A stretch of 64,000 nucleotides of DNA. Origin: Comamonas sp. SCN 67-35 (GTDB lineage: Bacteria; Pseudomonadota; Gammaproteobacteria; Burkholderiales; Burkholderiaceae_C). Position numbers and translations under genes: made by a program. The notes beneath the pieces are model-generated. The model did not search any database. It was given only the letters and a program-made list of their open reading frames with translations, and was not told the DNA's origin. Positions 1 through 64,000 of the stretch are shown in pieces; positions within the stretch are counted from its first letter, which is position 1, and every line of letters starts with the position of its first letter. The DNA lies in assembly GCF_001725255.1 (NCBI RefSeq), contig NZ_MEFV01000010.1, forward strand, positions 5,171 through 69,170. The letters run 5' to 3'.

Positions 1-734
1 TCGTCGGGCAGCGTGACGGGGCTGCCCGCGCTCGGGTACAGCGCCTGCCAGGTCTCGCTCTGGCGGCGCAGGGGCTGGCCGGTGAGCAGCTCCACCAGGA
101 TGAGCCCGGCGCCGTAGATGTCGACGGCGGGGGTGGGTACCGCGCCTGCGCTGGCTTCGGGCGCCATGTAGGCGGGGGTGCCCGCCAGCGGCGCGTGCGC
201 GGCGTTGGCCACGCTGACCGATATGCCGAAATCCATCACCCGCGCGCGCCCCTGGGCGTCGATCATGATGTTGGAGGGCTTGAGATCGCGGTGCACGATG
301 CCTGCCGCGTGCGCGGCCTGCAGGCCGTCGAGCACGTCCGCCATCATCGCCGCTGCCTCGTGTGCCGTGCGGCGCCCCTTGGCGGCCAGATGCTCGGCCA
401 GGCTGGAGCCGTTCACGTATTCGAAGACGGTGAAGGCCTGCTGCTCCTGCACGTCGGCTTCGAACACCGGGACGATGGCGGGGTGCGAGAGTTGCCCCAT
501 GTGGCGCGCCTCGGCCAGCCAGCGCTGCAGATGGGCCTCGGTGCGGCTGCCGCGCGCGGGCGCCAGCAGCTTGATGGCCACGTCGCGCTCCAGCCACGGA
601 TCGCGGGCCAGCCAGACGCTGGCCTGCGTGCCCCGGCCCAGCAGGCGCAGCAGCTGAAAGCGCCCGAGCTGGCGCGGCGGCGACCCTGCGTCCGTGGCGG
701 CAGTCACCGGGGAGTCGGGCGCTGAGGTGGGCAT
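1..734 (-). CDS. Hanks-type Ser/Thr protein kinase (N-terminal part; runs off the left edge)
   Basis: Hand translation from ATG at 734: MPTSAPDSPV...GRFQLLRLLGRGTQASVWLARD...VAIKLL, then HRDLKPSNIMID and MDFG. Absent from the ORF track because there is no stop inside the window. Confidence 0.9.
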   Translation of the reverse strand, partial: MPTSAPDSPVTAATDAGSPPRQLGRFQLLRLLGRGTQASVWLARDPWLERDVAIKLLAPARGSRTEAHLQRWLAEARHMGQLSHPAIVPVFEADVQEQQAFTVFEYVNGSSLAEHLAAKGRRTAHEAAAMMADVLDGLQAAHAAGIVHRDLKPSNIMIDAQGRARVMDFGISVSVANAAHAPLAGTPAYMAPEASAGAVPTPAVDIYGAGLILVELLTGQPLRRQSETWQALYPSAGSPVTLPD

Positions 735-795
735 GGCTTGCGGGCGGGTGGCGGCGAGGGTGGCGCGTGCATTGTGCCGTGTGGCGCGGCTTTTT

Positions 796-1674
796 TCAGG
801 CGAAATTCCAGTCTGCCGTGATCGTATCGCCCGTGCGCAGCGTACGCCCGATGCCGTCCACGATGATGGCGTTCATGCCGAACGTGGGTTTGCCGTCCAT
901 GCGCGGGTCGGCGCGGTAGCTCGTGAGCGTGGCGAGCACCTCGGGGCTGCGCTCGGCGGTGGCGGGGTCGATGTTGGGGATGGGGCAGCGCGCGCAGGGT
1001 TTGACGGGCGCGAGCACCACGCCTGCCTCGCGCGTGGCGATGCGGATCTCGGCCAGGCTGTCCTCGTCGTGCGCCTGCAGATCTGCGAGCAGCAGGTTGG
1101 GGCGCAGGCGCTCGATGCCGATGGCGCCATGTCCCGCCTGCGTCAGGCGCCGGTTGAGCTCGGCCAGCGAGGCCTCGCCGATCACGAGCAGCGGATAGCC
1201 GTCGACGAACTGGTTCACGGCTTCGACGCCTTTCGTCCAGGCCAGGTCGGACAGGCGCCGCACCCGAGGATCGAAGCGCGCGAGCCGCAGCCCCGCCTGC
1301 GCCAGAAAGCGGCTGAACCACTGCGCGGCTGCGTCGCCCATGTCCCAGGCGTTCACGGTGTCTTTCCAGACGCGAACGCGGGCGGGCCGGTCTTGCTCGC
1401 CTGCGGGTTCGCGCGGCAGGGGCAGGGTGGGCATGCCGGGCGCCTGCAGCAGCACCTCGTCGGGCGTGATGCGCGGGTGCACCAGCGCCAGGCGCGGCCA
1501 TTCGCGCTGGGTGAGGAAGACGCCGTCCGCATCGACCACCATCCAGGCGCGGTCCAGTTCCAGCCCGGTGGCGGTGAGCCGGGCCTGCTCCAGCGCCACG
1601 CCGGCGCAGGATTTGACGGGGTAGACGAACAGTCGGGCAATGCGGGCGTGCACTGCGGCATCGGTGCTGGACAT
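796..1674 (-). CDS. MOSC-domain protein (YcbX/YiiM-like)
   Basis: C-terminal part of ORF 796..3096: IARLFVYPVKSCAG, DRAWMVVD, FVDGYPLL, RLRPNLL, KPCARC, FGMN. Start moved to ATG 1674. Confidence 0.9.
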   Translation of the reverse strand: MSSTDAAVHARIARLFVYPVKSCAGVALEQARLTATGLELDRAWMVVDADGVFLTQREWPRLALVHPRITPDEVLLQAPGMPTLPLPREPAGEQDRPARVRVWKDTVNAWDMGDAAAQWFSRFLAQAGLRLARFDPRVRRLSDLAWTKGVEAVNQFVDGYPLLVIGEASLAELNRRLTQAGHGAIGIERLRPNLLLADLQAHDEDSLAEIRIATREAGVVLAPVKPCARCPIPNIDPATAERSPEVLATLTSYRADPRMDGKPTFGMNAIIVDGIGRTLRTGDTITADWNFA

Positions 1675-1725
1675 GCGGGCGGCCACGGGAAAGCGAGCGA
1701 TTATGCGCCTCCTACAATCATCGCC

Positions 1726-2877
1726 ATGGCGCAATCCTTTGATATCTGCATCCGCGGCACGGGCGTCGTCGGCCGCGCCGCGGCGCTGCTGCTGGCGCGC
1801 GCGGGCCTGCGTGTGGCGCTGGTCGCGCCGGGCGCGGGCCATGGCGGGCAGGACGTGCGCGCCTACGCGCTCAATGCCGCCTCGCGCGGCCTGCTCGAAT
1901 CGGTGCGTGCCTGGCCCGAGGCGCCGCACGTCACCGCCGTGCAGCGCATGCAGGTCTGGGCCGATGAGGGCGGTGCGGTGCAGTTCGATGCCCAGGCCCA
2001 GGGCGTCGAGGCGCTGGCCTGGATCGTCGACGTGCCGGCGCTGGAGCAGCGCCTGCAGGAGGCGATCGGCTTTCAGCCGCTGGTCGAGCTGGTGGCCGCG
2101 CCGGTGGCCGCGCCGGTGGCCGCGCCGCTCACCGTGGTGTGCGAAGGCCGCGCCAGCCGCACGCGCGCCGAATTCGGGGTGGAATTTGCCGTGACTCCCT
2201 ATGGGCAGGATGCGATCGCCACGCGCCTGATCTGCGAGCACGGGCACGGCGCGGTGGCGCGCCAATGGTTTGGCGCGGATGGCAGCATCCTCGCGTTTTT
2301 GCCGCTCGCGGGCGCCGAGGGGAACTCGGTGGCCGTGGTGTGGTCTGTCCCGCATGGGCAAACGCAGAATCGGCTGGCCATGGATGAGGCGGGCTTTGCT
2401 TCGGCGCTGCAGGGCGCGAGCCGTGGCGTGCTCGGGGCGCTCACGGTGAGCGCGCCGCGCGCTTGCTGGCCGCTGGTGCAGGCGCGTGCCGCGCGCTGGT
2501 GCGGCGCCTTCCCGATGCAGGCCTCCGGGCAGGCGAGCGATCGGGCGTGGGTGCTGGCGGGCGACGCCGCGCACGCGGTGCATCCGCTGGCCGGGCAGGG
2601 CCTGAACCTGGGTCTGGCGGACGTGGCCGTGCTCGTGCGCGTGCTGCAGGCACGCGAGAGCTGGCGCCCGCTGGCCGACCTGCGGCTGCTGCGCCGTTAC
2701 GAGCGCCAGCGCGGCAGCGCCGTCGCGGGTGCGCAGCTGGCGATGGACGGGCTGCAGCAGCTCTTCGCACGCGCCGACGCGCCTTTGCCATCGCTGCGCA
2801 ACCGCGGCATGAATCTGTTCGACCATTGCACCCCGCTCAAGGGCTGGGTGTCCCGCCGCGCCATGGGCGTGGCCTGA
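1726..2877 (+). CDS. FAD-dependent monooxygenase, UbiH/UbiI(VisC)/COQ6 family
   Basis: GxGxxG (GTGVVG), RAYALN, LAGDAAHAVHPLAGQGLNLG, LRRYERQR. Start at ATG 1726. Confidence 0.85.
   Translation: MAQSFDICIRGTGVVGRAAALLLARAGLRVALVAPGAGHGGQDVRAYALNAASRGLLESVRAWPEAPHVTAVQRMQVWADEGGAVQFDAQAQGVEALAWIVDVPALEQRLQEAIGFQPLVELVAAPVAAPVAAPLTVVCEGRASRTRAEFGVEFAVTPYGQDAIATRLICEHGHGAVARQWFGADGSILAFLPLAGAEGNSVAVVWSVPHGQTQNRLAMDEAGFASALQGASRGVLGALTVSAPRACWPLVQARAARWCGAFPMQASGQASDRAWVLAGDAAHAVHPLAGQGLNLGLADVAVLVRVLQARESWRPLADLRLLRRYERQRGSAVAGAQLAMDGLQQLFARADAPLPSLRNRGMNLFDHCTPLKGWVSRRAMGVA
2092..2127 (+). repeat. Perfect tandem repeat 3 x GTGGCCGCGCCG (VAAP x3), in frame
   Basis: Read directly from the sequence. 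Confidence 0.9.
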
Positions 2878-2914
2878 ATCTCTCCACTCGGGGCGCGCGC
2901 CCTGTCCTGCAACC

Positions 2915-3640
2915 ATGAAACTTCTCGCCCGATTCCTTCCCTTTCTTCTGGCCACGCTGCTGGCCGGCGCCCAAGGCGCCTGGGCACAGGATGCGCAGAT
3001 CCGCAAGACGCTGGCCGAGCGCATTCCGCAGCTGTCGCAGATCGACGAGATCAGCGCCACGCCGATGAAGGGGCTGTACGAGGTGCGCATCGGCACCGAC
3101 GTGTACTACTCCGATGCGCAGGGCAATTTCCTGATCCAGGGCGAACTCATCGACACCAAGGCGCGGCGCAACCTGACCGAAGACCGCGTGAACAAGCTCA
3201 CGGCCATCGACATCAAGTCGCTGCCGCTGCAGGACTCCTTCAAGGTGGTGCATGGCAAGGGCGAGCGTCAGCTCGTCATCTTCGAGGACCCGAACTGCGG
3301 CTACTGCAAGCGCTTCGAAAAGGACATGCAGAAGGTGGACAACGTCACCATGCACGTCTTCCTCTATCCCATCCTGAGCGCCGACTCGGCCGAGAAGTCG
3401 CGCAACATCTGGTGCGCCAAGGACCCCGCAGCCGCCTGGCAGGCCCACATGCTGAAAGACGTGACGCCCGAGGCGGCCAGCTGCGACGTGGGGGCGCTGG
3501 AGCGCAACCTGGCGCTGGGGCGCAAGCACCGGATCACTGGCACGCCCACGGTCATCTTCAGCGATGGCAGCAGGGTGCCTGGCGCCATTCCCGCGGCGGA
3601 AGTCGAAAAGCGCTTTGCGGCCCTGGCCGGCACCAAGTAA
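2915..3640 (+). CDS. dsbC: Thiol:disulfide isomerase DsbC
   Basis: Signal peptide, FEDPNCGYC active site, ITGTPT cis-Pro loop. Confidence 0.92.
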   Translation: MKLLARFLPFLLATLLAGAQGAWAQDAQIRKTLAERIPQLSQIDEISATPMKGLYEVRIGTDVYYSDAQGNFLIQGELIDTKARRNLTEDRVNKLTAIDIKSLPLQDSFKVVHGKGERQLVIFEDPNCGYCKRFEKDMQKVDNVTMHVFLYPILSADSAEKSRNIWCAKDPAAAWQAHMLKDVTPEAASCDVGALERNLALGRKHRITGTPTVIFSDGSRVPGAIPAAEVEKRFAALAGTK

Positions 3641-3650
3641 CTCCGTTGTT

Positions 3651-3704
3651 TTGATAGCTTCATGCGCTTTACCAGCAAGGAATTCAAAGATAAAAGAATT
3701 TGAA
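3651..3704 (+). repeat. Dispersed ~54-bp REP-like palindromic element, degenerate copy 1
   Basis: TTGATAGCTTCATGCGCTTTACCAGCAAGG..., 11 bp after the dsbC stop. Matches the 5' half of the consensus from the other copies. Confidence 0.6.
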
Positions 3705-3750
3705 TTGCTTGTGTGGCGAGCGCATGCAGCTCTCTTTTTTTGTTGAATCC

Positions 3751-5526
3751 ATGCCACACGCCACCTCTGCGGCGGTGCACTACCGCATTGAACTGCCCGA
3801 TCCGCGCACGCACCGCTACCACGTCACGCTCACCATCGAAAAACCCGCGGCTCGCCAGCGCGTCTCGCTGCCCGTGTGGATACCGGGCAGCTACCTGGTG
3901 CGGGAGTTTTCGCGCCACCTCGCGCACCTGCGCGCCGCGCAGGGTGGCAAGACCGTGGCGCTGACGCAACTGAACAAGTGCGAATGGCAGGTGGCCTGCC
4001 GCAAGGGCGAGCCGCTCACGCTGCACTACGAGGTTCTGGCCAGCGACCGCTCGGTGCGCACCGCCTGGCTGGACGCCACGCGCGGCTTCTTCAACGCCAC
4101 CAGCCTGTGCCTGCGCGTCCACGGCCATGAACACGCGGCGCACGAACTGCACGTGGCGCGCCCGCAGGGTCACGCCGATTGGAAGCTGGCCACGGCACTC
4201 ACCCCGGTCAAGGCTGCGCGCCACGGTTTTGGCAGCTACCGCGCGGCCAGCTACGACGAACTGGCCGACAGCCCGGTGGAGATGGGCGCCTTCCAGAGCC
4301 TGCGCTTCACGGCTTGCGGTGTGCCGCACCGCCTCGTCATCAGCGGCGCAAGCGCGTCGCTCGACAGCGCGCGCCTGGTGCGTGACGTGCAGCGCATCTG
4401 CGAGGAGGAAATCCGCTTCTGGAGCGCCGACGCCAGGGCGCCGTTCGATCGCTACCTCTTCCTGCTGAGCGTCGTGGACGAAGGCTACGGCGGGCTCGAA
4501 CACCGCTCCAGCACCGCGCTGGTCTGCGGCCGGCGCGACCTACCGCGCCTGGACGAGGCCAAGGCGCCCGAGGGCTACACCACGCTGCTCGGCCTGTTCA
4601 GCCACGAGTATTTCCATGCCTGGAACGTCAAGCGCATGCGCCCGAAAGAGCTGGCGCGCTACGACTACACGCAGGAAAACTACACCGGGCTGCTCTGGTT
4701 CTTCGAGGGTTTCACCAGCTACTACGACGACCTGCTGCTGCGCCGCGCCGGCCTGATCGACCAGGGCGCCTACCTCAAGCTGCTCGCCAAGACCATCAAC
4801 CAGGTGCTGCAGACGCCCGGCCGCCACGTGCAGAGCGTGGCGCAGGCGAGCTTCGACGCCTGGGTCCGCTACTACCGCCCGGACGAGAACACGCCCGCCA
4901 CCACCGTCAGCTACTACACCAAGGGCGCGCTCGTCGCGCTGTGTTTTGATCTGGCGCTGCGCCGTGCCGGGCGCTGCACGCTTGACGACGTGATGCGCGC
5001 GCTGTGGGTGCACAGCAGCGGTGGGCCGATCACCGAGGCCGACGTGCGCCAGGTGCTGCGCCGCACCTCGGGCCGCCACTGGGACGAGGAGCTGCAGGCC
5101 TGGGTGCATGGCACCGCCGAACTGCCGCTGGCGGAGCTGCTGGGCGCGCACGGCGTCGCGCTCAAGAGCGACACGCCACAGATGGCGCAGCGCCTGGGCC
5201 TGCGCGTGCAGGAGACGAGCGGCGTGCAGATCAAGCTCGTGCTCGCGGGGAGCTGCGCCGAGCGCGCGGGGCTCATGGCCGGTGACGAATGGCTGGGCGT
5301 GGAGGTGACGGGCGCGGATGGGGCGGGCAATGGCTGGCGGCTGAAGAAGCTCGACGACCTGCCGCTGTACGCGGGCCGCGCGCGCGAGCTCACGGCCCTG
5401 GTCGCGCGCGACGCGCGCCTGCTGCGCCTGCCGCTCACGCTGCCCGCGCCCGATGCGATCGGCGACACCGTACAACTGAGCATCACCGATGCGGCGCTTG
5501 CCGACCAGTGGCTGGGCATGCCCTGA
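3751..5526 (+). CDS. M61 family (glycyl aminopeptidase-like) metallopeptidase with C-terminal PDZ-like region
   Basis: [33 protein letters not shown]. Start moved to ATG 3751. Confidence 0.9.
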
Positions 5527-5578
5527 GGTCACCGCTATATTCCACTGTTTGGAACCGATCCCACCGCAGGAGAACCCC

Positions 5579-6358
5579 GTGACCTACGAATGCATCATCA
5601 CCCGCGTCGAAGCCGAAAAGGTCGGCGTGATCCAGCTCAACCGCCCCAAGGCGCTCAACGCCCTGAGCGCGCAGCTCATGATCGAGCTGGGCACGGCCCT
5701 CAAGGCCTTCGACGCCGACGAATCCATAGGCTGCATCGTGCTCACCGGCAGCGAAAAAGCCTTTGCCGCCGGTGCCGACATCACCCTGATGGCCAAGTAC
5801 AGCTTTGCCGACGTCTACAAGAACGACTACATCACGCGCGACTGGGAAACCATCCGCACGATTCGCAAGCCCGTGATCGCCGCCGTGAGCGGCTACGCGC
5901 TGGGCGGCGGCTGCGAGCTGGCCATGATGTGCGACTTCATCATCGCCGCCGACAACGCCCGCTTCGGCCAGCCCGAAATCAAGCTCGGCGTGATCCCCGG
6001 CGCCGGCGGCACGCAGCGCCTGCCGCGCGCCGTGGGCAAGGCCAAGGCCATGGACATGGCGCTCACTGCCCGCATGATGGACGCCGTCGAGGCCGAGCGC
6101 GCGGGGCTCGTGAGCCGTATCGTGGCACTGGACAAGCTGATGGAGGAAGCCCTGGCCGCCGCCCTCACCATCAGCGGCTTCTCGCAGATCGCCGTCATGG
6201 CCGCCAAGGAGTCCGTCAACCGCGCCTTCGAGGGCACGCTCTCCGATGGCGTGATGTTCGAGCGGCGCCTGTTCCATTCGCTCTTTGCCACGCAGGATCA
6301 GAAAGAGGGCATGGACGCCTTCGTCAACAAGCGCCCGGCCAAGTTCACCAACCAGTGA
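5579..6358 (+). CDS. Enoyl-CoA hydratase (crotonase family)
   Basis: [38 protein letters not shown] start at 5579 after an AGGAGA RBS. Confidence 0.92.
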
Positions 6359-6414
6359 AAATTTGCCGCCCGCGCCGGGGTTTTACCTGAAATCCGCTAA
6401 AATGCGCGGCTCCC

Positions 6415-6491
6415 GGTGGTATAGCTCAGTTGGTTAGAGCGCAGCATTCATAATGCTGATGTCCCAGGTTCAAGTCCCGGTACCACCACCA
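6415..6491 (+). tRNA. tRNA-Met (CAT), probably elongator
   Basis: Acceptor stem GGTGGTA/TACCACC, D arm AGCTCAGTTGGTTAGAGC, anticodon arm CAGCA-TTCATAA-TGCTG, T arm GGTTCAAGTCC, encoded CCA; 77 nt. Ile2 (lysidine) identity is not formally excluded. Confidence 0.93.
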
Positions 6492-6497
6492 GATCCC

Positions 6498-6527
6498 GAA
6501 AGCCAGCCTTGCGCTGGCTTTCTTTTT
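6498..6527 (+). terminator. Intrinsic terminator after tRNA-Met
   Basis: GAAAGCCAGC-cttgc-GCTGGCTTTC followed by TTTTT. Confidence 0.85.
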
Positions 6528-6576
6528 GCCCGAATTCTTGTATCGTGCGCGCACTGTATCAACGCGGGACGAAAAA

Positions 6577-7380
6577 ATGGGAGACCCACGCGACCGGGCT
6601 GCTTTCGACGGGCATGATCGCCCCTTCGTGCGGGGGCGATGGATAGGGGCTCTGGCACTGGCCGGTGCGCTGGTGGCAGCTCTGGCCGGCTGCGCGCACA
6701 TGGGCGCGGCCGATGCCCGGCCAGACGCCGAGACGGCACCCGAGCTGGTGCCCCTGGCCAGCGTGGCCCCGGGCGTGCGCCAGGACATGCGTTACCACGG
6801 CCGCCACAACTTCATGGGCCGGCCGGTGGCCGGTTACGAGGCCGCGCGCTGCTGGCTCAGCCGCCCGGCGGCACAGTCACTGGAGGCGGTGCAGCGAGAC
6901 GTCGAGCCGCTGGGCCTGACGCTCAAGGTCTTCGACTGCTACCGGCCGCAGCGCGCGGTCGATGACTTCGTGCGCTGGGGCAAGGATCTGCAGGATCAGA
7001 GTACCAAGGCCGAGTACTACCCGCGCGTGCCCAAGCAGGAGCTGTTCCGGCGTGGCTACATCGCCGAGCGCTCGGGACACAGCCGCGCCAGCACGGTGGA
7101 TGTGACGCTGGTGGTGCTCGATGGCCGGCGTGCGCGCCAGGTGTTGACCGGGCCGCTGGCCGACGGCGGGGAGGTGGACATGGGTACGCCGTTCGACCTG
7201 TTCGACGAGCGCTCGCACACCGCCGACACCAGCCTGGCGCCGGACGTGCAGCGCAACCGCCAGTGGTTGCGCGCGCTGATGCAGCGCCACGGCTGGCGCA
7301 ATCTGCCCGAGGAGTGGTGGCACTACACGCTGGAGCCTGAGCCCTACCCGCAGCGGTATTTCGATGTGCCGGTGCATTAG
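6577..7380 (+). CDS. ddpX: D-Ala-D-Ala dipeptidase (VanX/DdpX, M15D), predicted lipoprotein
   Basis: DCYRPQRAV, SGHSRASTVD, EEWWHY Zn-peptidase motifs; lipobox LAGC after a hydrophobic stretch. Start uncertain. Confidence 0.85.
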   Translation: MGDPRDRAAFDGHDRPFVRGRWIGALALAGALVAALAGCAHMGAADARPDAETAPELVPLASVAPGVRQDMRYHGRHNFMGRPVAGYEAARCWLSRPAAQSLEAVQRDVEPLGLTLKVFDCYRPQRAVDDFVRWGKDLQDQSTKAEYYPRVPKQELFRRGYIAERSGHSRASTVDVTLVVLDGRRARQVLTGPLADGGEVDMGTPFDLFDERSHTADTSLAPDVQRNRQWLRALMQRHGWRNLPEEWWHYTLEPEPYPQRYFDVPVH

Positions 7381-7448
7381 GGCAACGCTGAACGAGCGTC
7401 TCGCGCCTCGCGCGAGCCTGTCCAGCGCCGCTGCAGCCGTTGCCGCGT

Positions 7449-8753
7449 TCAGGCAGGCAGCCGCACCATGCCCGCCGCCGCCGTCTGGTGGCTCGCGTCG
7501 TCGATCAGGATGAAGGCGCCGGTGGCGCGCTCGGCGTTGTAGTCGTCCAGCGCCAGCGCGTCGCGCGTGCGGATCTGCACGCGGCCGATGTCGTTGCTTT
7601 GAAGCGGCTCGCTCGATGCCACGGTGCGCAGTTCGCTGATGTCGCGTTTGGCGGTGATGGCCGTGATGCGCGCCTGCGTGAGGCGCGCACCCTGCTTGAG
7701 CCAGTACCAGCGCGCGGGCTGGAGCGCCTGGCGGTCGAGCCAGCACAGGTCGGCCTCGAATTCGCGTGCCACTTGTGGTAAGGCCCCGGGCGAGACCAGC
7801 AGATCGCCGCGCGAGACATCGATCTCGCGGTCAAGCACGAGGGTGATGCTGTCGCCTGCGGCGGCGGCGTCCAGCAGTTCTTCACCGCGCTGCAGCGCAC
7901 GCACGCGCGCCGCCTCGCCGCTGGGAAGAACCTGCACCTCGTCGCCCACGCGCAGCAGGCCGCCCTGCAACTGCCCGGCGTAGCCGCGAAAGGCCTGGGT
8001 GCTGCTGCCTTCATGGCGGATCACCCATTGCACGAAGAAGCGCACCGCATTTTTCGACGCATCGCCCGCGAGCGGCAGCGATTCGAGCAGCGGCAGCAGC
8101 GGCTCGCCCCCGTACCAGGGCATGTGGCCGCTGGGCTGCACCACGTTGTCACCCGTGAGGGCCGAGAGCGGCACGCAGTGGGGCGCGGCGATGGCCAGGC
8201 GCTGGGCCAGCTCGGCGACGCTCGCGCGGATGCGCTCGAACACCGTTTCGCTCCACTGCACCTGATCCATCTTGTTGATGGCGAAGACGATGTGGCGCAG
8301 GCCCAGCAGCCGCGCCAGCGTGGCGTGGCGCTTGGTCTGGGGCAGCAGCTGGCCGTCTCGCGCGCGTGCGGCGTCGATCAGGATCACGGCGGCGTCGGCC
8401 GTCGAGGTGCCGGTGACCATGTTGCGCGTGTACTGCTCGTGGCCGGGCGCGTCGGCGATGATGAACTTGCGCGCGGGCGTGGCGAAGTAGCGGTAGGCCA
8501 CGTCGATGGTGATGCCCTGCTCGCGCTCGGCCTCCAGGCCGTCGGTGAGCAGCGCCAGGTCCAGCGTGTCGTCCGGCGCGCGCGAGTAGCGCGAACCGGC
8601 GATGGCACTGAGCTGATCGGCGTACACGCCCTTGCTGTCGAGCAGCAGGCGGCCGATCAGCGTGGATTTGCCGTCATCGACGGAGCCGGCGGTGACCAGG
8701 CGCAGCACGCCCCTGTGGCGCGCCTCAGGCCAGAGATCGTTGATCGCATTCAT
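7449..8753 (-). CDS. cysN: Sulfate adenylyltransferase subunit 1 (GTPase), no APS-kinase fusion
   Basis: GSVDDGKSTLIG, REQGITIDVAYRYF, DAPGHEQYTRNM, INKMD. Confidence 0.95.
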   Translation of the reverse strand: MNAINDLWPEARHRGVLRLVTAGSVDDGKSTLIGRLLLDSKGVYADQLSAIAGSRYSRAPDDTLDLALLTDGLEAEREQGITIDVAYRYFATPARKFIIADAPGHEQYTRNMVTGTSTADAAVILIDAARARDGQLLPQTKRHATLARLLGLRHIVFAINKMDQVQWSETVFERIRASVAELAQRLAIAAPHCVPLSALTGDNVVQPSGHMPWYGGEPLLPLLESLPLAGDASKNAVRFFVQWVIRHEGSSTQAFRGYAGQLQGGLLRVGDEVQVLPSGEAARVRALQRGEELLDAAAAGDSITLVLDREIDVSRGDLLVSPGALPQVAREFEADLCWLDRQALQPARWYWLKQGARLTQARITAITAKRDISELRTVASSEPLQSNDIGRVQIRTRDALALDDYNAERATGAFILIDDASHQTAAAGMVRLPA

Positions 8754-9667
8754 CAGAAGTACCCCATTTTCTTGCGTCGTTCCATCGATGCCTCGCTGAG
8801 CTGGTCGTCCATGCGCGTGGCGCCGCGCTCGGTGATGGTGGTCACCGCCGTCTCAGCGATGATGTCGGCGGGCGTGGCGGCGCTGGACGGCACCGGGCAG
8901 GTGCACGAGACATCGCCCACGGTGCGAAAGCGCACCTGCAGCTGCTCCACGGTCTCACCCTCGCGCGCGGGGGTGAGTTCGGTAACGGGCGCGAGCAGTC
9001 CCTTGCGGCGCACGACGGGGCGCACGTGGCTGTAATAGAGCGACGGCAGGGCGAGCCGCTCGCGCTCGATGTACTGCCAGATGTCGAGTTCAGTCCAATT
9101 GGAGATCGGGAACACGCGGATGTTTTCGCCCGGGTGCACGCGCGTGTTGTAGAGATTCCAGAGCTCGGGTCGCTGGTTCTTCGGATCCCACTGGCCGAAC
9201 TCGTCGCGGAACGAGCAGATGCGCTCCTTGGCGCGGGCCTTCTCCTCGTCGCGGCGCGCGCCGCCGATGCAGGCGTCGAAGCGGAACTCGGCGATCGCCT
9301 CCAGCAGCGTGGTGGCCTGCGCAGCATTGCGCGAGTCGGTGGCGTGGCGCAGCACCACGGTGCCGCGTGCCATCGAATCTTCCACGCTGCGCACGATGAG
9401 CCGCTCGCCCAGCTCGGCCGCGCGCTGGTCGCGAAACGCGATCACCTCGGGGAAGTTGTGGCCGGTGTCCACGTGCAGCAGCGGAAACGGAAACTTGCCG
9501 GGGCGAAACGCCTTCTCGGCCAGACGCAGCAGCACGCACGAATCCTTGCCGCCGGAAAACAGCAGCACGGGGCGCTCGCACTCGGCAGCAACTTCGCGCA
9601 GGATGTGGATGGCCTCGGATTCCAGCCAGTCCAGGTGGGTGCGGTGCAAGGTGGTGGTGCTCGTCAT
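8753..9667 (-). CDS. cysD: Sulfate adenylyltransferase subunit 2
   Basis: LFSGGKDS, HVDTGHNF, GGARRDEEKARAKER, ends ERRKKMGYF. Start at ATG 9667. Confidence 0.95.
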   Translation of the reverse strand: MTSTTTLHRTHLDWLESEAIHILREVAAECERPVLLFSGGKDSCVLLRLAEKAFRPGKFPFPLLHVDTGHNFPEVIAFRDQRAAELGERLIVRSVEDSMARGTVVLRHATDSRNAAQATTLLEAIAEFRFDACIGGARRDEEKARAKERICSFRDEFGQWDPKNQRPELWNLYNTRVHPGENIRVFPISNWTELDIWQYIERERLALPSLYYSHVRPVVRRKGLLAPVTELTPAREGETVEQLQVRFRTVGDVSCTCPVPSSAATPADIIAETAVTTITERGATRMDDQLSEASMERRKKMGYF

Positions 9668-9684
9668 GGCTTCAGGCAATGGGT

Positions 9685-10590
9685 TCAGGCGGCCGGTGTG
9701 GGGTCGGTGTGTTCGTGGTGGTGGGCATTGACGCTGGTGTGCAGGCCGCACTCGGCGTTGTTCCTCTGCTCCCACCACCAGCGGCCGGCGCGGATGTCCT
9801 CGCCGGGGCGGATCGCGCGCGTGCAGCACTCGCAGCCGATGGAGGGGTAGCCACGGTCGTGCAGCGGGTTGTAGGGAATGCCGAGCGCCCGCACCACGGC
9901 CCAGACCTCGTCGGTGCTCCAGCTCGCGAGCGGGTTGTACTTGTGCAGGCCGAAGGCCTCGTCCCACTGCGTTTCGGGCAGCTCGGCGCGCGTGCTCGAT
10001 TGCTCGCGCCGCTGGCCGGTGATCCAGGCCGAGTGCCCGGCGAGCGCCCGGCGCAGTGGCTCGACCTTGCGGATGTCGCAGCAGAGCTTGCGCAGTTCCA
10101 CGCTCTCATAGAAGGCGTTCAGACCGTGGGTGGCGATGTAGTCCTTCACGGCTTCCGGCTTTGGGTGCATGAGCTGCACGTTGATGCCGTAGCGCTGCTC
10201 GATCACGCCGACCATGTCCAGCGTTTCCTGGTGCAGGCGGCCGGTGTCGAGCATGAACACGCCTGGGAACCTGCCGGACTTGGAAGTCGCCGGCTGCAAA
10301 TCGACCGCAGCGGCCCATTTTTCACCGTCTTTTTGCCCAATAGCTCGGCTATTGGGCTGCAAATTCGGCAAAAACTGATCTCGCTGGGGCCGATTTTCGC
10401 TATCGGCGCTCCAAGTCCGACAGGCTCCCGGGCGTGTGGGCAGCTGCATCAGCGCGTGGATGAGCAGCGTGTCTTCCACGCCCATGGACGAGGCGAGCAG
10501 CGCGTCCGGGTGTTCCTGCGCGATGCCGTCGAGCAGTTGCAGCAGCGCGTTCCAGCGGTCGGCCAGTGGGGTGGTCAAGGGGCTTGCCAT
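9685..10590 (-). CDS. cysH: APS/PAPS reductase (Fe-S APS-reductase type) with a 55-aa in-frame insertion
   Basis: SSMGVED, LDTGRLH, LCCDIRKVEPL, WITGQRREQS, SIGCECCTR, RAGRW, ECGLH. The insertion lies between LPTRP and GVFMLDTG. Confidence 0.9.
   Translation of the reverse strand: MASPLTTPLADRWNALLQLLDGIAQEHPDALLASSMGVEDTLLIHALMQLPTRPGACRTWSADSENRPQRDQFLPNLQPNSRAIGQKDGEKWAAAVDLQPATSKSGRFPGVFMLDTGRLHQETLDMVGVIEQRYGINVQLMHPKPEAVKDYIATHGLNAFYESVELRKLCCDIRKVEPLRRALAGHSAWITGQRREQSSTRAELPETQWDEAFGLHKYNPLASWSTDEVWAVVRALGIPYNPLHDRGYPSIGCECCTRAIRPGEDIRAGRWWWEQRNNAECGLHTSVNAHHHEHTDPTPAA
10265..10429. mobile_element. 165-bp MITE-like palindromic element inserted in frame in cysH
   Basis: 20-bp terminal inverted repeats GGGAACCTGCCGGACTTGGA / TCCAAGTCCGACAGGCTCCC (18/20 match). 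Central hairpin GCCCAATAGC-tcg-GCTATTGGGC (10335-10357). Length is a multiple of 3, and removal restores a canonical CysH spacing. Confidence 0.85.
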
Positions 10591-10601
10591 GGTGTTCCTT
10601 C

Positions 10602-12029
10602 CTAGGCGGCGAGTGCCGCCGCACGCGCCGTTTTCGGCCGTGCGTGTTCGGGCGCGAGCGTTTCGCCGAACCAGGCCAGCGTCTGGCCCAGGCGAGTGAC
10701 CTCACCGACGATGAGCAGCGCGGGCGAGGCAATGGCGTGCACCCTGGCCTGCGCGGCCACGGTGGCGAGCGTGGCGTGCAGCGTGCGCTGGCCAGGGCGC
10801 GAGCCGTTTTCCACCAACGCACAGGGCGTATCAAAGGGCAGGCCATCATGCGTGAGCTGGGCACTCAGCGCCGCGAGGCGCTCCACGCCCATGTAGTACA
10901 CGCGGGTGTGCTGGCCGGGCGCATGGGCGTGCTCGGCGGCTTCTCGTCGGTGCGCGGTGGCGAGCGTGAGCGTGTCGGCCACCGCGCGGTGCGTGAGCGG
11001 AATGCCTGCATACGCGCCGCAGGCGAGCGCCGCCGTGATGCCGGGCACCACCTCGTAGGCGACGCCATGCGCGCGCAGCGCCAGCAGTTCTTCGCCGCCA
11101 CGGCCGTACACCAGCGGGTCGCCGCCCTTGAGGCGCACCACCGTGCGGCCCTGGCTGGCGTGGTCGATCATGAGCGCTTGGATGCGCTGCTGCGTGGCTT
11201 CGTGATCTTCGCCGGGGGTCTTGCCCACGCTGATCTGCAGCGCATCGCGCCGCGCAAGCTGCAGCACCTCGGGGCTCACGAGCCGGTCGTGCAGGATCAC
11301 GTCGGCCTCGTTGAGGGCGCGCAGGCCGCGCAGCGTGAGCAGGCCGGGGTCGCCCGGGCCCGCGCCCACGAGCAGCACCTTGCCTTGCGGCGGCGCTTCG
11401 CCCGTGCGCAGGGCTTCTTCAAGCAGCGCCTCGGCGGCTTCGGGCCGGGCGGCGCGCAGGGCGTCGTGCACCGGGCCGTCGAGCAGCCAGTGGTAGAAGC
11501 GCCGGCGCGCACCCAGCTCGGGGCGTGCGCGCCGGATGGCCGCGCGCTGGCGCCGGGCCAGCGCTGTGAGCCAGCCGATGGAGGGCTCGACCAGCGAATC
11601 GATGCGCTCGCGCAGGCGCCGTGCGATCACGGGCGCCGCGCCGCCGGACGAGATGGCGATGGTGAGGGGCGCGCGATCGACGATGGCGGGCACCTGCGCG
11701 CTGGAGCGCGCGGCGTCGTCCACCACGTTGCACCAGAGCTGGCGTGCGCTCGCGGCCTGCGCCACGGCGGCGTTCAGCGCTTCGTCGTTGGTGGCGGCAA
11801 TCACCAGCCACATGCCCTGCAGCCATTGCGCGTCAAAGGCGCCCAGGTGCAGGCTGATGTGGCCCTGCTCGGCCTGCGCGCTCACGCTGGGGTGCGCGGC
11901 CTTGGCCAGCACGGTGACCTGCGCGCCGGCGCTCAGCAGCAACGCGATCTTGCGCGCGGCGACCAGCCCCGCGCCGACCACGAGCACGCGGCGCCCGTGC
12001 AGGTTCAGAAACAGCGGAAAGTGCTCCAT
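10602..12029 (-). CDS. cysG: Siroheme synthase (multifunctional)
   Basis: [58 protein letters not shown]. Start at ATG 12029. Confidence 0.93.
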
Positions 12030-12042
12030 GACGCGCGGTGCC

Positions 12043-13722
12043 TCAGTATTCGATGACGGGGCGGCGCTTGGGCGGCTCCACCACCTTGGCGCGCGCGATG
12101 AAGTCGCCGAAGTGCTCGCCCGCCGTGCGTTCGCTGGCAAAGCGGCCAAAGAGCTCGTCGAGCGCGGCGAGGATGACGTCTTCGCCGACGTTTTCCTTGT
12201 AGATCGCGTTCAGGCGTTCGCCCAGGTGGTCGGCGCCCAGGCGCAGGTCGTACTTGCCGATGGCGCGGCCCACGAGCGCGATCTCGCCCATGTAGGGGCG
12301 CGAGCACTCCTCCATCAGATCGTGCTTGGCGAGCAGCTCTTCCATCTTCTGCACGATGCGCGGCAGGTAGCGTTCGGATTCGGCCATCGCCAGGCCGCAG
12401 GTGGGCAGCGCCACGCACGAGATGGCGTTCAGGCGCAGGCCGCTGGCGTTCACGTGGTCATCCAGGCCGTATTGCTTGACCAGCGCATCGATCTTCGCGC
12501 GGTCCTTGCTGGCCACCTTGGCGATGATGACGTTCTGGTCGCAGGTCATGCGGAATTCGCCCTGGTGGATGCGGGCGATCGCGCGCAGGCCGCTCTGGCG
12601 CGGGTGGCCATCGACGTCGAGCACACGGCCGCTGGGGATGCGCAGCGTGAGGTTCCACTGCCCGCGCCCGGCTTCCACCCAGCCGAAGCGGTCGCCGTTG
12701 TGCTCGAAGTGGTAGGGCCGCGGCGGCTCGATGATGAAGGGCAGGCGCGATTGCAGCTCGTCGTGGTACCACTGCAGGCCGCGGTCGTCTATGGTGTATT
12801 TGAGGCGCGCGTGCTTGCGCTCGCCCCGGTCGCCGAAGTCGCGCTGCACGGCGATGGCGTGCCAGCAGGTTTCCAGCAGATGCTCCTTGGGCACATAGCC
12901 GATCAGGTCGGCCAGCGCCGGGTAGGTCTTGGGGTCGCCCGCCGTCGCGCCCATGCTGCCGCCGGGGGCGAGGTTGAAGCCCTGCAGCTCGTTCTTCTTG
13001 TCGAAGATCGCGATCAGGCCGAAGTCCTGGGCGAACACGTCGATGTCGTTGTAGGGCGGGATGGCGATGCCGAACTTGAACTTGCGCGGCAGGTAGCTCT
13101 TGCCCAGCAGCGGCTCTTCGTCGTGTGCGCCGTCGCTGGTGCGTTCCTTTTTATCGATCCACAACTCCTGGTAGGCGGTGGTGTGGGGCTTGACGTGATG
13201 CATCAGCTTGAGCGCCCACTCATACGCCTGGGTCTGCTGCGCAGGCACGAGCGGGTTGACCGAGCAGATCACGTTGCGCACGTCGTCGCCGCAGGCGGCG
13301 AGCGTGGAAAGACCCGTCGCGTTGATGCTGCCGATCACGTCGCGCAGCTTTTCCTTCTTGATTTCATGGAACTGGAAGGTCTGGCGCGTGGTGATGCGCA
13401 GCCCCCCCTTGGTGTGCTGTGTGAGCGCGTCCAGGTCCAGCCACTGCTGGGGCGTGAGCACGCCGCCGGGCAGGCGCACGCGCACCATGAAGCCGAAGTC
13501 GGGCTCCAGCTTCTGGCGGCGGCGCTCGTCGCGCACGTCGCGGTTGTCCTGCATGTAGCTGCCGTGGAACTTGAGCAGCTTGGTGTCGGGCTCGCTGATC
13601 GAGCCGGTGGTGCGATCAAGCAGGCCGAGGTCTATGGTGCCGCGCAGAAAGCGGCTCTGCTCCTTGATGTGTTCCAGGGCAGAGAGCTTCTTGTTCTTGG
13701 TGATGGTCAGGGTATCGGTCAT
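12043..13722 (-). CDS. cysI: NADPH-sulfite reductase hemoprotein subunit, with an apparent 12-aa in-frame deletion of the third Cys ligand (possibly inactive)
   Basis: [53 protein letters not shown] are present. The expected ...GCPNGCSRP reads only MEECSRP. Confidence 0.88.
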
Positions 13723-13743
13723 GAAAAGGGGTGCGCGAGTCCT

Positions 13744-13768
13744 CGCGAAGGCGCGGCGCGCCTTCGCG
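13744..13768. other. Perfect 12-bp inverted repeat in the cysJ-cysI spacer
   Basis: CGCGAAGGCGCG-G-CGCGCCTTCGCG; no U-tract. Confidence 0.7.
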
Positions 13769-13794
13769 GAACAGGTTCAAAAAGGGCGTGTCGA

Positions 13795-15636
13795 TCAGTA
13801 CACGTCGCGGGCGTAACGACCTTCAAGCAGCAGGGTTTTCACCCACTGCGCGGCGTCTTCGGGCGTCTTGCCGCCATGCTCTGCGGCGATGTCCGCCAGC
13901 GCGCGTTGCACATCGCCCGCCATGCGTTCGGCGTCGCCGCACACATAAAAATGCGCGCCGCCCTGCAGCCACTGCCAGACTTCGGCCCCGTGCTCGCGCA
14001 GGCGCTGTTGCACGTACACCTTTTCGGCCTGATCGCGTGAGAAGGCCACGTCCAGGTGCGTGAGGGCGCCGTCTTTGGCCGCCTGCAGCCACTCGGTCTG
14101 GTAGAGGAAGTCGCTGTGGCGGTGCGGGTTGCCGAAGAACAGCCAGTTGCGCCCCGTGGCGCCGTCGGCCTGGCGCTGCTGCACGAAGGCGCGAAACGGC
14201 GCCACGCCGGTGCCCGGGCCCACCATGATCACGTCGCGCGCGCTGTCTGCGGGCAGGCGGAAGCGCTCGTTCGCTTCAATGAACACCGGCACCTGCGCGC
14301 CCTCTTCGGAACCGCTCAGGTAGCGACTGCCCGCGCCCCAGCGGGCTTCGCCTTCCTTCTCGAACTGCACCAACGCGACCGTGAGGTGCACTTCTTCATC
14401 CACCTGCGCCTGGCTGCTGGCGATCGAGTACATGCGCGGCGCGAGCGGGCGCAGGGCGGCCACCAGCGCGGCTGCGTCCCAGGCCGCGGGCCAGGCGCGC
14501 AGCAGGTCCACGAGTTGTTCACGGTTCAGCAAGGGCGACAGATCGGCGTTGCGTTCGGGCTGCAGTAGCGCCTTGAGCGCCTCGTGCCCGCCGCGTTCGG
14601 CCAGCGCGGCGACGAAGGGGCGCGTGACCAGCGTGAGTTCGCGCCGGTGCGTGAGCCATTCGGTCAGCGGCAGGGTTTCCTTGCCCTGCGTGACGGGTGT
14701 GCTGCCGTCGAGCTGCAGCAGTTCCAGCACGCGGTGCACCAGCTCGGGCGCTTGTGTAGGCCAGACGCCCAGTGCGTCGCCGGGTTGGTAGTGCAGGCCG
14801 CTGCCCGTGAGCGACAGCTCGATGTGGCGCACGTCTTTTTCGCTGCCGCTGCCGACGATGCGCTGGTTGACCAGCACCTCGGCCAGGAAGGGGCGTTCGC
14901 GCGACCAGGAGGAATGCGCGGGGCGCAGCGTGAGCACCTCGGCACCCGGTGCCGGGGCGGCGGCAGCCTGCTGCGGCGCCAGCAGGCTGCGGGCCTGCTG
15001 CAGCGCGCGGTCGGCCCAGGGCGTGACGACGTAGTCGAGGTCCACATCCGCATCGGCGCGGTCGAGCACGCGTTTCGCACCCAGTTGCGCCAGGCGTTCG
15101 TCGATGCGCCGGCCTATGCCGCAGAAATCCACGTAGCTGGAATCGCCCAGTGCCAGCACGCTGTACGAAAGCTCCGGCAGTTGGGGTGCACGCTTGCCCA
15201 TGAGGAATTCATAGAAGCCGCGCGCATCGTCCGGTGGCTCCACGTCGTCGCCTTCGCTGTGCGTGCTGATCACGAGGTAGAGGAATTTCTCTTTCTTGAG
15301 ATCGCTGGTGCGATAGGCATCGGCGCGTACGATGCGCACCGGCAAGCCTGTGGATTTCACTTCGGCGGCAAGCTTTTCGGCCACGCGCTTGGCGTTGCCG
15401 GTCTGGCTGCCATAGACGATGGTGAGCTGCTGCTGCACCGCCGCGCCGGTGGCGATGGCCACGGGTGTGGCAGCTTGTGGCGCGGCGAGGCGCCCGCGTG
15501 CGGCGGCACCCGCCATGAAGCCCGCGAGCCATTCCAGCGCCGGGCTATCGAGCCCCTGCACCAGGTCGGCGGCGGTTTGCGCTTTCTCGCGCGAGATCGG
15601 CAGGACGTCGGGCAGGACGTCGGCAATCTGTGTCAT
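13795..15636 (-). CDS. cysJ: NADPH-sulfite reductase flavoprotein subunit
   Basis: Flavodoxin YGSQTGNA, FAD-binding PRMYSIASS, GPGTGVAPFRAF, YVCGDA, ends RYARDVY. Start at ATG 15636. Confidence 0.93.
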   Translation of the reverse strand: MTQIADVLPDVLPISREKAQTAADLVQGLDSPALEWLAGFMAGAAARGRLAAPQAATPVAIATGAAVQQQLTIVYGSQTGNAKRVAEKLAAEVKSTGLPVRIVRADAYRTSDLKKEKFLYLVISTHSEGDDVEPPDDARGFYEFLMGKRAPQLPELSYSVLALGDSSYVDFCGIGRRIDERLAQLGAKRVLDRADADVDLDYVVTPWADRALQQARSLLAPQQAAAAPAPGAEVLTLRPAHSSWSRERPFLAEVLVNQRIVGSGSEKDVRHIELSLTGSGLHYQPGDALGVWPTQAPELVHRVLELLQLDGSTPVTQGKETLPLTEWLTHRRELTLVTRPFVAALAERGGHEALKALLQPERNADLSPLLNREQLVDLLRAWPAAWDAAALVAALRPLAPRMYSIASSQAQVDEEVHLTVALVQFEKEGEARWGAGSRYLSGSEEGAQVPVFIEANERFRLPADSARDVIMVGPGTGVAPFRAFVQQRQADGATGRNWLFFGNPHRHSDFLYQTEWLQAAKDGALTHLDVAFSRDQAEKVYVQQRLREHGAEVWQWLQGGAHFYVCGDAERMAGDVQRALADIAAEHGGKTPEDAAQWVKTLLLEGRYARDVY

Positions 15637-15711
15637 GACAACCCTCTCAGATTCAAGCAAACAAGGCCTGCGTGGCAGGCGTTTTCAGCACTGTATTGAT
15701 CGAACGTTTGG

Positions 15712-15737
15712 AAAGGAAGAATTGATTTTTCATAACC
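15712..15737 (-). promoter_or_regulatory. Putative CysB/LysR-type operator upstream of cysJ
   Basis: GGTTATGAAAAATCAATTCTTCCTTT; 16/26 identical to the motif upstream of sbp. Regulator identity is inference. Confidence 0.45.
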
Positions 15738-15833
15738 TAAGCAGTACAGCGCATAAAGAAAATTGCGAGCTGCCGGAGTTCTTCCCGTAAGTGCCAAAGC
15801 CGGATACACGCCTGCACTTGGCGAGGGTCCGCG

Positions 15834-16217
15834 TCATGGCACTGCGGCGCGCAAGATGGGACCGGCCAGCGGGCGGGTCTCATGCAGGGCGTGGTGGGCC
15901 AGCTCATCGGCGTCCAGGTACACCGCCCCGTCCTCCAGCCTGACCTGGAAGCGTGGCGCGCAGCCTTCGTCGGGCGCCTGGGCCTGGCCGTCGCACAGGC
16001 CGATGGTCCAGTTGTGCAGGGGGCAGGCCACGCTCTGGCCGAACACGATGCCCTGGCTCAACGGGCCGCCCTTGTGCGGGCAGCGGTCCAGCAGGGCGAA
16101 TACCTCGTGCGTGGCGGTGCGGAACACGGCCACCTCCAGGCCCTGCGCTCGCGCCACGCGGCGGGCGCCCAGCACGGGGATGTCTTCGAGCTTGCAGATG
16201 TAGGTCCACTGTGTCAT
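15834..16217 (-). CDS. nirD: Nitrite reductase [NAD(P)H] small (Rieske) subunit
   Basis: CPHKGGPLSQG...CPLHNW. Confidence 0.92.
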   Translation of the reverse strand: MTQWTYICKLEDIPVLGARRVARAQGLEVAVFRTATHEVFALLDRCPHKGGPLSQGIVFGQSVACPLHNWTIGLCDGQAQAPDEGCAPRFQVRLEDGAVYLDADELAHHALHETRPLAGPILRAAVP

Positions 16218-16227
16218 TGCTTCACCT

Positions 16228-16280
16228 TTCGTAGCTTGTTGCGCTTGTCAATCAATGGTTTGAGCCACTTTTTGCTTGAA
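16228..16280 (+). repeat. REP-like element copy 2 (antisense to nirBD)
   Basis: TTCGTAGCTTGTTGCGCTTGTCAATCAATGGTTTGAGCCACTTTTTGCTTGAA. Confidence 0.7.
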
Positions 16281-16302
16281 TAATGGAGGGCTGCGCGGGG
16301 CT

Positions 16303-18750
16303 TCAGGCCACGGCAATGGGGACGAACTGGCGCGCATCGACCCGGGCCTTCTCGCCGTCGAACCAGGGGTCAGGCTCGCCTTCAAGCGCTGCCTGCAGCC
16401 GCGCCCACAGGGCCTTGCGGTTTGCGTGGTCTTCGAGCACTTTTGCCTTCACGTAGTCCAGGCCCACGCGCGCAACGTAGTGCACCGTGCGCTCCAGGTA
16501 CCAGCCTTCCTCGCGATACAGTTGCAGGAAGGCGCCGCTGACTTCCAGCACCTCCTCGGCGGTTTTCACCTTGGTGAAGAACTGGGCCACCTCGGTCTTG
16601 GTGCCGCCGTTGCCGGCCACGTAGATTTCCCAGCCCGAGTCCACGCCGATCACGCCCACGTCCTTGATGCCGCTTTCCGCGCAGTTGCGCGGGCAGCCGC
16701 TGACGGCGAGCTTGACCTTGTGCGGCGCGACCATGCGCCACAGGGCGTGTTCCAGGTTGCGGCCCATCTGGGTGCTGTCCTGCGTGCCGAAGCGGCACCA
16801 TTCGCTGCCCACGCAGGTCTTCACGGTGCGCAGGCTTTTGCCGTAGGCATGGCCGCAGGGCATGCCGATGTCGTTCCATACGCCTTGCAGGTCTTCCTTC
16901 TTCACGCCCAGCAGGTCGATGCGCTGGCCGCCCGTGACCTTGACGGTGGGGATCCGGTACTTGTCCACCACGTCGGCAATGCGGCGCAGCTCGGCGGCAT
17001 TGGTTTCGCCGCCCCACATGCGCGGGACGACGGAATAGGTGCCGTCCTTTTGAATGTTGGCGTGGCTGCGCTCGTTGACGGCGCGGCTTTGGGGGTCGTC
17101 CAGCGCCTCCTTGGGCCAGGTGCTGAGGAGGTAGTAGTTGATGGCCGGGCGGCAGCTTGGGCAGCCGTTGGGCGTCTTCCACTCCATGAAGGCAAACACT
17201 TCTTCCTTGGACAGCAGCTTGTGTGTGCGGATGGCGTCGCGCACCGCCTGGTGGCCGTGGTCGGTACAGGCGCACACGGGTTTGGTCCTGGGTGTGGCGG
17301 AATAGTCGCCGCCCACCGTGGCCATCAGGATCTGCTCGACCAGGCCGGTGCAGGAACCGCAACTGGCGCTGGCCTTGGTGTGCTTGCGCACTTCGTCCAG
17401 CGTGAACAGGCCCTTCTCCCGGATGGCCTTGCAGATGGCGCCCTTGGTCACGCCGTTGCAGCCGCAGACCTCGGCATCGTCGGGCATGCTCGTCGCTTTG
17501 TCCTGGCCCGCGTGGCCGCCTTCGCCAATGTTGCTCTCGCCAAACACCAGTCTGTCACGCAGGTCGCTCACGCTGCGGCCTTCGCGCAGCAGCTTGAAGT
17601 ACCAACTGCCATCGACGGTGTTGCCGTACAGGCAGGCGCCCACCAGCTTGTCGTCCTTGAGTACCAGTTTCTTGTAGGTGCCGCTGCCGGGGTCGCTGAG
17701 CAAGATTTCCTCGGTGCCCGCACCTCCCATGAAGTCGCCCGCCGAGAACAGGTCGATGCCTGTCACTTTGAGCTTGGTCGAGGTCTGCGAGCCCAGGTAA
17801 CGGCCGATGCCGAACTCGGCCAGGTGGTTGGCCAGCACCTTGCCTTGTTCGAACAGCGGCGCCACCAGCCCATAGGCCGTGCCCCGATGCGCGGCGCATT
17901 CGCCCACGGCGTAGATGCGCGCATCGGTGGTGGTCTGCAGCGTGTCGTTGACGACGATGCCCCGGTTCACGTGCAGGCGCATGGATTCGGCCAGGGCGGT
18001 GTTGGGGCGTATGCCCACGGCCATCACCACCAGGTCGGCGGGCACTTCGCTGCCGTCTTTGAAACGCACGGCCTGCACTCTGCCGTCGGCGTTGCCCAAC
18101 AGCGCTTGCGTCTGTGCCGACATCAAGAACTGCATGCCGCGTTCTTGCAGCGCTTTCTGCAGCATCTGCCCGGCCACGAGGTCGAGCTGGCGCTCCATCA
18201 GCCATTCGCCGGCGTGCACCACGCTGACCTGCATGCCGCGCTTCATCAGGCCGTTGGCCGCCTCCAGCCCCAGGAGGCCGCCGCCAATGACCACGGCGTG
18301 CCGGTATTGCGCGCTGGCGGCAATCATGGCCTGGGTGTCTGCAATGTCGCGGTAGGCCAGAACACCGTCCAGGTCATTGCCCGGGATGGGCAGCATGAAG
18401 GGCTTGGAGCCGGTGGCCAGAATCAGCCGGTCGTAGGGCGCATTGATGGTCTGGCCATCAGCGCCCAAGGCGTGCACGGTGCGCCGCGCGCGGTTCACCT
18501 CGGTCACGGTGCAGCCGGCGTGCAGGGTGATGCCGTGCTCCTGGTACCAGGCCCAGTCGTTGAGCACGATGTGCTCGAGGGTTTGCTCGCCCGCCAGCAC
18601 CGGGGAGAGCAGGATGCGGTTGTAGTTGGGGTGCGGCTCGGCGCCGAAGACGGTGATGTCGTAGAGGTCGGGGGCGAGCTTGAGCAGCTCTTCAAGCGTA
18701 CGCACCCCGGCCATGCCGTTGCCCACCAGAACCAGTTGGGATCGTTTCAT
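16303..18750 (-). CDS. nirB: Assimilatory nitrite reductase [NAD(P)H] large subunit
   Basis: VGNGMAG, IGGGLLGLEAA, two BFD-like Cys clusters, CVGSEWC and SGCPRNC siroheme/4Fe-4S ligands intact. Start at ATG 18750. Confidence 0.95.
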   Translation of the reverse strand: MKRSQLVLVGNGMAGVRTLEELLKLAPDLYDITVFGAEPHPNYNRILLSPVLAGEQTLEHIVLNDWAWYQEHGITLHAGCTVTEVNRARRTVHALGADGQTINAPYDRLILATGSKPFMLPIPGNDLDGVLAYRDIADTQAMIAASAQYRHAVVIGGGLLGLEAANGLMKRGMQVSVVHAGEWLMERQLDLVAGQMLQKALQERGMQFLMSAQTQALLGNADGRVQAVRFKDGSEVPADLVVMAVGIRPNTALAESMRLHVNRGIVVNDTLQTTTDARIYAVGECAAHRGTAYGLVAPLFEQGKVLANHLAEFGIGRYLGSQTSTKLKVTGIDLFSAGDFMGGAGTEEILLSDPGSGTYKKLVLKDDKLVGACLYGNTVDGSWYFKLLREGRSVSDLRDRLVFGESNIGEGGHAGQDKATSMPDDAEVCGCNGVTKGAICKAIREKGLFTLDEVRKHTKASASCGSCTGLVEQILMATVGGDYSATPRTKPVCACTDHGHQAVRDAIRTHKLLSKEEVFAFMEWKTPNGCPSCRPAINYYLLSTWPKEALDDPQSRAVNERSHANIQKDGTYSVVPRMWGGETNAAELRRIADVVDKYRIPTVKVTGGQRIDLLGVKKEDLQGVWNDIGMPCGHAYGKSLRTVKTCVGSEWCRFGTQDSTQMGRNLEHALWRMVAPHKVKLAVSGCPRNCAESGIKDVGVIGVDSGWEIYVAGNGGTKTEVAQFFTKVKTAEEVLEVSGAFLQLYREEGWYLERTVHYVARVGLDYVKAKVLEDHANRKALWARLQAALEGEPDPWFDGEKARVDARQFVPIAVA

Positions 18751-18785
18751 GGTTGCCCTTTTGCAGTATTCCTGCGGCAGGCTCA

Positions 18786-18801
18786 TGCAATGACCATGCC
18801 A
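18786..18801 (-). promoter_or_regulatory. Sigma-54 (-24/-12) promoter for nirBD
   Basis: Minus strand TGGCAT-GGTCA-TTGCA, matching TGGCAC-N5-TTGCW, 35 bp upstream of the nirB ATG. Confidence 0.75.
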
Positions 18802-18988
18802 GGGCGGTTGTGGCCTTGAATACGGTTGAAATGACGCTGTTGCCGTGTGTGGCGGTGCGGATTTGGTGCAGGCTGCAGGCCCACGCACCAATCATGGGAG
18901 CGTGGGGGTGCGAAAAACCGTGTCTGCCGATGGGCAGGCGATGGCCGGGTGAATCATCAGGGGGATGGATGGCTGTGAGCGCTTTTCA

Positions 18989-20067
<1,079 letters not shown>

Positions 20068-20071
<4 letters not shown>

Positions 20072-20907
20072 GGGGATTGCTCCGGTGTGGTCTGGGCGCG
20101 CAGGCGCCATTCGGCCAGGGACTTGAGGGCCAGCGTCACCAGCGCCAGCAGCGCCAGCAGCGACGCCACCGAGAAGGCGGCCGCGAAGTTGTATTCGTTG
20201 TAGAGGATTTCGACGTGCAGCGGCATGGTGTTGGTCAGGCCGCGGATGTGGCCCGAGACGACCGAGACGGCGCCGAATTCGCCCATGGCGCGCGCGTTGC
20301 ACAGCACCACGCCGTAGAACAGGCCCCAGCGGATGTTGGGCAGCGTGACGTGCCAGAACACGCGCCAGCCGCTGGCGCCGAGCACGATCGCGGCCTCTTC
20401 CTCCTCGCTGCCCTGCGACTGCATCAGCGCGATCAGCTCGCGCGCGACGTAGGGGAAGGTGACGAAGACCGTGGCCAGCACGATGCCCGGCACGGCGAAC
20501 AGGATCTGCGCGTCGTGCGCATCGAGCCAGGCGCCGAACCAGCCGTGCGCGCCGAACAGCAGCACATAGGCCAGCCCCGCGATCACCGGCGAGACGGAAA
20601 ACGGCAGGTCGATCAGCGTGGTGAGCACGCCCTTGCCGGGAAACTCGAAGCGCGCGATCGCCCAGGCGGCGCATACGCCCAGCACCACGTTCAGCGGCAC
20701 GGCGATCAGCGTGGCGGTGAGCGTGAGCCGGATGGCGGCGAGCGCGTCGGGCTGGGTGACGGCCGCCCAGCTTGCGGCCCAGCCCCGGGCCAGCGCCTCG
20801 TGGAACACCGCGATGAGCGGCAAAAAGAGAAACAGCGCGAGAAAGCCGAAGACCAGCGCCGTCAGCGCGCGGCGCAGCCAATGGCCCCGGGCATGCGCGG
20901 CGTTCAT
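20068..20907 (-). CDS. cysW: Sulfate ABC permease W
   Basis: [39 protein letters not shown]. Start at ATG 20907. Confidence 0.93.
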
Positions 20908-21767
20908 GCGCCCCCCCGGCCCAGCGCGTGCGCGCGGCTCGCGCCCTGCAGCAGGTTGATCGCCAGCAGCAGCGTGAACGAGATCGCCAGCATCACCACC
21001 GCGATCGCCGTCGCGCCCGCGATGTCGTACTGCTCCAGTTGCGTGACGATGAGCAGCGGCGCGATCTCCGACACCATGGGCAGGTTGCCCGCGATGAAGA
21101 TCACCGAGCCGTATTCGCCGGCCGCGCGCGCGAACGCCAGCGCAAAACCCGTGAGCAGCGCGGGCGCCACGGCAGGCAGCACCACGTGCAAAAACACCTG
21201 CGCGCGCGAGGCGCCCAGGCTGCGCGCGGCTTCCTCGTATTCGGGCGACAGGTCTTCGAGCACCGGCTGCACCGTGCGCACCACGAAGGGCAGCCCGATG
21301 AAGATCAGCGCGACGACGATGCCCGCGGGCGCAAACGCCACCTGCAGACCCAGCGGCGCCAGCCAGCGCCCGACCCAGCCCTGCGGCGTGTACAGCGCGG
21401 TGAGCGCGATGCCCGCCACGGCCGTGGGCAGCGCGAACGGCAGATCGACCAGCGCATCGATGAGCTTCTTGGCCGGAAAGGGGTAGCGCACCAGCACCCA
21501 GGCGGTGAGCCCGCCGAAGGCGAGGTTGACCAGCGCGGCCAGCAGCGCGCTGCCAAACGACAGCTTGAGCGAGGCGATCACGCGGGGCGAGCCGACGGCG
21601 CGCCAAAACGCCTCCCAGCCCGGCGCGGCGGCCGTGAGCGTGACGGCCGACAGCGGCAGCAGCACGATCAGGCACAGCCAGGTGAGCGTGAGCCCCAGCG
21701 TGAGCGTGCGCCCCGGCAGCACGGCGGGCGCGCGGCGTGAAACGAAGGTGAGCGCGGCGGTGGGCAT
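20904..21767 (-). CDS. cysT: Sulfate ABC permease T (CysU/T)
   Basis: [44 protein letters not shown]. Confidence 0.93.
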
Positions 21768-21775
21768 GGCGTGCG

Positions 21776-22759
21776 TCAGCCCTGCAGGTAAATCTGGTCG
21801 AACACGCCGCCGTCGGTGAAGTGCGTGCGCTGCGCGCTGGCCCAGTCACCCGCCACGTCTTCGAGCGTGAAGGTCTGGAGTGGCGGCAACGTGGTCGCGG
21901 TGGCTTGTGGGGTGCGAAAGAAATGCCGCGCCGCCAGCGCCTGCGCCTCGGGCGCGTAGAGCGCCTGCAGGTAGGCGTGCGCCAGCGCGGCGCTGCCCCG
22001 GCGCTCGGCCACGCGGTCGACCACGGCGACGGGCAGGTGGGCCGCGATGCTCTGGGCGGGCCAGACCACTCCGACGCTGGCCGCGCCGAAGGTCTGCAGC
22101 GCCAGCAGCGCCTCGCTCTCCCAGGTCAGCAGCACGTCGCCCAGGCCGCGCGCGACAAAATTCATCGTGGCCGCGCGCGCGCCCGCATCGAGCACCGGCA
22201 CCTGCCGCAGCAGCGCGCCGACGAAGTCCCGCGCCGCGCGTTCGCTGCCGCCCGAGGCGCGCAGCGCATGGCCCCAGGCGGCAAAGTAGTTCCAGCGCGC
22301 GCCGCCGGAAATCTTGGGGTTGGGGGTGAGCAGCTTCAGGCCCGGCCGCAGCAGGTCGTCCCAGCCGCGCACGCGCGCCGGATTGCCTGGGCGCACGAGG
22401 AACACGATGGTCGAACCGAAGGGGCAGGCCTGCCGTGGCAGCGCCTCGCGCCAGTGGGCGCGGACCAGGCCGCTGCGCGCGAGCACGTCGATGTCGGGCG
22501 GTAGCGCGAGCGCCACCACGTCGGCGCGCAGACCGTCGAGCACCGAGCGCGCCTGCTTGCCCGAGCCGCCGTGCGATGGGTGGATCGTCAGCGCTTCACC
22601 GTGCTCACGTGCCCATCGTCGCGTGAAGTCCGCGTTGAAGGCCGCGAAGAACTCGCGCGTGGCGTCATACGCGGCGTTGAGCAGCGTGCGCTCGCCCGCC
22701 TGCGCGCCCATCAGGGGGGCGAAGGCGAGGGGCAGGGTGAGCCATTGGCGACGCAGCAT
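21776..22759 (-). CDS. sbp: Sulfate/thiosulfate-binding periplasmic protein (divergent)
   Basis: [53 protein letters not shown]. Confidence 0.88.
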
Positions 22760-22810
22760 GCACGGGCTTTGCAATTGGAAAGTCCATGAGCTTAGGAAGC
22801 CGCCGCGGCA

Positions 22811-22836
22811 AAACGAACGACTTGTTTGCTAGAACC
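22811..22836 (-). promoter_or_regulatory. Putative CysB/LysR-type operator upstream of sbp-cysTWA
   Basis: GGTTCTAGCAAACAAGTCGTTCGTTT; 16/26 identical to the cysJ upstream motif. Confidence 0.45.
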
Positions 22837-22902
22837 ATATACGCGCCGCGCATTAGACGCGGCGGCTATATGCGTATGCGCGCCGCCCCGCGCGCCTCGG
22901 CG

Positions 22903-23382
22903 TCAGATCGCGCCCTGCGGCCACAGGTAGAGCAGGGCCGTGGTCATGAGCAGATAGCGTGCGAATTTGCCCACGGCCATGTAGGCGACGCAGGGCCAGA
23001 AGGGCAGGCGCAGCCATCCGGCCACGGCGCACAGCGGATCGCCCACGACGGGCAGCCAGGAGAGCAGACAGGCGCGCGGGCCGAAGCGCTTGAGCCAGGC
23101 GAGCACGCGCACCTCGCTGGGCTTGCCGCGCAGGCGATCGATGGCGCGGTGCGTGCCCAGGCCCATCCACCAAGTGATGGCGCCGCCCAGCGTGTTGCCC
23201 AGCGTGGCCACCAGGATGGCGGGCCAGAACAGCCCGGGGTTGAGCTGTACCAGCGCGAACACCGCCGGTTCCGACCCCAGCGGCAGCAGCGTGGCCGAGG
23301 CCAGCGCCACGGCGAAGACCGTCGCCAGGCCGTTGGCGGGCAGCGCGAGCCAGGCGGCGAGGGCGGTCATCCACGGTTCCAT
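22903..23382 (-). CDS. yqaA: YqaA/DedA (SNARE-associated) family membrane protein
   Basis: SATLLPLGSE, ATLGNTLGG, LLSWLPVVGDPLCAVAGWL, GKFARY. Confidence 0.88.
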   Translation of the reverse strand: MEPWMTALAAWLALPANGLATVFAVALASATLLPLGSEPAVFALVQLNPGLFWPAILVATLGNTLGGAITWWMGLGTHRAIDRLRGKPSEVRVLAWLKRFGPRACLLSWLPVVGDPLCAVAGWLRLPFWPCVAYMAVGKFARYLLMTTALLYLWPQGAI

Positions 23383-23482
23383 GGGGCGGCAAGTGTAGGT
23401 GTAGCGGGCGGGACGTTTGCCCAAAAAGCGGGCAACTACAATCGCTGGCTTCGCGGGCCCGCTTGCCTGCCCCCTTTCCCCC

Positions 23483-24535
23483 ATGATTCCGCTGCAACTT
23501 GGCCCCGTCGTTCTTGCCAACCGCGTCTTCGTCGCGCCCATGGCGGGGGTGACGGATCGGCCGTTCCGCCGCCTGTGCCGCGCGCTTGGCGCGGGCCATG
23601 CGGTCAGCGAGATGGTGACCTCGCGCCGCGACCTGTGGGACAGCCTCAAGACCAGCCGCCGCGCCAACCACGAGGGCGAGCCCGGCACCATCGCGGTGCA
23701 GATCGCGGGCACGGACGCCGCCATGATGGCCGAGGCGGCGGCCTATAACATCGACCGCGGCGCGCAGCTCATCGACATCAACATGGGCTGCCCGGCCAAG
23801 AAGGTCTGCAACAAATGGGCCGGTTCGGCGCTGATGCAAAACGAGCCGCTGGCGCTGGAGATCGCCGAGGCCGTGGTCGCGGTCTGCGCCCCGCGCGATG
23901 TGCCCGTCACGCTCAAGATGCGCACAGGCTGGTGCGACGCGCACAGGAACGCCGTGGCGCTGGCGCGCCGGTTCGAGGCCGCGGGCATCCAGATGCTGAC
24001 GGTGCACGGGCGCACGCGCGAGCAGGGTTACCGGGGCGAGGCCGAGTACGACACCATCGCCGCCGTCAAGCGCGCGGTGACGATTCCGGTGGTGGCCAAT
24101 GGCGACATCACCGATGCGCGCAAGGCGTGCGCCGTGCTGCGGGCCACGGGCGCGGACGCGCTGATGATCGGCCGCGCGGCGCAGGGCCGGCCGTGGATCT
24201 TTCGCGAGGTGCTGCACTTCCTGGAGACCGGCGAGGAACTCGCGCCGCCGCTGGTGGCCGAGGTCAAGCGCCTGCTGCTGGAGCACCTGCTGGAGCACTA
24301 CAGCCTCTACGGCGAATCGACCGGCGTGCGCAGCGCGCGCAAGCACATCGCCTGGTATGTGCGCGGCCTGCCGGGCGGCGACGAACTGCGCCGACGCATC
24401 AACGCGATCGAGCACGGCGACGCGCAATGGCGCGCGGTGCATGATTATTTTTGCGCGCTGGAGCAGCGCATGGAGCGCCTGCCCGGGGCGGATGAGATGG
24501 CCGTGAACGAACGCATCGTGGGAGTGCATGCATGA
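23483..24535 (+). CDS. dusB: tRNA-dihydrouridine synthase B
   Basis: APMAGVTD, DINMGCPAKKV, HGRTR, ANGDI, MIGRAAQGRPW. Confidence 0.95.
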   Translation: MIPLQLGPVVLANRVFVAPMAGVTDRPFRRLCRALGAGHAVSEMVTSRRDLWDSLKTSRRANHEGEPGTIAVQIAGTDAAMMAEAAAYNIDRGAQLIDINMGCPAKKVCNKWAGSALMQNEPLALEIAEAVVAVCAPRDVPVTLKMRTGWCDAHRNAVALARRFEAAGIQMLTVHGRTREQGYRGEAEYDTIAAVKRAVTIPVVANGDITDARKACAVLRATGADALMIGRAAQGRPWIFREVLHFLETGEELAPPLVAEVKRLLLEHLLEHYSLYGESTGVRSARKHIAWYVRGLPGGDELRRRINAIEHGDAQWRAVHDYFCALEQRMERLPGADEMAVNERIVGVHA

Positions 24536-24771
24536 GCCCCGCCAACAGCAACATCGAAGCCAGCGTGCGCGACAGCCTGCTGCGCTACTTCGAGGACCTG
24601 GGCGGCGAGGCGCCCGAGGACATGTACGCCATGGTGCTGCGGCTGGTCGAAAAGCCGCTGCTCGAAGTGGTGATGCACCACGCCGGGCACAACCAGTCGC
24701 GCGCCGCCGAATGGCTGGGGCTGAACCGCAACACGCTGCGCAAGAAGCTCGTCGACCATCGCCTGCTGTGA
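24532..24771 (+). CDS. fis: Fis-family DNA-binding protein
   Basis: VEKPLL...NQSRAAEWLGLNRNTLRKKL; classic dusB-fis synteny. Confidence 0.93.
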   Translation: MSPANSNIEASVRDSLLRYFEDLGGEAPEDMYAMVLRLVEKPLLEVVMHHAGHNQSRAAEWLGLNRNTLRKKLVDHRLL

Positions 24772-24787
24772 GTGCGAGCCTGCTGAA

Positions 24788-24841
24788 TTGATAGCTGCTC
24801 GCGCTTGCCAGGAAAGCGTTTGAGCCGTATTTGATTTGAAA
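24788..24841 (+). repeat. REP-like element copy 3
   Basis: TTGATAGCTGCTCGCGCTTGCCAGGAAAGCGTTTGAGCCGTATTTGATTTGAAA; CGCTT-N7-AAGCG core. Confidence 0.8.
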
Positions 24842-24859
24842 CTTCGAGGATAGACAGTG

Positions 24860-26461
24860 ATGAACGCGTTGATTTCCGTTTCGGACAAGAGCGGCATCGT
24901 GGATTTCGCCAAGGCGTTGCATGCGCTGGGCATACGGCTGATTTCCACCGGTGGCACGGCCAAGCTGCTGGCCGCCGAAGGCCTGCCGGTGACCGAGGTG
25001 GCCGAGGTGACGGGCTTTCCGGAAATGCTCGACGGCCGCGTCAAGACCCTGCACCCCAAGGTGCACGCCGGCCTGCTCGCGCGCCGTGAGCTGCCCGAGC
25101 ACATGGCGGCGCTGAAGGACCACGGCATAGACACCATCGACCTGTTGGTGGTCAACCTCTACCCCTTCGAGTCCACCGTGGCCAAGGCGGGTTGCACGCT
25201 CGCGGACGCGATCGAGAACATCGACATCGGCGGCCCGGCCATGGTGCGCAGCGCCGCCAAGAACTGGAAGGACGTGGGCGTGTTGACCGGCGCCGCGCAA
25301 TACCCCGAGGTGCTGGCCGAGCTGAAAGCCCAGGGCAAGCTGTCGGACGCGCTGCGCTTCAGGCTGGCGGTGGCGGCGTTCAACCGCATCGCGCAGTACG
25401 CGGGGGCGATCAGCGACTACCTCTCGTCCGTGGATTTCGAGGCCGACCAGCCCGGCGAAAGCTATGTGCCAAGACGCCAGCTTTTCCCCGGCCAGAGCAA
25501 CGGCATCTTCACCAAGGTGCAGGATCTGCGCTATGGCGAGAACAGCCACCAGCAGGCGGCGCTGTACCGCGATCTGTACCCGGCGCCCGGCGCCATCGTC
25601 ACCGGCGAGCAGCTGCAGGGCAAGGAGCTCTCGTACAACAACATCGCCGACGCCGATGCCGCGTGGGAGTGCGTCAAGAGCTTCAAGCTGCCCGCCTGCG
25701 TCATCGTCAAGCACGCCAACCCCTGCGGCGTGGCCGTGGGCACGAGCGCGCGCGAGGCCTACGCCAAGGCCTTCCAGACCGATCCGACCAGCGCCTTCGG
25801 CGGCATCATCGCGTTCAACCGGCCGGTCGACGGCGCGGCGGCCGAGCAGGTGGCCAAGCAGTTCGTCGAGGTGCTGATGGCGCCCGACTTCACGCCCGAG
25901 GCGCTGACCGTCTTCAAGGCCAAGGCCAATGTGCGCCTGGTGAAGATCGCGCTGCCCGCCGCCGGCGGCGCCAGCGCCTGGAGCCAGGGCCGCAACCTGA
26001 TGGACGCCAAGCGCGTCGGCTCGGGCCTGCTGCTGCAGACCGCCGACAATCACGAGCTGCAGCTCGCCGACCTCAAGGTCGTCACCGCGCGCCAGCCGAC
26101 GCAGGAGCAGCTGCAGGACGTGATGTTCGCCTGGCGCGTGGCCAAGTACGTCAAGAGCAACGCGATCGTCTTTTGCAAGGGCGGCATGACCATGGGCGTG
26201 GGCGCGGGGCAGATGAGCCGGCTCGACTCGGCGCGCATCGCGTCCATCAAGGCCGAGGCTGCGGGCCTCACGCTCAAGGACACGGTGGTCGCGAGCGACG
26301 CCTTCTTCCCCTTCCGCGACGGGCTGGACGTGGTCGTCGATGCGGGCGCCAGCTGCGTCGCGCAGCCTGGCGGCTCGATGCGCGATCAGGAGGTCATCGA
26401 TGCGGCCAACGAGCGCGGCGTCGCCATGGTCTTCACGGGAGTGCGCCATTTCCGCCACTGA
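24860..26461 (+). CDS. purH: Bifunctional AICAR transformylase/IMP cyclohydrolase
   Basis: [48 protein letters not shown], ends RHFRH. Confidence 0.97.
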
Positions 26462-26465
26462 CACC

Positions 26466-27380
26466 CTGCCTGCCGCCGCCGGGGCGCGGCAGGTCATCTC
26501 GGTCAACCACCTGCTGCTGGGCCTGCTGGTCGTTGCGATCTGGGGCAGCAACTTCGTCGTCATCAAGGTGGCGCTGGCGTCGTTTCCGCCGCTCCTGATG
26601 GCGGCGCTGCGCTTTGCCAGCGCCACCGTGCCGGCCATCTTTTTCTTCAAGCGCCCACAGGTGCCCTGGCGCAACCTGGCGGGCTATGGTTTGTTGATCG
26701 GCGGGGGGCAGTTCAGCCTGCTGTATCTGGCAATGCAGTCGCAGATTTCACCGGGCCTTGCATCGCTCGTGGTGCAGGCGCAGGTGCTCTTCACCGTGGG
26801 CCTTGCCGTCGTGATCGAGGGCGAGCGTGTGCGGCTCTTTCAGCTTGTCGCCGCAGCGCTCGCGATCGCAGGCTTTGCGGTGATCGGTCTGCACACCGAT
26901 GGCACCACGACGTGGCTGGGCATTGTGATGGTGCTGGGCTCGGGCCTGTGCTGGGCGCTCGGGAACCTGGTGGGGCGCCAGGCCGGGCGCGTGAACATGG
27001 TGGCCTACATGGTCTGGACCAGCGCGTTCTCCGTGCCGCCGCTGGTCGTGCTGGCGCTGCTCGCCGAAGGTGGGCCGGCGGTGCTCTGGCATGCGATCAG
27101 CGTCGCGCCACCGCTGGCCTGGGGTGCGATCCTCTGGCAGTCGATGGCCAACACCATCCTCGGCTATGGCCTCTGGGCCTGGCTGCTGGTGCGCTACGAC
27201 GCGGCCACCGTCACGCCGCTGGCGCTGCTGGTGCCGGTCTTCGGCATGGGCAGCTCGGTGGCGCTTCTGGGCGAACCCTTCCCAGTGTGGAAGGGTACGG
27301 CCATGCTGCTCGTGATGGCGGGCCTGAGCCTGAACGTGCTCTGGCCGCGTGTCAGGAAGAAGTTGGTCAAAATGGCCTGA
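26466..27380 (+). CDS. EamA/DMT family transporter
   Basis: Two-repeat DMT pattern (VAIWGSNFVVIK, ALRFA, LLVPVFG). No ATG/GTG/TTG near the expected N-terminus, so CTG 26466 is only a placeholder start. Confidence 0.8.
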   Translation: MPAAAGARQVISVNHLLLGLLVVAIWGSNFVVIKVALASFPPLLMAALRFASATVPAIFFFKRPQVPWRNLAGYGLLIGGGQFSLLYLAMQSQISPGLASLVVQAQVLFTVGLAVVIEGERVRLFQLVAAALAIAGFAVIGLHTDGTTTWLGIVMVLGSGLCWALGNLVGRQAGRVNMVAYMVWTSAFSVPPLVVLALLAEGGPAVLWHAISVAPPLAWGAILWQSMANTILGYGLWAWLLVRYDAATVTPLALLVPVFGMGSSVALLGEPFPVWKGTAMLLVMAGLSLNVLWPRVRKKLVKMA

Positions 27381-27413
27381 AACGCTTGCTGGGCTAGCGC
27401 TGTCAGCCATCAA
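27361..27413 (-). repeat. REP-like element copy 4, spanning the convergent EamA and hemL stop codons
   Basis: Minus strand TTGATGGCTGACAGCGCTAGCCCAGCAAGCGTTTCAGGCCATTTTGACCAACT. Confidence 0.75.
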
Positions 27414-28720
27414 TTGCGTAGCGTTTTGAACACCTCGCGGGCGGCCGCCACGGTTTCTTCGATATCGGCCGCGCTGTGCGCGCCGCTGACGAAACCCGCT
27501 TCGTACAGCGCCGGGGCGGTATAGATGCCGCGGTCGAGCAGGCCGTGAAAGAAGCGGTTGAAGCGCGCGCCATCGCTCTGGAGCACCTCGGGGTAGTTGC
27601 GCGGCAGCTCGGGCAGCAGGAAGTAGCCCATCATGCCGCCCTCGCTGTCTCCGCAAAAATCCACGCCTTCGGCCTGCGCCGCCTGGCTCAATCCTTCGAT
27701 CAGCGAGCGCGTGCGCGCGCCGAGCCGGTCATGAAAGCCCGGCTGGCCCACCTCGCGCAGCGTGGCGAGCCCGCAGGCCGTGGCCACCGGGTTGCCCGAT
27801 AGCGTGCCTGCCTGGTACACCGGCCCCAGCGGCGCGAGCTGCTCCATCACGTCGCGCCGCCCGCCGAAGGCCGCCAGCGGCATGCCGCCGCCCACCACCT
27901 TGCCCAGCATCGTGAGGTCGGGCGCGAAGCCGGGAAGTGCCTGGGCGTACAGGCTCTGCGCGCCGCCCAGCGCCACGCGAAAGCCCGTCATCACCTCGTC
28001 GATGATGAGCAGCGCGCCGTGGCGCGTGCACAGCTCGCGCGCCGCGCGCATGAAGGGCACGCTCGCGCGCACGAAGTTCATGTTCCCTGCAATCGGCTCC
28101 ATGATCACGCAGGCAATCTTTTCGCCGTGCAGCGCGAAGGCCTCTTCGAGCTGCGTCACGTCGTTGTATTCAAGCACCAGCGTGTCCTGCACCACCACCT
28201 CGGGCACGCCCGCGCTCGTGGCGTGGCCGAAGGTCGCGAGGCCCGAGCCGGCCTTGACCAGCAGCGCATCGGCGTGGCCGTGGTAGCAGCCGTTGAACTT
28301 GATGATCTTGCTGCGCCCCGTGGCGCCGCGCGCCAGGCGGATCGCGCTCATCCCGGCCTCGGTGCCCGAGCTCACCAGCCGCAGCATCTCGATCGAGGGC
28401 AGGTGGCGCACGATCTCCTCGGCCAGCTCGCTCTCGCGCTCGGTCGGCGCGCCGAATGACAGGCCACGGTCGATCGCCCGGTGCACGGCTTCGAGCACCG
28501 CAGGGTGCCCGTGGCCGAGGATCATCGGCCCCCAGGAGCCGATGTAGTCGATCAGGCGCCGCCCGTCGGCGTCCCAGACGTGCGCGCCCTGGCCGCGTGT
28601 GATGAAGGGGGGCGTGCCGCCCACGGCCCGGAAGGCCCGCACGGGTGAATTGACACCGCCGGGAATCAAGGCTTTGGCACGGTCGAACAAGGTGGCGTTG
28701 AGGTCGTGGTGATGTGTCAT
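27410..28720 (-). CDS. hemL: Glutamate-1-semialdehyde 2,1-aminomutase
   Basis: [54 protein letters not shown]. Start at ATG 28720. Confidence 0.96.
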
Positions 28721-28973
28721 GGCCCGCATTTTCGTCGCTGTCGCCGCGCCTGGGCGCAGACGCCGTGCGCAACCCGCGTGGGCCAGGGGCGTTCGTGTAC
28801 GGGTAATCCTGAGGCGCCAAACTGTTGCATTGGTGAAGCGCTTTGGCGTTTGCGCGCTTTGGGTTACGTAGAATCGTTGCATTTCATGGTGAGCATCGAT
28901 AAGCTTGTTCGAACCGGGCCTGCATGCCCTTTTCATGGCAAGGCAAGAACGGAATCCAAAGGAGCGGGACAAA

Positions 28974-29378
28974 TTGGCGACAGCGACTACCGGTCCCACG
29001 ATCAAGGTGCTCGTGGTGGACGACAGCAACACGATCCGGCGCAGCGCCGAGATTTTCCTCAAGCAGGGTGGTCATGAAGTTTTGCTCGCCGACGATGGCT
29101 TCGACGCCCTCTCCAAGGTGAACGACTACCAGCCGCAGCTCATTTTCTGCGACATCCTGATGCCCAAGCTCGATGGCTACCAGACGGTGGCCATCATCAA
29201 GCGCAATCCGCGCTTTTCCGATACCCCCGTCGTCATGCTGTCGTCCAAGGACGGCGTCTTCGACAAGGCCCGGGGGCGCATGGTGGGCTGTCAGGATTAC
29301 CTCACCAAACCCTTTACCAAAGATCAGTTGCTGCAGACCGTGCAGCAATTGGGCCGCGTGCAACCAGGAGCTCAGTGA
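28974..29378 (+). CDS. pilG: Twitching-motility response regulator PilG
   Basis: [40 protein letters not shown] start after a GGAG RBS (ATG 28935 region possible). Confidence 0.92.
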
Positions 29379-29743
29379 TGGCTATCAAAAAAGTATTGGT
29401 CGTGGATGATTCCAAGACCGAATTGGTGTTTCTTTCGGACTTGCTGAAAAAGGAGGGCCTGGACGTGAGCACCGCGGAAAACGCCGACGAGGCCTACCGC
29501 CGGCTGGAGGAAAGCATGCCCGACCTGATCCTCATGGATGTGGTCATGCCCGGCAAGAACGGCTTTCAACTCACGCGCGCGCTCACCCACGATCCGAAGT
29601 ACGCGAACATTCCCATCATCATGTGCACCAGCAAGAACCAGGAGACCGACAGGGTCTGGGGCATGCGCCAGGGTGCTCGCGGCTACATCACCAAGCCGGT
29701 CGATGCCGCAGAGCTGCGTGAAAAAATCAGCTCCCTGAACTGA
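29378..29743 (+). CDS. pilH: Twitching-motility response regulator PilH
   Basis: VDDSKT, MDVVMPGKNGFQ, TSKNQETDRVWG. Confidence 0.92.
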   Translation: MAIKKVLVVDDSKTELVFLSDLLKKEGLDVSTAENADEAYRRLEESMPDLILMDVVMPGKNGFQLTRALTHDPKYANIPIIMCTSKNQETDRVWGMRQGARGYITKPVDAAELREKISSLN

Positions 29744-29762
29744 GGCGCGCGCAGCCCCCGTC

Positions 29763-30290
29763 ATGGCAGAACGCGAATCACTGAAAGACGTTCAACTGCG
29801 GCTGCTGGCTCGCCTGCAGGCGGCCAGGACCGAAAGCGTGGCGATGGCCTCCTGGCTGGCTGTCGAATGCGCGTCCCATCGGTTATTGCTGCCACTTTCC
29901 CAGGCCGGCGAGATTTTCGCCTGGTCCGGCACCCAGCCGGTGCCGCATGCGCGGCCATGGTTCCTGGGCGTGGCCAATCTGCGCGGGGTGCTTGCGGGCG
30001 TGGTCGATCTCGCCATGCTGCTGGGCTCGCAACAGACGCGCACGGAACAGGCGCTGTCCGAGTGCTCGCTGGTGACGCTGGGTTCGCTGCTGGACGTCAA
30101 CGCGGCGCTGCTGATCGACCGGTTCGCGGGTTTGCGCGGCAAGCAGGATTTCGTTGCCGATGAAGAGCCGGCGCCTGGCGCGGCGGCCTATCTCGGCGGC
30201 GTCAAGGTCGATGCACACGGAGGGCGCTGGCAGGTTCTTGATCTGCACGTGCTCGCGGGCGATGCGGGGTTTTTGAATATCGGTGCCTGA
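29763..30290 (+). CDS. pilI: CheW-like adaptor PilI
   Basis: VPHARPWFLGVANLRG, VVDL; position in the pilGHIJ cluster. Confidence 0.88.
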   Translation: MAERESLKDVQLRLLARLQAARTESVAMASWLAVECASHRLLLPLSQAGEIFAWSGTQPVPHARPWFLGVANLRGVLAGVVDLAMLLGSQQTRTEQALSECSLVTLGSLLDVNAALLIDRFAGLRGKQDFVADEEPAPGAAAYLGGVKVDAHGGRWQVLDLHVLAGDAGFLNIGA

Positions 30291-30324
30291 CGTGCGGGCG
30301 CAACTGTCGTGATGGGAAAGTACT

Positions 30325-32547
30325 ATGTCGTTGGCTGATACCTTGAACAAGTTCTTGCGACGCGCGCCGGCGGAGGCCGATGTGCAGCCCAGCCGCATGG
30401 ATCTGGGGGTTGACCCGCAACATGCAGATGGCTTGTCCACCGTGTTTCGCTCCGACGGAGTGGACAGCGTGCAGGGAAGCGAGCCATTGGAATTTTCCGA
30501 GTCCGCCGCCCCGCAATCGCAGGAGGACATGATCGCCCTGCCGCTGCTCGGGCGCGCCAGCGCGGCGGTGCACCAGCGCCGCCTGCTCGTGCTGCTCGGC
30601 CTAGGCGTGCTGGTGCTGGTGATCTTCGGCGGCTGGCTGGTGCAGCGCGCGCAGGTCTCGGCGCGTCAGCTCGCGACGGTGGGTGAAACCCTGACCCAGT
30701 CGCAGCGTCTCGTGAAGGCGTTTGGCGAGGCGGCTGCGGGCGAGCCCAAGGCCTTCGGGGTGCTGGCCGACAGCTCGCGCATCTTCTTGCGCGATTTCAA
30801 GGCATTGTCCGAGGGCAACGCCGAGATGGGCGTGAAGCCGCTGGGGGGCGCTTTCTTCAGCGAACTGGAGAGCATCCGGGCCAGTACCGAGCGTGCGGAA
30901 CGCTACGTCCAGGTCATGCAGTCGCACACGTCGACCCTTGTGGATGCGGCCAAGACCCTGAACGCGATCAATCACGACGCGGGAGATTGGCGGCGTACGG
31001 CGCAGGCCATCGCAGACCGCGCATTCAAGGGGACGGATGTCCAGGCGATGGAGTTGGCCAGCCGCCTGACCATGCTGACGCAGCGCATCGGGCTCGATGC
31101 CAATCTCGTGTACGGGGGCGCCGGCGTGGGTGTGCAGGCCGAGCTCGATCAGGCGGCGGCGGATTTCAGGTCCATCGTGCAGCGCATTCCTCAGCTGATG
31201 ACGGGTCCGGCTGGCGCTGCCCTCATGGCCCTGTACGAGGACAACGAGCCGCGCGTGACCCTGCTGCTTGACAGCGCCGACGATCTCTCGACCGCTCGCA
31301 TGGCGCAGGCCGTGCTGGCGCTGGACAGCGAGCCGGCACGTCTGCATCTGGAGACGATACAGAGCAGGCTGGCCGCGCAATCGGGCTTCGGCGTCAGTGA
31401 AATCGCCTTGCTCGCCGCGCTGGCCCTGTTCACGCTGCTGTGCGGCGTGGGCATCGCCCGGGTGCAACTTCTGGACAGCGAGCGGCGCCAGAAGGCGTCG
31501 GAGCAGCAGCGTCAGGAAGCGCGCCTGCAGGAGCTCGAGGCCAAGCGCATCAACGATGCCAACCAGGCGGCCATCTTGCGATTGATGAACGAACTGCAGT
31601 CCGTCGCCGAAGGTGACCTGACGCAGGAAGCCACGGTGACCGAGGACATCACCGGCGCGATCGCCGACTCGGTGAACTACACCGTGGAAGAACTGCGGGT
31701 GCTGGTGGGCAGCGTGCAGAACACCGCCACGCGCGTGGCGCAGACGACGACCCAGGTGGACGGCACCTCGACGGAGCTGCTGGCGGCTTCGAGCGAGCAA
31801 CTGCGTGAAATTCGGGAAACCGGCCAATCGGTTCTGGACATGGCCACGCGCATCAACGGGGTATCGTCTCAGGCGCAGGCGTCCGCGATGGTGGCGCAGC
31901 AATCACGGCAGGCGGCGGACGAAGGCTTGAAGGCGGTGCAGAACGCCATCGGCGGCATGAACTCGATCCGCGACCAGATCCAGGACACGTCCAAGCGGAT
32001 CAAGCGCCTGGGTGAATCCTCGCAGGAGATCGGTGAAATCACGGAGCTGATCTCGGGCATTACCGAACAGACCAACCTGCTGGCGCTGAATGCCGCCATT
32101 CAGGCGGCGTCGGCCGGCGAGGCCGGCCGCGGCTTCTCGGTGGTGGCCGAGGAAGTGCAGCGCCTGGCGGAGCGTTCGGCGGACGCCACGCGCCAGATCG
32201 CGGCGCTGGTGAAGGCCATTCAGACGGATACGCAGGACGCGGTCGCCGCCATGGAGCGTTCCACGCGTGGTGTGGTTGAAGGCGCGCGCCTGTCGGACAG
32301 TGCCGGCACGGCGCTGTCCGAGATCGACAGCGTGTCGCGCAAACTGGCCGAACTCATCGAAAGCATCTCGTCGGCCACGCTGCGCGAAGCCAACCTTGCC
32401 AATGGCGTGGCCGAGAACATCCAGCACATTTTCGCCGTGACCGAACAAACGGGAGAGGGGACTCGCACCACCGCCCACCAGGTGCGCGAACTCTCCAAGA
32501 TGGCTGAGGAATTGCGCCAATCGGTGGCGCGGTTCAAGATCGCCTGA
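30325..32547 (+). CDS. pilJ: Methyl-accepting chemotaxis protein PilJ
   Basis: Two TM segments, HAMP, signalling hairpin [37 protein letters not shown]. Confidence 0.92.
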
Positions 32548-32591
32548 GCGGCCCCATCGTGCCACAGGCCACCACACTCGGAGGGCAAGCC

Positions 32592-35500
32592 ATGTCATCC
32601 ACGGGAACACCACACGCTGCGGTGCGTGATGTTCGTTATGAGGAGCAGGATCTGGGCCCTCTGGCGTGGGTGCATGCCGAGCTGCGCAAGACACTGGACA
32701 GTGCCGTCAAGCTGCTGCGGCACTTCGCGCACGAGATCGAAAGTTCGGGCGAGTCGGACCTGACTTCCCACGACACGGCCACCTTGCGCAATGTGCGGCA
32801 GATGCTGCACCAGTGCGCCGGCGCGCTGGTCATGGTGGGCATGGAGCAGACGGCGCTCGTGCTGCGGGCGATGGAAGCGGCGGTGCATCGCCTGGTGCAG
32901 GAGCCCGAGAAGTGCCGGGGCGAGGCCGTGGCGGAGCTCGAGAGCGCAAGCTTTGCCATCATCGAATACCTGGACAGCATTCTCGCGGGCAAGAATGTCT
33001 CTCCCGTGGCACTGTTCCCGCAGTACCGCCAGGTGCAGCTGCTCGCGGGGGTGCCGCATGTGCATCCGATGGATCTGTGGCCTGCCGAGCGGCGTGTGCG
33101 CGAGCCGGTCTTTCCCGGCACCGTCCTGCCGCTGCCCTACGGCGCCGAGGTGCGCTCGCACCTGGACACGGCGGTCTTGCGCATCGTCAAGAACGGGGAT
33201 GCCGAGGCGGCGGTGGACATGCAGCATCTGTGCATGGGGTTTGCCGCCGCGCAGCAGCAGACGCAGCCACGCATCTTCTGGAAGGCGGCCGCCGGGTTCT
33301 TCGAGGCGATCGCGCGGCGCTGGCTGACGGTGGATGCCTACGTCAAGCGCACGACCTCGCGCGTGCTGATGCAGTACACGGCGCTGGCCCGTGGCCAGAC
33401 GGCGCTGGCGGACCGCTTGCTGCCCGAACTGCTTTTTTTCTGCGCCCAGGCGCGCATGCCGGACGATGCCGCGGGCGTGACGGCGCTGCGCTCGGTGCGC
33501 CATGCATGGAGCCTGCAGGATGTGGCTCCGGTCGATTACGAGTCCGCGCGCTTCGGGCTCTGCGATCCGGCGCAGCTCGCGCAGGCGCGCAAGCGCATCG
33601 CGGCGGCCACCGAAACCTGGTCTGCCCTGGCCGGTGGCGACAAGCACAAGATCAAGCTGGCCGCCGATCAATTCAGCCTCGTGTGCGACTCGCTGCGCAA
33701 GCTGCAGCTCGACAGCGAGCCGCTGGCCGAGGCGCTCATGCGCGCGGTGGCGGTGCCGCTGCACGCGGCGCAGCCGCCCGCGCCCGCGCTGGCCATGGAA
33801 GTGGCCACCGCCGTGCTCTATCTGCAGGCCTCGTTCGAGGAACTCGATGCGGCACGCGAGCACATGGCCGAGCGGGCCGAGCTTCTGGCGGGGCGCCTCG
33901 ATGGCGTGACGCTGGGAGGCGAATCCCAGCCGCTCGAACCGTGGATGGAGGAGCTGTACCGCCGGGTGAGCGACCACCAGACCATGGGCAGCGTGGTGGG
34001 TGAGTTGAGGGTGACGCTGGCGGATGTCGAAAAATCGCTGGATCAGTTTTTCCGCAACCCCGCGGACACGACGCCGCTGACCGCGGTGCCTGGTGGCATG
34101 CAGCAGATGCGTGGCGTCCTGTCGGTGCTGGGCATAGAGCAGGCGTCGCTGGCCGTCCTGCGCATGCGCGACGTGATCGAGAAGCTGCTGGTGGGCGAGA
34201 TCGACGAGGCGCAGCGTCCGCTGGTTTTCGAACGGCTGGGCAACAGCCTCGGGGCCCTGGGTTTCCTCGTCGACATGCTGGGTTACCAGCGCGCGATGGC
34301 AGCCAAGCTGTTCGTCTACGACGAAGAACTGGGCGAGCTCAAGATCGTGATGGGCAGCACGACCCGCATGCGTGTGGAAGATGAGCCCGAGGTGGCGGAG
34401 CAGGTGCTGGCGGCGCGTGCGGCCGAGTTCCCGGAGTTCGAGGTCGAGCCGGCCCTGGTGGCGCAGGCAGCGGCGCAAGCCGATGTGGCGGTGCCGTCGA
34501 TCGAGCCGGTACAACCGACGGAGACCGGCGCTGTGCAGCCCGGGACCGACCAGGCGGCGATGGTCGAACCCGTTGTGGATTTCATGCCTCTCCCGGAGCT
34601 CGAGTCCGAGGCGGCGCCGGAGCCGGAGCCGGCCGAGGCCGCCGAGGCCGTTGTGCCGGCGCCGGTGATGCAGGCCGCCGGAGACGAGGCGCCCGACGCG
34701 GAGCTGCTCGAAATCTTCATCGAAGAGGCACGCGAAGTCATCGCCAACGGCCTGGCGGCGGTCGCCGCACTGCGGGACGAACCGGGCGACATCGAGCAAC
34801 AGACCACCCTGCGCCGTGCATTCCACACGCTCAAGGGCAGCTCGCGCATGGTGGGCCTGAATGAATTCGGTGAAGCAGCCTGGTCCCTGGAGCAGGTGCT
34901 CAACGACTGGCTGGTGCATGAGAAGCCGGTGTCGGCCGATCTGAGGACGCTCGCGCACGATGCCATGCAGGCCTTTGGCGCGTGGGTGCAGGATCTGGCC
35001 CGGGGCGGGGATGTCGCATGGCGTGCCCGGGATTTTCACGAGGTGGCCGATGCCATGCGGACACAGGGCGTGCTCGTGCCCTGGGCGCATGCCGGTTCGC
35101 ACGAGGGGGGCGAGCCGCACATCGCGGATATGGTGCCTGCCGAGTCGGCGCCTGAACAGGCCGCCGAGGCGGCACACGATCCGGTCCATGACTCCGGGTT
35201 CGGCTTTCCCGACACGGTCATCGAGGACGCGCTGGAGCCGCAGATGCCAGCGCCGGCCTCCATGGCGGCGGACGGGGGGCCGACTTCGCCCGCTCCCCTG
35301 CTGCCCGACGGGATGTTTGCGCCGGCGGATGCGCTTCCCGCCGAGCACGCCGACTCACGCGAACCTCCTGCCCTGGTGGAGCCTGCCGGGCCGGTGCCGA
35401 CCGAGCCGCCGCCGCTTCCGACCATCGTCGAGGGCGATTCCAGGCTGATTGGCGATTTGCGGGTTCCAACCGCGCTGTACAACGTCTACCTCAACGAGGC

Positions 35501-38500
35501 CGACGATTGGTCCCGCCGTCTGGTCGATTGCGTGCAGGAGTGGGCCGAGGCGGTGTCGCCGGTCATCTCCGAAGAAGCCGTTGCCATGGCGCATTCGCTG
35601 GCCGGCAGTTCCGCCACCGTCGGTTTCACCGTCCTGTCGCAACTGGCGCGTACGCTCGAGCATGCGCTGCAGCATCTGCAGCTGGCCGGCTCCGCGGACC
35701 CTGCCGCGGTGCGCGTGCTGGGCGACGCGGTGGACGAGATTCGCCGCCTCCTGCATCAGTTCGCGGCGGGCTTCCTCAAGGAGCCGCAGGCTGATGTGGT
35801 CGAGCGTCTCGAAATCCTGTTGCAGACGGATATCACCAGCGGCGTCCAGCCCCTGGCGGCCCAGTCGGGCGACGGAAGCGATCTGGAAGCCACGCTGATC
35901 CACAAATTGCAGGAATGGAGGGATTCCCAGATCGGCGGGATGGAGCATGAGCATGAGCCGTACGACATGCTCGACGAGGCGCCCCTGGAACAGGGCGGGG
36001 CGCCGTCCCCGCAGGCTGAGCCCCTGACTCAGGCCACCGAGCCCGAACCCGAAGCGCCGTCCGTCGCCGCGCCCGCCGGCATGCCGCTGACGCAGGATCT
36101 GCCACGGCTCGACGAGCCTGCGCAACCTCGGGCGGACGCCTTTCAGCATGAGCGCGATATCGACCAGGCGATTGCACAGGCCATCGCTGCCGATGCCGAC
36201 GAAGACGATATCGATGTCATCGACACGATCGACCCGGATCTGTTCCCGATCTTTGAAGAAGAAGCGCTCGAACTCCTGCCGACGCTCGGGGGCGCGTTGC
36301 GCCAGTGGCATGAGCGGCCGTCCGATCTGGACGCGCGGCGCGAGCTTCTGCGCGCGCTGCACACGCTCAAGGGCAGCGCGCGCCTGGCTGGCGCCTTGCG
36401 CCTGGGCGAAATGGCGCACCGCATGGAGTCGGCCGTCGAGGGTGTGGATGCCGAAGCCGCCACGGCGGCGGACATCGATCCCCTGCTGGCGCGTTTTGAC
36501 GGCCTGCAGGCCACCTTTGACGCCCTGCGGGCGATAGGCGCGCAGGCGCCGTCTGCTGCGTCACAAATGCAGGCGACCACCCCCGCGCAGGGGGATCAGG
36601 CAGGCGCAGAAGCCCCATCGGGTGCCGCGCAGCCGCTGGTCGCGCCCGTTGCCGTGGTGCGGCCGGTCGAGCTGGTGCGCACCGCCGCGCGCACGGGCGG
36701 CGGCCAGCAGGTGCGCGTGCGCTCCCATCTGCTCGATCGCATGGTCAATGACGTGGGTGAGGTGCTGATTGCCCGCGCGCGCCTGTCCACGCGCGTGCTG
36801 CAGATGCGAGGCTCGCTCGATGACCTCGGCGGCAATCTGGAGCGTTTGCGCGCCCAGTTGCGCGACATCGAAGTGCAGGCCGAATCGCAGATGCAGTCGC
36901 GCCAGGCGCAGTCGCGCGAGAGCGCGGCGGCCTTCGATCCGCTGGAGTTCGACCGTTTCACGCGCATGCAGGAGCTCACGCGCATGATGGCCGAGTCGGT
37001 CAACGACGTGGCCACGGTGCAGCGTGCGTTGCAGCGTTCGGTGGAAGGGGCGGAAGATGATCTGACCGACCAGGCCCGTCAGGCGCGCGAACTGCAGCGC
37101 GAACTGCTGCGCACGCGCATGGTGGAGTTCGACTCGCTGGCCGAGCGCCTGTACGCCGTCGTGCGCCAGGCCAGCCGCGAGACCGGCAAGCAGGTCAGGC
37201 TGGACCTGGTCGGCGGCGCCATCGAAATGGACCGCGGCGTGCTCGAGCGCATGGCGCCTGCGTTCGAGCACCTGCTGCGCAACTGCGTGGGCCACGGCAT
37301 CGAACCGGCGCAGGCGCGTGAAGCAGCGGGCAAGCCGGCGGCGGGCTCCATCGTGGTCACTGTGGGTTACGAGGGCAACGACGTGTCCGTCGAATTCCGC
37401 GATGACGGCGCGGGGCTCGATGTCGAACGCATCCGCGAGCGCGCGTTGGCACTGGGCCTGGTGGCGGCGGATGAAGCGATCGATGCAGCGCGCGCTGCCG
37501 ATCTCATCTTCCAGCCGGGTTTTTCCACGGCGTCCGAAGTGACCGAGCTCTCGGGCCGCGGCATTGGCATGGACGTGGTGCGCGCGGAGGTGCAGTCCCT
37601 GGGGGGGCGCATAGAGACCCACAGCACGCCCGGGGAGGGCACCGCGTTCAGGCTGGTGCTGCCCCTGACGACCGCGGTCACGCAGGTGGTCATGGTGCGC
37701 GTGGGCAGCCTGAGCATCGGCATTCCGGCCAACATCATCGAAGTGGTGCGCCGCGCGCCCGCCGCCGAGCTCGAGCAGGCGTATGCCGCCGGCAGCTATC
37801 TGGACGCGCCGCTGTACTGGGCCGGTGCGCTGCTGCAGTCATCGGCCAACAGCGCCGAGGTCGCGGACAAGACACGGCCGGTGGTGATCGTGCGCTCGGC
37901 ATCGCAGCGGCTGGCGCTGCATGTGGATGAGGTGCTGGGCAACCAGGAAGTGGTGGTGAAGAACCTCGGGCCTCAGCTGTCCAGCCTGCCGGGTCTGGCC
38001 GGCATGTCGGTGCTGGCCTCGGGCGCCGTGGTGCTGATCTACAACCCGGTGGCCCTGGCGACGGTGTACGGCGCTCAGGCGCGCGCTGTGATGCGTCCGC
38101 CCAGCGCCGCCAGGACCGCGCCCACTCGGGCACAGGCCCAGTCGGCCGCTGCCTTGCAGTCCACGGCGGTGGTGCCGCTGGTGCTGGTGGTCGACGATTC
38201 CATCACCGTGCGCCGGGTCACCCAGCGCCTGTTGCAGCGCGAGGGCTATCGGGTGGCACTCGCCGCGGACGGTCTGCAAGCGCTGCAGCGCCTGCGCGAG
38301 GAGCGGCCCGTGGTGGTGCTCTCGGACATCGAGATGCCGCGCATGGACGGCTTTGATCTGGCGCGCGCGATCCGTGCCGATGAAAGGCTCGCCGACCTGC
38401 CCATCATCATGATCACCTCGCGCATGGCGGAGAAGCACAAGGAGCACGCGGTGGCGCTGGGCGTGAGCCATTATCTGGGCAAACCCTATTCGGACGAGGT

Positions 38501-38558
38501 GCTGCTCGGGCTGGTGCAGCGCTACGCGGAAATGGAGCAGGTGGCGGCACAAGGGTGA
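32592..38558 (+). CDS. chpA: ChpA/PilL hybrid CheA-like kinase (multiple Hpt, HATPase, CheW, REC)
   Basis: FHTLKGSSRMVG, AHSLAGSS, LHTLKGSARLAG, HLLRNCVGHGIE, SGRGIGMDVV, C-terminal VDDS...DIEMPRMDG. Start at ATG 32592. Confidence 0.92.
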   Translation: MSSTGTPHAAVRDVRYEEQDLGPLAWVHAELRKTLDSAVKLLRHFAHEIESSGESDLTSHDTATLRNVRQMLHQCAGALVMVGMEQTALVLRAMEAAVHRLVQEPEKCRGEAVAELESASFAIIEYLDSILAGKNVSPVALFPQYRQVQLLAGVPHVHPMDLWPAERRVREPVFPGTVLPLPYGAEVRSHLDTAVLRIVKNGDAEAAVDMQHLCMGFAAAQQQTQPRIFWKAAAGFFEAIARRWLTVDAYVKRTTSRVLMQYTALARGQTALADRLLPELLFFCAQARMPDDAAGVTALRSVRHAWSLQDVAPVDYESARFGLCDPAQLAQARKRIAAATETWSALAGGDKHKIKLAADQFSLVCDSLRKLQLDSEPLAEALMRAVAVPLHAAQPPAPALAMEVATAVLYLQASFEELDAAREHMAERAELLAGRLDGVTLGGESQPLEPWMEELYRRVSDHQTMGSVVGELRVTLADVEKSLDQFFRNPADTTPLTAVPGGMQQMRGVLSVLGIEQASLAVLRMRDVIEKLLVGEIDEAQRPLVFERLGNSLGALGFLVDMLGYQRAMAAKLFVYDEELGELKIVMGSTTRMRVEDEPEVAEQVLAARAAEFPEFEVEPALVAQAAAQADVAVPSIEPVQPTETGAVQPGTDQAAMVEPVVDFMPLPELESEAAPEPEPAEAAEAVVPAPVMQAAGDEAPDAELLEIFIEEAREVIANGLAAVAALRDEPGDIEQQTTLRRAFHTLKGSSRMVGLNEFGEAAWSLEQVLNDWLVHEKPVSADLRTLAHDAMQAFGAWVQDLARGGDVAWRARDFHEVADAMRTQGVLVPWAHAGSHEGGEPHIADMVPAESAPEQAAEAAHDPVHDSGFGFPDTVIEDALEPQMPAPASMAADGGPTSPAPLLPDGMFAPADALPAEHADSREPPALVEPAGPVPTEPPPLPTIVEGDSRLIGDLRVPTALYNVYLNEADDWSRRLVDCVQEWAEAVSPVISEEAVAMAHSLAGSSATVGFTVLSQLARTLEHALQHLQLAGSADPAAVRVLGDAVDEIRRLLHQFAAGFLKEPQADVVERLEILLQTDITSGVQPLAAQSGDGSDLEATLIHKLQEWRDSQIGGMEHEHEPYDMLDEAPLEQGGAPSPQAEPLTQATEPEPEAPSVAAPAGMPLTQDLPRLDEPAQPRADAFQHERDIDQAIAQAIAADADEDDIDVIDTIDPDLFPIFEEEALELLPTLGGALRQWHERPSDLDARRELLRALHTLKGSARLAGALRLGEMAHRMESAVEGVDAEAATAADIDPLLARFDGLQATFDALRAIGAQAPSAASQMQATTPAQGDQAGAEAPSGAAQPLVAPVAVVRPVELVRTAARTGGGQQVRVRSHLLDRMVNDVGEVLIARARLSTRVLQMRGSLDDLGGNLERLRAQLRDIEVQAESQMQSRQAQSRESAAAFDPLEFDRFTRMQELTRMMAESVNDVATVQRALQRSVEGAEDDLTDQARQARELQRELLRTRMVEFDSLAERLYAVVRQASRETGKQVRLDLVGGAIEMDRGVLERMAPAFEHLLRNCVGHGIEPAQAREAAGKPAAGSIVVTVGYEGNDVSVEFRDDGAGLDVERIRERALALGLVAADEAIDAARAADLIFQPGFSTASEVTELSGRGIGMDVVRAEVQSLGGRIETHSTPGEGTAFRLVLPLTTAVTQVVMVRVGSLSIGIPANIIEVVRRAPAAELEQAYAAGSYLDAPLYWAGALLQSSANSAEVADKTRPVVIVRSASQRLALHVDEVLGNQEVVVKNLGPQLSSLPGLAGMSVLASGAVVLIYNPVALATVYGAQARAVMRPPSAARTAPTRAQAQSAAALQSTAVVPLVLVVDDSITVRRVTQRLLQREGYRVALAADGLQALQRLREERPVVVLSDIEMPRMDGFDLARAIRADERLADLPIIMITSRMAEKHKEHAVALGVSHYLGKPYSDEVLLGLVQRYAEMEQVAAQG

Positions 38559-38600
38559 TATGTCCGCGCGGCGGGACCGCGGGTTCAATAAAATGCACCC

Positions 38601-39236
38601 ATGCCTGCTCCGACGGATTCGGTCAATCTGACCAATCATTTCCTCATTGCCATGCCGAGCCTGCGCGACGCCACGTTCGCGCACAGCGTGGTCTACCTGT
38701 GCGAGCACGGCGCCCGTGGGGCGCTCGGGCTGATGATCAACAAGCCGAGCGACATGGACATGCAGGGGCTGTTCCAGCGCGTCGATCTGTCGCTGGGCCG
38801 CCCCGACCTCACGCGCCAGCCGGTCTTTCACGGCGGGCCGGTGCAGACGGAGCGCGGTTTCGTGCTGCACGAGGTGATGCACACCGAGGTGCTGCAATCC
38901 ACCCATCCCGCCAGCGCCGTGGTCGATATGGAAGACGATCCCACGCCCTACGCCTGCACGCTGGCGATTCCCGGCGGGCTGGAGATGACCACCTCGCGCG
39001 ATGTGCTGGAAGCGCTGTCGCAGGGCGCGGGGCCGCGGCGCGTGCTGGTCACCCTGGGCTACGCGGCCTGGGAAGGAGGGCAGCTCGAATCGGAACTGGC
39101 GGCCAACACCTGGCTTACGGCGCCGGCCGACCCCGATGTCATCTTCGATGCGCCGGTGGCCGAGCGCTATGACCGGGCGCTGGGCCTGCTGGGCGTGCAT
39201 GCCGCCATGCTCTCGCGCGAGACGGGGCACGCATGA
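38601..39236 (+). CDS. yqgE: YqgE/AlgH (UPF0301) protein
   Basis: FLIAMP, GALGLMINKP, GGPVQTERGFVLH, LGYAAW..GQLE. Confidence 0.92.
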   Translation: MPAPTDSVNLTNHFLIAMPSLRDATFAHSVVYLCEHGARGALGLMINKPSDMDMQGLFQRVDLSLGRPDLTRQPVFHGGPVQTERGFVLHEVMHTEVLQSTHPASAVVDMEDDPTPYACTLAIPGGLEMTTSRDVLEALSQGAGPRRVLVTLGYAAWEGGQLESELAANTWLTAPADPDVIFDAPVAERYDRALGLLGVHAAMLSRETGHA

Positions 39237-39652
39237 GCGCGAGCGGGACGCCTGCGAGTGCAGCGGCTGCCCTGCAGTCCTTCCTGGCCTTCGATTACGG
39301 CCTGAAGCGCACCGGCGTGGCCACGGGAACGCGGCTGCTGGGCGTGGCCACGCCCAGGAAGAGCATTCATGCCGAAGGCAAGGCGCGTTTTGCGCAGGTG
39401 GCCGAGGCTATTCGCGAATGGCAGCCCGACGCGCTCGTGGTGGGCGTGCCGTTTCATCCGGATGGCGCGGAGCACGAGAACACGCTGCGTGCGCGGCGCT
39501 TCGTGCGCCAGCTGCACGGGCGCTTCGGGCTGCCGGTGTTCGAGGTGGATGAGCGCTACAGCACCACGGAGGCGCTGTCGCAAGGCGCGCGCGATGCCGA
39601 TGCGGCCTCGGCCTGCATCATTCTGGAGCAATTTCTGAGGAGTCTTCCATGA
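39233..39652 (+). CDS. ruvX: Pre-16S rRNA nuclease / Holliday-junction resolvase-like YqgF (RuvX)
   Basis: [34 protein letters not shown]. Confidence 0.92.
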
Positions 39653-40173
39653 ACCAGGCCGTGGCCGCGCCAGGCCATCTGGCGCTCGATGCCGAGGCGC
39701 TGTACGTGCAGTTGCGCGAGGGGGTGCGTCATCTGCTGCGCCCACCCACGCGCCTTGTCGGCATTGCGTCCGGGGGCGCGTGGCTGGCCGAGCGCCTGCA
39801 GGAGGATCTGGCCTTGCCGGGCCGCGCCGGTGTGTTGTCTTCCGTCATGCATCGCGACGATTTCGCGCAGCGGGGCCTGTCCGCCAGCACGCAGACGCAG
39901 CTGCCGTTCGACGTCAATGGCGCCGATATTCTGGTGCTCGACGATGTGCTCTATACCGGCCGCACGCTGCGCGCCGTGCTCAACGAACTGTTCGATTACG
40001 GGCGCCCTGCGTGCGTGCGGCTCGCGGTGCTGGTCGACCGCGGAGGGCGCGAGCTGCCCGTGGCGGCCGAATTCGCCGCGGCGCGCATCGCCTTGCCCGC
40101 CGATCTGCACCTGGCGCTGGCCCGCACCGAGGCGGGTGCGTTTCATTTCGACGTGAAGGAAGTCCGAGCGTGA
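39649..40173 (+). CDS. pyrR: PyrR (pyrimidine regulator / uracil PRTase family)
   Basis: [29 protein letters not shown]. Confidence 0.9.
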
Positions 40174-41132
40174 CCCGTGTTCGCAATCCCCAACTCAACA
40201 AGAACGGCGAGCTGATCCATCTGCTCTCGCTCGAGCGGTTGCCGAGCGAGATCGTCACGCACATCCTGGATACCGCGACCAACTTCGTGAGCGTGAACGA
40301 CCGCGAGGTCAAGAAGGTGCCGCTCTTGCGCGGCAAGAGCGTGTTCAACCTGTTCTTCGAGAACAGCACGCGCACGCGCACCACCTTCGACATCGCGGCC
40401 AAGCGTCTCTCGGCCGACGTGTTCACGCTCGACATCGGGCGCTCGTCCACGTCCAAGGGCGAGACGCTGCTCGACACCGTGGACAACCTCTCGGCCATGG
40501 CGGCCGACCTGTTCGTGGTGCGCCACAGCCAGTCGGGCGCGCCCTATCTCATCGCGCAGCATGTGGCGCCGCACGTGCATGTGGTGAACGCGGGCGATGG
40601 CTGGCACTCGCACCCCACGCAGGGGCTGCTGGACATGTACACCATCCGCCACTACAAGAAGGATTTTTCCAATCTGGTGGTGGCGATCGTCGGCGACGTG
40701 CTGCACTCGCGCGTGGCGCGCTCGGACATTCATGCGCTCAAGGTGCTCGGCTGCCCCGAGGTGCGCGTGGTCGGGCCGCGCACGCTGGCGCCGGCGGGCT
40801 TCGAGAGCATGGGCACGCGCGTTTTCGACAACCTGCAGGAGGGTATCAAGGGCGCCGACGTGGTCATCATGCTGCGGCTGCAGAACGAGCGCATGAGTGG
40901 CGCGCTCCTGCCCTCGCGCGAGGAGTATTTCAAGACCTTCGGCCTGACGCCGGAGAAGCTCCGGTGGGCCAAGCCCGACGCCATCGTGATGCACCCGGGG
41001 CCGATCAACCGCGGCGTCGAAATCGATTCCGCCGTGGCCGACGGGCCGCAGGCCGTGATTCTCTCGCAGGTGTCGTTCGGGATCGCGGTGCGCATGGCGG
41101 TCATGGCCATCGTGGCCGGAAACAGTGCATGA
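40170..41132 (+). CDS. pyrB: Aspartate carbamoyltransferase catalytic subunit
   Basis: [48 protein letters not shown] start overlapping the pyrR stop. Confidence 0.96.
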
Positions 41133-41143
41133 AATTTACTGAA

Positions 41144-41197
41144 TTGATAGCTGTATGCGCTTTCTGGGAAAGCGTTTCAGCTCGTTTTTGCTTGAAA
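41144..41197 (+). repeat. REP-like element copy 5, filling most of the pyrB-pyrC' spacer
   Basis: TTGATAGCTGTATGCGCTTTCTGGGAAAGCGTTTCAGCTCGTTTTTGCTTGAAA; ends 2 nt before ATG 41200. Confidence 0.8.
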
Positions 41198-41199
41198 TC

Positions 41200-42492
41200 A
41201 TGAAACTTCGCATAGACAACGGCCGGGTGCTGGATCCGGCCACGGGCCTGGACTCGGTGGGCAGCATTGCGCTGGCCGCCGGGCGCATCATCGGCATCGG
41301 CCGCATGCCCGAGGGGTTCGAGCCGGCGCGTGTCATCGATGCCGCGGGCTGTCTGGTGCTGCCGGGCCTCGTCGATCTGGCGGCGCGCCTGCGCGAGCCG
41401 GGGCACGAGCATGAGCGCATGCTCGAATCCGAGATGGCCGCGGCCGTGGCCGGTGGCGTGACGAGCCTGGTCTGCCCGCCCGACACCGACCCGGTGCTCG
41501 ACGAGCCCGGCCTGGTGGAGATGCTCAAGTTCCGCGCCGAAAAGCTCCATCAGGCGCGGCTCTTTCCTTTGGGCGCGCTCACGCATGGCCTCAAGGGCGA
41601 GGTGCTCACCGAGATGGTGGAACTCACCGAATCGGGCTGCGTGGGCTTCGGCCAGGCCGAGGTGCCGCTGGCGAGCACGCAGGTGCTGCAGCGCGCGCTG
41701 CAATACGCGGCCACCTTTGGCTACACCGCCTGGCTGCGTCCGCAGGAGATGAGCCTGGGCAAGGGCGTGGCCGCCAGTGGCGCGATCGCCACGCGGCTGG
41801 GGCTGCCCGGCGTGCCGGTGGCGGCCGAAACCATCGCGTTGCAGACCATCTTCGACCTCGTGCGCTCCAGCGGAGCGCGCGTGCACCTGTGCCGCCTCTC
41901 CAGCGGCGCGGGCGTGGAGCTGCTGCGCCGTGCCAAGGCCGAAGGTTTGAGCGTCACGGCGGATGTGAGCATCAATTCGCTCATGCTCACCGATGAGGAG
42001 ATCGGCTACTTCGACAGCCGCGCGCGCCTTGCGCCGCCGCTGCGCCAGGCGAGCGACCGCGCGGCGCTTTCAAAGGCACTGGCCGACGGCACGATCGATG
42101 CACTGGTGTCCGACCACATGCCCGTGGACGACGACGCCAAGACCCTGCCGTTTGGCGAGGCCGAGCCCGGCGCCACGGGGCTGGAGCTGCTGCTGCCCGT
42201 GGCGCTGCACTGGGCCGCGTCGGAAAACGTGCCGCTGCGGCGTGCGCTGGCCGTGGCCACTTCGGCGGCGGCGGGCGTGCTGGGCCATGCGCTCGGCACC
42301 CTGCAGGCGAGCGTCGGGCGCCTCGTCGAGGGCGGCGTGGGGGATCTGTGCATCGTCGAGCCCGATGAGCGGTTCGAGGTCGTGGGCCAGGCGCTGGTGA
42401 GCCAGGGCAAGTACACGCCGTTCGAGGGCCATGCCCTGCCGGGGCGCGTGCGTTGCACCGTGGTGGCCGGGCAGGTGGCGTTCGAGCGCTGA
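41200..42492 (+). CDS. Dihydroorotase-like PyrC' (probably the inactive ATCase structural subunit)
   Basis: Long amidohydrolase fold with [14 protein letters not shown], in which the Zn-binding HxH is replaced by AAR. Confidence 0.88.
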
Positions 42493-42509
42493 TATCCAGG
42501 GAACCATCG

Positions 42510-42857
42510 ATGGAAGCCACCATTTACCACAACCCGCGCTGCGGCAATTCGCGCGGCGCTCTGGCCCTGCTGCGCGAGCGCGGCATCGAACCCGTCATCG
42601 TCGACTATCTCGGCCATCCGCTGGACGTGCCCGCGCTCAAGGCGTTGGTGGCGCGCGTCGGCGTGCCCCTGCGCGAGCTGCTGCGCGTCAAGGAGCAGAT
42701 CTACGGCGAACTCGATCTTGGCAACCCCGCGCGTACGCAAGACGAGTTGTACGCCGCGGTCGCAGCGCATCCCGTCCTGCTGAATCGCCCCATCGTCGTC
42801 ACGCCCAAGGGCGCGCTGCTGTGCCGCCCGCCCGAACGCGTGCTGGAGCTGCTGTGA
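42510..42857 (+). CDS. arsC: Arsenate reductase, glutaredoxin-type ArsC family
   Basis: [27 protein letters not shown]; the catalytic Cys/Arg pattern is retained. Confidence 0.88.
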
Positions 42858-43900
42858 CGGACACGCTCACGATCCGCCGCCCCGACGACTGGCATCTGCA
42901 CGTGCGCGATGGCGCCCAGCTGGCCGCCGTCGTGCCGCACAGCGCGGCGCAGTTCGGCCGCGCCATCATCATGCCCAATCTGCGTCCGCCCGTGACCACC
43001 ACGGCACAGGCGCTGGCGTACAAGGAGCGCATCCTCGCCGCCGTGCCGCCCGGCGTGGCCTTCGAGCCCTTGATGACGCTCTACCTTACCGACACGCTGC
43101 CGGTGCAGGAGATCGCACGCGCCAAGGCGGCGGGCATCGTCGCCTGCAAGCTCTACCCGGCCGGTGCGACGACCCACAGCGACGCGGGCGTCACCGATAT
43201 TCGCAAGATAGCGCCGGTGCTCGAGGCCATGCAGAAGGCGGGCCTGCTGCTGCTCGTGCATGGTGAGGTCACGGACCCCGGGATCGACATCTTCGACCGC
43301 GAGGCCGTGTTCATCGAGCGCCAGCTGATCCCGCTGCGCCAGAGGTTTCCTGCGCTGAAGATCGTCTTCGAGCACATCACCACGCGCGAGGCGGCCCAGT
43401 ACGTGGCCGAAAGTGGCGCCTGCACCGCGGCAACGATCACCGCGCATCACCTGCTCTACAACCGCAATGCCCTCTTCACCGGCGGCTTGCAGCCGCATTA
43501 CTACTGCCTGCCGGTGCTCAAGCGCGAGGTGCACCGCCAGGCGCTGGTGCAGGCGGCCACCGGTGGCAGCCCGAAATTCTTCCTGGGCACCGACAGTGCG
43601 CCGCACCCCGCGCACCTGAAGGAGCACGCGAGCGGCTGTGCCGGCTGCTACACCGCGCATGCGGCCCTCGAGATGTACGCCGAGGCGTTTGATGCCGCGG
43701 GAGCGCTGGACAGGCTGGAGGGCTTTGCCAGCCTGCATGGGCCGGCGTTCTATGGCTTGCCGGTCAATGCGCAAACGGTCACCCTGCACCGCGAGCGCTG
43801 GACGGTTGCCGGGCATTTCGCATTTGGCGACGCTGAGCTCAAGCCGCTGCGGGCGGGCCAGTCGATGGCCTGGCGCCTGGGCTCGTCCCGGGGGCTGTGA
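42854..43900 (+). CDS. pyrC: Dihydroorotase, homodimeric (E. coli type)
   Basis: [51 protein letters not shown] start overlapping the arsC stop. Confidence 0.95.
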
Positions 43901-44097
43901 GCGGCTTGCCTGTCGGCAGGGTCATGCATATATTGCATAACCAAGGGCAAACCCGATAAGGGCGGAGCAAGACCCGCAGGCCGTACCGTGCACAATACCC
44001 GCTTCTGCTGTTTCGCCGTTGGCGTGAGCGGCTGCCCCACGGCGGCCGCATTCATGGGCGGCATGACAATTCACCTCAATTTTCAGGAGTGATACCT

Positions 44098-44994
44098 ATG
44101 AAGAAACTGTTGCTTGCCGCAGCCGTGACCTTCCTGGCCACCGGTGCCGCATTTGCACAGGCGACCGACACCTTGGCCAAGATCAGTGAACGCGGTGCCG
44201 TCAATCTTGGGGTGCGCGATTCGTCGGGTCTGGCGTTCACGCTCGGTGGCGGCAAGTACGTCGGTTTTCACACCGAGATGGCCGAGCGCATCATCGATGA
44301 CATCAGCAAGCAGCTGGGCAAGCCGCTGAAGATCAACTACCAGGTCATCACCTCGCAAAACCGCATTCCGCTGATCCAGAACGGCACCATCGACTTCGAG
44401 TGCGGCTCGACCACCAACAGCCGCGCGCGCCAGAAGGACGTGGATTTCGCCTACACCACCTATGTGGAAGAAGTGCGTATGGCGGTCAACAAGAAGTCCG
44501 GCATCCATTCGGTCAAGGATCTGAATGGCAAGACCGTGGCCACCACCACCGGCACCACCAGCGTGCAGACGCTGCGCAAGAACGAGCGTGCCCAGGGCAT
44601 CGACTTCAAGACCGTGCAGGGCAAGGACCACGCCGACAGCTTCCTGCTGCTGGAGGCGGGCCGCGCCGATGCGTTCGTGATGGACGGCTCGATCCTGGCA
44701 GCCAACATCGCCAAGGCCAAGAACGCGAAGGACTTTGAAATCGTCGGCGAAACCCTCTCGGTTGAGCCGATCGCCTGCATGTTGCCCAAGGGCGACGAGA
44801 AGCTGAAGAAGGCCGTTGACGATTCCATCGTGCGCCAAATCAAGGACGGGTCCCTCGCCAAGCTGTACGACAAGTGGTTCATGCAGCCGATCCCGCCCAA
44901 CAACGTCAACATGAACATGCCGGCGTCCGAGAGCACCAAGAACGCGTGGGCGCATCCCAACGACAAGCCGATGGAAGACTACGGCAACAAGTGA
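44098..44994 (+). CDS. gltI: Glutamate/aspartate ABC substrate-binding protein
   Basis: Signal peptide, SQNRIPL, DFECGSTTN, TTGTTS, AFVMD, LYDKWF. Confidence 0.88.
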   Translation: MKKLLLAAAVTFLATGAAFAQATDTLAKISERGAVNLGVRDSSGLAFTLGGGKYVGFHTEMAERIIDDISKQLGKPLKINYQVITSQNRIPLIQNGTIDFECGSTTNSRARQKDVDFAYTTYVEEVRMAVNKKSGIHSVKDLNGKTVATTTGTTSVQTLRKNERAQGIDFKTVQGKDHADSFLLLEAGRADAFVMDGSILAANIAKAKNAKDFEIVGETLSVEPIACMLPKGDEKLKKAVDDSIVRQIKDGSLAKLYDKWFMQPIPPNNVNMNMPASESTKNAWAHPNDKPMEDYGNK

Positions 44995-45025
44995 TCACGT
45001 TTGAGACGCTCGCGGGATGAGCCCC

Positions 45026-45046
45026 GGGAGACTCCGAGAGTCTCCC
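45026..45046 (+). other. Hairpin in the gltI 3' region
   Basis: GGGAGACTC-cga-GAGTCTCCC. Confidence 0.6.
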
Positions 45047-45186
45047 CCTGTGTCCGTTCTGCGCGTCAAGACTGCCCCTTGCGCATCCGTTGCAGCCGCG
45101 TGCTCATGCCGCGACTGCGCCTTGCGTCTTGATCGAGGCCGTTTTGATGCCCCTTTCAGGCACGGAGAAGAAACTCTCGACCCCTG

Positions 45187-45217
45187 AAACGCCCACTTGA
45201 GTTCAAGTGGGCGTTTT
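45187..45217 (+). terminator. Internal intrinsic terminator between gltI and gltJ
   Basis: AAACGCCCACTT-gagttc-AAGTGGGCGTTT followed by T; A/T-flanked stem. Confidence 0.75.
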
Positions 45218-45259
45218 GGTTAACAGGACTCACGCGCGCTGGGCGAGCACAGGAGGAGG

Positions 45260-46024
45260 ATGACCATGGCAATGGATTGGGTGGTGTTCTGCAAGGACAC
45301 CTTGAGCGGTGATGTCATGCCGGGCTGCTTTGGCCATGGGCGCGACATCACCTATCTGGACTGGCTGTTCTCGGCCTGGGGCTGGACGGTATCGGTCTCG
45401 CTCACCGCCCTGGCCGTGGCTTTGATCACGGGCTCCATCATCGGCGTCATCCGCACCCTGCCGGGCAGCCCCTGGCTGACGCGCCTGGGCAATGCCTGGG
45501 TCGAGCTGTTTCGCAACATTCCGCTGCTGGTGCAGATCTTCCTGTGGTATTTCGTCGTGCCGGCGCTGGTGCCGCCGATGAAGAACTTCCCGCCCTTCAT
45601 CCTGGTGGTGCTGGCGCTGGGCCTGTTCACCTCGGCGCGCATCGCCGAGCAGGTGCGCGCCGGCATCCAGGCGCTGCCCAAGGGCCAGCGTTACGCCGGC
45701 ATGGCGCTGGGCTTCACCACGCCGCAGTATTACCGCTACGTGCTGCTGCCCATGGCCTACCGCATCATCATCCCGCCGCTCACCAGCGAATCGATGAACA
45801 TCTTCAAGAACTCGGCCGTGGCGTTTGCCGTCTCCATTCCCGAACTGACGCAATACGCGCTGCAGGTAGGCGAGGAGACGGCCCGCCCCATCGAGGTCTA
45901 TCTGGCGGTCACGGTGCTCTACGCCATCTCGGCGCTGGTGGTCAATCGCGTGTTCGCCTGGATCGAGAAGCGTGCCCGCGTGCCGGGTTTCGTCGCCGCC
46001 GGTACCGGCGCAGGGGGGCATTGA
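45260..46024 (+). CDS. gltJ: Glu/Asp ABC permease
   Basis: VELFRNIPLLVQ, SARIAEQVRAGIQ, KNSAVA. Confidence 0.9.
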   Translation: MTMAMDWVVFCKDTLSGDVMPGCFGHGRDITYLDWLFSAWGWTVSVSLTALAVALITGSIIGVIRTLPGSPWLTRLGNAWVELFRNIPLLVQIFLWYFVVPALVPPMKNFPPFILVVLALGLFTSARIAEQVRAGIQALPKGQRYAGMALGFTTPQYYRYVLLPMAYRIIIPPLTSESMNIFKNSAVAFAVSIPELTQYALQVGEETARPIEVYLAVTVLYAISALVVNRVFAWIEKRARVPGFVAAGTGAGGH

Positions 46025-46025
46025 G

Positions 46026-46694
46026 ATGTTGAATCTGGACTTCTCGATTCTCAACTGGAGCCTGATCCAGAACTTCATCCTCAAGGGGCTGTGGTTCAGC
46101 ATCGTCCTGACCGCGGTGGCCACGGCTGGCGGCGTGTTCTTCGGCACCTTGCTGGCGTTGATGCGCCTGTCGGGCACGAAGTGGCTGGGCGTGCCGGCGG
46201 CGCTGTACGTGAACGTCATGCGTTCGGTGCCGCTGGTGATGGTGATCCTGTGGTTCTTCCTGCTGGTGCCGCTGCTCATCGGGCGTCCGATAGGCGCGGA
46301 GTATTCGGCGGTCGTCACCTTCATTGCCTTCGAGGCCGCGTACTTCAGCGAGATCATGCGCGCCGGTATCCAGTCGATCCCGCGCGGCCAGGTGTTCGCC
46401 GGCCAGGCGCTGGGCATGAGCTACCGGCAGAACATGCAGCTCGTGATCCTGCCGCAGGCCTTTCGCAACATGCTGCCGGTGCTGCTCACGCAGACCATCA
46501 TCCTGTTCCAGGACACCTCGCTGGTGTATGCCATCGGCGCCTACGACCTGCTCAAGGGCTTCGAGACCGCGGGCAAGAACTTTGGCCGCCCGATCGAGAC
46601 CTACCTGATGGCCGCCGTGACCTACTTCGTCATCAGCTACACGCTCTCGACCGTGGTCAAGGGCATCAACAAGAAAATCGCCATCATTCGCTGA
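46026..46694 (+). CDS. gltK: Glu/Asp ABC permease
   Basis: [32 protein letters not shown]. Start at ATG 46026. Confidence 0.9.
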
Positions 46695-46713
46695 TCCACC
46701 GGAGCAAAGCCCC

Positions 46714-47463
46714 ATGGCTGAAAACATGATTCAACTGAAGAACGTCTCCAAGTGGTACGGAGCCGTGCAGGTGCTCGACAACTGCAACCTGAGCGTCGAC
46801 AAGGGTGACGTGGTGGTGGTGTGCGGACCCTCGGGTTCGGGCAAATCCACGCTGATCAAGACCATCAATGCGCTGGAGCCGGTGCAAAAGGGCGAGATCG
46901 TCGTCAATGGCACCAAGGTGACCGATCCGGCCACCAATCTGCCCAAGCTGCGCAGCAAGGTCGGCATGGTGTTTCAGCATTTCGAGCTGTTTCCGCACCT
47001 GTCGGTGTCCGAGAACCTCACGATCGCACAGATCAAGGTGCTGGGGCGCAAGCGCGACGAAGCCAGGACGCGGGGTCTGAAAATGCTCGATCGCGTGGGT
47101 CTGATGGCGCACAAGGACAAGTACCCGGGCCAGCTCTCGGGTGGCCAGCAGCAGCGCGTGGCCATCGCGCGTGCGCTGTCGATGGACCCGATCGTGATGC
47201 TGTTCGACGAGCCCACCTCGGCGCTCGACCCCGAGATGGTGGGCGAGGTGCTCGATGTGATGGTCAAGCTCGCGAGCGAAGGCATGACCATGATGGTGGT
47301 CACGCACGAGATGGGCTTCGCCCGCAAGGTCGCCAGCCGCGTGATCTTCATCGACGTGGGTGGTCACATTCTGGAAGACTGCAGCAAGGACGAGTTCTTC
47401 GGTCACCCCGAGAACCGCCAGCCGCGCACCAAGGACTTTCTGAGCAAGATCCTGCAGGGATAA
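46714..47463 (+). CDS. gltL: Glu/Asp ABC ATPase
   Basis: [40 protein letters not shown]. Confidence 0.92.
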
Positions 47464-47474
47464 TTGCTCCTGAA

Positions 47475-47528
47475 GGAAGAGCTGTTAGCGCTTACTGGAT
47501 AAGGGTTAGAGTCCGTTTTTGTTCAGAA
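47475..47528 (+). repeat. REP-like element copy 6, overlapping the HAD gene 3' end
   Basis: GGAAGAGCTGTTAGCGCTTACTGGATAAGGGTTAGAGTCCGTTTTTGTTCAGAA. Confidence 0.7.
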
Positions 47529-48300
47529 TTTTGCGTGCCAGCTCGGCAAACCCCGCACCGCGCTCGCCCTGTGTCACGTAGCGCGGCGGGTGCCTGAGTT
47601 GCGGCAAAAAGGGCGCGATGTTGGCCACCCCCACGCTGTGCGGGAAGTGCTCGAACATCAGCTCGTCGTTGGTCGAGTCGCCCACGTAGATCCAGTGATC
47701 GAGCTCGGCATCCAGATCGCGTCCGAACAGCTCGCGCACGATCCAGCGCGCGCCCTGCAGCTTGTTGTGCTCGCCAAACCAGCCGTTGATGTGGATGCTG
47801 CTCACCGTCGCGTTCATCCCCGCTTCGCGCATGATCGCGACACACCGATCGATCGCCTCCTGCGGCAGATGCGTGAATTCGCCGTGGTCGATGGCGATGT
47901 CGCACTCGCGGCCGGCTGAGTCGCGCGCTCGGTGCGCGCCAGGCACCTCGCGCTCGATGCGCGCCAGGACGTGCTGCATGGCTGCAAAGTTGGCGCTGCG
48001 TTCGGCAGGGCTTTGTTGATAGATCTTCTGCGGCGTGCCACCACTGCCCGGCACCAGAGCGCAAGCGCCGTTTTCGGCCACGATCGCATCCACGGGCCAG
48101 GTGCTGGCAAACGGCTCGCTCCAGCCCACGGGTCGCCCGGTGATCGGGATAAGGTGCAGACCGGCATGCGCGAGATCGGCGAGTGCAGTCAGCGCATCGG
48201 GCGTAATGGTGCCCTCAGTGGTCAGGGTGTCGTCGATGTCGGTGAGAATGCCGGTGGCCTGGGTCCGAGCACCGTGCGGCAATGCATCCAGCGCCTGCAT
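47506..48300 (-). CDS. HAD-IIB family hydrolase/phosphatase
   Basis: TDIDDTLT (DxD), ITGRP, SSIHIN, YVGDSTND. The ATG overlaps the GT2 stop. Confidence 0.88.
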   Translation of the reverse strand: MQALDALPHGARTQATGILTDIDDTLTTEGTITPDALTALADLAHAGLHLIPITGRPVGWSEPFASTWPVDAIVAENGACALVPGSGGTPQKIYQQSPAERSANFAAMQHVLARIEREVPGAHRARDSAGRECDIAIDHGEFTHLPQEAIDRCVAIMREAGMNATVSSIHINGWFGEHNKLQGARWIVRELFGRDLDAELDHWIYVGDSTNDELMFEHFPHSVGVANIAPFLPQLRHPPRYVTQGERGAGFAELARKILNKNGL

Positions 48301-49253
48301 CACGCGTCCGGCTCGGCAGACAGCGGTTCGGTCGGCACGTTGCCGACGTCATGATGCAGGAACGCGATCAGGAACTGGATACCGATCAGCAGCGGCAGCG
48401 CGGCCAACATCACCGTGCCGCTGGACGCCGGCCGCCCCGTGGTGATGCTGTGGACCCACTGGCCGATACCGAACATCAGCCCCAGCGTGGTGAGCACCGC
48501 CCCGGCCAGGCTGTAGACGCTACCCAGGTTGAAGTCGCGCACCAGGTACACGTAGACGTAACGCTTGAAGAAGCGCTTGATGTGCTTGGCCAAGAACTCG
48601 GGCAGCACGCTCGACACCTTCAGGTTGGACTGCTCGTCGGCATACACCGCGTCCATCGGCACGTCGTGCACCACAGCGCGGATGACGTTCAGGCGGTAAA
48701 GCATGTCGCTCTCGAAGAAATAGCGACGCTCGATCTTCTCCAGAGGCAGTTCGCGCAGCGCGGCGGCATGGATCGCGGTGTAGCCGTTGGTCGGGTCCAT
48801 GATCGGCCAGTAGCCCGAGCTGAGCTTGGTGATGAACGACAGCATGGCATTGCCGAACAGGCGCAGGCGCGGCATGCCGCGCAGCGACTCGGGCCGGTAA
48901 AAGCGGTTGCCCTTGGTGTAGTCGGCCTTGCCGCGCGCGATGGGCCGAATAAACTTGGGAATCAGCGTCGGGTTCATTTGCCCGTCGCCGTCGATCTTCA
49001 CCACCACGTCCATACCTTCGGCCAATGCAGCCCGGTAGGCCGTGACCACCGCGCCGCCCACGCCCTGGTTTTGTTCGTGGAACAGCACACGCACGCGCGG
49101 ATCGCGGTTGTTCGCCTCGATGAAGCGGCCGCTGCCTTCGGGGCAGGCGTCGTCCACAGCGTAGATGGTCTCGACCTCGGGCCCGATGGCGGCGATCACG
49201 TCCAGCACGTGCTGCGTGACCTTGTAGCAGGGGATGGCAACAGCGATGCGCAT
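48300..49253 (-). CDS. GT2 family polyprenol-phosphate glycosyltransferase (DPM1/GtrB-like) with 2 C-terminal TM helices
   Basis: IPCY, VDDAC, NQGVGGA, KIDGDGQM (DxD), KGNRF, DPTNGY, FESDML. Confidence 0.87.
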   Translation of the reverse strand: MRIAVAIPCYKVTQHVLDVIAAIGPEVETIYAVDDACPEGSGRFIEANNRDPRVRVLFHEQNQGVGGAVVTAYRAALAEGMDVVVKIDGDGQMNPTLIPKFIRPIARGKADYTKGNRFYRPESLRGMPRLRLFGNAMLSFITKLSSGYWPIMDPTNGYTAIHAAALRELPLEKIERRYFFESDMLYRLNVIRAVVHDVPMDAVYADEQSNLKVSSVLPEFLAKHIKRFFKRYVYVYLVRDFNLGSVYSLAGAVLTTLGLMFGIGQWVHSITTGRPASSGTVMLAALPLLIGIQFLIAFLHHDVGNVPTEPLSAEPDA

Positions 49254-49267
49254 GGGGCTCCCGGTCC

Positions 49268-49615
49268 TCAACTGGTCGAGGCCAGCGCCACGCCAGCCAT
49301 GATCAAGGCGCCGCCAGCGAGCGTGCGCCAGTGCAACGGTTCACCCAGAAACAGCCAGGCCAGCGTCGGCACGATCAGGAACGCCAGGCCCATGAATGGG
49401 TAGGCCAGGTGCAGCGGCGCGTGGCGAAGGATCCAGACCCAACCGAGCGTGGTGAGGCCATACAAGGCCAATGAGGCGATCAGCCAGCCGTTGGTGAGCA
49501 GCGCCATCAGCGACAGCGTCTCGGGTAGGGTGGATGCGGCTTTCTTGAACAGCAGTTGGCCGATGGCAATGCAGAAGACGCAGACCAAGGTGCTAAGGGT
49601 AAGTAGGGAGGTCAT
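49268..49615 (-). CDS. Small 4-TM EamA/SMR-type protein (ArnE/ArnF-like flippase candidate)
   Basis: 115 aa; GQLLFK, LYGLTTLGWVWILR, PLHLAYPFMGL, LFLGEP, G..LIMAGV. Start at ATG 49615. Confidence 0.78.
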   Translation of the reverse strand: MTSLLTLSTLVCVFCIAIGQLLFKKAASTLPETLSLMALLTNGWLIASLALYGLTTLGWVWILRHAPLHLAYPFMGLAFLIVPTLAWLFLGEPLHWRTLAGGALIMAGVALASTS

Positions 49616-49679
49616 GGTGGCTGCGGGATTGTAGCGAGCCCTAAAATTTCGCAAATTCGAGGTATCTGGGGAGGTTTTT

Positions 49680-52100
49680 GTGCGTGTGCTGTTAAGTTGG
49701 ATTTTGGTGGCGTTGAGCATGCTGGGAGCGATTTCTGCAGGGGCAAGTCCGCAGGAAAGGGTGGGATATGTCAATCGGGTAGAGGTGGTCGGGGGGGGTA
49801 AATCTACTCACTTGCTTGTCCATGCCACTTGGCATGTTGCTGATGTAGAGCCGGTGTTATCGCTTGAAGATGGCGAAGTGCGAAATATTCGCCGTTTGGA
49901 GCGAGGAGCGATTGATTTCGAGTTGCACGCTCCAAGATTTACCAAGGGAGGCTTTTTCAGGTTGAACATTGATGCTCAAGTCAATGGGCATCGAGAGCAC
50001 CTCCTACTGGAGAATGGCGAGCTACCTACGGTGCATATTAAAGTAAAAAATAGTCGACACAGAGTCATTTTTTTAATAATTGCGCTGACTGTGTTGTTGG
50101 CATGCACATCTTGGTTTGCTTCTTGTTGTGCCAAGCTGGGACAGCGCGTAGAACAGCACAGACAGGCTGTGGCGTGGACGATTTTTGGTGTGTTCTTGAT
50201 CTTGGTCGCTGCGGGCTGGACAGGTAGTTCCTGGCAAATTTTCGCCAAAAGTCCTGCAGGTCAGTCATTTTTGAATGTAGAAGGCAGTACTTGGCAAATT
50301 AGATCACCGGCATCGGATCGAGGTGATGAATGGGGTGTTATCACTCCAGCTGCGTTGGCTCAGCTGAACCATGACCCCCAGTTTCCCATTGTCAATGACA
50401 ATCTTGGTCTAGATGGACAGAACATGGGCGTAATCGGCATGTTCGGCGTGCCTATCCGGCAGTGGGCTGCATTGGCTCGACCTGCTACCTGGGGTTATTT
50501 TGTTTTGCCGCAGCGAAATGCGATGAGTTGGCAATGGCAAATTCAATTCTGGGGCGCCCTAATGGCGCTGTGGTGGTTTTTGAACACGCTGCGCCGCGCT
50601 CAGTCAGGCCGGAATTTGGCCTTGTCTTTGAGTTTTTGCATGGTGCCGTATGCGGCGGGCTGGTCGAATTGGTCGCTGTATGCCACTTTGTTTCCCGTGT
50701 TGGCTTTTTGCCTGGGTGCTCAAGTACTGTACCAACGCAAAGCTTGGTTGGGAGCGTTTCTGGGATGCTGCTTGGGGTGGGCACTTGCTGCGTGGGTGTT
50801 GGTGCTGTATCCACCTTGGATGGTCATTGTGGGTAGCTTGTGTACTTTGCTCTTTGTGGGATGGGTGCTGGATAATCGCCAGCATTTGACTTGGGGGAAA
50901 GCACAATGGTTGGCCTTGGCCGGTTGTGTGGCAGTCGCGGGCTCTTTGCTGTTCAGTTGGTGGATGGATACTCGTGAAGCGGTGGTCCAGATGAGGGATA
51001 CCGTTTACCCCGGCGGGCGGCAATTGACGCAGGGAGGAGGAGCGTCTCTGCATTGGTTCCTACGTGGGTATTTTGGGTTGGAGGTTTTTGCCGACGGAAT
51101 TGGTCCAGCATCTAATAAACCTGAAGCGAGTTCTTATTTTTTCGTGCCGTTGGCCATGGTTGCCACGTTGTTGGCGGGCTGCTGGAGAAGCATTTCAAGC
51201 AAAGCAACCTGGGTAGGTCTAACCGCATTTGTAGCAGCCTACGGTATTTACACTTTTGTCGGGTTTCCGCTTTGGTTGGCTAAAGTCAGCAAATGGGGTG
51301 TTATGACTACCAACCGAATGGACGTCGGTCTTGGATTGGCATTCATTGTGCTGCTCGCGTTGTGGCAGCGAAAGGATGCTGTCCCGAGAGCACAATTCCA
51401 GAAAATTAACCGAATAGGAACGTTGGGCCTTGCGGCCGGGAGTGCTGGACTGGCTTGGTGGGTAGTGGCATCGATTGTGCCGGACCTGATGCCGAATAAT
51501 TCGATTTATTATCGTGCTGCCATCTCTTTAGCCTGTGGCGCACTGGCTTGGTGGCTTTGGCAAGGTCGTGTTTTTGCTGTTGTGTGCCTGTTGCTGTTGA
51601 TTGGATTTGGCGCGGCACTTGGATACAATCCTATCTCTAAAGCACCCAAGTCGATTCAATTGGCAAAAGAGGTGGTTCCGTTTGTTCAGAAAAATAGCGC
51701 TGGTTTGGCGCGAACCTTGGTGATTGATGCCGATGCGTTACCTGGGGCAACACTGGCTGCGGTGAACGTTCCCGTTCTGAACGGCATTCTCTATTACCCC
51801 CATGCGTCGATGTGGAAGGCTATGCAATTACCAGAGTCCATGTGGCCAACTGTCAATCGTTACCAGCATCTCGCGTTTGTTGCAGATGGCCGTGAATTGC
51901 CGGCACCTTATTACACGGTGGAGGCTCCGCGTATGGATGCCGTGACAGTGCACATCGATATTGTCAACTTTGATTTCCGTATCTTAGGCGCGGAGCGTGT
52001 GGCTGTTCACCGAAACAATGCTGATGTTGTTGCCAAAAGTCCAAGGTTGAAACGCTTGGGTGAATTTCGGCAGTATGTATGGTTTGAGGTATTGCCATGA
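49680..52100 (+). CDS. Large polytopic membrane protein, putative GT-C-fold glycosyltransferase (low GC)
   Basis: 806 aa with many hydrophobic segments; acidic pair in the first extracytoplasmic loop (RGDEWGVITP); C-terminal soluble domain (LNGILYYP, NRYQH); GTG start. Function is inferred from architecture and neighbours. Confidence 0.65.
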   Translation: MRVLLSWILVALSMLGAISAGASPQERVGYVNRVEVVGGGKSTHLLVHATWHVADVEPVLSLEDGEVRNIRRLERGAIDFELHAPRFTKGGFFRLNIDAQVNGHREHLLLENGELPTVHIKVKNSRHRVIFLIIALTVLLACTSWFASCCAKLGQRVEQHRQAVAWTIFGVFLILVAAGWTGSSWQIFAKSPAGQSFLNVEGSTWQIRSPASDRGDEWGVITPAALAQLNHDPQFPIVNDNLGLDGQNMGVIGMFGVPIRQWAALARPATWGYFVLPQRNAMSWQWQIQFWGALMALWWFLNTLRRAQSGRNLALSLSFCMVPYAAGWSNWSLYATLFPVLAFCLGAQVLYQRKAWLGAFLGCCLGWALAAWVLVLYPPWMVIVGSLCTLLFVGWVLDNRQHLTWGKAQWLALAGCVAVAGSLLFSWWMDTREAVVQMRDTVYPGGRQLTQGGGASLHWFLRGYFGLEVFADGIGPASNKPEASSYFFVPLAMVATLLAGCWRSISSKATWVGLTAFVAAYGIYTFVGFPLWLAKVSKWGVMTTNRMDVGLGLAFIVLLALWQRKDAVPRAQFQKINRIGTLGLAAGSAGLAWWVVASIVPDLMPNNSIYYRAAISLACGALAWWLWQGRVFAVVCLLLLIGFGAALGYNPISKAPKSIQLAKEVVPFVQKNSAGLARTLVIDADALPGATLAAVNVPVLNGILYYPHASMWKAMQLPESMWPTVNRYQHLAFVADGRELPAPYYTVEAPRMDAVTVHIDIVNFDFRILGAERVAVHRNNADVVAKSPRLKRLGEFRQYVWFEVLP

Positions 52101-52140
52101 GCAGCTATGGCGCAACTCGAGTGCGTCATACCTGTCCTGT

Positions 52141-53766
52141 TCACCCGATCTGCAACGCCAACCCCGCATGCTCGCGCAGCGGATGAAAGTGGATCTTCGG
52201 AAACCGCTCCTGCGCCAGCCGCACGTCGTACGGGCTGGTGCACAGGTACGCCAGCGCATCGGCCGCGTCGTGCGCCATGCGCAGCGGGTAGGCGTTCTCG
52301 AATTCGCGCAGCTCAGCGGGCGTGTCGGCGCTGATCCAGCGCGCGCCGGTATAGGGGCAGCCTTCCAGGCGGATGTCGCAGTCGTATTCGGTTTTCAGGC
52401 GGTGCTGCACCACCTCGAACTGCAACTGGCCCACGGCGCCCAGCAGCATGTTGCCGCCGGCGTCGGGCTTGAAGACCTGGATCGCGCCTTCCTCGCCCAG
52501 CTCCATCAGGCCCTGCTGCAGTTGCTTGGAGCGCAGCGGGTTCTTCAGCACCACGGTCATGAACAGTTCGGGCGCGAAGAAGGGCAGGCCGGTGAATTGC
52601 AGATTCGGCCCGTCGGTGATGCTGTCGCCCAGCTGCACGCCGCCGTGGATGGTGAAGCCGATGATGTCGCCGGCGTAGGCTTCGTCGACGGCCTCCCGGC
52701 GCTGGCTCATGAAGGTGACGACGCTCGTGGGGCGCAGCTCCTTGCCGGTGCGCTGCACCTTCATCTTCATGCCCGGGGTGTACTTGCCCGAGGCCACGCG
52801 CACGAAGGCGATGCGGTCGCGGTGGTTGGCGTCCATGTTGGCCTGCACCTTGAAGACCACGCCGGCAAAGCCGGAGTCTTCGGGGTGGATGGTGACTTCC
52901 TCGCGCTGGCGGTTCACCTCGGTCCAGGCCTTGCGCGGGCCGGGCGGCGGGGACATGTCCACCACGGCGTTGAGCACTTCCTGCACGCCGAAATTGTTCA
53001 CGCCCGAGCCGAAGAACACCGGCGTGAGCTTCGCGGCGAGGAAAGCTTCGTGGTTCCACTCGGCGGAGGCGCCTACGGCCAGCTCCATGCCCTCCAGCGC
53101 CTCGTCGAAGGCGCTGCCGAAGCGTGCGCGCAGCCGCTCGGTTTCGGTGAGGGGGATGACTTCAAAGTCCTGCGGACGCTTGTCCGTGCCGGCCTGGAAC
53201 ACCGTCATGCTGCGCGTGCGCAGATCGATGATGCCGCCGAAAGTCTTGCCATGGCCCACGGGCCAGGTGACGGGGCAGCAGGGCATGCCGAGTTCGCGCT
53301 CCACTTCGTCCAGGATGTCGAGCGCGTCGCGCACCTCGCGGTCCATCTTGTTGACGAAGGTGATGATGGGCGTGTCGCGCTGGCGGCAGACCTCGATCAG
53401 GCGGCGCGTCTGCGCCTCCACGCCGTTGGCCGCGTCGATCACCATCAGCGCCGAATCGACGGCGGTGAGCACGCGGTAGGTGTCTTCGGAGAAATCCTTG
53501 TGGCCCGGGGTGTCCAGCAGGTTGATGACGTGGTCGCGGTAGCTCATCTGCATCACGCTCGACGCCACCGAGATGCCGCGCTGCTTCTCGATCTCCATCC
53601 AGTCGCTGGTGGCGTGGCGGCTGGCCTTGCGGCCCTTGACGGCGCCGGCGATCTGGATGGCGCCCGAGAACAGCAGGAGCTTTTCCGTCAGCGTGGTCTT
53701 GCCGGCGTCGGGGTGGGAGATGATGGCAAAAGTGCGGCGGCGCCGGGTTTCTTTGGCGTAAGACAC
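52141..53766 (-). CDS. prfC: Peptide chain release factor 3
   Basis: RRRTFAIISHPDAGKTTLTEK, SDWMEIEKQRGISV, LDTPGHKDFSEDTYR, GAVGQLQFEV. GTG start at 53766. Confidence 0.96.
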   Translation of the reverse strand: MSYAKETRRRRTFAIISHPDAGKTTLTEKLLLFSGAIQIAGAVKGRKASRHATSDWMEIEKQRGISVASSVMQMSYRDHVINLLDTPGHKDFSEDTYRVLTAVDSALMVIDAANGVEAQTRRLIEVCRQRDTPIITFVNKMDREVRDALDILDEVERELGMPCCPVTWPVGHGKTFGGIIDLRTRSMTVFQAGTDKRPQDFEVIPLTETERLRARFGSAFDEALEGMELAVGASAEWNHEAFLAAKLTPVFFGSGVNNFGVQEVLNAVVDMSPPPGPRKAWTEVNRQREEVTIHPEDSGFAGVVFKVQANMDANHRDRIAFVRVASGKYTPGMKMKVQRTGKELRPTSVVTFMSQRREAVDEAYAGDIIGFTIHGGVQLGDSITDGPNLQFTGLPFFAPELFMTVVLKNPLRSKQLQQGLMELGEEGAIQVFKPDAGGNMLLGAVGQLQFEVVQHRLKTEYDCDIRLEGCPYTGARWISADTPAELREFENAYPLRMAHDAADALAYLCTSPYDVRLAQERFPKIHFHPLREHAGLALQIG

Positions 53767-53859
53767 GATCTTGGGTACGAGGCCGCGCGGGTGTGCGTGG
53801 CGGCAGAGCGGTGGCGGGCGCGGCGGTGCGCGGTAAGCGACTGATTTTACGGCGTTCCG

Positions 53860-53865
53860 TATAAT
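53860..53865 (+). promoter_or_regulatory. Sigma-70 -10 box of the ahcY leader
   Basis: Perfect TATAAT about 10 nt upstream of the riboswitch; no clear -35. Confidence 0.5.
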
Positions 53866-53874
53866 TTCCCGCTT

Positions 53875-53947
53875 TCCGAGGAGCGTTGCAGTGCCCCCAG
53901 CATGGCGGGGCGCGAGGCTCGGAATCTCTTTCCTGCAACGACGCTCA
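53875..53947 (+). ncRNA. SAH riboswitch
   Basis: CCGAGGAGCGTTGCA...AGGCTCGG...GCAACGACGCTC matches the SAH aptamer pattern, with pseudoknot GAGCGTTGC/GCAACGACGCTC, and lies directly upstream of ahcY-metF. Confidence 0.88.
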
Positions 53948-54026
53948 CCCACGCTGTGCCGGTGCGGTGATTCGTGTTTCAGGCGCCAGCCTGCGTGGTT
54001 CCGTTTCTTTTTTGAAGGACCACACC

Positions 54027-55454
<1,428 letters not shown>

Positions 55455-55466
55455 AGGCGTAGCGTC

Positions 55467-56306
55467 ATGCATCTGCCCGTCAGTTTCGAATTCTTTCCGC
55501 CCAAGACGCCCGAGGGGGTGGGCAAGCTGCGCGACGTGCGCCAGCAGCTCTATGCGCTGCAGCCCGAGTTCTGCTCGGTGACCTACGGCGCGGGCGGCTC
55601 CACGCAGGCGGGCACGTTTGCCACGGTGCGTGAGGTCCTTGCCGAGGGCGTGCCCGCCGCCTCGCATTTCTCGTGCGTCGGCGCCACGCGCGAGACGGTG
55701 CGCGCGCAGCTGGCCGAACTGCAGGCCATGGGCGTGAAGCGCCTGGTGGCGCTGCGCGGCGACCTGCCCAGCGGTTACGGCATGGGTGGCGAGTTCCAGT
55801 ACGCGAGCGACCTCGTGGCCTTCATCCGGGCGGAAACCGGCAGGCACTTCCATATCGAGGTGGCCGCCTACCCCGAGATGCACCCGCAGGCGCGCTCGCC
55901 CGAGGCCGATCTCAAGGCCTTCGCGGCCAAGGTGCGTGCGGGGGCGGATTCCGCGATCACGCAGTATTTCTTCAATGCCGATGCGTACTTCCGCTTTGTC
56001 GACGAAGCGCGCCGCGCGGGGCTGGCTGTGCCTGTCGTGCCGGGCATCATGCCCATCCTGGGCTCCACGCAGCTGCTTCGGTTCTCGGACGCCTGCGGCG
56101 CCGAAGTGCCGCGTTGGCTGCGTCTGCGTCTGCAGGGGTTTGGCGATGACGTGGCGAGCCTGCGCGCGTTCGGGCTCGACGTCGTCACGCGCCTGTGCGA
56201 GCAGCTCGTGGCGGGCGGTGCGCCCGCGTTGCATTTCTACACCATGAACCAGAGCGCGGCGACGCTGCAGCTGTGCCGCCGCCTGGGACGGGCGGAGCAG
56301 GCCTGA
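55467..56306 (+). CDS. metF: 5,10-methylenetetrahydrofolate reductase
   Basis: SFEFFPPKT, SVTYGAGG, ALRGD, AAYPEMHP, ITQYFF, HFYTMN. Confidence 0.95.
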   Translation: MHLPVSFEFFPPKTPEGVGKLRDVRQQLYALQPEFCSVTYGAGGSTQAGTFATVREVLAEGVPAASHFSCVGATRETVRAQLAELQAMGVKRLVALRGDLPSGYGMGGEFQYASDLVAFIRAETGRHFHIEVAAYPEMHPQARSPEADLKAFAAKVRAGADSAITQYFFNADAYFRFVDEARRAGLAVPVVPGIMPILGSTQLLRFSDACGAEVPRWLRLRLQGFGDDVASLRAFGLDVVTRLCEQLVAGGAPALHFYTMNQSAATLQLCRRLGRAEQA

Positions 56307-56968
56307 TGGCGTGGCGCGGTCGTGCCCGGCTCGCAGGTGCCAGCGTGCTGGCCCTGCTCCTGATCGCCTGCACGGTGCCGGTGCGTGAAGAAACGTTCCC
56401 TGAGCCTGCAGCAGGCGTTCCGGCCCCGGGGCGGCCACTGGGTGCGGCGGCCGAGTCGACGGCACCTGCTGCGGCCCAGACGCCGGCACCCGCGCCCGAG
56501 ACGGCATCCGTGGGCGGGCCTGAGCATCCCGGCGGTCTTCTGCTCGACCAGGGTCTGGCCTCTTGGTACGGGCCAGGGCTGCACGGGCGGCGCACCGCCA
56601 GCGGCGAGCGCTTCGACCGCTCTGAATTCACGGCGGCGCACCGCACGCTGCCGTTTGGCACGCGGGTGTGCGTGCGCAGCCTCGTGACGGGCAAGACGGT
56701 GATGGTGCGCATCAACGACCGCGGGCCGTTCGGTGCCGACGATCGCGTCGTGGATCTGAGTCAGGCAGCCGCCCGCGAGCTCGGCATGATCGGGCTGGGG
56801 ATCAAGCCGGTTCAGCTTTGGCAGGCCGATGAGGGCGAGACGGGCTGCGTGCCAGCGCTCGGCGGCGAGGCCATGCAGGCGGGCAGCGAGGGGGCCGCAC
56901 CGCCCGTGGATGCGGGTCCGATCTCGGCGCAGCTTCTGGCGCCCAAGGGCAGCGGCAAGCGCCGATAG
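56306..56968 (+). CDS. rlpA: RlpA-family (DPBB) lytic transglycosylase lipoprotein
   Basis: Lipobox LLIAC; GLASWYG, TASGERFD, TAAHRTLPFGT, VRINDRGP, VDLS. Confidence 0.88.
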   Translation: MAWRGRARLAGASVLALLLIACTVPVREETFPEPAAGVPAPGRPLGAAAESTAPAAAQTPAPAPETASVGGPEHPGGLLLDQGLASWYGPGLHGRRTASGERFDRSEFTAAHRTLPFGTRVCVRSLVTGKTVMVRINDRGPFGADDRVVDLSQAAARELGMIGLGIKPVQLWQADEGETGCVPALGGEAMQAGSEGAAPPVDAGPISAQLLAPKGSGKRR

Positions 56969-56983
56969 CGCCGTGTGCAGGCG

Positions 56984-57862
56984 TCAACCGGCCTGCAGAC
57001 TGTAGCCGGCGTGCTCGTCCTGCCCCAGCAGTTCGGCCATTTGCGGCAGCGCCGCTTCCAGTTGCGCGTGCAGGGTGTAGGGCGGGTTGACGAGAAACAT
57101 GCCGCTGCCGGGCAGTCCCGGGCGTTGCTCGCTGCCGTCGTCCAGTTTGCGCAGGCGTGCCGACTTCACGGTGAGCGTGGCGTGCAGCCAGGGTTTGCCC
57201 GCACGCACGGCCAGTGCCTTCAGGCGCCGCGGCAGCTCGTGCGCCTCGGGGCGCGCGATCACCGGGTACCAGATGGCGTAGCAGCCCGTGGCAAAGCGCT
57301 TGAGCGCCTCTTGCAGCAAGGTGTGCACGCGCGTGTAGTCGCTCTTCAACTCATAGCTTGGATCGCAGAGCAGAAAAGCGCGCCGGGGCTGTGGAGGCAA
57401 GAATTTCTTGATGCCCTCAAACCCGTCCTCGGAGAGCACGGCGATCTGGCTCCCGGCCTCCAGTTGCGCCACGTTGCGCACCAGCGTGGGCAGGTCGCTC
57501 GGGTGCAGTTCGAAGAGCCGCAGGCGGTCGTGCGGGCGCAGCAGGCGCTGTGCGATGAAGGGCGAGCCGGGGTAGATGCGCAGGCCCGCCTTGGCGTTGA
57601 AGCCGCGCACGACGTCCAGATAGTCCTGCAGCGCCGGCACGAGTGCCGGGGCCTGCGGCAGGCGCAGGATGCCGTCCGCCGCCTCGCCGCTGGTGCGCGC
57701 GTAGTCGCCGTCGAGCCGGTACAGGCCGGCGCCCGCGTGCGTGTCGATCACGGTGAGCGCCGTCTCCTTTTGCGTGAGGTGGCGCAGGCAGGCGATGAGC
57801 ACGGTGTGCTTGAGCACGTCGCCGTGGTTGCCGGCGTGAAAGGCGTGGCGGTAACTGAACAT
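56984..57862 (-). CDS. rlmJ: 23S rRNA (A2030-N6) methyltransferase
   Basis: SYRHAFHAGNHGDVLKH, DTHAGAG, YPGSP, DPSYE, IWYP, VNPPY. Confidence 0.93.
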   Translation of the reverse strand: MFSYRHAFHAGNHGDVLKHTVLIACLRHLTQKETALTVIDTHAGAGLYRLDGDYARTSGEAADGILRLPQAPALVPALQDYLDVVRGFNAKAGLRIYPGSPFIAQRLLRPHDRLRLFELHPSDLPTLVRNVAQLEAGSQIAVLSEDGFEGIKKFLPPQPRRAFLLCDPSYELKSDYTRVHTLLQEALKRFATGCYAIWYPVIARPEAHELPRRLKALAVRAGKPWLHATLTVKSARLRKLDDGSEQRPGLPGSGMFLVNPPYTLHAQLEAALPQMAELLGQDEHAGYSLQAG

Positions 57863-57945
57863 GGGCGGCAATGGTAGCGGCAAGCCGGTGCCAGCGGCAT
57901 GCCCGCGGCTTCTGTGCGATGCTTGATCCCTGCAGAAAGGAAACC

Positions 57946-59115
57946 ATGCGCACCGCGATATTGAATCTTGAAGGATCGAAGATCCGCGAAGTGGCCAACG
58001 TCGGCATGGGTCGTGCCGGCGTGCTGCCGTTCTGGTTCGGCGAGAGCGATGAAGTCACGCCCGAGGTCATTCGCGCCGCCGCCGTCGCGTCACTGCAGGC
58101 GGGCGAGACCTTCTACGCCCACAACATGGGCCTGCCCGAACTGCGCGAGGCGCTGGCGGGCTACACCACCGGGCTGCACGGCCCGGTGGCGGCCGAGCGC
58201 ATCGCCGTGACCTCGGGCGGCGTCAATGCGCTGATGCTGGCGATGCAGGTGCTGGTCGATGCGGGCGACGAGGTGGTGGTGCTCACGCCCGTCTGGCCCA
58301 ACCTGACCGGGCAGCCGCAGATCATGGGCGCACAGGTGCGCTGCGTGGCGCTTGAGCCGCAGGCCGATGGCGCCTGGACGCTGAACCTGTCCCGGCTGCT
58401 GGCCGCCATCACGCCGCGCACGCGCCTGCTGGTGCTCAATGCCCCCAACAACCCCACGGGCTGGACCCTGAGCCGCGAGGAGCAGCAGGCCATCCTCGCG
58501 CATTGCCGCACGACCGGCACGTGGATCCTAGCCGACGAGGTGTATGAGCGCCTGTACTACCGCGACGACACCGCAAGTGGTGCGGCGCCGTCGTTTCTCG
58601 ACATCGCGGCGCCCGACGACAGGCTCGTCGTGGTGCAGAGCTTTTCCAAGGCGTTTCTGATGACCGGCTGGCGCCTGGGCTGGATGGTGATGCCGCCCGA
58701 GATGGCCGCGCAGATGGGCAAGGTGATCGAATTCAATACCTCGTGCGCACCGGTCTTCGTGCAGCGCGGCGCGCTGGCCGCGCTGCAGCACATGAACGAG
58801 ATCACGCCGCGCATCGTGGCGCACATGCGCGCCTGCCGCGATGCGCTGGTTCCGGCGCTGCAGGCGCTGCCCGGTGTGCACACCAGCAGCGCGCCGGGCG
58901 GGATGTACGCCTTCGTGCGTATCGACGGGCAAGCGGACTCGCTGGCGCTGGCCAAGCGCCTGGTGCTCGAAGCCGGGATCGGCCTGGCGCCGGGCGTGGC
59001 CTTCTCGGCCGAGGGCGAGGGTTGGCTGCGCTGGTGCTTTGCGTCCAGGGACGTGGCGCGCCTGCGGCTCGGCGTGCAGCGGCTGGCCGATTGGCTCAGG
59101 AGCCAGAAAGGCTGA
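57946..59115 (+). CDS. PLP-dependent class I/II aminotransferase
   Basis: NAPNNPTG, ADEVYE, SFSKAF.MTGWRLG, GLAPG.AF. Confidence 0.9.
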   Translation: MRTAILNLEGSKIREVANVGMGRAGVLPFWFGESDEVTPEVIRAAAVASLQAGETFYAHNMGLPELREALAGYTTGLHGPVAAERIAVTSGGVNALMLAMQVLVDAGDEVVVLTPVWPNLTGQPQIMGAQVRCVALEPQADGAWTLNLSRLLAAITPRTRLLVLNAPNNPTGWTLSREEQQAILAHCRTTGTWILADEVYERLYYRDDTASGAAPSFLDIAAPDDRLVVVQSFSKAFLMTGWRLGWMVMPPEMAAQMGKVIEFNTSCAPVFVQRGALAALQHMNEITPRIVAHMRACRDALVPALQALPGVHTSSAPGGMYAFVRIDGQADSLALAKRLVLEAGIGLAPGVAFSAEGEGWLRWCFASRDVARLRLGVQRLADWLRSQKG

Positions 59116-60858
59116 TGCGTGGCTGCAGCGGCAGGGCCATCGGTGACTGCCTGCTGCGGCTCTTCAGGTAGTGCGCCAGCGCATCGGCATCCAGGCCGCC
59201 GCCCACGGGGTCGCGCCCCTGGGTGAAGACGCTGAAGTTGTCGCCCCCGCTGGCGAGGTAGCTTTGCACGCCGATGCGGTAGTCCTGGTCGGGCACGATG
59301 GGCGTGCCGTGCAGTTGCATCCCGCGGATGCGCTGGCCCGGCGCCGCGCCGCGGTCCAGCGTGTAGCCGAAGCCTTGCGAGACCTGCAGGATGCGTGGAC
59401 GCGCCACGGTGTTGGTGCCGCTCGCCAGTTGCTGCTCCAGCAGCGCATGCAGCTGCGCGCCGGTGAGCGTCAGGCTCGTGAGTGTGTTGCCGAAGGGCTG
59501 TACGGCGTAGACCTGCCCATAGGTGACGCGGCCGCCCGCGTCCGGCACAAGGTCGGCGCGCACGCCGCCCGCATTCATGAAGGCGATCTGCGCGCCGCCC
59601 GCCTCGGGCGCCTGCGTGGCGGCCAGTACCGCGTCGGCCGTGATGCGGCCCAGCACGCTTTCGCCGTTGGCCTGGGGACGGCGCGTGGCGGGCGCGGCCA
59701 GGCGCCCGGCCGGGGCGCTGGCCAGCGGCGCCGCGGCTGCGGCATAGCGCTCGACCAGCGCCTTGACGGCCGGATCGGCTGGCGCATCACCGGCGGCCGC
59801 GCGCACGATGTGCTGGCGCGCCGTGCGCTGGATCACGCGCCGGCTGGCCATGTCCACCGTGAGCTCGATTTCGGTCAGCAGCGTGCCGTACAGTCCGGCG
59901 CTCGTGAGCAGCAGCGGCCTGGCCGGGTCGATGTGGGCGTAGTCGCACAGGTAGGCCTGGTGGGTGTGGCCCGAAATCACCACGTCCACGGCGCTGGACA
60001 GGCGCCGCACGATGGGCAGGATGTCGCCCGAGAGGCCCTTGCAGCTCGTGTCCTGCAGCGGCTGGCCGCTTTTGCCGCTTCGTGGATCAGCACCACGATC
60101 ACGTCGGCGCCTTGCGCACGCAGCGCCGGAATCCGGGCGTTGGCGGCGTCGGCCTCGTCGGTGAAGCGCAGGCCCTGCACGCCGCTCGCGCGCACCATGT
60201 GGGGCGTGTTTCTGAGCGTGAGGCCGATGAAGCCCACGCCGATGCGCACGCCGTCCTGCTCGAAGAACTTCACGGCCGTGGGCGCGAACAGGGTGGAGCC
60301 GTCGCGCCGCAGCGTGTTGGCCGTGAGGTAGCGAAAACGCGCGCCCTTGAAGGGGTGGCTGAGCTGGCACGGCGTCTTGGCGGTGTAGCGCTCGCAGCCG
60401 CCGTCCTGCATGCGCTTGAGTTCGTGCCAGCCCTGGTCGTACTCGTGGTTGCCGGTGGAGGCGAAGTCCAGGCCGATGAGGTTCATGGCCTCGATGGTCG
60501 GCTCATCGAGAAACAGCGAGGACACCAGCGGGGATGCGCCGATCAGATCGCCCGCCGCGACCACCGCCGTGTGTGGGTGGGCCGCGCGTTCGGCCGCCAC
60601 CAGAGCGGCCAGGTGCGCGGCGCCCCCTGCCGCGACGGGCCGGGGCGCCTCGCCCGCATCGGCGGCGTTGACGCTCAGGCCCGGTGGCTGCAGATTACCG
60701 TGAAAGTCGTTCAGGCCCAGCAGCGTGATCTGCATGCGCCCGGGCCGCGCGCCGCCCGGGGGGCTGCCGCAGGCCGTGAGGCCCAGCACGAGCGCGGCGG
60801 CGGCCAGCGCCATCAGCCAGCGCCGCAGCGTGCCCGGCCTGCCGACGTGTTGGGGCAT
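59096..60858 (-). pseudogene. 5'-nucleotidase/UDP-sugar hydrolase-family lipoprotein split by a 1-bp deletion at about 60078
   Basis: The N-half ORF 59977..60858 has LNDFHG, AAGDL, GNHEYD. The C-half frame has ISGHTH, NAGGVR, VQPFGN, YLASGGD. Restoring one G gives the conserved HEGG. Confidence 0.85.
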
Positions 60859-60862
60859 CAGG

Positions 60863-60916
60863 ATTTTAGGAAAAAGTGGCTGAAACGCTTTATGGACAAG
60901 CGATGACAGCTATGAT
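60863..60916 (-). repeat. REP-like element copy 7, directly after the metG stop
   Basis: Minus strand ATCATAGCTGTCATCGCTTGTCCATAAAGCGTTTCAGCCACTTTTTCCTAAAAT. Confidence 0.78.
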
Positions 60917-60917
60917 T

Positions 60918-62978
60918 TCAGTGAATCCGCATGCCCGGTTCGGCGCCCGGGAAGGGTTCGAGCACGTAGATGCCGGGATGCGCCTTTTCGTCCGCGTGGC
61001 TGGCCGCGAGCACCATGCCTTCGCTCACGCCGAACTTCATCTTGCGCGGCGCGAGATTGGCCACCAGCACGGTGAGCTTGCCCGCCAGCTGCTCGGGCCG
61101 GTACATGCTGGAGATGCCCGAGAACACGTTGCGCAGCCGCCCCTCGCCGGCGTCCAGCGTGAGCTGCAGCAGCTTGGTCGAACCCTCCACCGCCTTGCAT
61201 TCGACGATCCTGGCGATGCGCAGATCGACCTTGGCGAAGTCGTCGATCTTGATCTCGGCGGCAATCGCCTCCCCGCCGGGAAGGACCTTTTCCGGCTCGG
61301 GCAGGGCGAAGAGGGCGTCGAGCTGCTCGACGGTCACGCGCTGCATCAGGTGCTGATACGTGCCGATGGCGTGGCCCGCGCCCAGCAGGCGCTCGGCATC
61401 AGCGAATGCGAGCGGCGCCACCTGCAAGAAGCCTTCCACCTGCTGCGCGACGAAAGGCAGCATGGGCTTGAGGTAGATGGTGAGGATGCGGAAGGCCTCG
61501 ATGCAGGTGGAGCACACGTCATGCAGGCGCGCGTCCTGGCCTTCCTGGCGCGCCAGCTCCCAGGGCTTGTTGGCATCGACGTAGGCGTTCACCTTGTCGC
61601 ACAGCTGCATGATCTCGCGCGCGGCGCGGGCCGTGTCGCGGTCTTCGTAGGCCTGCACGATGGCGCTGGCGGGCGCGCGCAGCAGGGCCAGCAGCTCCTG
61701 CCCATCGCCCGAGACGGCGCCGAGTCGCCCGCCAAAGCGCTTGGCGATGAACCCGGCCGCGCGGCTGGCGATGTTCACGTACTTGCCGATCAGGTCGGCG
61801 TTGACGCGCGCCATGAAATCCTCGGGGTTGAAGTCGATGTCTTCGTTGCGCCCGTTGAGCTTGGCGCCGAGGTAGTAGCGCAGCCACTCGGCGTTCATGC
61901 CCAGTTCCAGGTACTTGAGCGGATCGAGCCCCGTGCCGCGGCTCTTGCTCATCTTCTCGCCGTTGTTGACGGTGAGAAAACCGTGCACGCAGATCTTCGT
62001 CGGCGTCTTGCGGCCGCTGAACTTGAGCGTCGCGGGCCAGAACAGCGTGTGAAAGGTGATGATGTCCTTGCCGATGAAGTGCACCTGCTCCAGGGCGGGG
62101 TCGGCCATGTAGGTGTCGTAATCCTCGCCGCGCCGCTCGAGCAGGTTTTTCAACGATGCGAGGTAGCCGATGGGCGCATCGAGCCAGACGTAGAAATACT
62201 TGCCCGGCGCGTCGGGAATCTCGATGCCGAAGTAGGGCGCGTCGCGCGAGATGTCCCAATCCTGAAGGCCCGTGCTCGTGGAGCCGTCGGGATTCGTGCG
62301 CGTGCCGAACCATTCCTTGACCTTGGCGGCCACTTCCGGCTGCACGTGCACGCCGTCCTGCGTCCACTCCTGCAAAAACGCCACGCAGCGCGGGTCGGAC
62401 AGCTTGAAGAAGAAGTGCTCCGAGGTCTTGAGTTCGGGTTTGGCACCCGAGAGCGCGGAGTACGGATTGATGAGTTCGGTGGGCGCGTACACCGCGCCGC
62501 AGACCTCGCAGTTGTCGCCGTACTGGTCCTTGGCGTGGCAGCGCGGGCATTCGCCCTTGATGAAGCGGTCGGGCAGGAACATGGCCTTCTCGGGGTCGTA
62601 GAACTGCTCGATGGTGCGCGTCTCGATCAGGCCGTTGGCCTTCAGGTCGAGGTAGATGGCTTGCGCCAGCGCGTGGTTTTCCGGTGCGTCGGTGCTGTGC
62701 CAGTTGTCGAAGGCGATGTGAAAACCGTCCAGGTATTCCCTGCGTCCGGCGGCGATGTCGGCCACGAACTGCTGCGGCGTCTTGCCCGCCTTTTCGGCCG
62801 CGATCATGATGGGCGCGCCGTGCGCGTCGTCGGCGCCGACGAAGTTCACCGCATTGCCCTGCATGCGCTGCGCCCGCACCCAGGTATCGGCCTGGATGTA
62901 TTCCATGATGTGGCCGATGTGGAATTTGCCGTTGGCGTAGGGCAGGGCAGTGGTGACGAAAATCTTGCGGGCGGGCAT
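60918..62978 (-). CDS. metG: Methionyl-tRNA synthetase with C-terminal tRNA-binding domain
   Basis: [13 protein letters not shown] (HIGH), Zn knuckle [35 protein letters not shown]. Confidence 0.97.
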
Positions 62979-63035
62979 GGCGATCAGACGGACAAGGCGA
63001 AACCGGGCATTGTAGGAAACACCGTCAGGATGGAT

Positions 63036-64000
63036 TCACCGGGCGCGGCTCGATGCCTTGTGCCGGTACATGTCTTCGTCGGCGTATTTGAGCAAGCTGC
63101 TCGGGTCGGTCGCGTCGCGCGGATAGAGCGCGTAGCCTATGGTCGCGTCTACCGTGGCCGATGCGCCCGCCGCGGCGCCTTGCAGCGTGCGCAGCGGCTG
63201 CGCGATCGCCTCCTGCAGCTGCTCGCAGGTGGCGATCGCCTGGGAGTCGCTGTCGATGCCGCGCACCACGGCCACGAATTCGTCGCCCCCGAGCCGGGTC
63301 ACGATGTCGTCTGCCCGCAGCCGTTCGCGCAGGCGCTGGGCCACCTCGATCAGCGCCAGATCGCCGTTGTCGTGCCCCCATCGGTCGTTCAGCGGCTTGA
63401 AGCGATCGAGGTCGATGAACAGCAGCGCAAAAGGTGCCGGCGCCTGCCCCGGGCTCGGACGCGTCAGGGCCTCCAGGATGTGCTGCAAGGCGCCGCGGTT
63501 GCTCAGGCCGGTCAACGGGTCGGTGAACAGGCTGTGGCGCATATGGCGGAAGTTGCGCGCGAGCTCGCCGATTTCGTCGTTGCGCGCCACCGTGATCGGC
63601 GTGTCGATGTCGCCCTGGCCCACCCGGCGCACCGCGGTCGCCAGCTGGCGCATGTCGCTTGCCAGCCCGCCGAAGATGCGCCAGCCTATCATCAGCGCCA
63701 CGCCGAGCACGAGCAGCCCGAGCGCCAGCATCAGGGTGACATCGCGGCGTATGCCCGCGAGCATGTCCTTGTGCGGCAGCGCGACGACGGCCAGCCAGTT
63801 CAGCCCGGCCGTGTCGCTGATGCGCTGGTAGGCCACTTGCACCGCCTGGCCTTGCACGTCGACCGCGATCGACTCGCGGTGCCCTGGCGTGCTGGTGTCG
63901 AACGACTGGCGCAGGGCATTGAACGTGGCCGCCAGCGCGGAGTTGCCGCTGTAGTCGACGTGCACGCGCTCCGGGGTGCCGCCTGGCGAGACGCGGACAT
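63036..64000 (-). CDS. Membrane diguanylate cyclase (sensor-TM-HAMP-GGDEF), 5' end outside the window
   Basis: HAMP (RNDEIGELA), TDPLTGLSNR, FIDLDRFKPLND.WGH, RADD I-site, RLGGDEF. The frame is open to the window edge. Confidence 0.9.
   Translation of the reverse strand, partial: VRVSPGGTPERVHVDYSGNSALAATFNALRQSFDTSTPGHRESIAVDVQGQAVQVAYQRISDTAGLNWLAVVALPHKDMLAGIRRDVTLMLALGLLVLGVALMIGWRIFGGLASDMRQLATAVRRVGQGDIDTPITVARNDEIGELARNFRHMRHSLFTDPLTGLSNRGALQHILEALTRPSPGQAPAPFALLFIDLDRFKPLNDRWGHDNGDLALIEVAQRLRERLRADDIVTRLGGDEFVAVVRGIDSDSQAIATCEQLQEAIAQPLRTLQGAAAGASATVDATIGYALYPRDATDPSSLLKYADEDMYRHKASSRAR

What the first reader, a model, noticed from the sequence alone, without database searches (positions are those of the whole stretch)
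10265..10429. Protein-coding MITE: 165-bp palindromic element inserted in frame in cysH, adding a 55-aa peptide
Seen: 20-bp terminal inverted repeats (18/20 match), a central 10-bp hairpin and a length of exactly 55 codons with no stop in the cysH frame. The inserted peptide is GACRTWSADSENRPQRDQFLPNLQPNSRAIGQKDGEKWAAAVDLQPATSKSGRFP. Excision gives ...SSMGVEDTLLIHALMQLPTRPGVFMLDTGRLH, the normal spacing between the PP-loop-like motif and the LDTG motif. All downstream motifs (CC, CxxC, ECGLH) are intact. Knowledge: Rickettsia palindromic elements insert in frame into genes and are translated as surface peptides. Inference: an analogous element creating new protein sequence in a betaproteobacterial enzyme, probably in a surface loop before the LDTG strand. 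This is the most striking feature of the window.
Basis: partly seen in the sequence, partly recalled or inferred. Interest (0 to 1): 0.85.

Follow-up and report, generated by a model that had tools for sequence, protein, structure and literature searches.

The report
Mobile hairpin element translated inside cysH
A 165-base hairpin-shaped mobile DNA element sits exactly in frame inside the sulfate-assimilation gene cysH, adding a 55-residue loop. The same element family does this in dozens of unrelated enzymes of free-living Comamonadaceae, much as the Rickettsia palindromic elements do in Rickettsia.

Summary
Window 10265-10429 is a near-perfect 165-nt hairpin (RNA dG -104 kcal/mol, z -11) inside cysH (9685-10590, minus strand). 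It adds exactly the stated 55 residues.

- **Empty site:** all other CysH homologues are about 246-247 aa. The nearest ones read R-L-G (CGC CTG GGC) at the site.
- **Not an artefact:** two independent metagenome contigs carry the same insertion.
- **Family:** it belongs to a very widespread family of about 169-bp hairpin MITEs bounded by CTAG. Their outermost bases and CTAG flanks match the IS1182-family element ISKpn6. The scan had met this family on other DNA.
- **Geometry:** in the Comamonadaceae subfamily, a 161-bp core plus 4 bp gives 165 bp (55 codons). The consensus is open in the two phases in which CTAG can occur inside a gene.
- **Recurrence:** at least 58 protein clusters carry the same peptide. 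It splits real domains such as PdxA, Ddl, HypD, ABC ATPase, KsgA and UvrA.
- **Structure:** AlphaFold places the cysH insert as a low-confidence loop between helix 38-48 and strand 110-114. All catalytic motifs are intact.
- **Age:** an orthologous insert elsewhere has outlasted host divergence of dS 0.38.

This is a new member of a known kind (RPE-like).

The parts
9685..10590 (-). cysH, an assimilatory APS/PAPS reductase of the [4Fe-4S] type, 301 aa including the insert
   Evidence: ORF and translation. Pfam PAPS_reduct 3.7e-40. Best solved relative is 2GOY, the P. aeruginosa APS reductase. CC, CxxC and ECGLH are conserved.
10265..10429 (-).
   Evidence: Absent from all 13 other CysH homologues aligned, all of which are shorter. 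Single long hairpin, z -11.3. Peptide confirmed.
10267..10427 (-). Canonical 161-bp MITE core (GAGCC...GGTTC on the coding strand)
   Evidence: Register taken from about 230 family copies whose cores are bounded by CTAG. 88-89% identical to L042 and L065.
10410..10427 (-). Left terminal inverted repeat on the coding strand (GAGCCTGTCGGACTTGGA), identical to the family consensus
10267..10284 (-). Right terminal inverted repeat, with 2 departures from consensus (GGTTC for GGCTC; CCGGCAG for CCGACAG)
   Evidence: The allele in L213 still has CCGACAG.
10428..10431 (-). Upstream junction tetranucleotide CCGG, where the family has CTAG. It gives Pro where other in-frame copies have Leu.
10263..10266 (-). 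Downstream junction tetranucleotide CCAG on the coding strand, where the family has CTAG. It gives Pro-Gly where orthologues have Leu-Gly.
10335..10357 (.). Apical 10-bp perfect stem with a 3-nt loop at the centre of the element
   Evidence: (I5).
8753..9667 (-). cysD, starting about 17 nt after the cysH stop. It depends on transcription, and probably on translation, running through cysH.
   Evidence: ORF list. Synteny with L002: cysJ-cysI-cysG-cysH-cysD-cysN.

Best explanation
The 165 bp are a fossil copy of a non-autonomous transposon (MITE). It belongs to a widespread family of about 169-bp hairpin elements bounded by CTAG, with IS1182-type ends.

It landed in a Leu-Gly site of cysH. The site was probably CTA|GGC, a synonymous variant of the CTG GGC seen in relatives.

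In the Comamonadaceae subfamily, the 161-bp core plus 4 bp (or 163 bp plus a duplicated TA) adds 165 bp, which is 55 codons. The downstream frame is therefore kept. In this orientation the CTA-phase frame of the element has no stop.

The gene is therefore read straight through. The product is a CysH with a hydrophilic, probably disordered 55-residue excursion in the loop between the helix after the PP-loop and the LDTG strand. On the adenine-nucleotide alpha-hydrolase fold this is the edge of the sheet away from the nucleotide site. The enzyme most likely still works.

Shown here:
- the insertion and the empty site;
- membership of the family;
- the frame logic;
- the recurrence in many other genes;
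- the fold placement.

Inferred:
- the ancestral CTA codon;
- translation of the insert;
- retained enzyme activity;
- the transposase responsible.
For: **Empty site and insertion**
- Apart from the window's own cluster, every listed CysH homologue is shorter (mostly about 246-247 aa). All 13 aligned lack the segment.
- The DNA of four orthologous loci reads CGC CTG GGC at the site.
- The same insertion, with the same junctions, is on independent contigs L001 (0 differences in the element) and L213 (2 differences).
- The protein cluster has 21 members on at least 30 contigs; the 15 listed are full-length or truncated forms of this protein, and all 6 read carry the insert.

**Family**
They come from many phyla.
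- Cores are 158-162 bp, with CTAG on about 75-85% of each side.
- The closest copies are 77-89% identical.
- ISKpn6 (IS1182 family) is bounded by CTAG|GAGYCTG, like the MITE.

**Frame logic**
- The consensus of 87 copies is open only in the CTA|G phase in one orientation and the nCT|AGn phase in the other. 79 of 87 copies are open in the former.

**Recurrence**
- Aminotran_3 and PdxA are split in Extensimonas perlucida.
- 58 protein clusters carry the peptide at 61-87% identity; 39 of 57 have it internally.
- Split domains were confirmed for ABC_tran, HypD, RrnaAD, Dala_Dala_lig_C, DAO, DGOK, Metallophos and others, and for UvrA, FAD_binding_5 and UvrD.
- 333 cluster representatives match in the exhaustive search.

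**Tolerance**
- AlphaFold gives the core pLDDT above 90. The insert (56-106) has pLDDT below 50 and lies between H38-48 and E110-114.
- The peptide has GRAVY -1.08.
- No terminator-like site is predicted in the element.

**Persistence**
- An orthologous insert in a metallophosphoesterase survived host divergence of dS 0.375. It is intact, with 92% nucleotide identity and dN/dS 0.35.
Against:
- A hairpin of about -104 kcal/mol in the mRNA could be an RNase III substrate, or could slow ribosomes, lowering CysH and the downstream CysDN.
- This copy shows no visible duplication. Its junctions are CCGG and CCAG, so the CTAG target is inferred from the family and from the Leu codon of orthologues.
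The window holds only this copy.
- No autonomous parent with matching ends was found.
- The low pLDDT of the insert may reflect the shallow alignment there rather than true disorder.
Confidence: 0.8

Rival explanations
1. The insertion has inactivated CysH, or strongly reduced it and the downstream cysDN through mRNA cleavage at the hairpin. The open frame is then only what one expects from a 165-bp, stop-free element, and the gene is on its way to decay.
For: No functional data could be obtained. The mRNA hairpin is very stable and is not weakened in intragenic copies. An in-frame, stop-free outcome needs no selection, given the element's geometry.
Against: - The junctions and one terminus have mutated since insertion, yet the 906-bp ORF and every catalytic motif are intact.
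- The insertion allele is the only one seen for this lineage, on many contigs and in several variants.
- The flanking cysG and cysD are intact.
- In other genomes the same element sits in genes that are normally indispensable, such as ddl and pdxA.
- An orthologous insert has persisted through host dS 0.375 under host omega 0.22.
Confidence: 0.12
2. The inserted segment has been taken over for a function of its own. It could act as a protein loop (interaction or regulation) or as an RNA hairpin that sets the stability or processing of the cysG-cysH-cysDN transcript. In that case it is kept by selection rather than merely tolerated.
For: In the one orthologous pair available, the insert evolves 4-5 times slower than the host's synonymous rate, with dN/dS 0.35. 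Hairpin stability is fully kept in intragenic copies. Both junction Leu codons became Pro in cysH, and Leu-to-Pro at junctions recurs in other hosts.
Against: - Private substitutions create stops in the coding frame as often as expected (6 of 96 against 5.2 expected).
- The same peptide sits in dozens of unrelated proteins, which argues for tolerance rather than a specific role.
- Slow evolution could come from gene conversion between copies, or from the few sites counted (13 differences).
- CTAG to CCAG or CTGG is also the commonest decay at intergenic copies.
Confidence: 0.06
3. The 55 residues are an ancestral or lineage-specific CysH loop unrelated to mobile DNA, or the segment is an assembly artefact.
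For: None beyond its uniqueness among CysH proteins.
Against: Full-length DNA similarity of 77-89% to dispersed copies in other genomes, most of them between genes. The GC drop and perfect hairpin architecture. Absence from all 13 other CysH homologues aligned, all of which are shorter. Independent contigs with identical junctions.
Confidence: 0.01

Closest known systems
Rickettsia palindromic elements (RPEs; Ogata et al. 2000 and 2002, as summarised in the review PMC10969869)
   Same: A palindromic repeat of about 150 bp that is found in frame inside many unrelated housekeeping genes. It encodes a conserved peptide and is placed where the host fold tolerates it.
   Different: I know of no sequence relation, and none was tested. 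The hosts here are free-living, high-GC Comamonadaceae rather than reduced obligate intracellular bacteria. This family has a defined CTAG target and IS1182-type ends, and most copies are intergenic (about 4-10% of sampled copies are in frame inside genes). For RPEs the review reports that nearly half the copies are inside ORFs.
IS1182-family insertion sequences and their CTAG-targeting MITEs (e.g. ISKpn6 of Tn4401)
   Same: ISKpn6 in pKpQIL is bounded by CTAG on both sides, and its ends begin GAG(C/T)CTG, as this MITE's do. The size class and hairpin shape match the MITEs that earlier notes of this scan tie to IS1182.
   Different: Beyond the first 7 nt the ends differ (CGCGGCAGA against TCGGACTTG). 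The true parent element was not found. Those MITEs are described as intergenic or stop-codon-associated, not as habitually translated.
Enterobacterial ERIC/RU-1, YPAL/RU-2 and RU-3 repeats with ORFs found intragenically (Delihas 2007, PMC2759123)
   Same: Small hairpin repeats (RU-2 is 168 bp) with TA at the ends. They carry an open frame and are occasionally fused to host ORFs.
   Different: The RU-2 sequence is unrelated. The examples given are mostly N- or C-terminal fusions to hypothetical or exported proteins, not mid-domain insertions in conserved enzymes.
QMITE1 of Coxiella burnetii and MITEs of Anabaena PCC 7120 that alter ORFs (cited in PMC10969869; PMC5896051)
   Same: MITEs whose internal ORF can fuse in frame with host genes.
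   Different: They are different families in different hosts, with a smaller reported scale. I did not compare sequences.

Membership tests
Prokaryotic MITE (non-autonomous DDE-transposon derivative) | Short element without a transposase gene, bounded by terminal inverted repeats | tested here: met
   A 161-bp core with 18-20-nt TIRs matching at 18 of 20 positions. The only ORF through it is the host frame.
Prokaryotic MITE (non-autonomous DDE-transposon derivative) | Many dispersed copies at unrelated loci | tested here: met
   At least 240 loci in genomes and metagenomes, with both scans stopped at their limits. Several copies occur per genome in Extensimonas (L022, L059, L090; L100, L121).
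Prokaryotic MITE (non-autonomous DDE-transposon derivative) | Target-site duplication and an empty site in relatives | tested here: inconclusive
   The empty site is shown. The family is flanked by CTAG on both sides in 59 of 107 copies. The outer bases vary more than the inner ones, which fits a TA duplication within CTAG. This copy's junctions are CCGG and CCAG, so its own duplication is no longer visible.
Prokaryotic MITE (non-autonomous DDE-transposon derivative) | An autonomous element with the same ends that could mobilise it | tested here: inconclusive
   ISKpn6 shares the CTAG flanks and the first 7 nt only. No element with GAGCCTGTCGGACT ends spaced 0.7-2.6 kb apart was found in 1.7 Mb of loci, nor in plasmids.
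RPE-like 'protein-coding palindromes' | The same repeat lies in frame inside many unrelated conserved genes and encodes a conserved peptide | tested here: met
   58 clusters at 61-87% peptide identity, 39 of 57 internal. Split Pfam domains were confirmed in more than 20 proteins. 333 representatives match.
RPE-like 'protein-coding palindromes' | The insertion point is compatible with the host fold (a surface loop) | tested here: met
   For CysH only: the insert lies between H38-48 and E110-114, the core has pLDDT above 90, and the site maps to the loop AWKLNRNV of 2GOY. Not modelled for the other hosts.
RPE-like 'protein-coding palindromes' | The insert is transcribed and translated with the host protein | not testable with these tools
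RPE-like 'protein-coding palindromes' | Sequence homology to one of the described RPE families | not tested
   No RPE sequence was at hand. The hosts and base composition make homology unlikely, so I claim 'works like', not membership.
Assimilatory APS reductase (CysH, [4Fe-4S] class) | PAPS_reduct domain, the CC...CxxC cluster cysteines and the C-terminal ECGLH catalytic cysteine | tested here: met
   Pfam 3.7e-40. C170, C171, C253, C256 and E280-H284 are invariant. Best structure is 2GOY, 5e-54.

The most novel reading that the evidence does not exclude
The Comamonadaceae subfamily of this CTAG-targeting MITE is adapted to live inside coding sequence.
- Its net length is a whole number of codons.
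- Its consensus is open in exactly the two phases in which CTAG can occur in a gene.
- The commoner product is a hydrophilic, loop-like 55-mer.
- Once inserted, the segment is conserved well below the neutral rate.

That would make it a second large-scale system of 'protein-coding palindromes'. It would be in free-living bacteria, and it would seed new surface loops in core enzymes (CysH, PdxA, Ddl, HypD, UvrA and others).
Probability: 0.25. Interest if true: 0.8.

Novelty: new member of a known kind. Interest (0 to 1): 0.6.

Why it matters
In-frame survival of mobile DNA inside essential bacterial genes is textbook only for Rickettsia. There it is usually linked to relaxed selection in a reduced intracellular genome, and a 2024 review still treats it as exceptional (PMC10969869).

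Here the same behaviour is seen for a different element in large-genome, free-living Betaproteobacteria. There is a simple geometric explanation:
- a CTAG target;
- 165 bp, equal to 55 codons;
- one stop-free orientation for each admissible phase.

This gives a tractable system for three questions.
- How do enzymes tolerate 55-residue loop insertions?
- How do ribosomes cope with a 70-bp hairpin inside an ORF?
- Do such inserts become raw material for new protein features?

It is also a practical annotation point. These inserts split Pfam domains and shift gene calls; two cluster members (P0122, 297 aa; P0124, 254 aa) are N-terminally shorter versions of this same CysH.

Tried and rejected
1. 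**IS630 parent.** I first assumed an IS630-type parent from the CTAG/TA target. Checking ISKpn6 showed that IS1182-type ends fit: CTAG plus GAGYCTG. The exact parent was not found.
2. **Relation to Yersinia RU-2/YPAL (168 bp).** The sequences are unrelated.
3. **Rfam.** No family matches. The only hit is a sub-threshold chance match outside the element.
4. **Palindromic target preference.** The 7-nt inverted flanks at cysH (ACACGCC / GGCGTGT) suggested one. Across 124 copies, flank complementarity is at chance, about 25% per position, so this is coincidence.
5. **Selection keeping the ORF open.** A star-phylogeny simulation gave an excess of open copies (79 against 55-62). The stricter singleton test is negative (6 of 96 against 5.2), and control frames show similar trends among shared variants. 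The open frame is therefore best read as a founder property.
6. **Weaker hairpins in translated copies.** There is no difference (median -113.4 against -113.1 kcal/mol, p 0.98).
7. **'Always 165 bp'.** This is true only for the 161-bp core class. The wider family has cores of 158-162 bp.
8. **Plasmid collection.** It holds no copies.
9. Own-genome copy number, a second cysH, and read-level or RNA evidence could not be obtained.

Full report
**Observation.**
The ORF at 9685-10590 (minus strand) encodes a 301-aa PAPS_reduct protein.
- The 20-nt termini match at 18 of 20 positions. Shuffles of the window gave none.
- The central 10-bp stem is perfect.
- The whole 165 nt folds into one long hairpin: -103.7 kcal/mol, z = -11.3.
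- GC content is 58%, against 68% in the rest of the gene.
- Translation in the cysH frame gives the stated 55 residues without a stop.
- The window holds no second copy.

**Empty site and reality of the insertion.**
Among the 120 best CysH homologues listed (of 7,993 matching), every one is shorter than the query except one cluster that is 99% identical to it; most are about 246-247 aa.
In the alignment the 55 residues are a clean gap in all 13 others, and the flanks are conserved.
The nearest empty-site orthologues are from Comamonas sp. assemblies and are 87-92% identical outside the insert. They read ACG CGC CTG GGC GTG TTC (R-L-G-V-F). The window reads CGC CCG | GGA GCC ... AGG TTC CCA | GGC GTG.
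Two independent metagenome contigs carry the same insertion with the same junctions.
- L001 has no difference within the element.
- L213 has two differences, and one of them restores the family consensus in the right terminus.
The protein cluster has 21 members. One is the window's exact protein, seen on 30 contigs. The six members I read all carry the insert, and two of them have point variants within it.
An assembly artefact and an ancestral loop are therefore excluded.

**What the element is.**
A scan of one genome per species for the two termini at the right spacing stopped at its 120-locus limit. Hits came from Proteobacteria, Desulfobacterota, Nitrospira, Acidobacteriota, Verrucomicrobia, Lentisphaerae, Spirochaetes and others.
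The copies have cores of 158-162 bp and the architecture CTAG-GAGC-CTGTCGGACT...AGTCCGACAG-GCTC-CTAG. CTAG is present on the left in 81 and on the right in 71 of 107 copies.
The outer base of each CTAG varies more than the inner one: 20 against 6 departures. This fits an element running G...C that duplicates TA inside a preferred CTAG.
The commonest decay products are CTGG and CCAG. The cysH copy has CCGG and CCAG.
Earlier notes of this scan had met this family on other DNA and tied similar elements to IS1182-type insertion sequences. I tested that lead. ISKpn6 in plasmid pKpQIL is bounded by CTAG|GAGTCTG... and CTAG|GAGCCTG..., that is, the same flanks and the same first seven bases, after which the sequences differ.
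The actual parent was not found in 1.7 Mb of fetched loci or in the plasmid collection. Rfam has no matching family.

**The subfamily and the frame logic.**
About 20 genome copies are 77-89% identical to the cysH copy over the full length. They come from Acidovorax, Extensimonas, Ottowia and unnamed Comamonadaceae and Burkholderiales. A metagenome scan for this 'TTGG' subfamily again hit its 120-locus limit.
In this subfamily the core is 161 bp, so an insertion adds 165 bp, which is 55 codons.
The consensus of 87 copies is open in exactly two of six frames:
- the CTA|GGA|GCC phase in one orientation, giving LGACRTWGVESENRPQRGQFLPDLQPHSPAMGQKDGEKWTAAVDLQPTIPKSDRLL;
- the nCT|AGG phase in the opposite orientation, giving a Cys/Trp-rich peptide.
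The third phase would put TAG in frame, so it cannot exist inside a gene. Each phase in which a gene can contain CTAG therefore has one orientation that reads through.
The first frame is open in 79 of 87 copies, most of them between genes. Outside the subfamily it is open in only 6 of 164 orientations.
A simple simulation suggested more open copies than neutral decay allows. The stricter test on private substitutions is negative (6 of 96 stop-creating against 5.2 expected), and control frames behave similarly. I therefore treat the open frame as a founder property, not as proven selection.

**Recurrence in other genes.**
Two genome copies in Extensimonas perlucida lie in frame inside a class-III aminotransferase and inside PdxA. 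Each Pfam domain is split in two.
Searching the protein database with the insert region alone found 58 clusters carrying the peptide at 61-87% identity, 47 of them with Pfam domains. In 39 of 57 the peptide has at least 40 residues on both sides.
Pfam scans confirmed interrupted or spanned domains in:
- an ABC ATPase, HypD, KsgA/RsmA and D-Ala-D-Ala ligase;
- a DAO oxidoreductase and 2-keto-3-deoxygalactonokinase;
- metallophosphoesterases, PanE and MTHFS;
- an EcoO109I-type endonuclease and a GNAT.
Three of the matching proteins carry isolate names: Ramlibacter (the endonuclease), Serpentinimonas barnesii (a metallophosphoesterase) and Polaromonas (an ABC substrate-binding protein).
Junctions are nearly always ...L-GACRTW... 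and ...SDRL-L-[G/A/D/E/V], as expected for CTA|G sites.
In the metagenome sample, 5 of 120 copies are in frame inside real genes: a fused UvrA, a metallophosphoesterase, an FAD_binding_5 subunit, a UvrD-type helicase in the second phase, and cysH itself.
An exhaustive HMMER search of 1.84 billion cluster representatives gave 333 matches, 145 of them at 1e-10 or better. This is a lower bound, because clusters whose representative lacks the insert, such as CysH, are invisible.
The second permissive frame is much rarer in real proteins: 20 clusters, 6 with a Pfam domain. This fits a filter at the level of what proteins tolerate, although target frequencies were not normalised.

**Effect on CysH.**
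AlphaFold2 with a 68-sequence alignment folds the core with pLDDT above 90. Residues 56-106 come out as a low-confidence excursion between helix 38-48 and strand 110-114. The low confidence may partly reflect the thin alignment there.
The closest solved structure is the P. aeruginosa APS reductase 2GOY. The site maps to its loop AWKLNRNV, before the strand that ends in LDTG.
From the known topology of this alpha/beta fold, that loop is on the edge of the sheet opposite the nucleotide site. This is an inference.
The peptide is strongly hydrophilic: GRAVY -1.08, and 44% of residues are P, G, S, Q, N or T.
The PP-loop-like motif, LDTG, the CC...CxxC cysteines and ECGLH are intact. cysG and cysD flank the gene as in relatives. 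No terminator-like site is predicted in the element.

**Persistence.**
Two Serpentinimonas-type lineages share one insertion in a metallophosphoesterase, with the same derived junction.
- The host gene has diverged to dS 0.375 (omega 0.22).
- The insert is intact and 92% identical at DNA level (dS 0.16, omega 0.35; 13 differences).
Hairpin stability does not differ between in-frame and other copies (median -113.4 against -113.1 kcal/mol).
In-frame copies can therefore be old, and they evolve slower than neutral. I cannot separate nucleotide-level constraint, protein-level constraint and gene conversion.

**Comparison with the literature.**
The behaviour is that of the Rickettsia palindromic elements, which a 2024 review still presents as the outstanding case. 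Smaller-scale examples are ERIC/RU elements, Coxiella QMITE1 and Anabaena MITEs.
I found no description of this family or of such behaviour in Comamonadaceae in the searchable library. That library lacks most subscription journals.

**Verdict.**
The finding is one instance of a broader, apparently undescribed, RPE-like habit of an IS1182-type MITE subfamily. Translation and enzyme activity remain to be shown.

Noticed in passing
L006-L125 (genome-contig loci), e.g. L016 3610-3762, L084 2452-2603, L110 123-276: The same hairpin MITE architecture of about 169 bp, with near-identical outer 14-18 nt (CTAG-GAGC-CTGTCGGACT), occurs in many phyla: Nitrospira, Verrucomicrobia, Spirochaetes, Acidobacteriota, Desulfobacterota. 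The inner arms differ between lineages yet stay self-complementary. This implies either very wide horizontal spread of the mobilising IS or strong convergence on hairpin form.
   Followed up: partly
P0190 (Ddl), P0158, P0187; P0153, P0176, P0186: Some in-frame copies carry extra in-frame blocks inside the peptide. In P0190, P0158 and P0187 the block VLEERRSQ (VLEERLNQ in one arm of P0187) appears once in each arm of the hairpin. Other copies have RRFHQN or RRFRQN in one arm. Mirror-image expansion of both arms suggests hairpin-templated copying.
   Followed up: no
P0135 and P0138: A P-type ATPase fragment (P0135) and an unrelated 238-aa protein with no Pfam domain on record (P0138) share an identical C-terminal 59 residues downstream of the MITE peptide. 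One of the two may be a chimera formed by recombination between MITE copies, or a gene call running through an intergenic copy.
   Followed up: no
window 10263-10266 and 10428-10431; family flanks: The commonest departures from CTAG at element junctions are CCAG and CTGG, that is, transitions in the TA. In coding copies this recurrently turns the junction Leu (CTA) into Pro (CCA or CCG). It could reflect CTAG avoidance or very-short-patch-type repair, or selection for Pro at the loop base.
   Followed up: partly
window 10257-10263 and 10431-10437: The host bases flanking the insertion (ACACGCC / GGCGTGT) are themselves a 7-nt inverted repeat, which extends the apparent TIR to 28 nt. Across 124 other copies, flank complementarity is at chance level, so this looks coincidental.
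   Followed up: yes
L086 6951-7103 (minus-strand ORF 6173-7438) and P0183: Uroporphyrinogen-III synthase (HemD) genes of two betaproteobacterial MAGs have a copy of the element in two different places. One is just upstream of, or in an N-terminal extension of, the HEM4 domain. The other is inside the domain near its C-terminal end. These are independent hits on the same gene family.
   Followed up: partly
P0122, P0124: Two cluster members are N-terminally shorter versions of this same CysH (297 aa and 254 aa). The 254-aa one starts at MQLPTR just before the insert and so loses the PP-loop-like motif. I did not fetch their DNA, so a different start call and an upstream lesion are both possible.
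   Followed up: no

Follow-up and report, generated by a model that had tools for sequence, protein, structure and literature searches.

The window, by which we mean the whole 64,000-nt stretch of Comamonas sp. SCN 67-35 DNA analyzed here, contains a cys operon on the minus strand, and nirBD lies beside it (Table 1). An intact cysJ is located immediately upstream of cysI and an intact cysG immediately downstream, the former for the flavoprotein partner and the latter for the siroheme supply of the hemoprotein subunit. The CysI product has a NIR_SIR domain (PF01077, 1e-31) and two stretches of NIR_SIR_ferr (PF03460), as in the two-repeat SNiRR fold. In its domain content, cysJ partner and cysG neighbor it resembles E. 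coli CysI (SiRHP; 1AOP, 6C3M), and the CX5C pair and the bridging cysteine are also common to both. Unlike that of E. coli, the SCN 67-35 operon has a CysH of the Fe-S (APS) type and is nested beside nirBD, and its CysI is without the 12 residues equivalent to HIVMRVTGCPNG, the ligand C479 included.

Table 1. Genes and sequence features of the cys operon and the adjoining nirBD genes, in window coordinates
Feature	Position	Strand	Remarks
cysN, sulfate adenylyltransferase subunit	7449-8753	minus	
cysD, sulfate adenylyltransferase subunit	8753-9667	minus	
cysH, APS/PAPS reductase family	9685-10590	minus	301 aa; in-frame insertion of ~165 bp at ~10264-10427
cysG, siroheme synthase	10602-12029	minus	475 aa; starts 13 nt past the cysI stop codon
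cysI, sulfite reductase hemoprotein subunit	12043-13722	minus	559 aa here, 571 aa elsewhere; from ORF, alignment, domains and profile score
Kept Cys473	12304-12306	minus	corresponds to E. coli C483; the equivalent of its partner C479 is deleted
Deletion junction	12306/12307	minus	36 bp (12 codons, PIHFRMSGCPNG) gone; all relatives have them; 1-bp (G) microhomology
Kept first cysteine pair, C436-VALPT-C442	12397-12417	minus	corresponds to E. coli C434 and C440
cysJ, flavoprotein subunit	13795-15636	minus	intact; flavodoxin, FAD and NAD domains; 613 aa in the gene call of the identical contig
nirD	15834-16217	minus	
nirB	16303-18786	minus	only other NIR_SIR-domain gene of the genome

In E. coli SiRHP, four cysteines hold the [4Fe-4S] cluster and one of them, C483, bridges the cluster to the siroheme iron, as seen in the 1AOP structure. 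Beside the solved structures, the assignment of the cluster ligands reportedly comes from Crane, Siegel and Getzoff in 1995. Because the PDB chains count the initiator methionine, the cysteines in 6C3M and 1AOP are the classical C434, C440, C479 and C483. In the HMMER alignment with these chains, residues 11-550 of the 559-aa CysI matched with 507 bits (E = 6e-151), and the alignment contained a single 12-residue gap, opposite 'hivmrvtgcpng'. The missing peptide, PIHFRMSGCPNG, pairs with E. coli HIVMRVTGCPNG, which includes the cluster ligand Cys479. Only three of the four cysteines of the CX5C...CX3C arrangement, C436, C442 and C473, are found in the protein, with a spacing of 31 residues from C442 to C473; the interval 12304-12417 of the window spans exactly codon 473 to codon 436. 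In the nucleotide alignment with eight congeneric species, the gap is one clean 36-bp block, CCCATCCACTTTCGCATGTCCGGCTGCCCCAACGGG, between ...GGAGGAG and TGCTCG..., and in a BLAST comparison with an intact copy from the same clone the junction fell at 12306/12307 with a 1-base ambiguity. The eight congeners read ...EEPIHFRMSGCPNGCSRPY... where SCN 67-35 reads ...EECSRPY.... The 12-codon in-frame gap that the sequence-only reading had proposed was thus recovered by the ORF, by HMMER against E. coli SiRHP, by the DNA alignment and by BLAST, and the alignment with 6C3M and 1AOP confirms for the assembled sequence that the C479-equivalent ligand is lost.

The missing segment is present in the close relatives of this gene. 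In a whole-genome search of 41 relatives, cysI orthologs were found in 8 of the 9 other species of the genus with 84-94% identity, each match being at least 36 bases longer than the SCN 67-35 cysI, and all eight of these 'Comamonas badia'-group species carry the 36 bp. The motif CX5C-X38-CX3C, with an invariant span of 50 residues, is shared by 141 of 144 proteins, which comprise the 120 best database hits and members of the cluster; the three exceptions are the 559-aa CysI itself, a truncated fragment and a protein on a 3.3-kb contig in which Arg replaces the last Cys. In an alignment of 51 sequences reaching down to 57% identity, the lost positions R477, S479, G480, C481 and N483 are invariant, and I474, P482 and G484 are nearly invariant. 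The 90%-identity cluster of the 559-aa CysI has 45 members, named Comamonas badia, Comamonas sp. NLF-1-9, SCN 65-56 and similar, and among the 15 members listed the SCN 67-35 protein is the sole one of 559 aa. A three-cysteine variant shared by a family of homologs, which had been named earlier as an alternative, is therefore not borne out: the allele is a singleton, and the congeners and conspecific contigs are intact.

As for the contig with Arg at the last Cys position, its protein (P0113, from a JGI contig) is a relative of 58% identity and reads GCPNGRSRPY, with Arg in place of the bridging cysteine. On this single short contig, the Arg may stem from a sequencing error or mark a further null allele of natural origin.

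Intact copies of the gene also exist within the same clone. A 571-aa protein (P0122), identical to the 559-aa CysI outside the 12 residues, is present in 59 blocks of public assemblies, whereas none of the other contigs in the public-assembly index encodes the 559-aa product. The ENA metagenome contig ERZ27263093 k141_73859 matches the window at 6043-19722 and 20325-62100, in total 55.5 kb, with zero mismatches, and the sole indel over this length is the 36 bp; cysJ, cysG, cysH, cysD, cysN and nirBD are base-for-base the same in the two. Another contig, ERZ3601406 NODE_769, is identical to the window over 14.6 kb. ERZ28594335 scaffold_564, from a different strain, has an intact cysI and matches 5.1 kb of the cys operon without a difference; further along, its identity is 99.24% over 14 kb, after which the gene content diverges. 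This pattern suggests a mosaic or recombined region. In summary of these comparisons, the intact allele (P0122; ERZ27263093 k141_73859 and ERZ28594335 scaffold_564) encodes a protein 100% the same outside the gap, has flanking DNA 100% the same over 55.5 kb and carries the 36 bp encoding PIHFRMSGCPNG that the SCN 67-35 allele is without. A 30-mer across the junction gave no match in the genome collection or in the JGI metagenome contigs, where the intact form occurs in only two contigs; this absence is weak evidence. We also observed that the same clone, without any SNP over 55.5 kb, recurs in independent metagenome assemblies.

The deletion is the only known difference between the SCN 67-35 assembly and other copies of the same clone; therefore, the allele is either extremely recent or not real. 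Judged from these sequences, it appears private to the SCN 67-35 assembly and would be very young or an error, not the mark of a three-cysteine enzyme family. Between the two, we lean toward a genuine event, in which the one assimilatory sulfite reductase hemoprotein gene of the organism would have lost 36 bp in frame very recently and in this strain alone. The other reading, which we regard as possible but less probable, is that the assembly or its consensus is at fault, or that the assembler followed a minority variant path, with the real or predominant cysI being the intact 571-aa form. The allele indeed rests on one assembly, the index has the 559-aa product on no further contig, the junction 30-mer is absent from the JGI contigs and the genome collection, and the other assemblies of the clone are intact with otherwise no difference over 55.5 kb. 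A local assembly or consensus error, too, would be expected to show up as a lone private difference in an otherwise identical clone.

The features of the break argue against an artefact. The microhomology at the break is 1 bp (G), and no direct repeat is located there, the longest nearby direct repeats, of 7-11 nt, lying away from the junction. There is no hairpin at the deletion site (z = 0.08). In addition, junction k-mers of at least 13 nt occur only once in the genome, and the assembly contains none of the 16-mers of the lost 36 bp at any other place. Because the junction k-mers are unique, a k-mer graph assembler would need reads containing the junction. Over 55 kb, the assembly otherwise agrees with independent assemblies in every base, which speaks against a noisy long-read consensus. 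The 1-bp junction homology and the uniqueness of the junction k-mers make an artefact less likely, and we favor the view that the allele is probably real in at least part of the sequenced DNA. Such an allele would have originated by non-homologous deletion, the microhomology being only 1 bp, and neither a repeat nor a hairpin accounts for it. We noticed that the new junction (GATGGAGGAG followed by TGCTCGC) resembles an 18-mer, GATGGAAGAGCTGCTCGC, located 30 nt upstream (window 12307-12345; L023 7377-7394 versus 7407-7416 plus 7453-7459). Slippage from this 18-mer offers no simple path to the deletion, and we take the resemblance as a coincidence.

The second unusual feature of the operon is the in-frame insertion in cysH (window 10264-10427, ~165 bp), which adds 55 aa. 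Neither the cysH of the nine other species in the genus nor that of a metagenome contig with 91% identity contains it. In the SCN 67-35 genome the insertion is single-copy, and its peptide matches many places in two congeners (G004 and G005); because of these many matches, it looks like a MITE-type element. The insertion-bearing cysH allele is present in 77 blocks of public assemblies, and both listed places adjoin a 571-aa cysI. The cysH insertion is an older event, independent of the cysI deletion.

Together, the two lesions had been read earlier as a possible sign of relaxed selection on sulfate assimilation, such that the cysI deletion and the cysH insertion would be two steps in losing the pathway. 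Two unusual in-frame lesions in one operon, and a genome with sulfur routes that bypass sulfite reduction, would fit such a decay, but we find it improbable. The deletion is without any accompanying substitution, and its flanks are the same as in contigs with an intact cysI; since 55.5 kb including cysJ, cysG, cysH, cysD, cysN and nirBD are identical to such a contig, there has been no decay after the deletion. The dN/dS of cysI against eight species is 0.16-0.27, a between-species value, which is the only kind computable with zero substitutions since the deletion, and it does not support relaxed selection. The cysH insertion allele, for its part, is open in frame and widespread beside a 571-aa cysI, as described above, and a sulfite reductase is kept in all ten species of the genus searched. 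The earlier suggestion of relaxed selection is therefore not upheld.

One of the congeners stands apart in the type of its enzyme. G005 has no CysJI-type enzyme; at C2:108387-110889 it carries instead an ORF of 616 aa that PF01077 matches twice (8.8e-39 for the better match), and the cysH that comes after it shows only 56% identity. From the 616-aa type and CysJI, it follows that the genus has two different sulfite reductase systems.

If the deletion is translated as assembled, it would take out the beta-strand and loop bearing the third [4Fe-4S] cysteine (E. coli C479), and the helix preceding the lost strand would be joined straight to the bridging cysteine (E. coli C483). Consequently, the siroheme-[4Fe-4S] active site should fail to assemble. 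From the conservation of the segment and the E. coli structure, the SCN 67-35 CysI is most likely a null allele. AlphaFold models of the two forms, both built from the same alignment, differ in this block. In the intact protein, it contains a strand at 475-479 with a pLDDT of 86, and in the deleted protein it becomes a coil at 467-480 with a pLDDT of 56, falling below 50 at residues 476-478. The predicted loss of the strand is weak evidence and is consistent with a null allele. A literature search for cysteine-ligand mutants of SiRHP gave nothing useful. Because the deletion is in frame, translation should end at the normal stop, 13 nt before cysG, and cysG, cysH, cysD and cysN would remain untouched.

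Two further readings would give the allele a function or an advantage. It is very improbable that the protein is a working three-cysteine siroheme enzyme with a non-cysteine fourth ligand, or that the deletion is a positively selected, non-polar knockout sparing cysG-cysHDN in a sulfide- or thiosulfate-rich habitat. Also very improbable is a working three-cysteine sulfite reductase whose cluster is completed by a non-cysteine ligand, or a protein with another role, e.g., as a CysJ partner. In favor of such a protein are the uninterrupted in-frame ORF, the retention of the bridging cysteine and of the CX5C pair, and an overall fold that is still predicted (pTM 0.83). Against it, no relative shares the architecture, the four-cysteine span being fixed in 141 of the 144 proteins; the deletion also costs the protein a core strand, together with R, S, G and N residues that are invariant; and the zero divergence from intact copies gives no sign that the allele was ever under selection.

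The consequences of a null allele, the reading that we prefer, depend on the other sulfur genes of the organism. Searching the whole genome with CysI and with PF01077 brought up cysI and nirB only, so that there is no second assimilatory sulfite reductase as a backup. If the allele is null, the cell would no longer be able to grow with sulfate, sulfite or sulfonates as its sulfur source, and CysM, CysK and the O-acetylhomoserine sulfhydrylases could still let it make cysteine and methionine from thiosulfate or sulfide. The genome contains a CysM above its cut-off, a second CysK-like gene, three O-acetylhomoserine/O-acetylserine sulfhydrylases and SoxB. In E. coli, a delta-cysI strain still makes cysteine from thiosulfate and keeps ~50% of its cysteine yield (PMC3528435). 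The phenotype to be expected is the same as that of the classical cysI null mutants of E. coli and Salmonella, which do not grow on sulfate or sulfite and obtain cysteine from thiosulfate via CysM, the route that is also present in SCN 67-35. Unlike the classical mutations, the allele of this Comamonadaceae strain is natural, in frame and non-polar. By analogy, a strain in which the allele is real and null would survive where thiosulfate, sulfide or organic sulfur is available.

In profile searches, the lesion leaves little trace. On the NCBIfam equivalog NF010029, the 559-aa CysI scores 691 bits against a cut-off of 457, and the intact allele scores 739 bits, only 48 bits higher. On TIGR02041, the deleted and intact alleles score 687 and 733, respectively, both under the cut-off of 756.55. 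Because 691 bits is above the 457-bit cut-off, an annotation pipeline would name the deleted CysI as a normal one, just as the sequence-only reading had anticipated in stating that automated annotation would miss the lesion. The genome, the representative of its 'Comamonas badia'-group species, would thus be scored as sulfate-assimilating, while the printed allele probably encodes a dead enzyme. Other assemblies of the same strain have a good cysI, and metabolic reconstructions from the SCN 67-35 assembly could err either way. What we describe is a well-known enzyme with a private 12-codon deletion; a fresh loss of function is most likely, an assembly error is possible, and we see in it neither a new type of enzyme nor evidence of pathway decay. 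It serves mainly as an annotation caveat, an example of an active-site indel invisible to ORF-level quality control, and raises no new biological question.

We also noticed another in-frame indel polymorphism in the cys operon. A JGI conspecific contig, whose cysI is 99.8% identical, contains a 12-bp tandem duplication at L024 198-209 (about window position 12005), where CAGAAACAGCGG occurs twice. The duplication adds four residues near the N-terminus of CysG.
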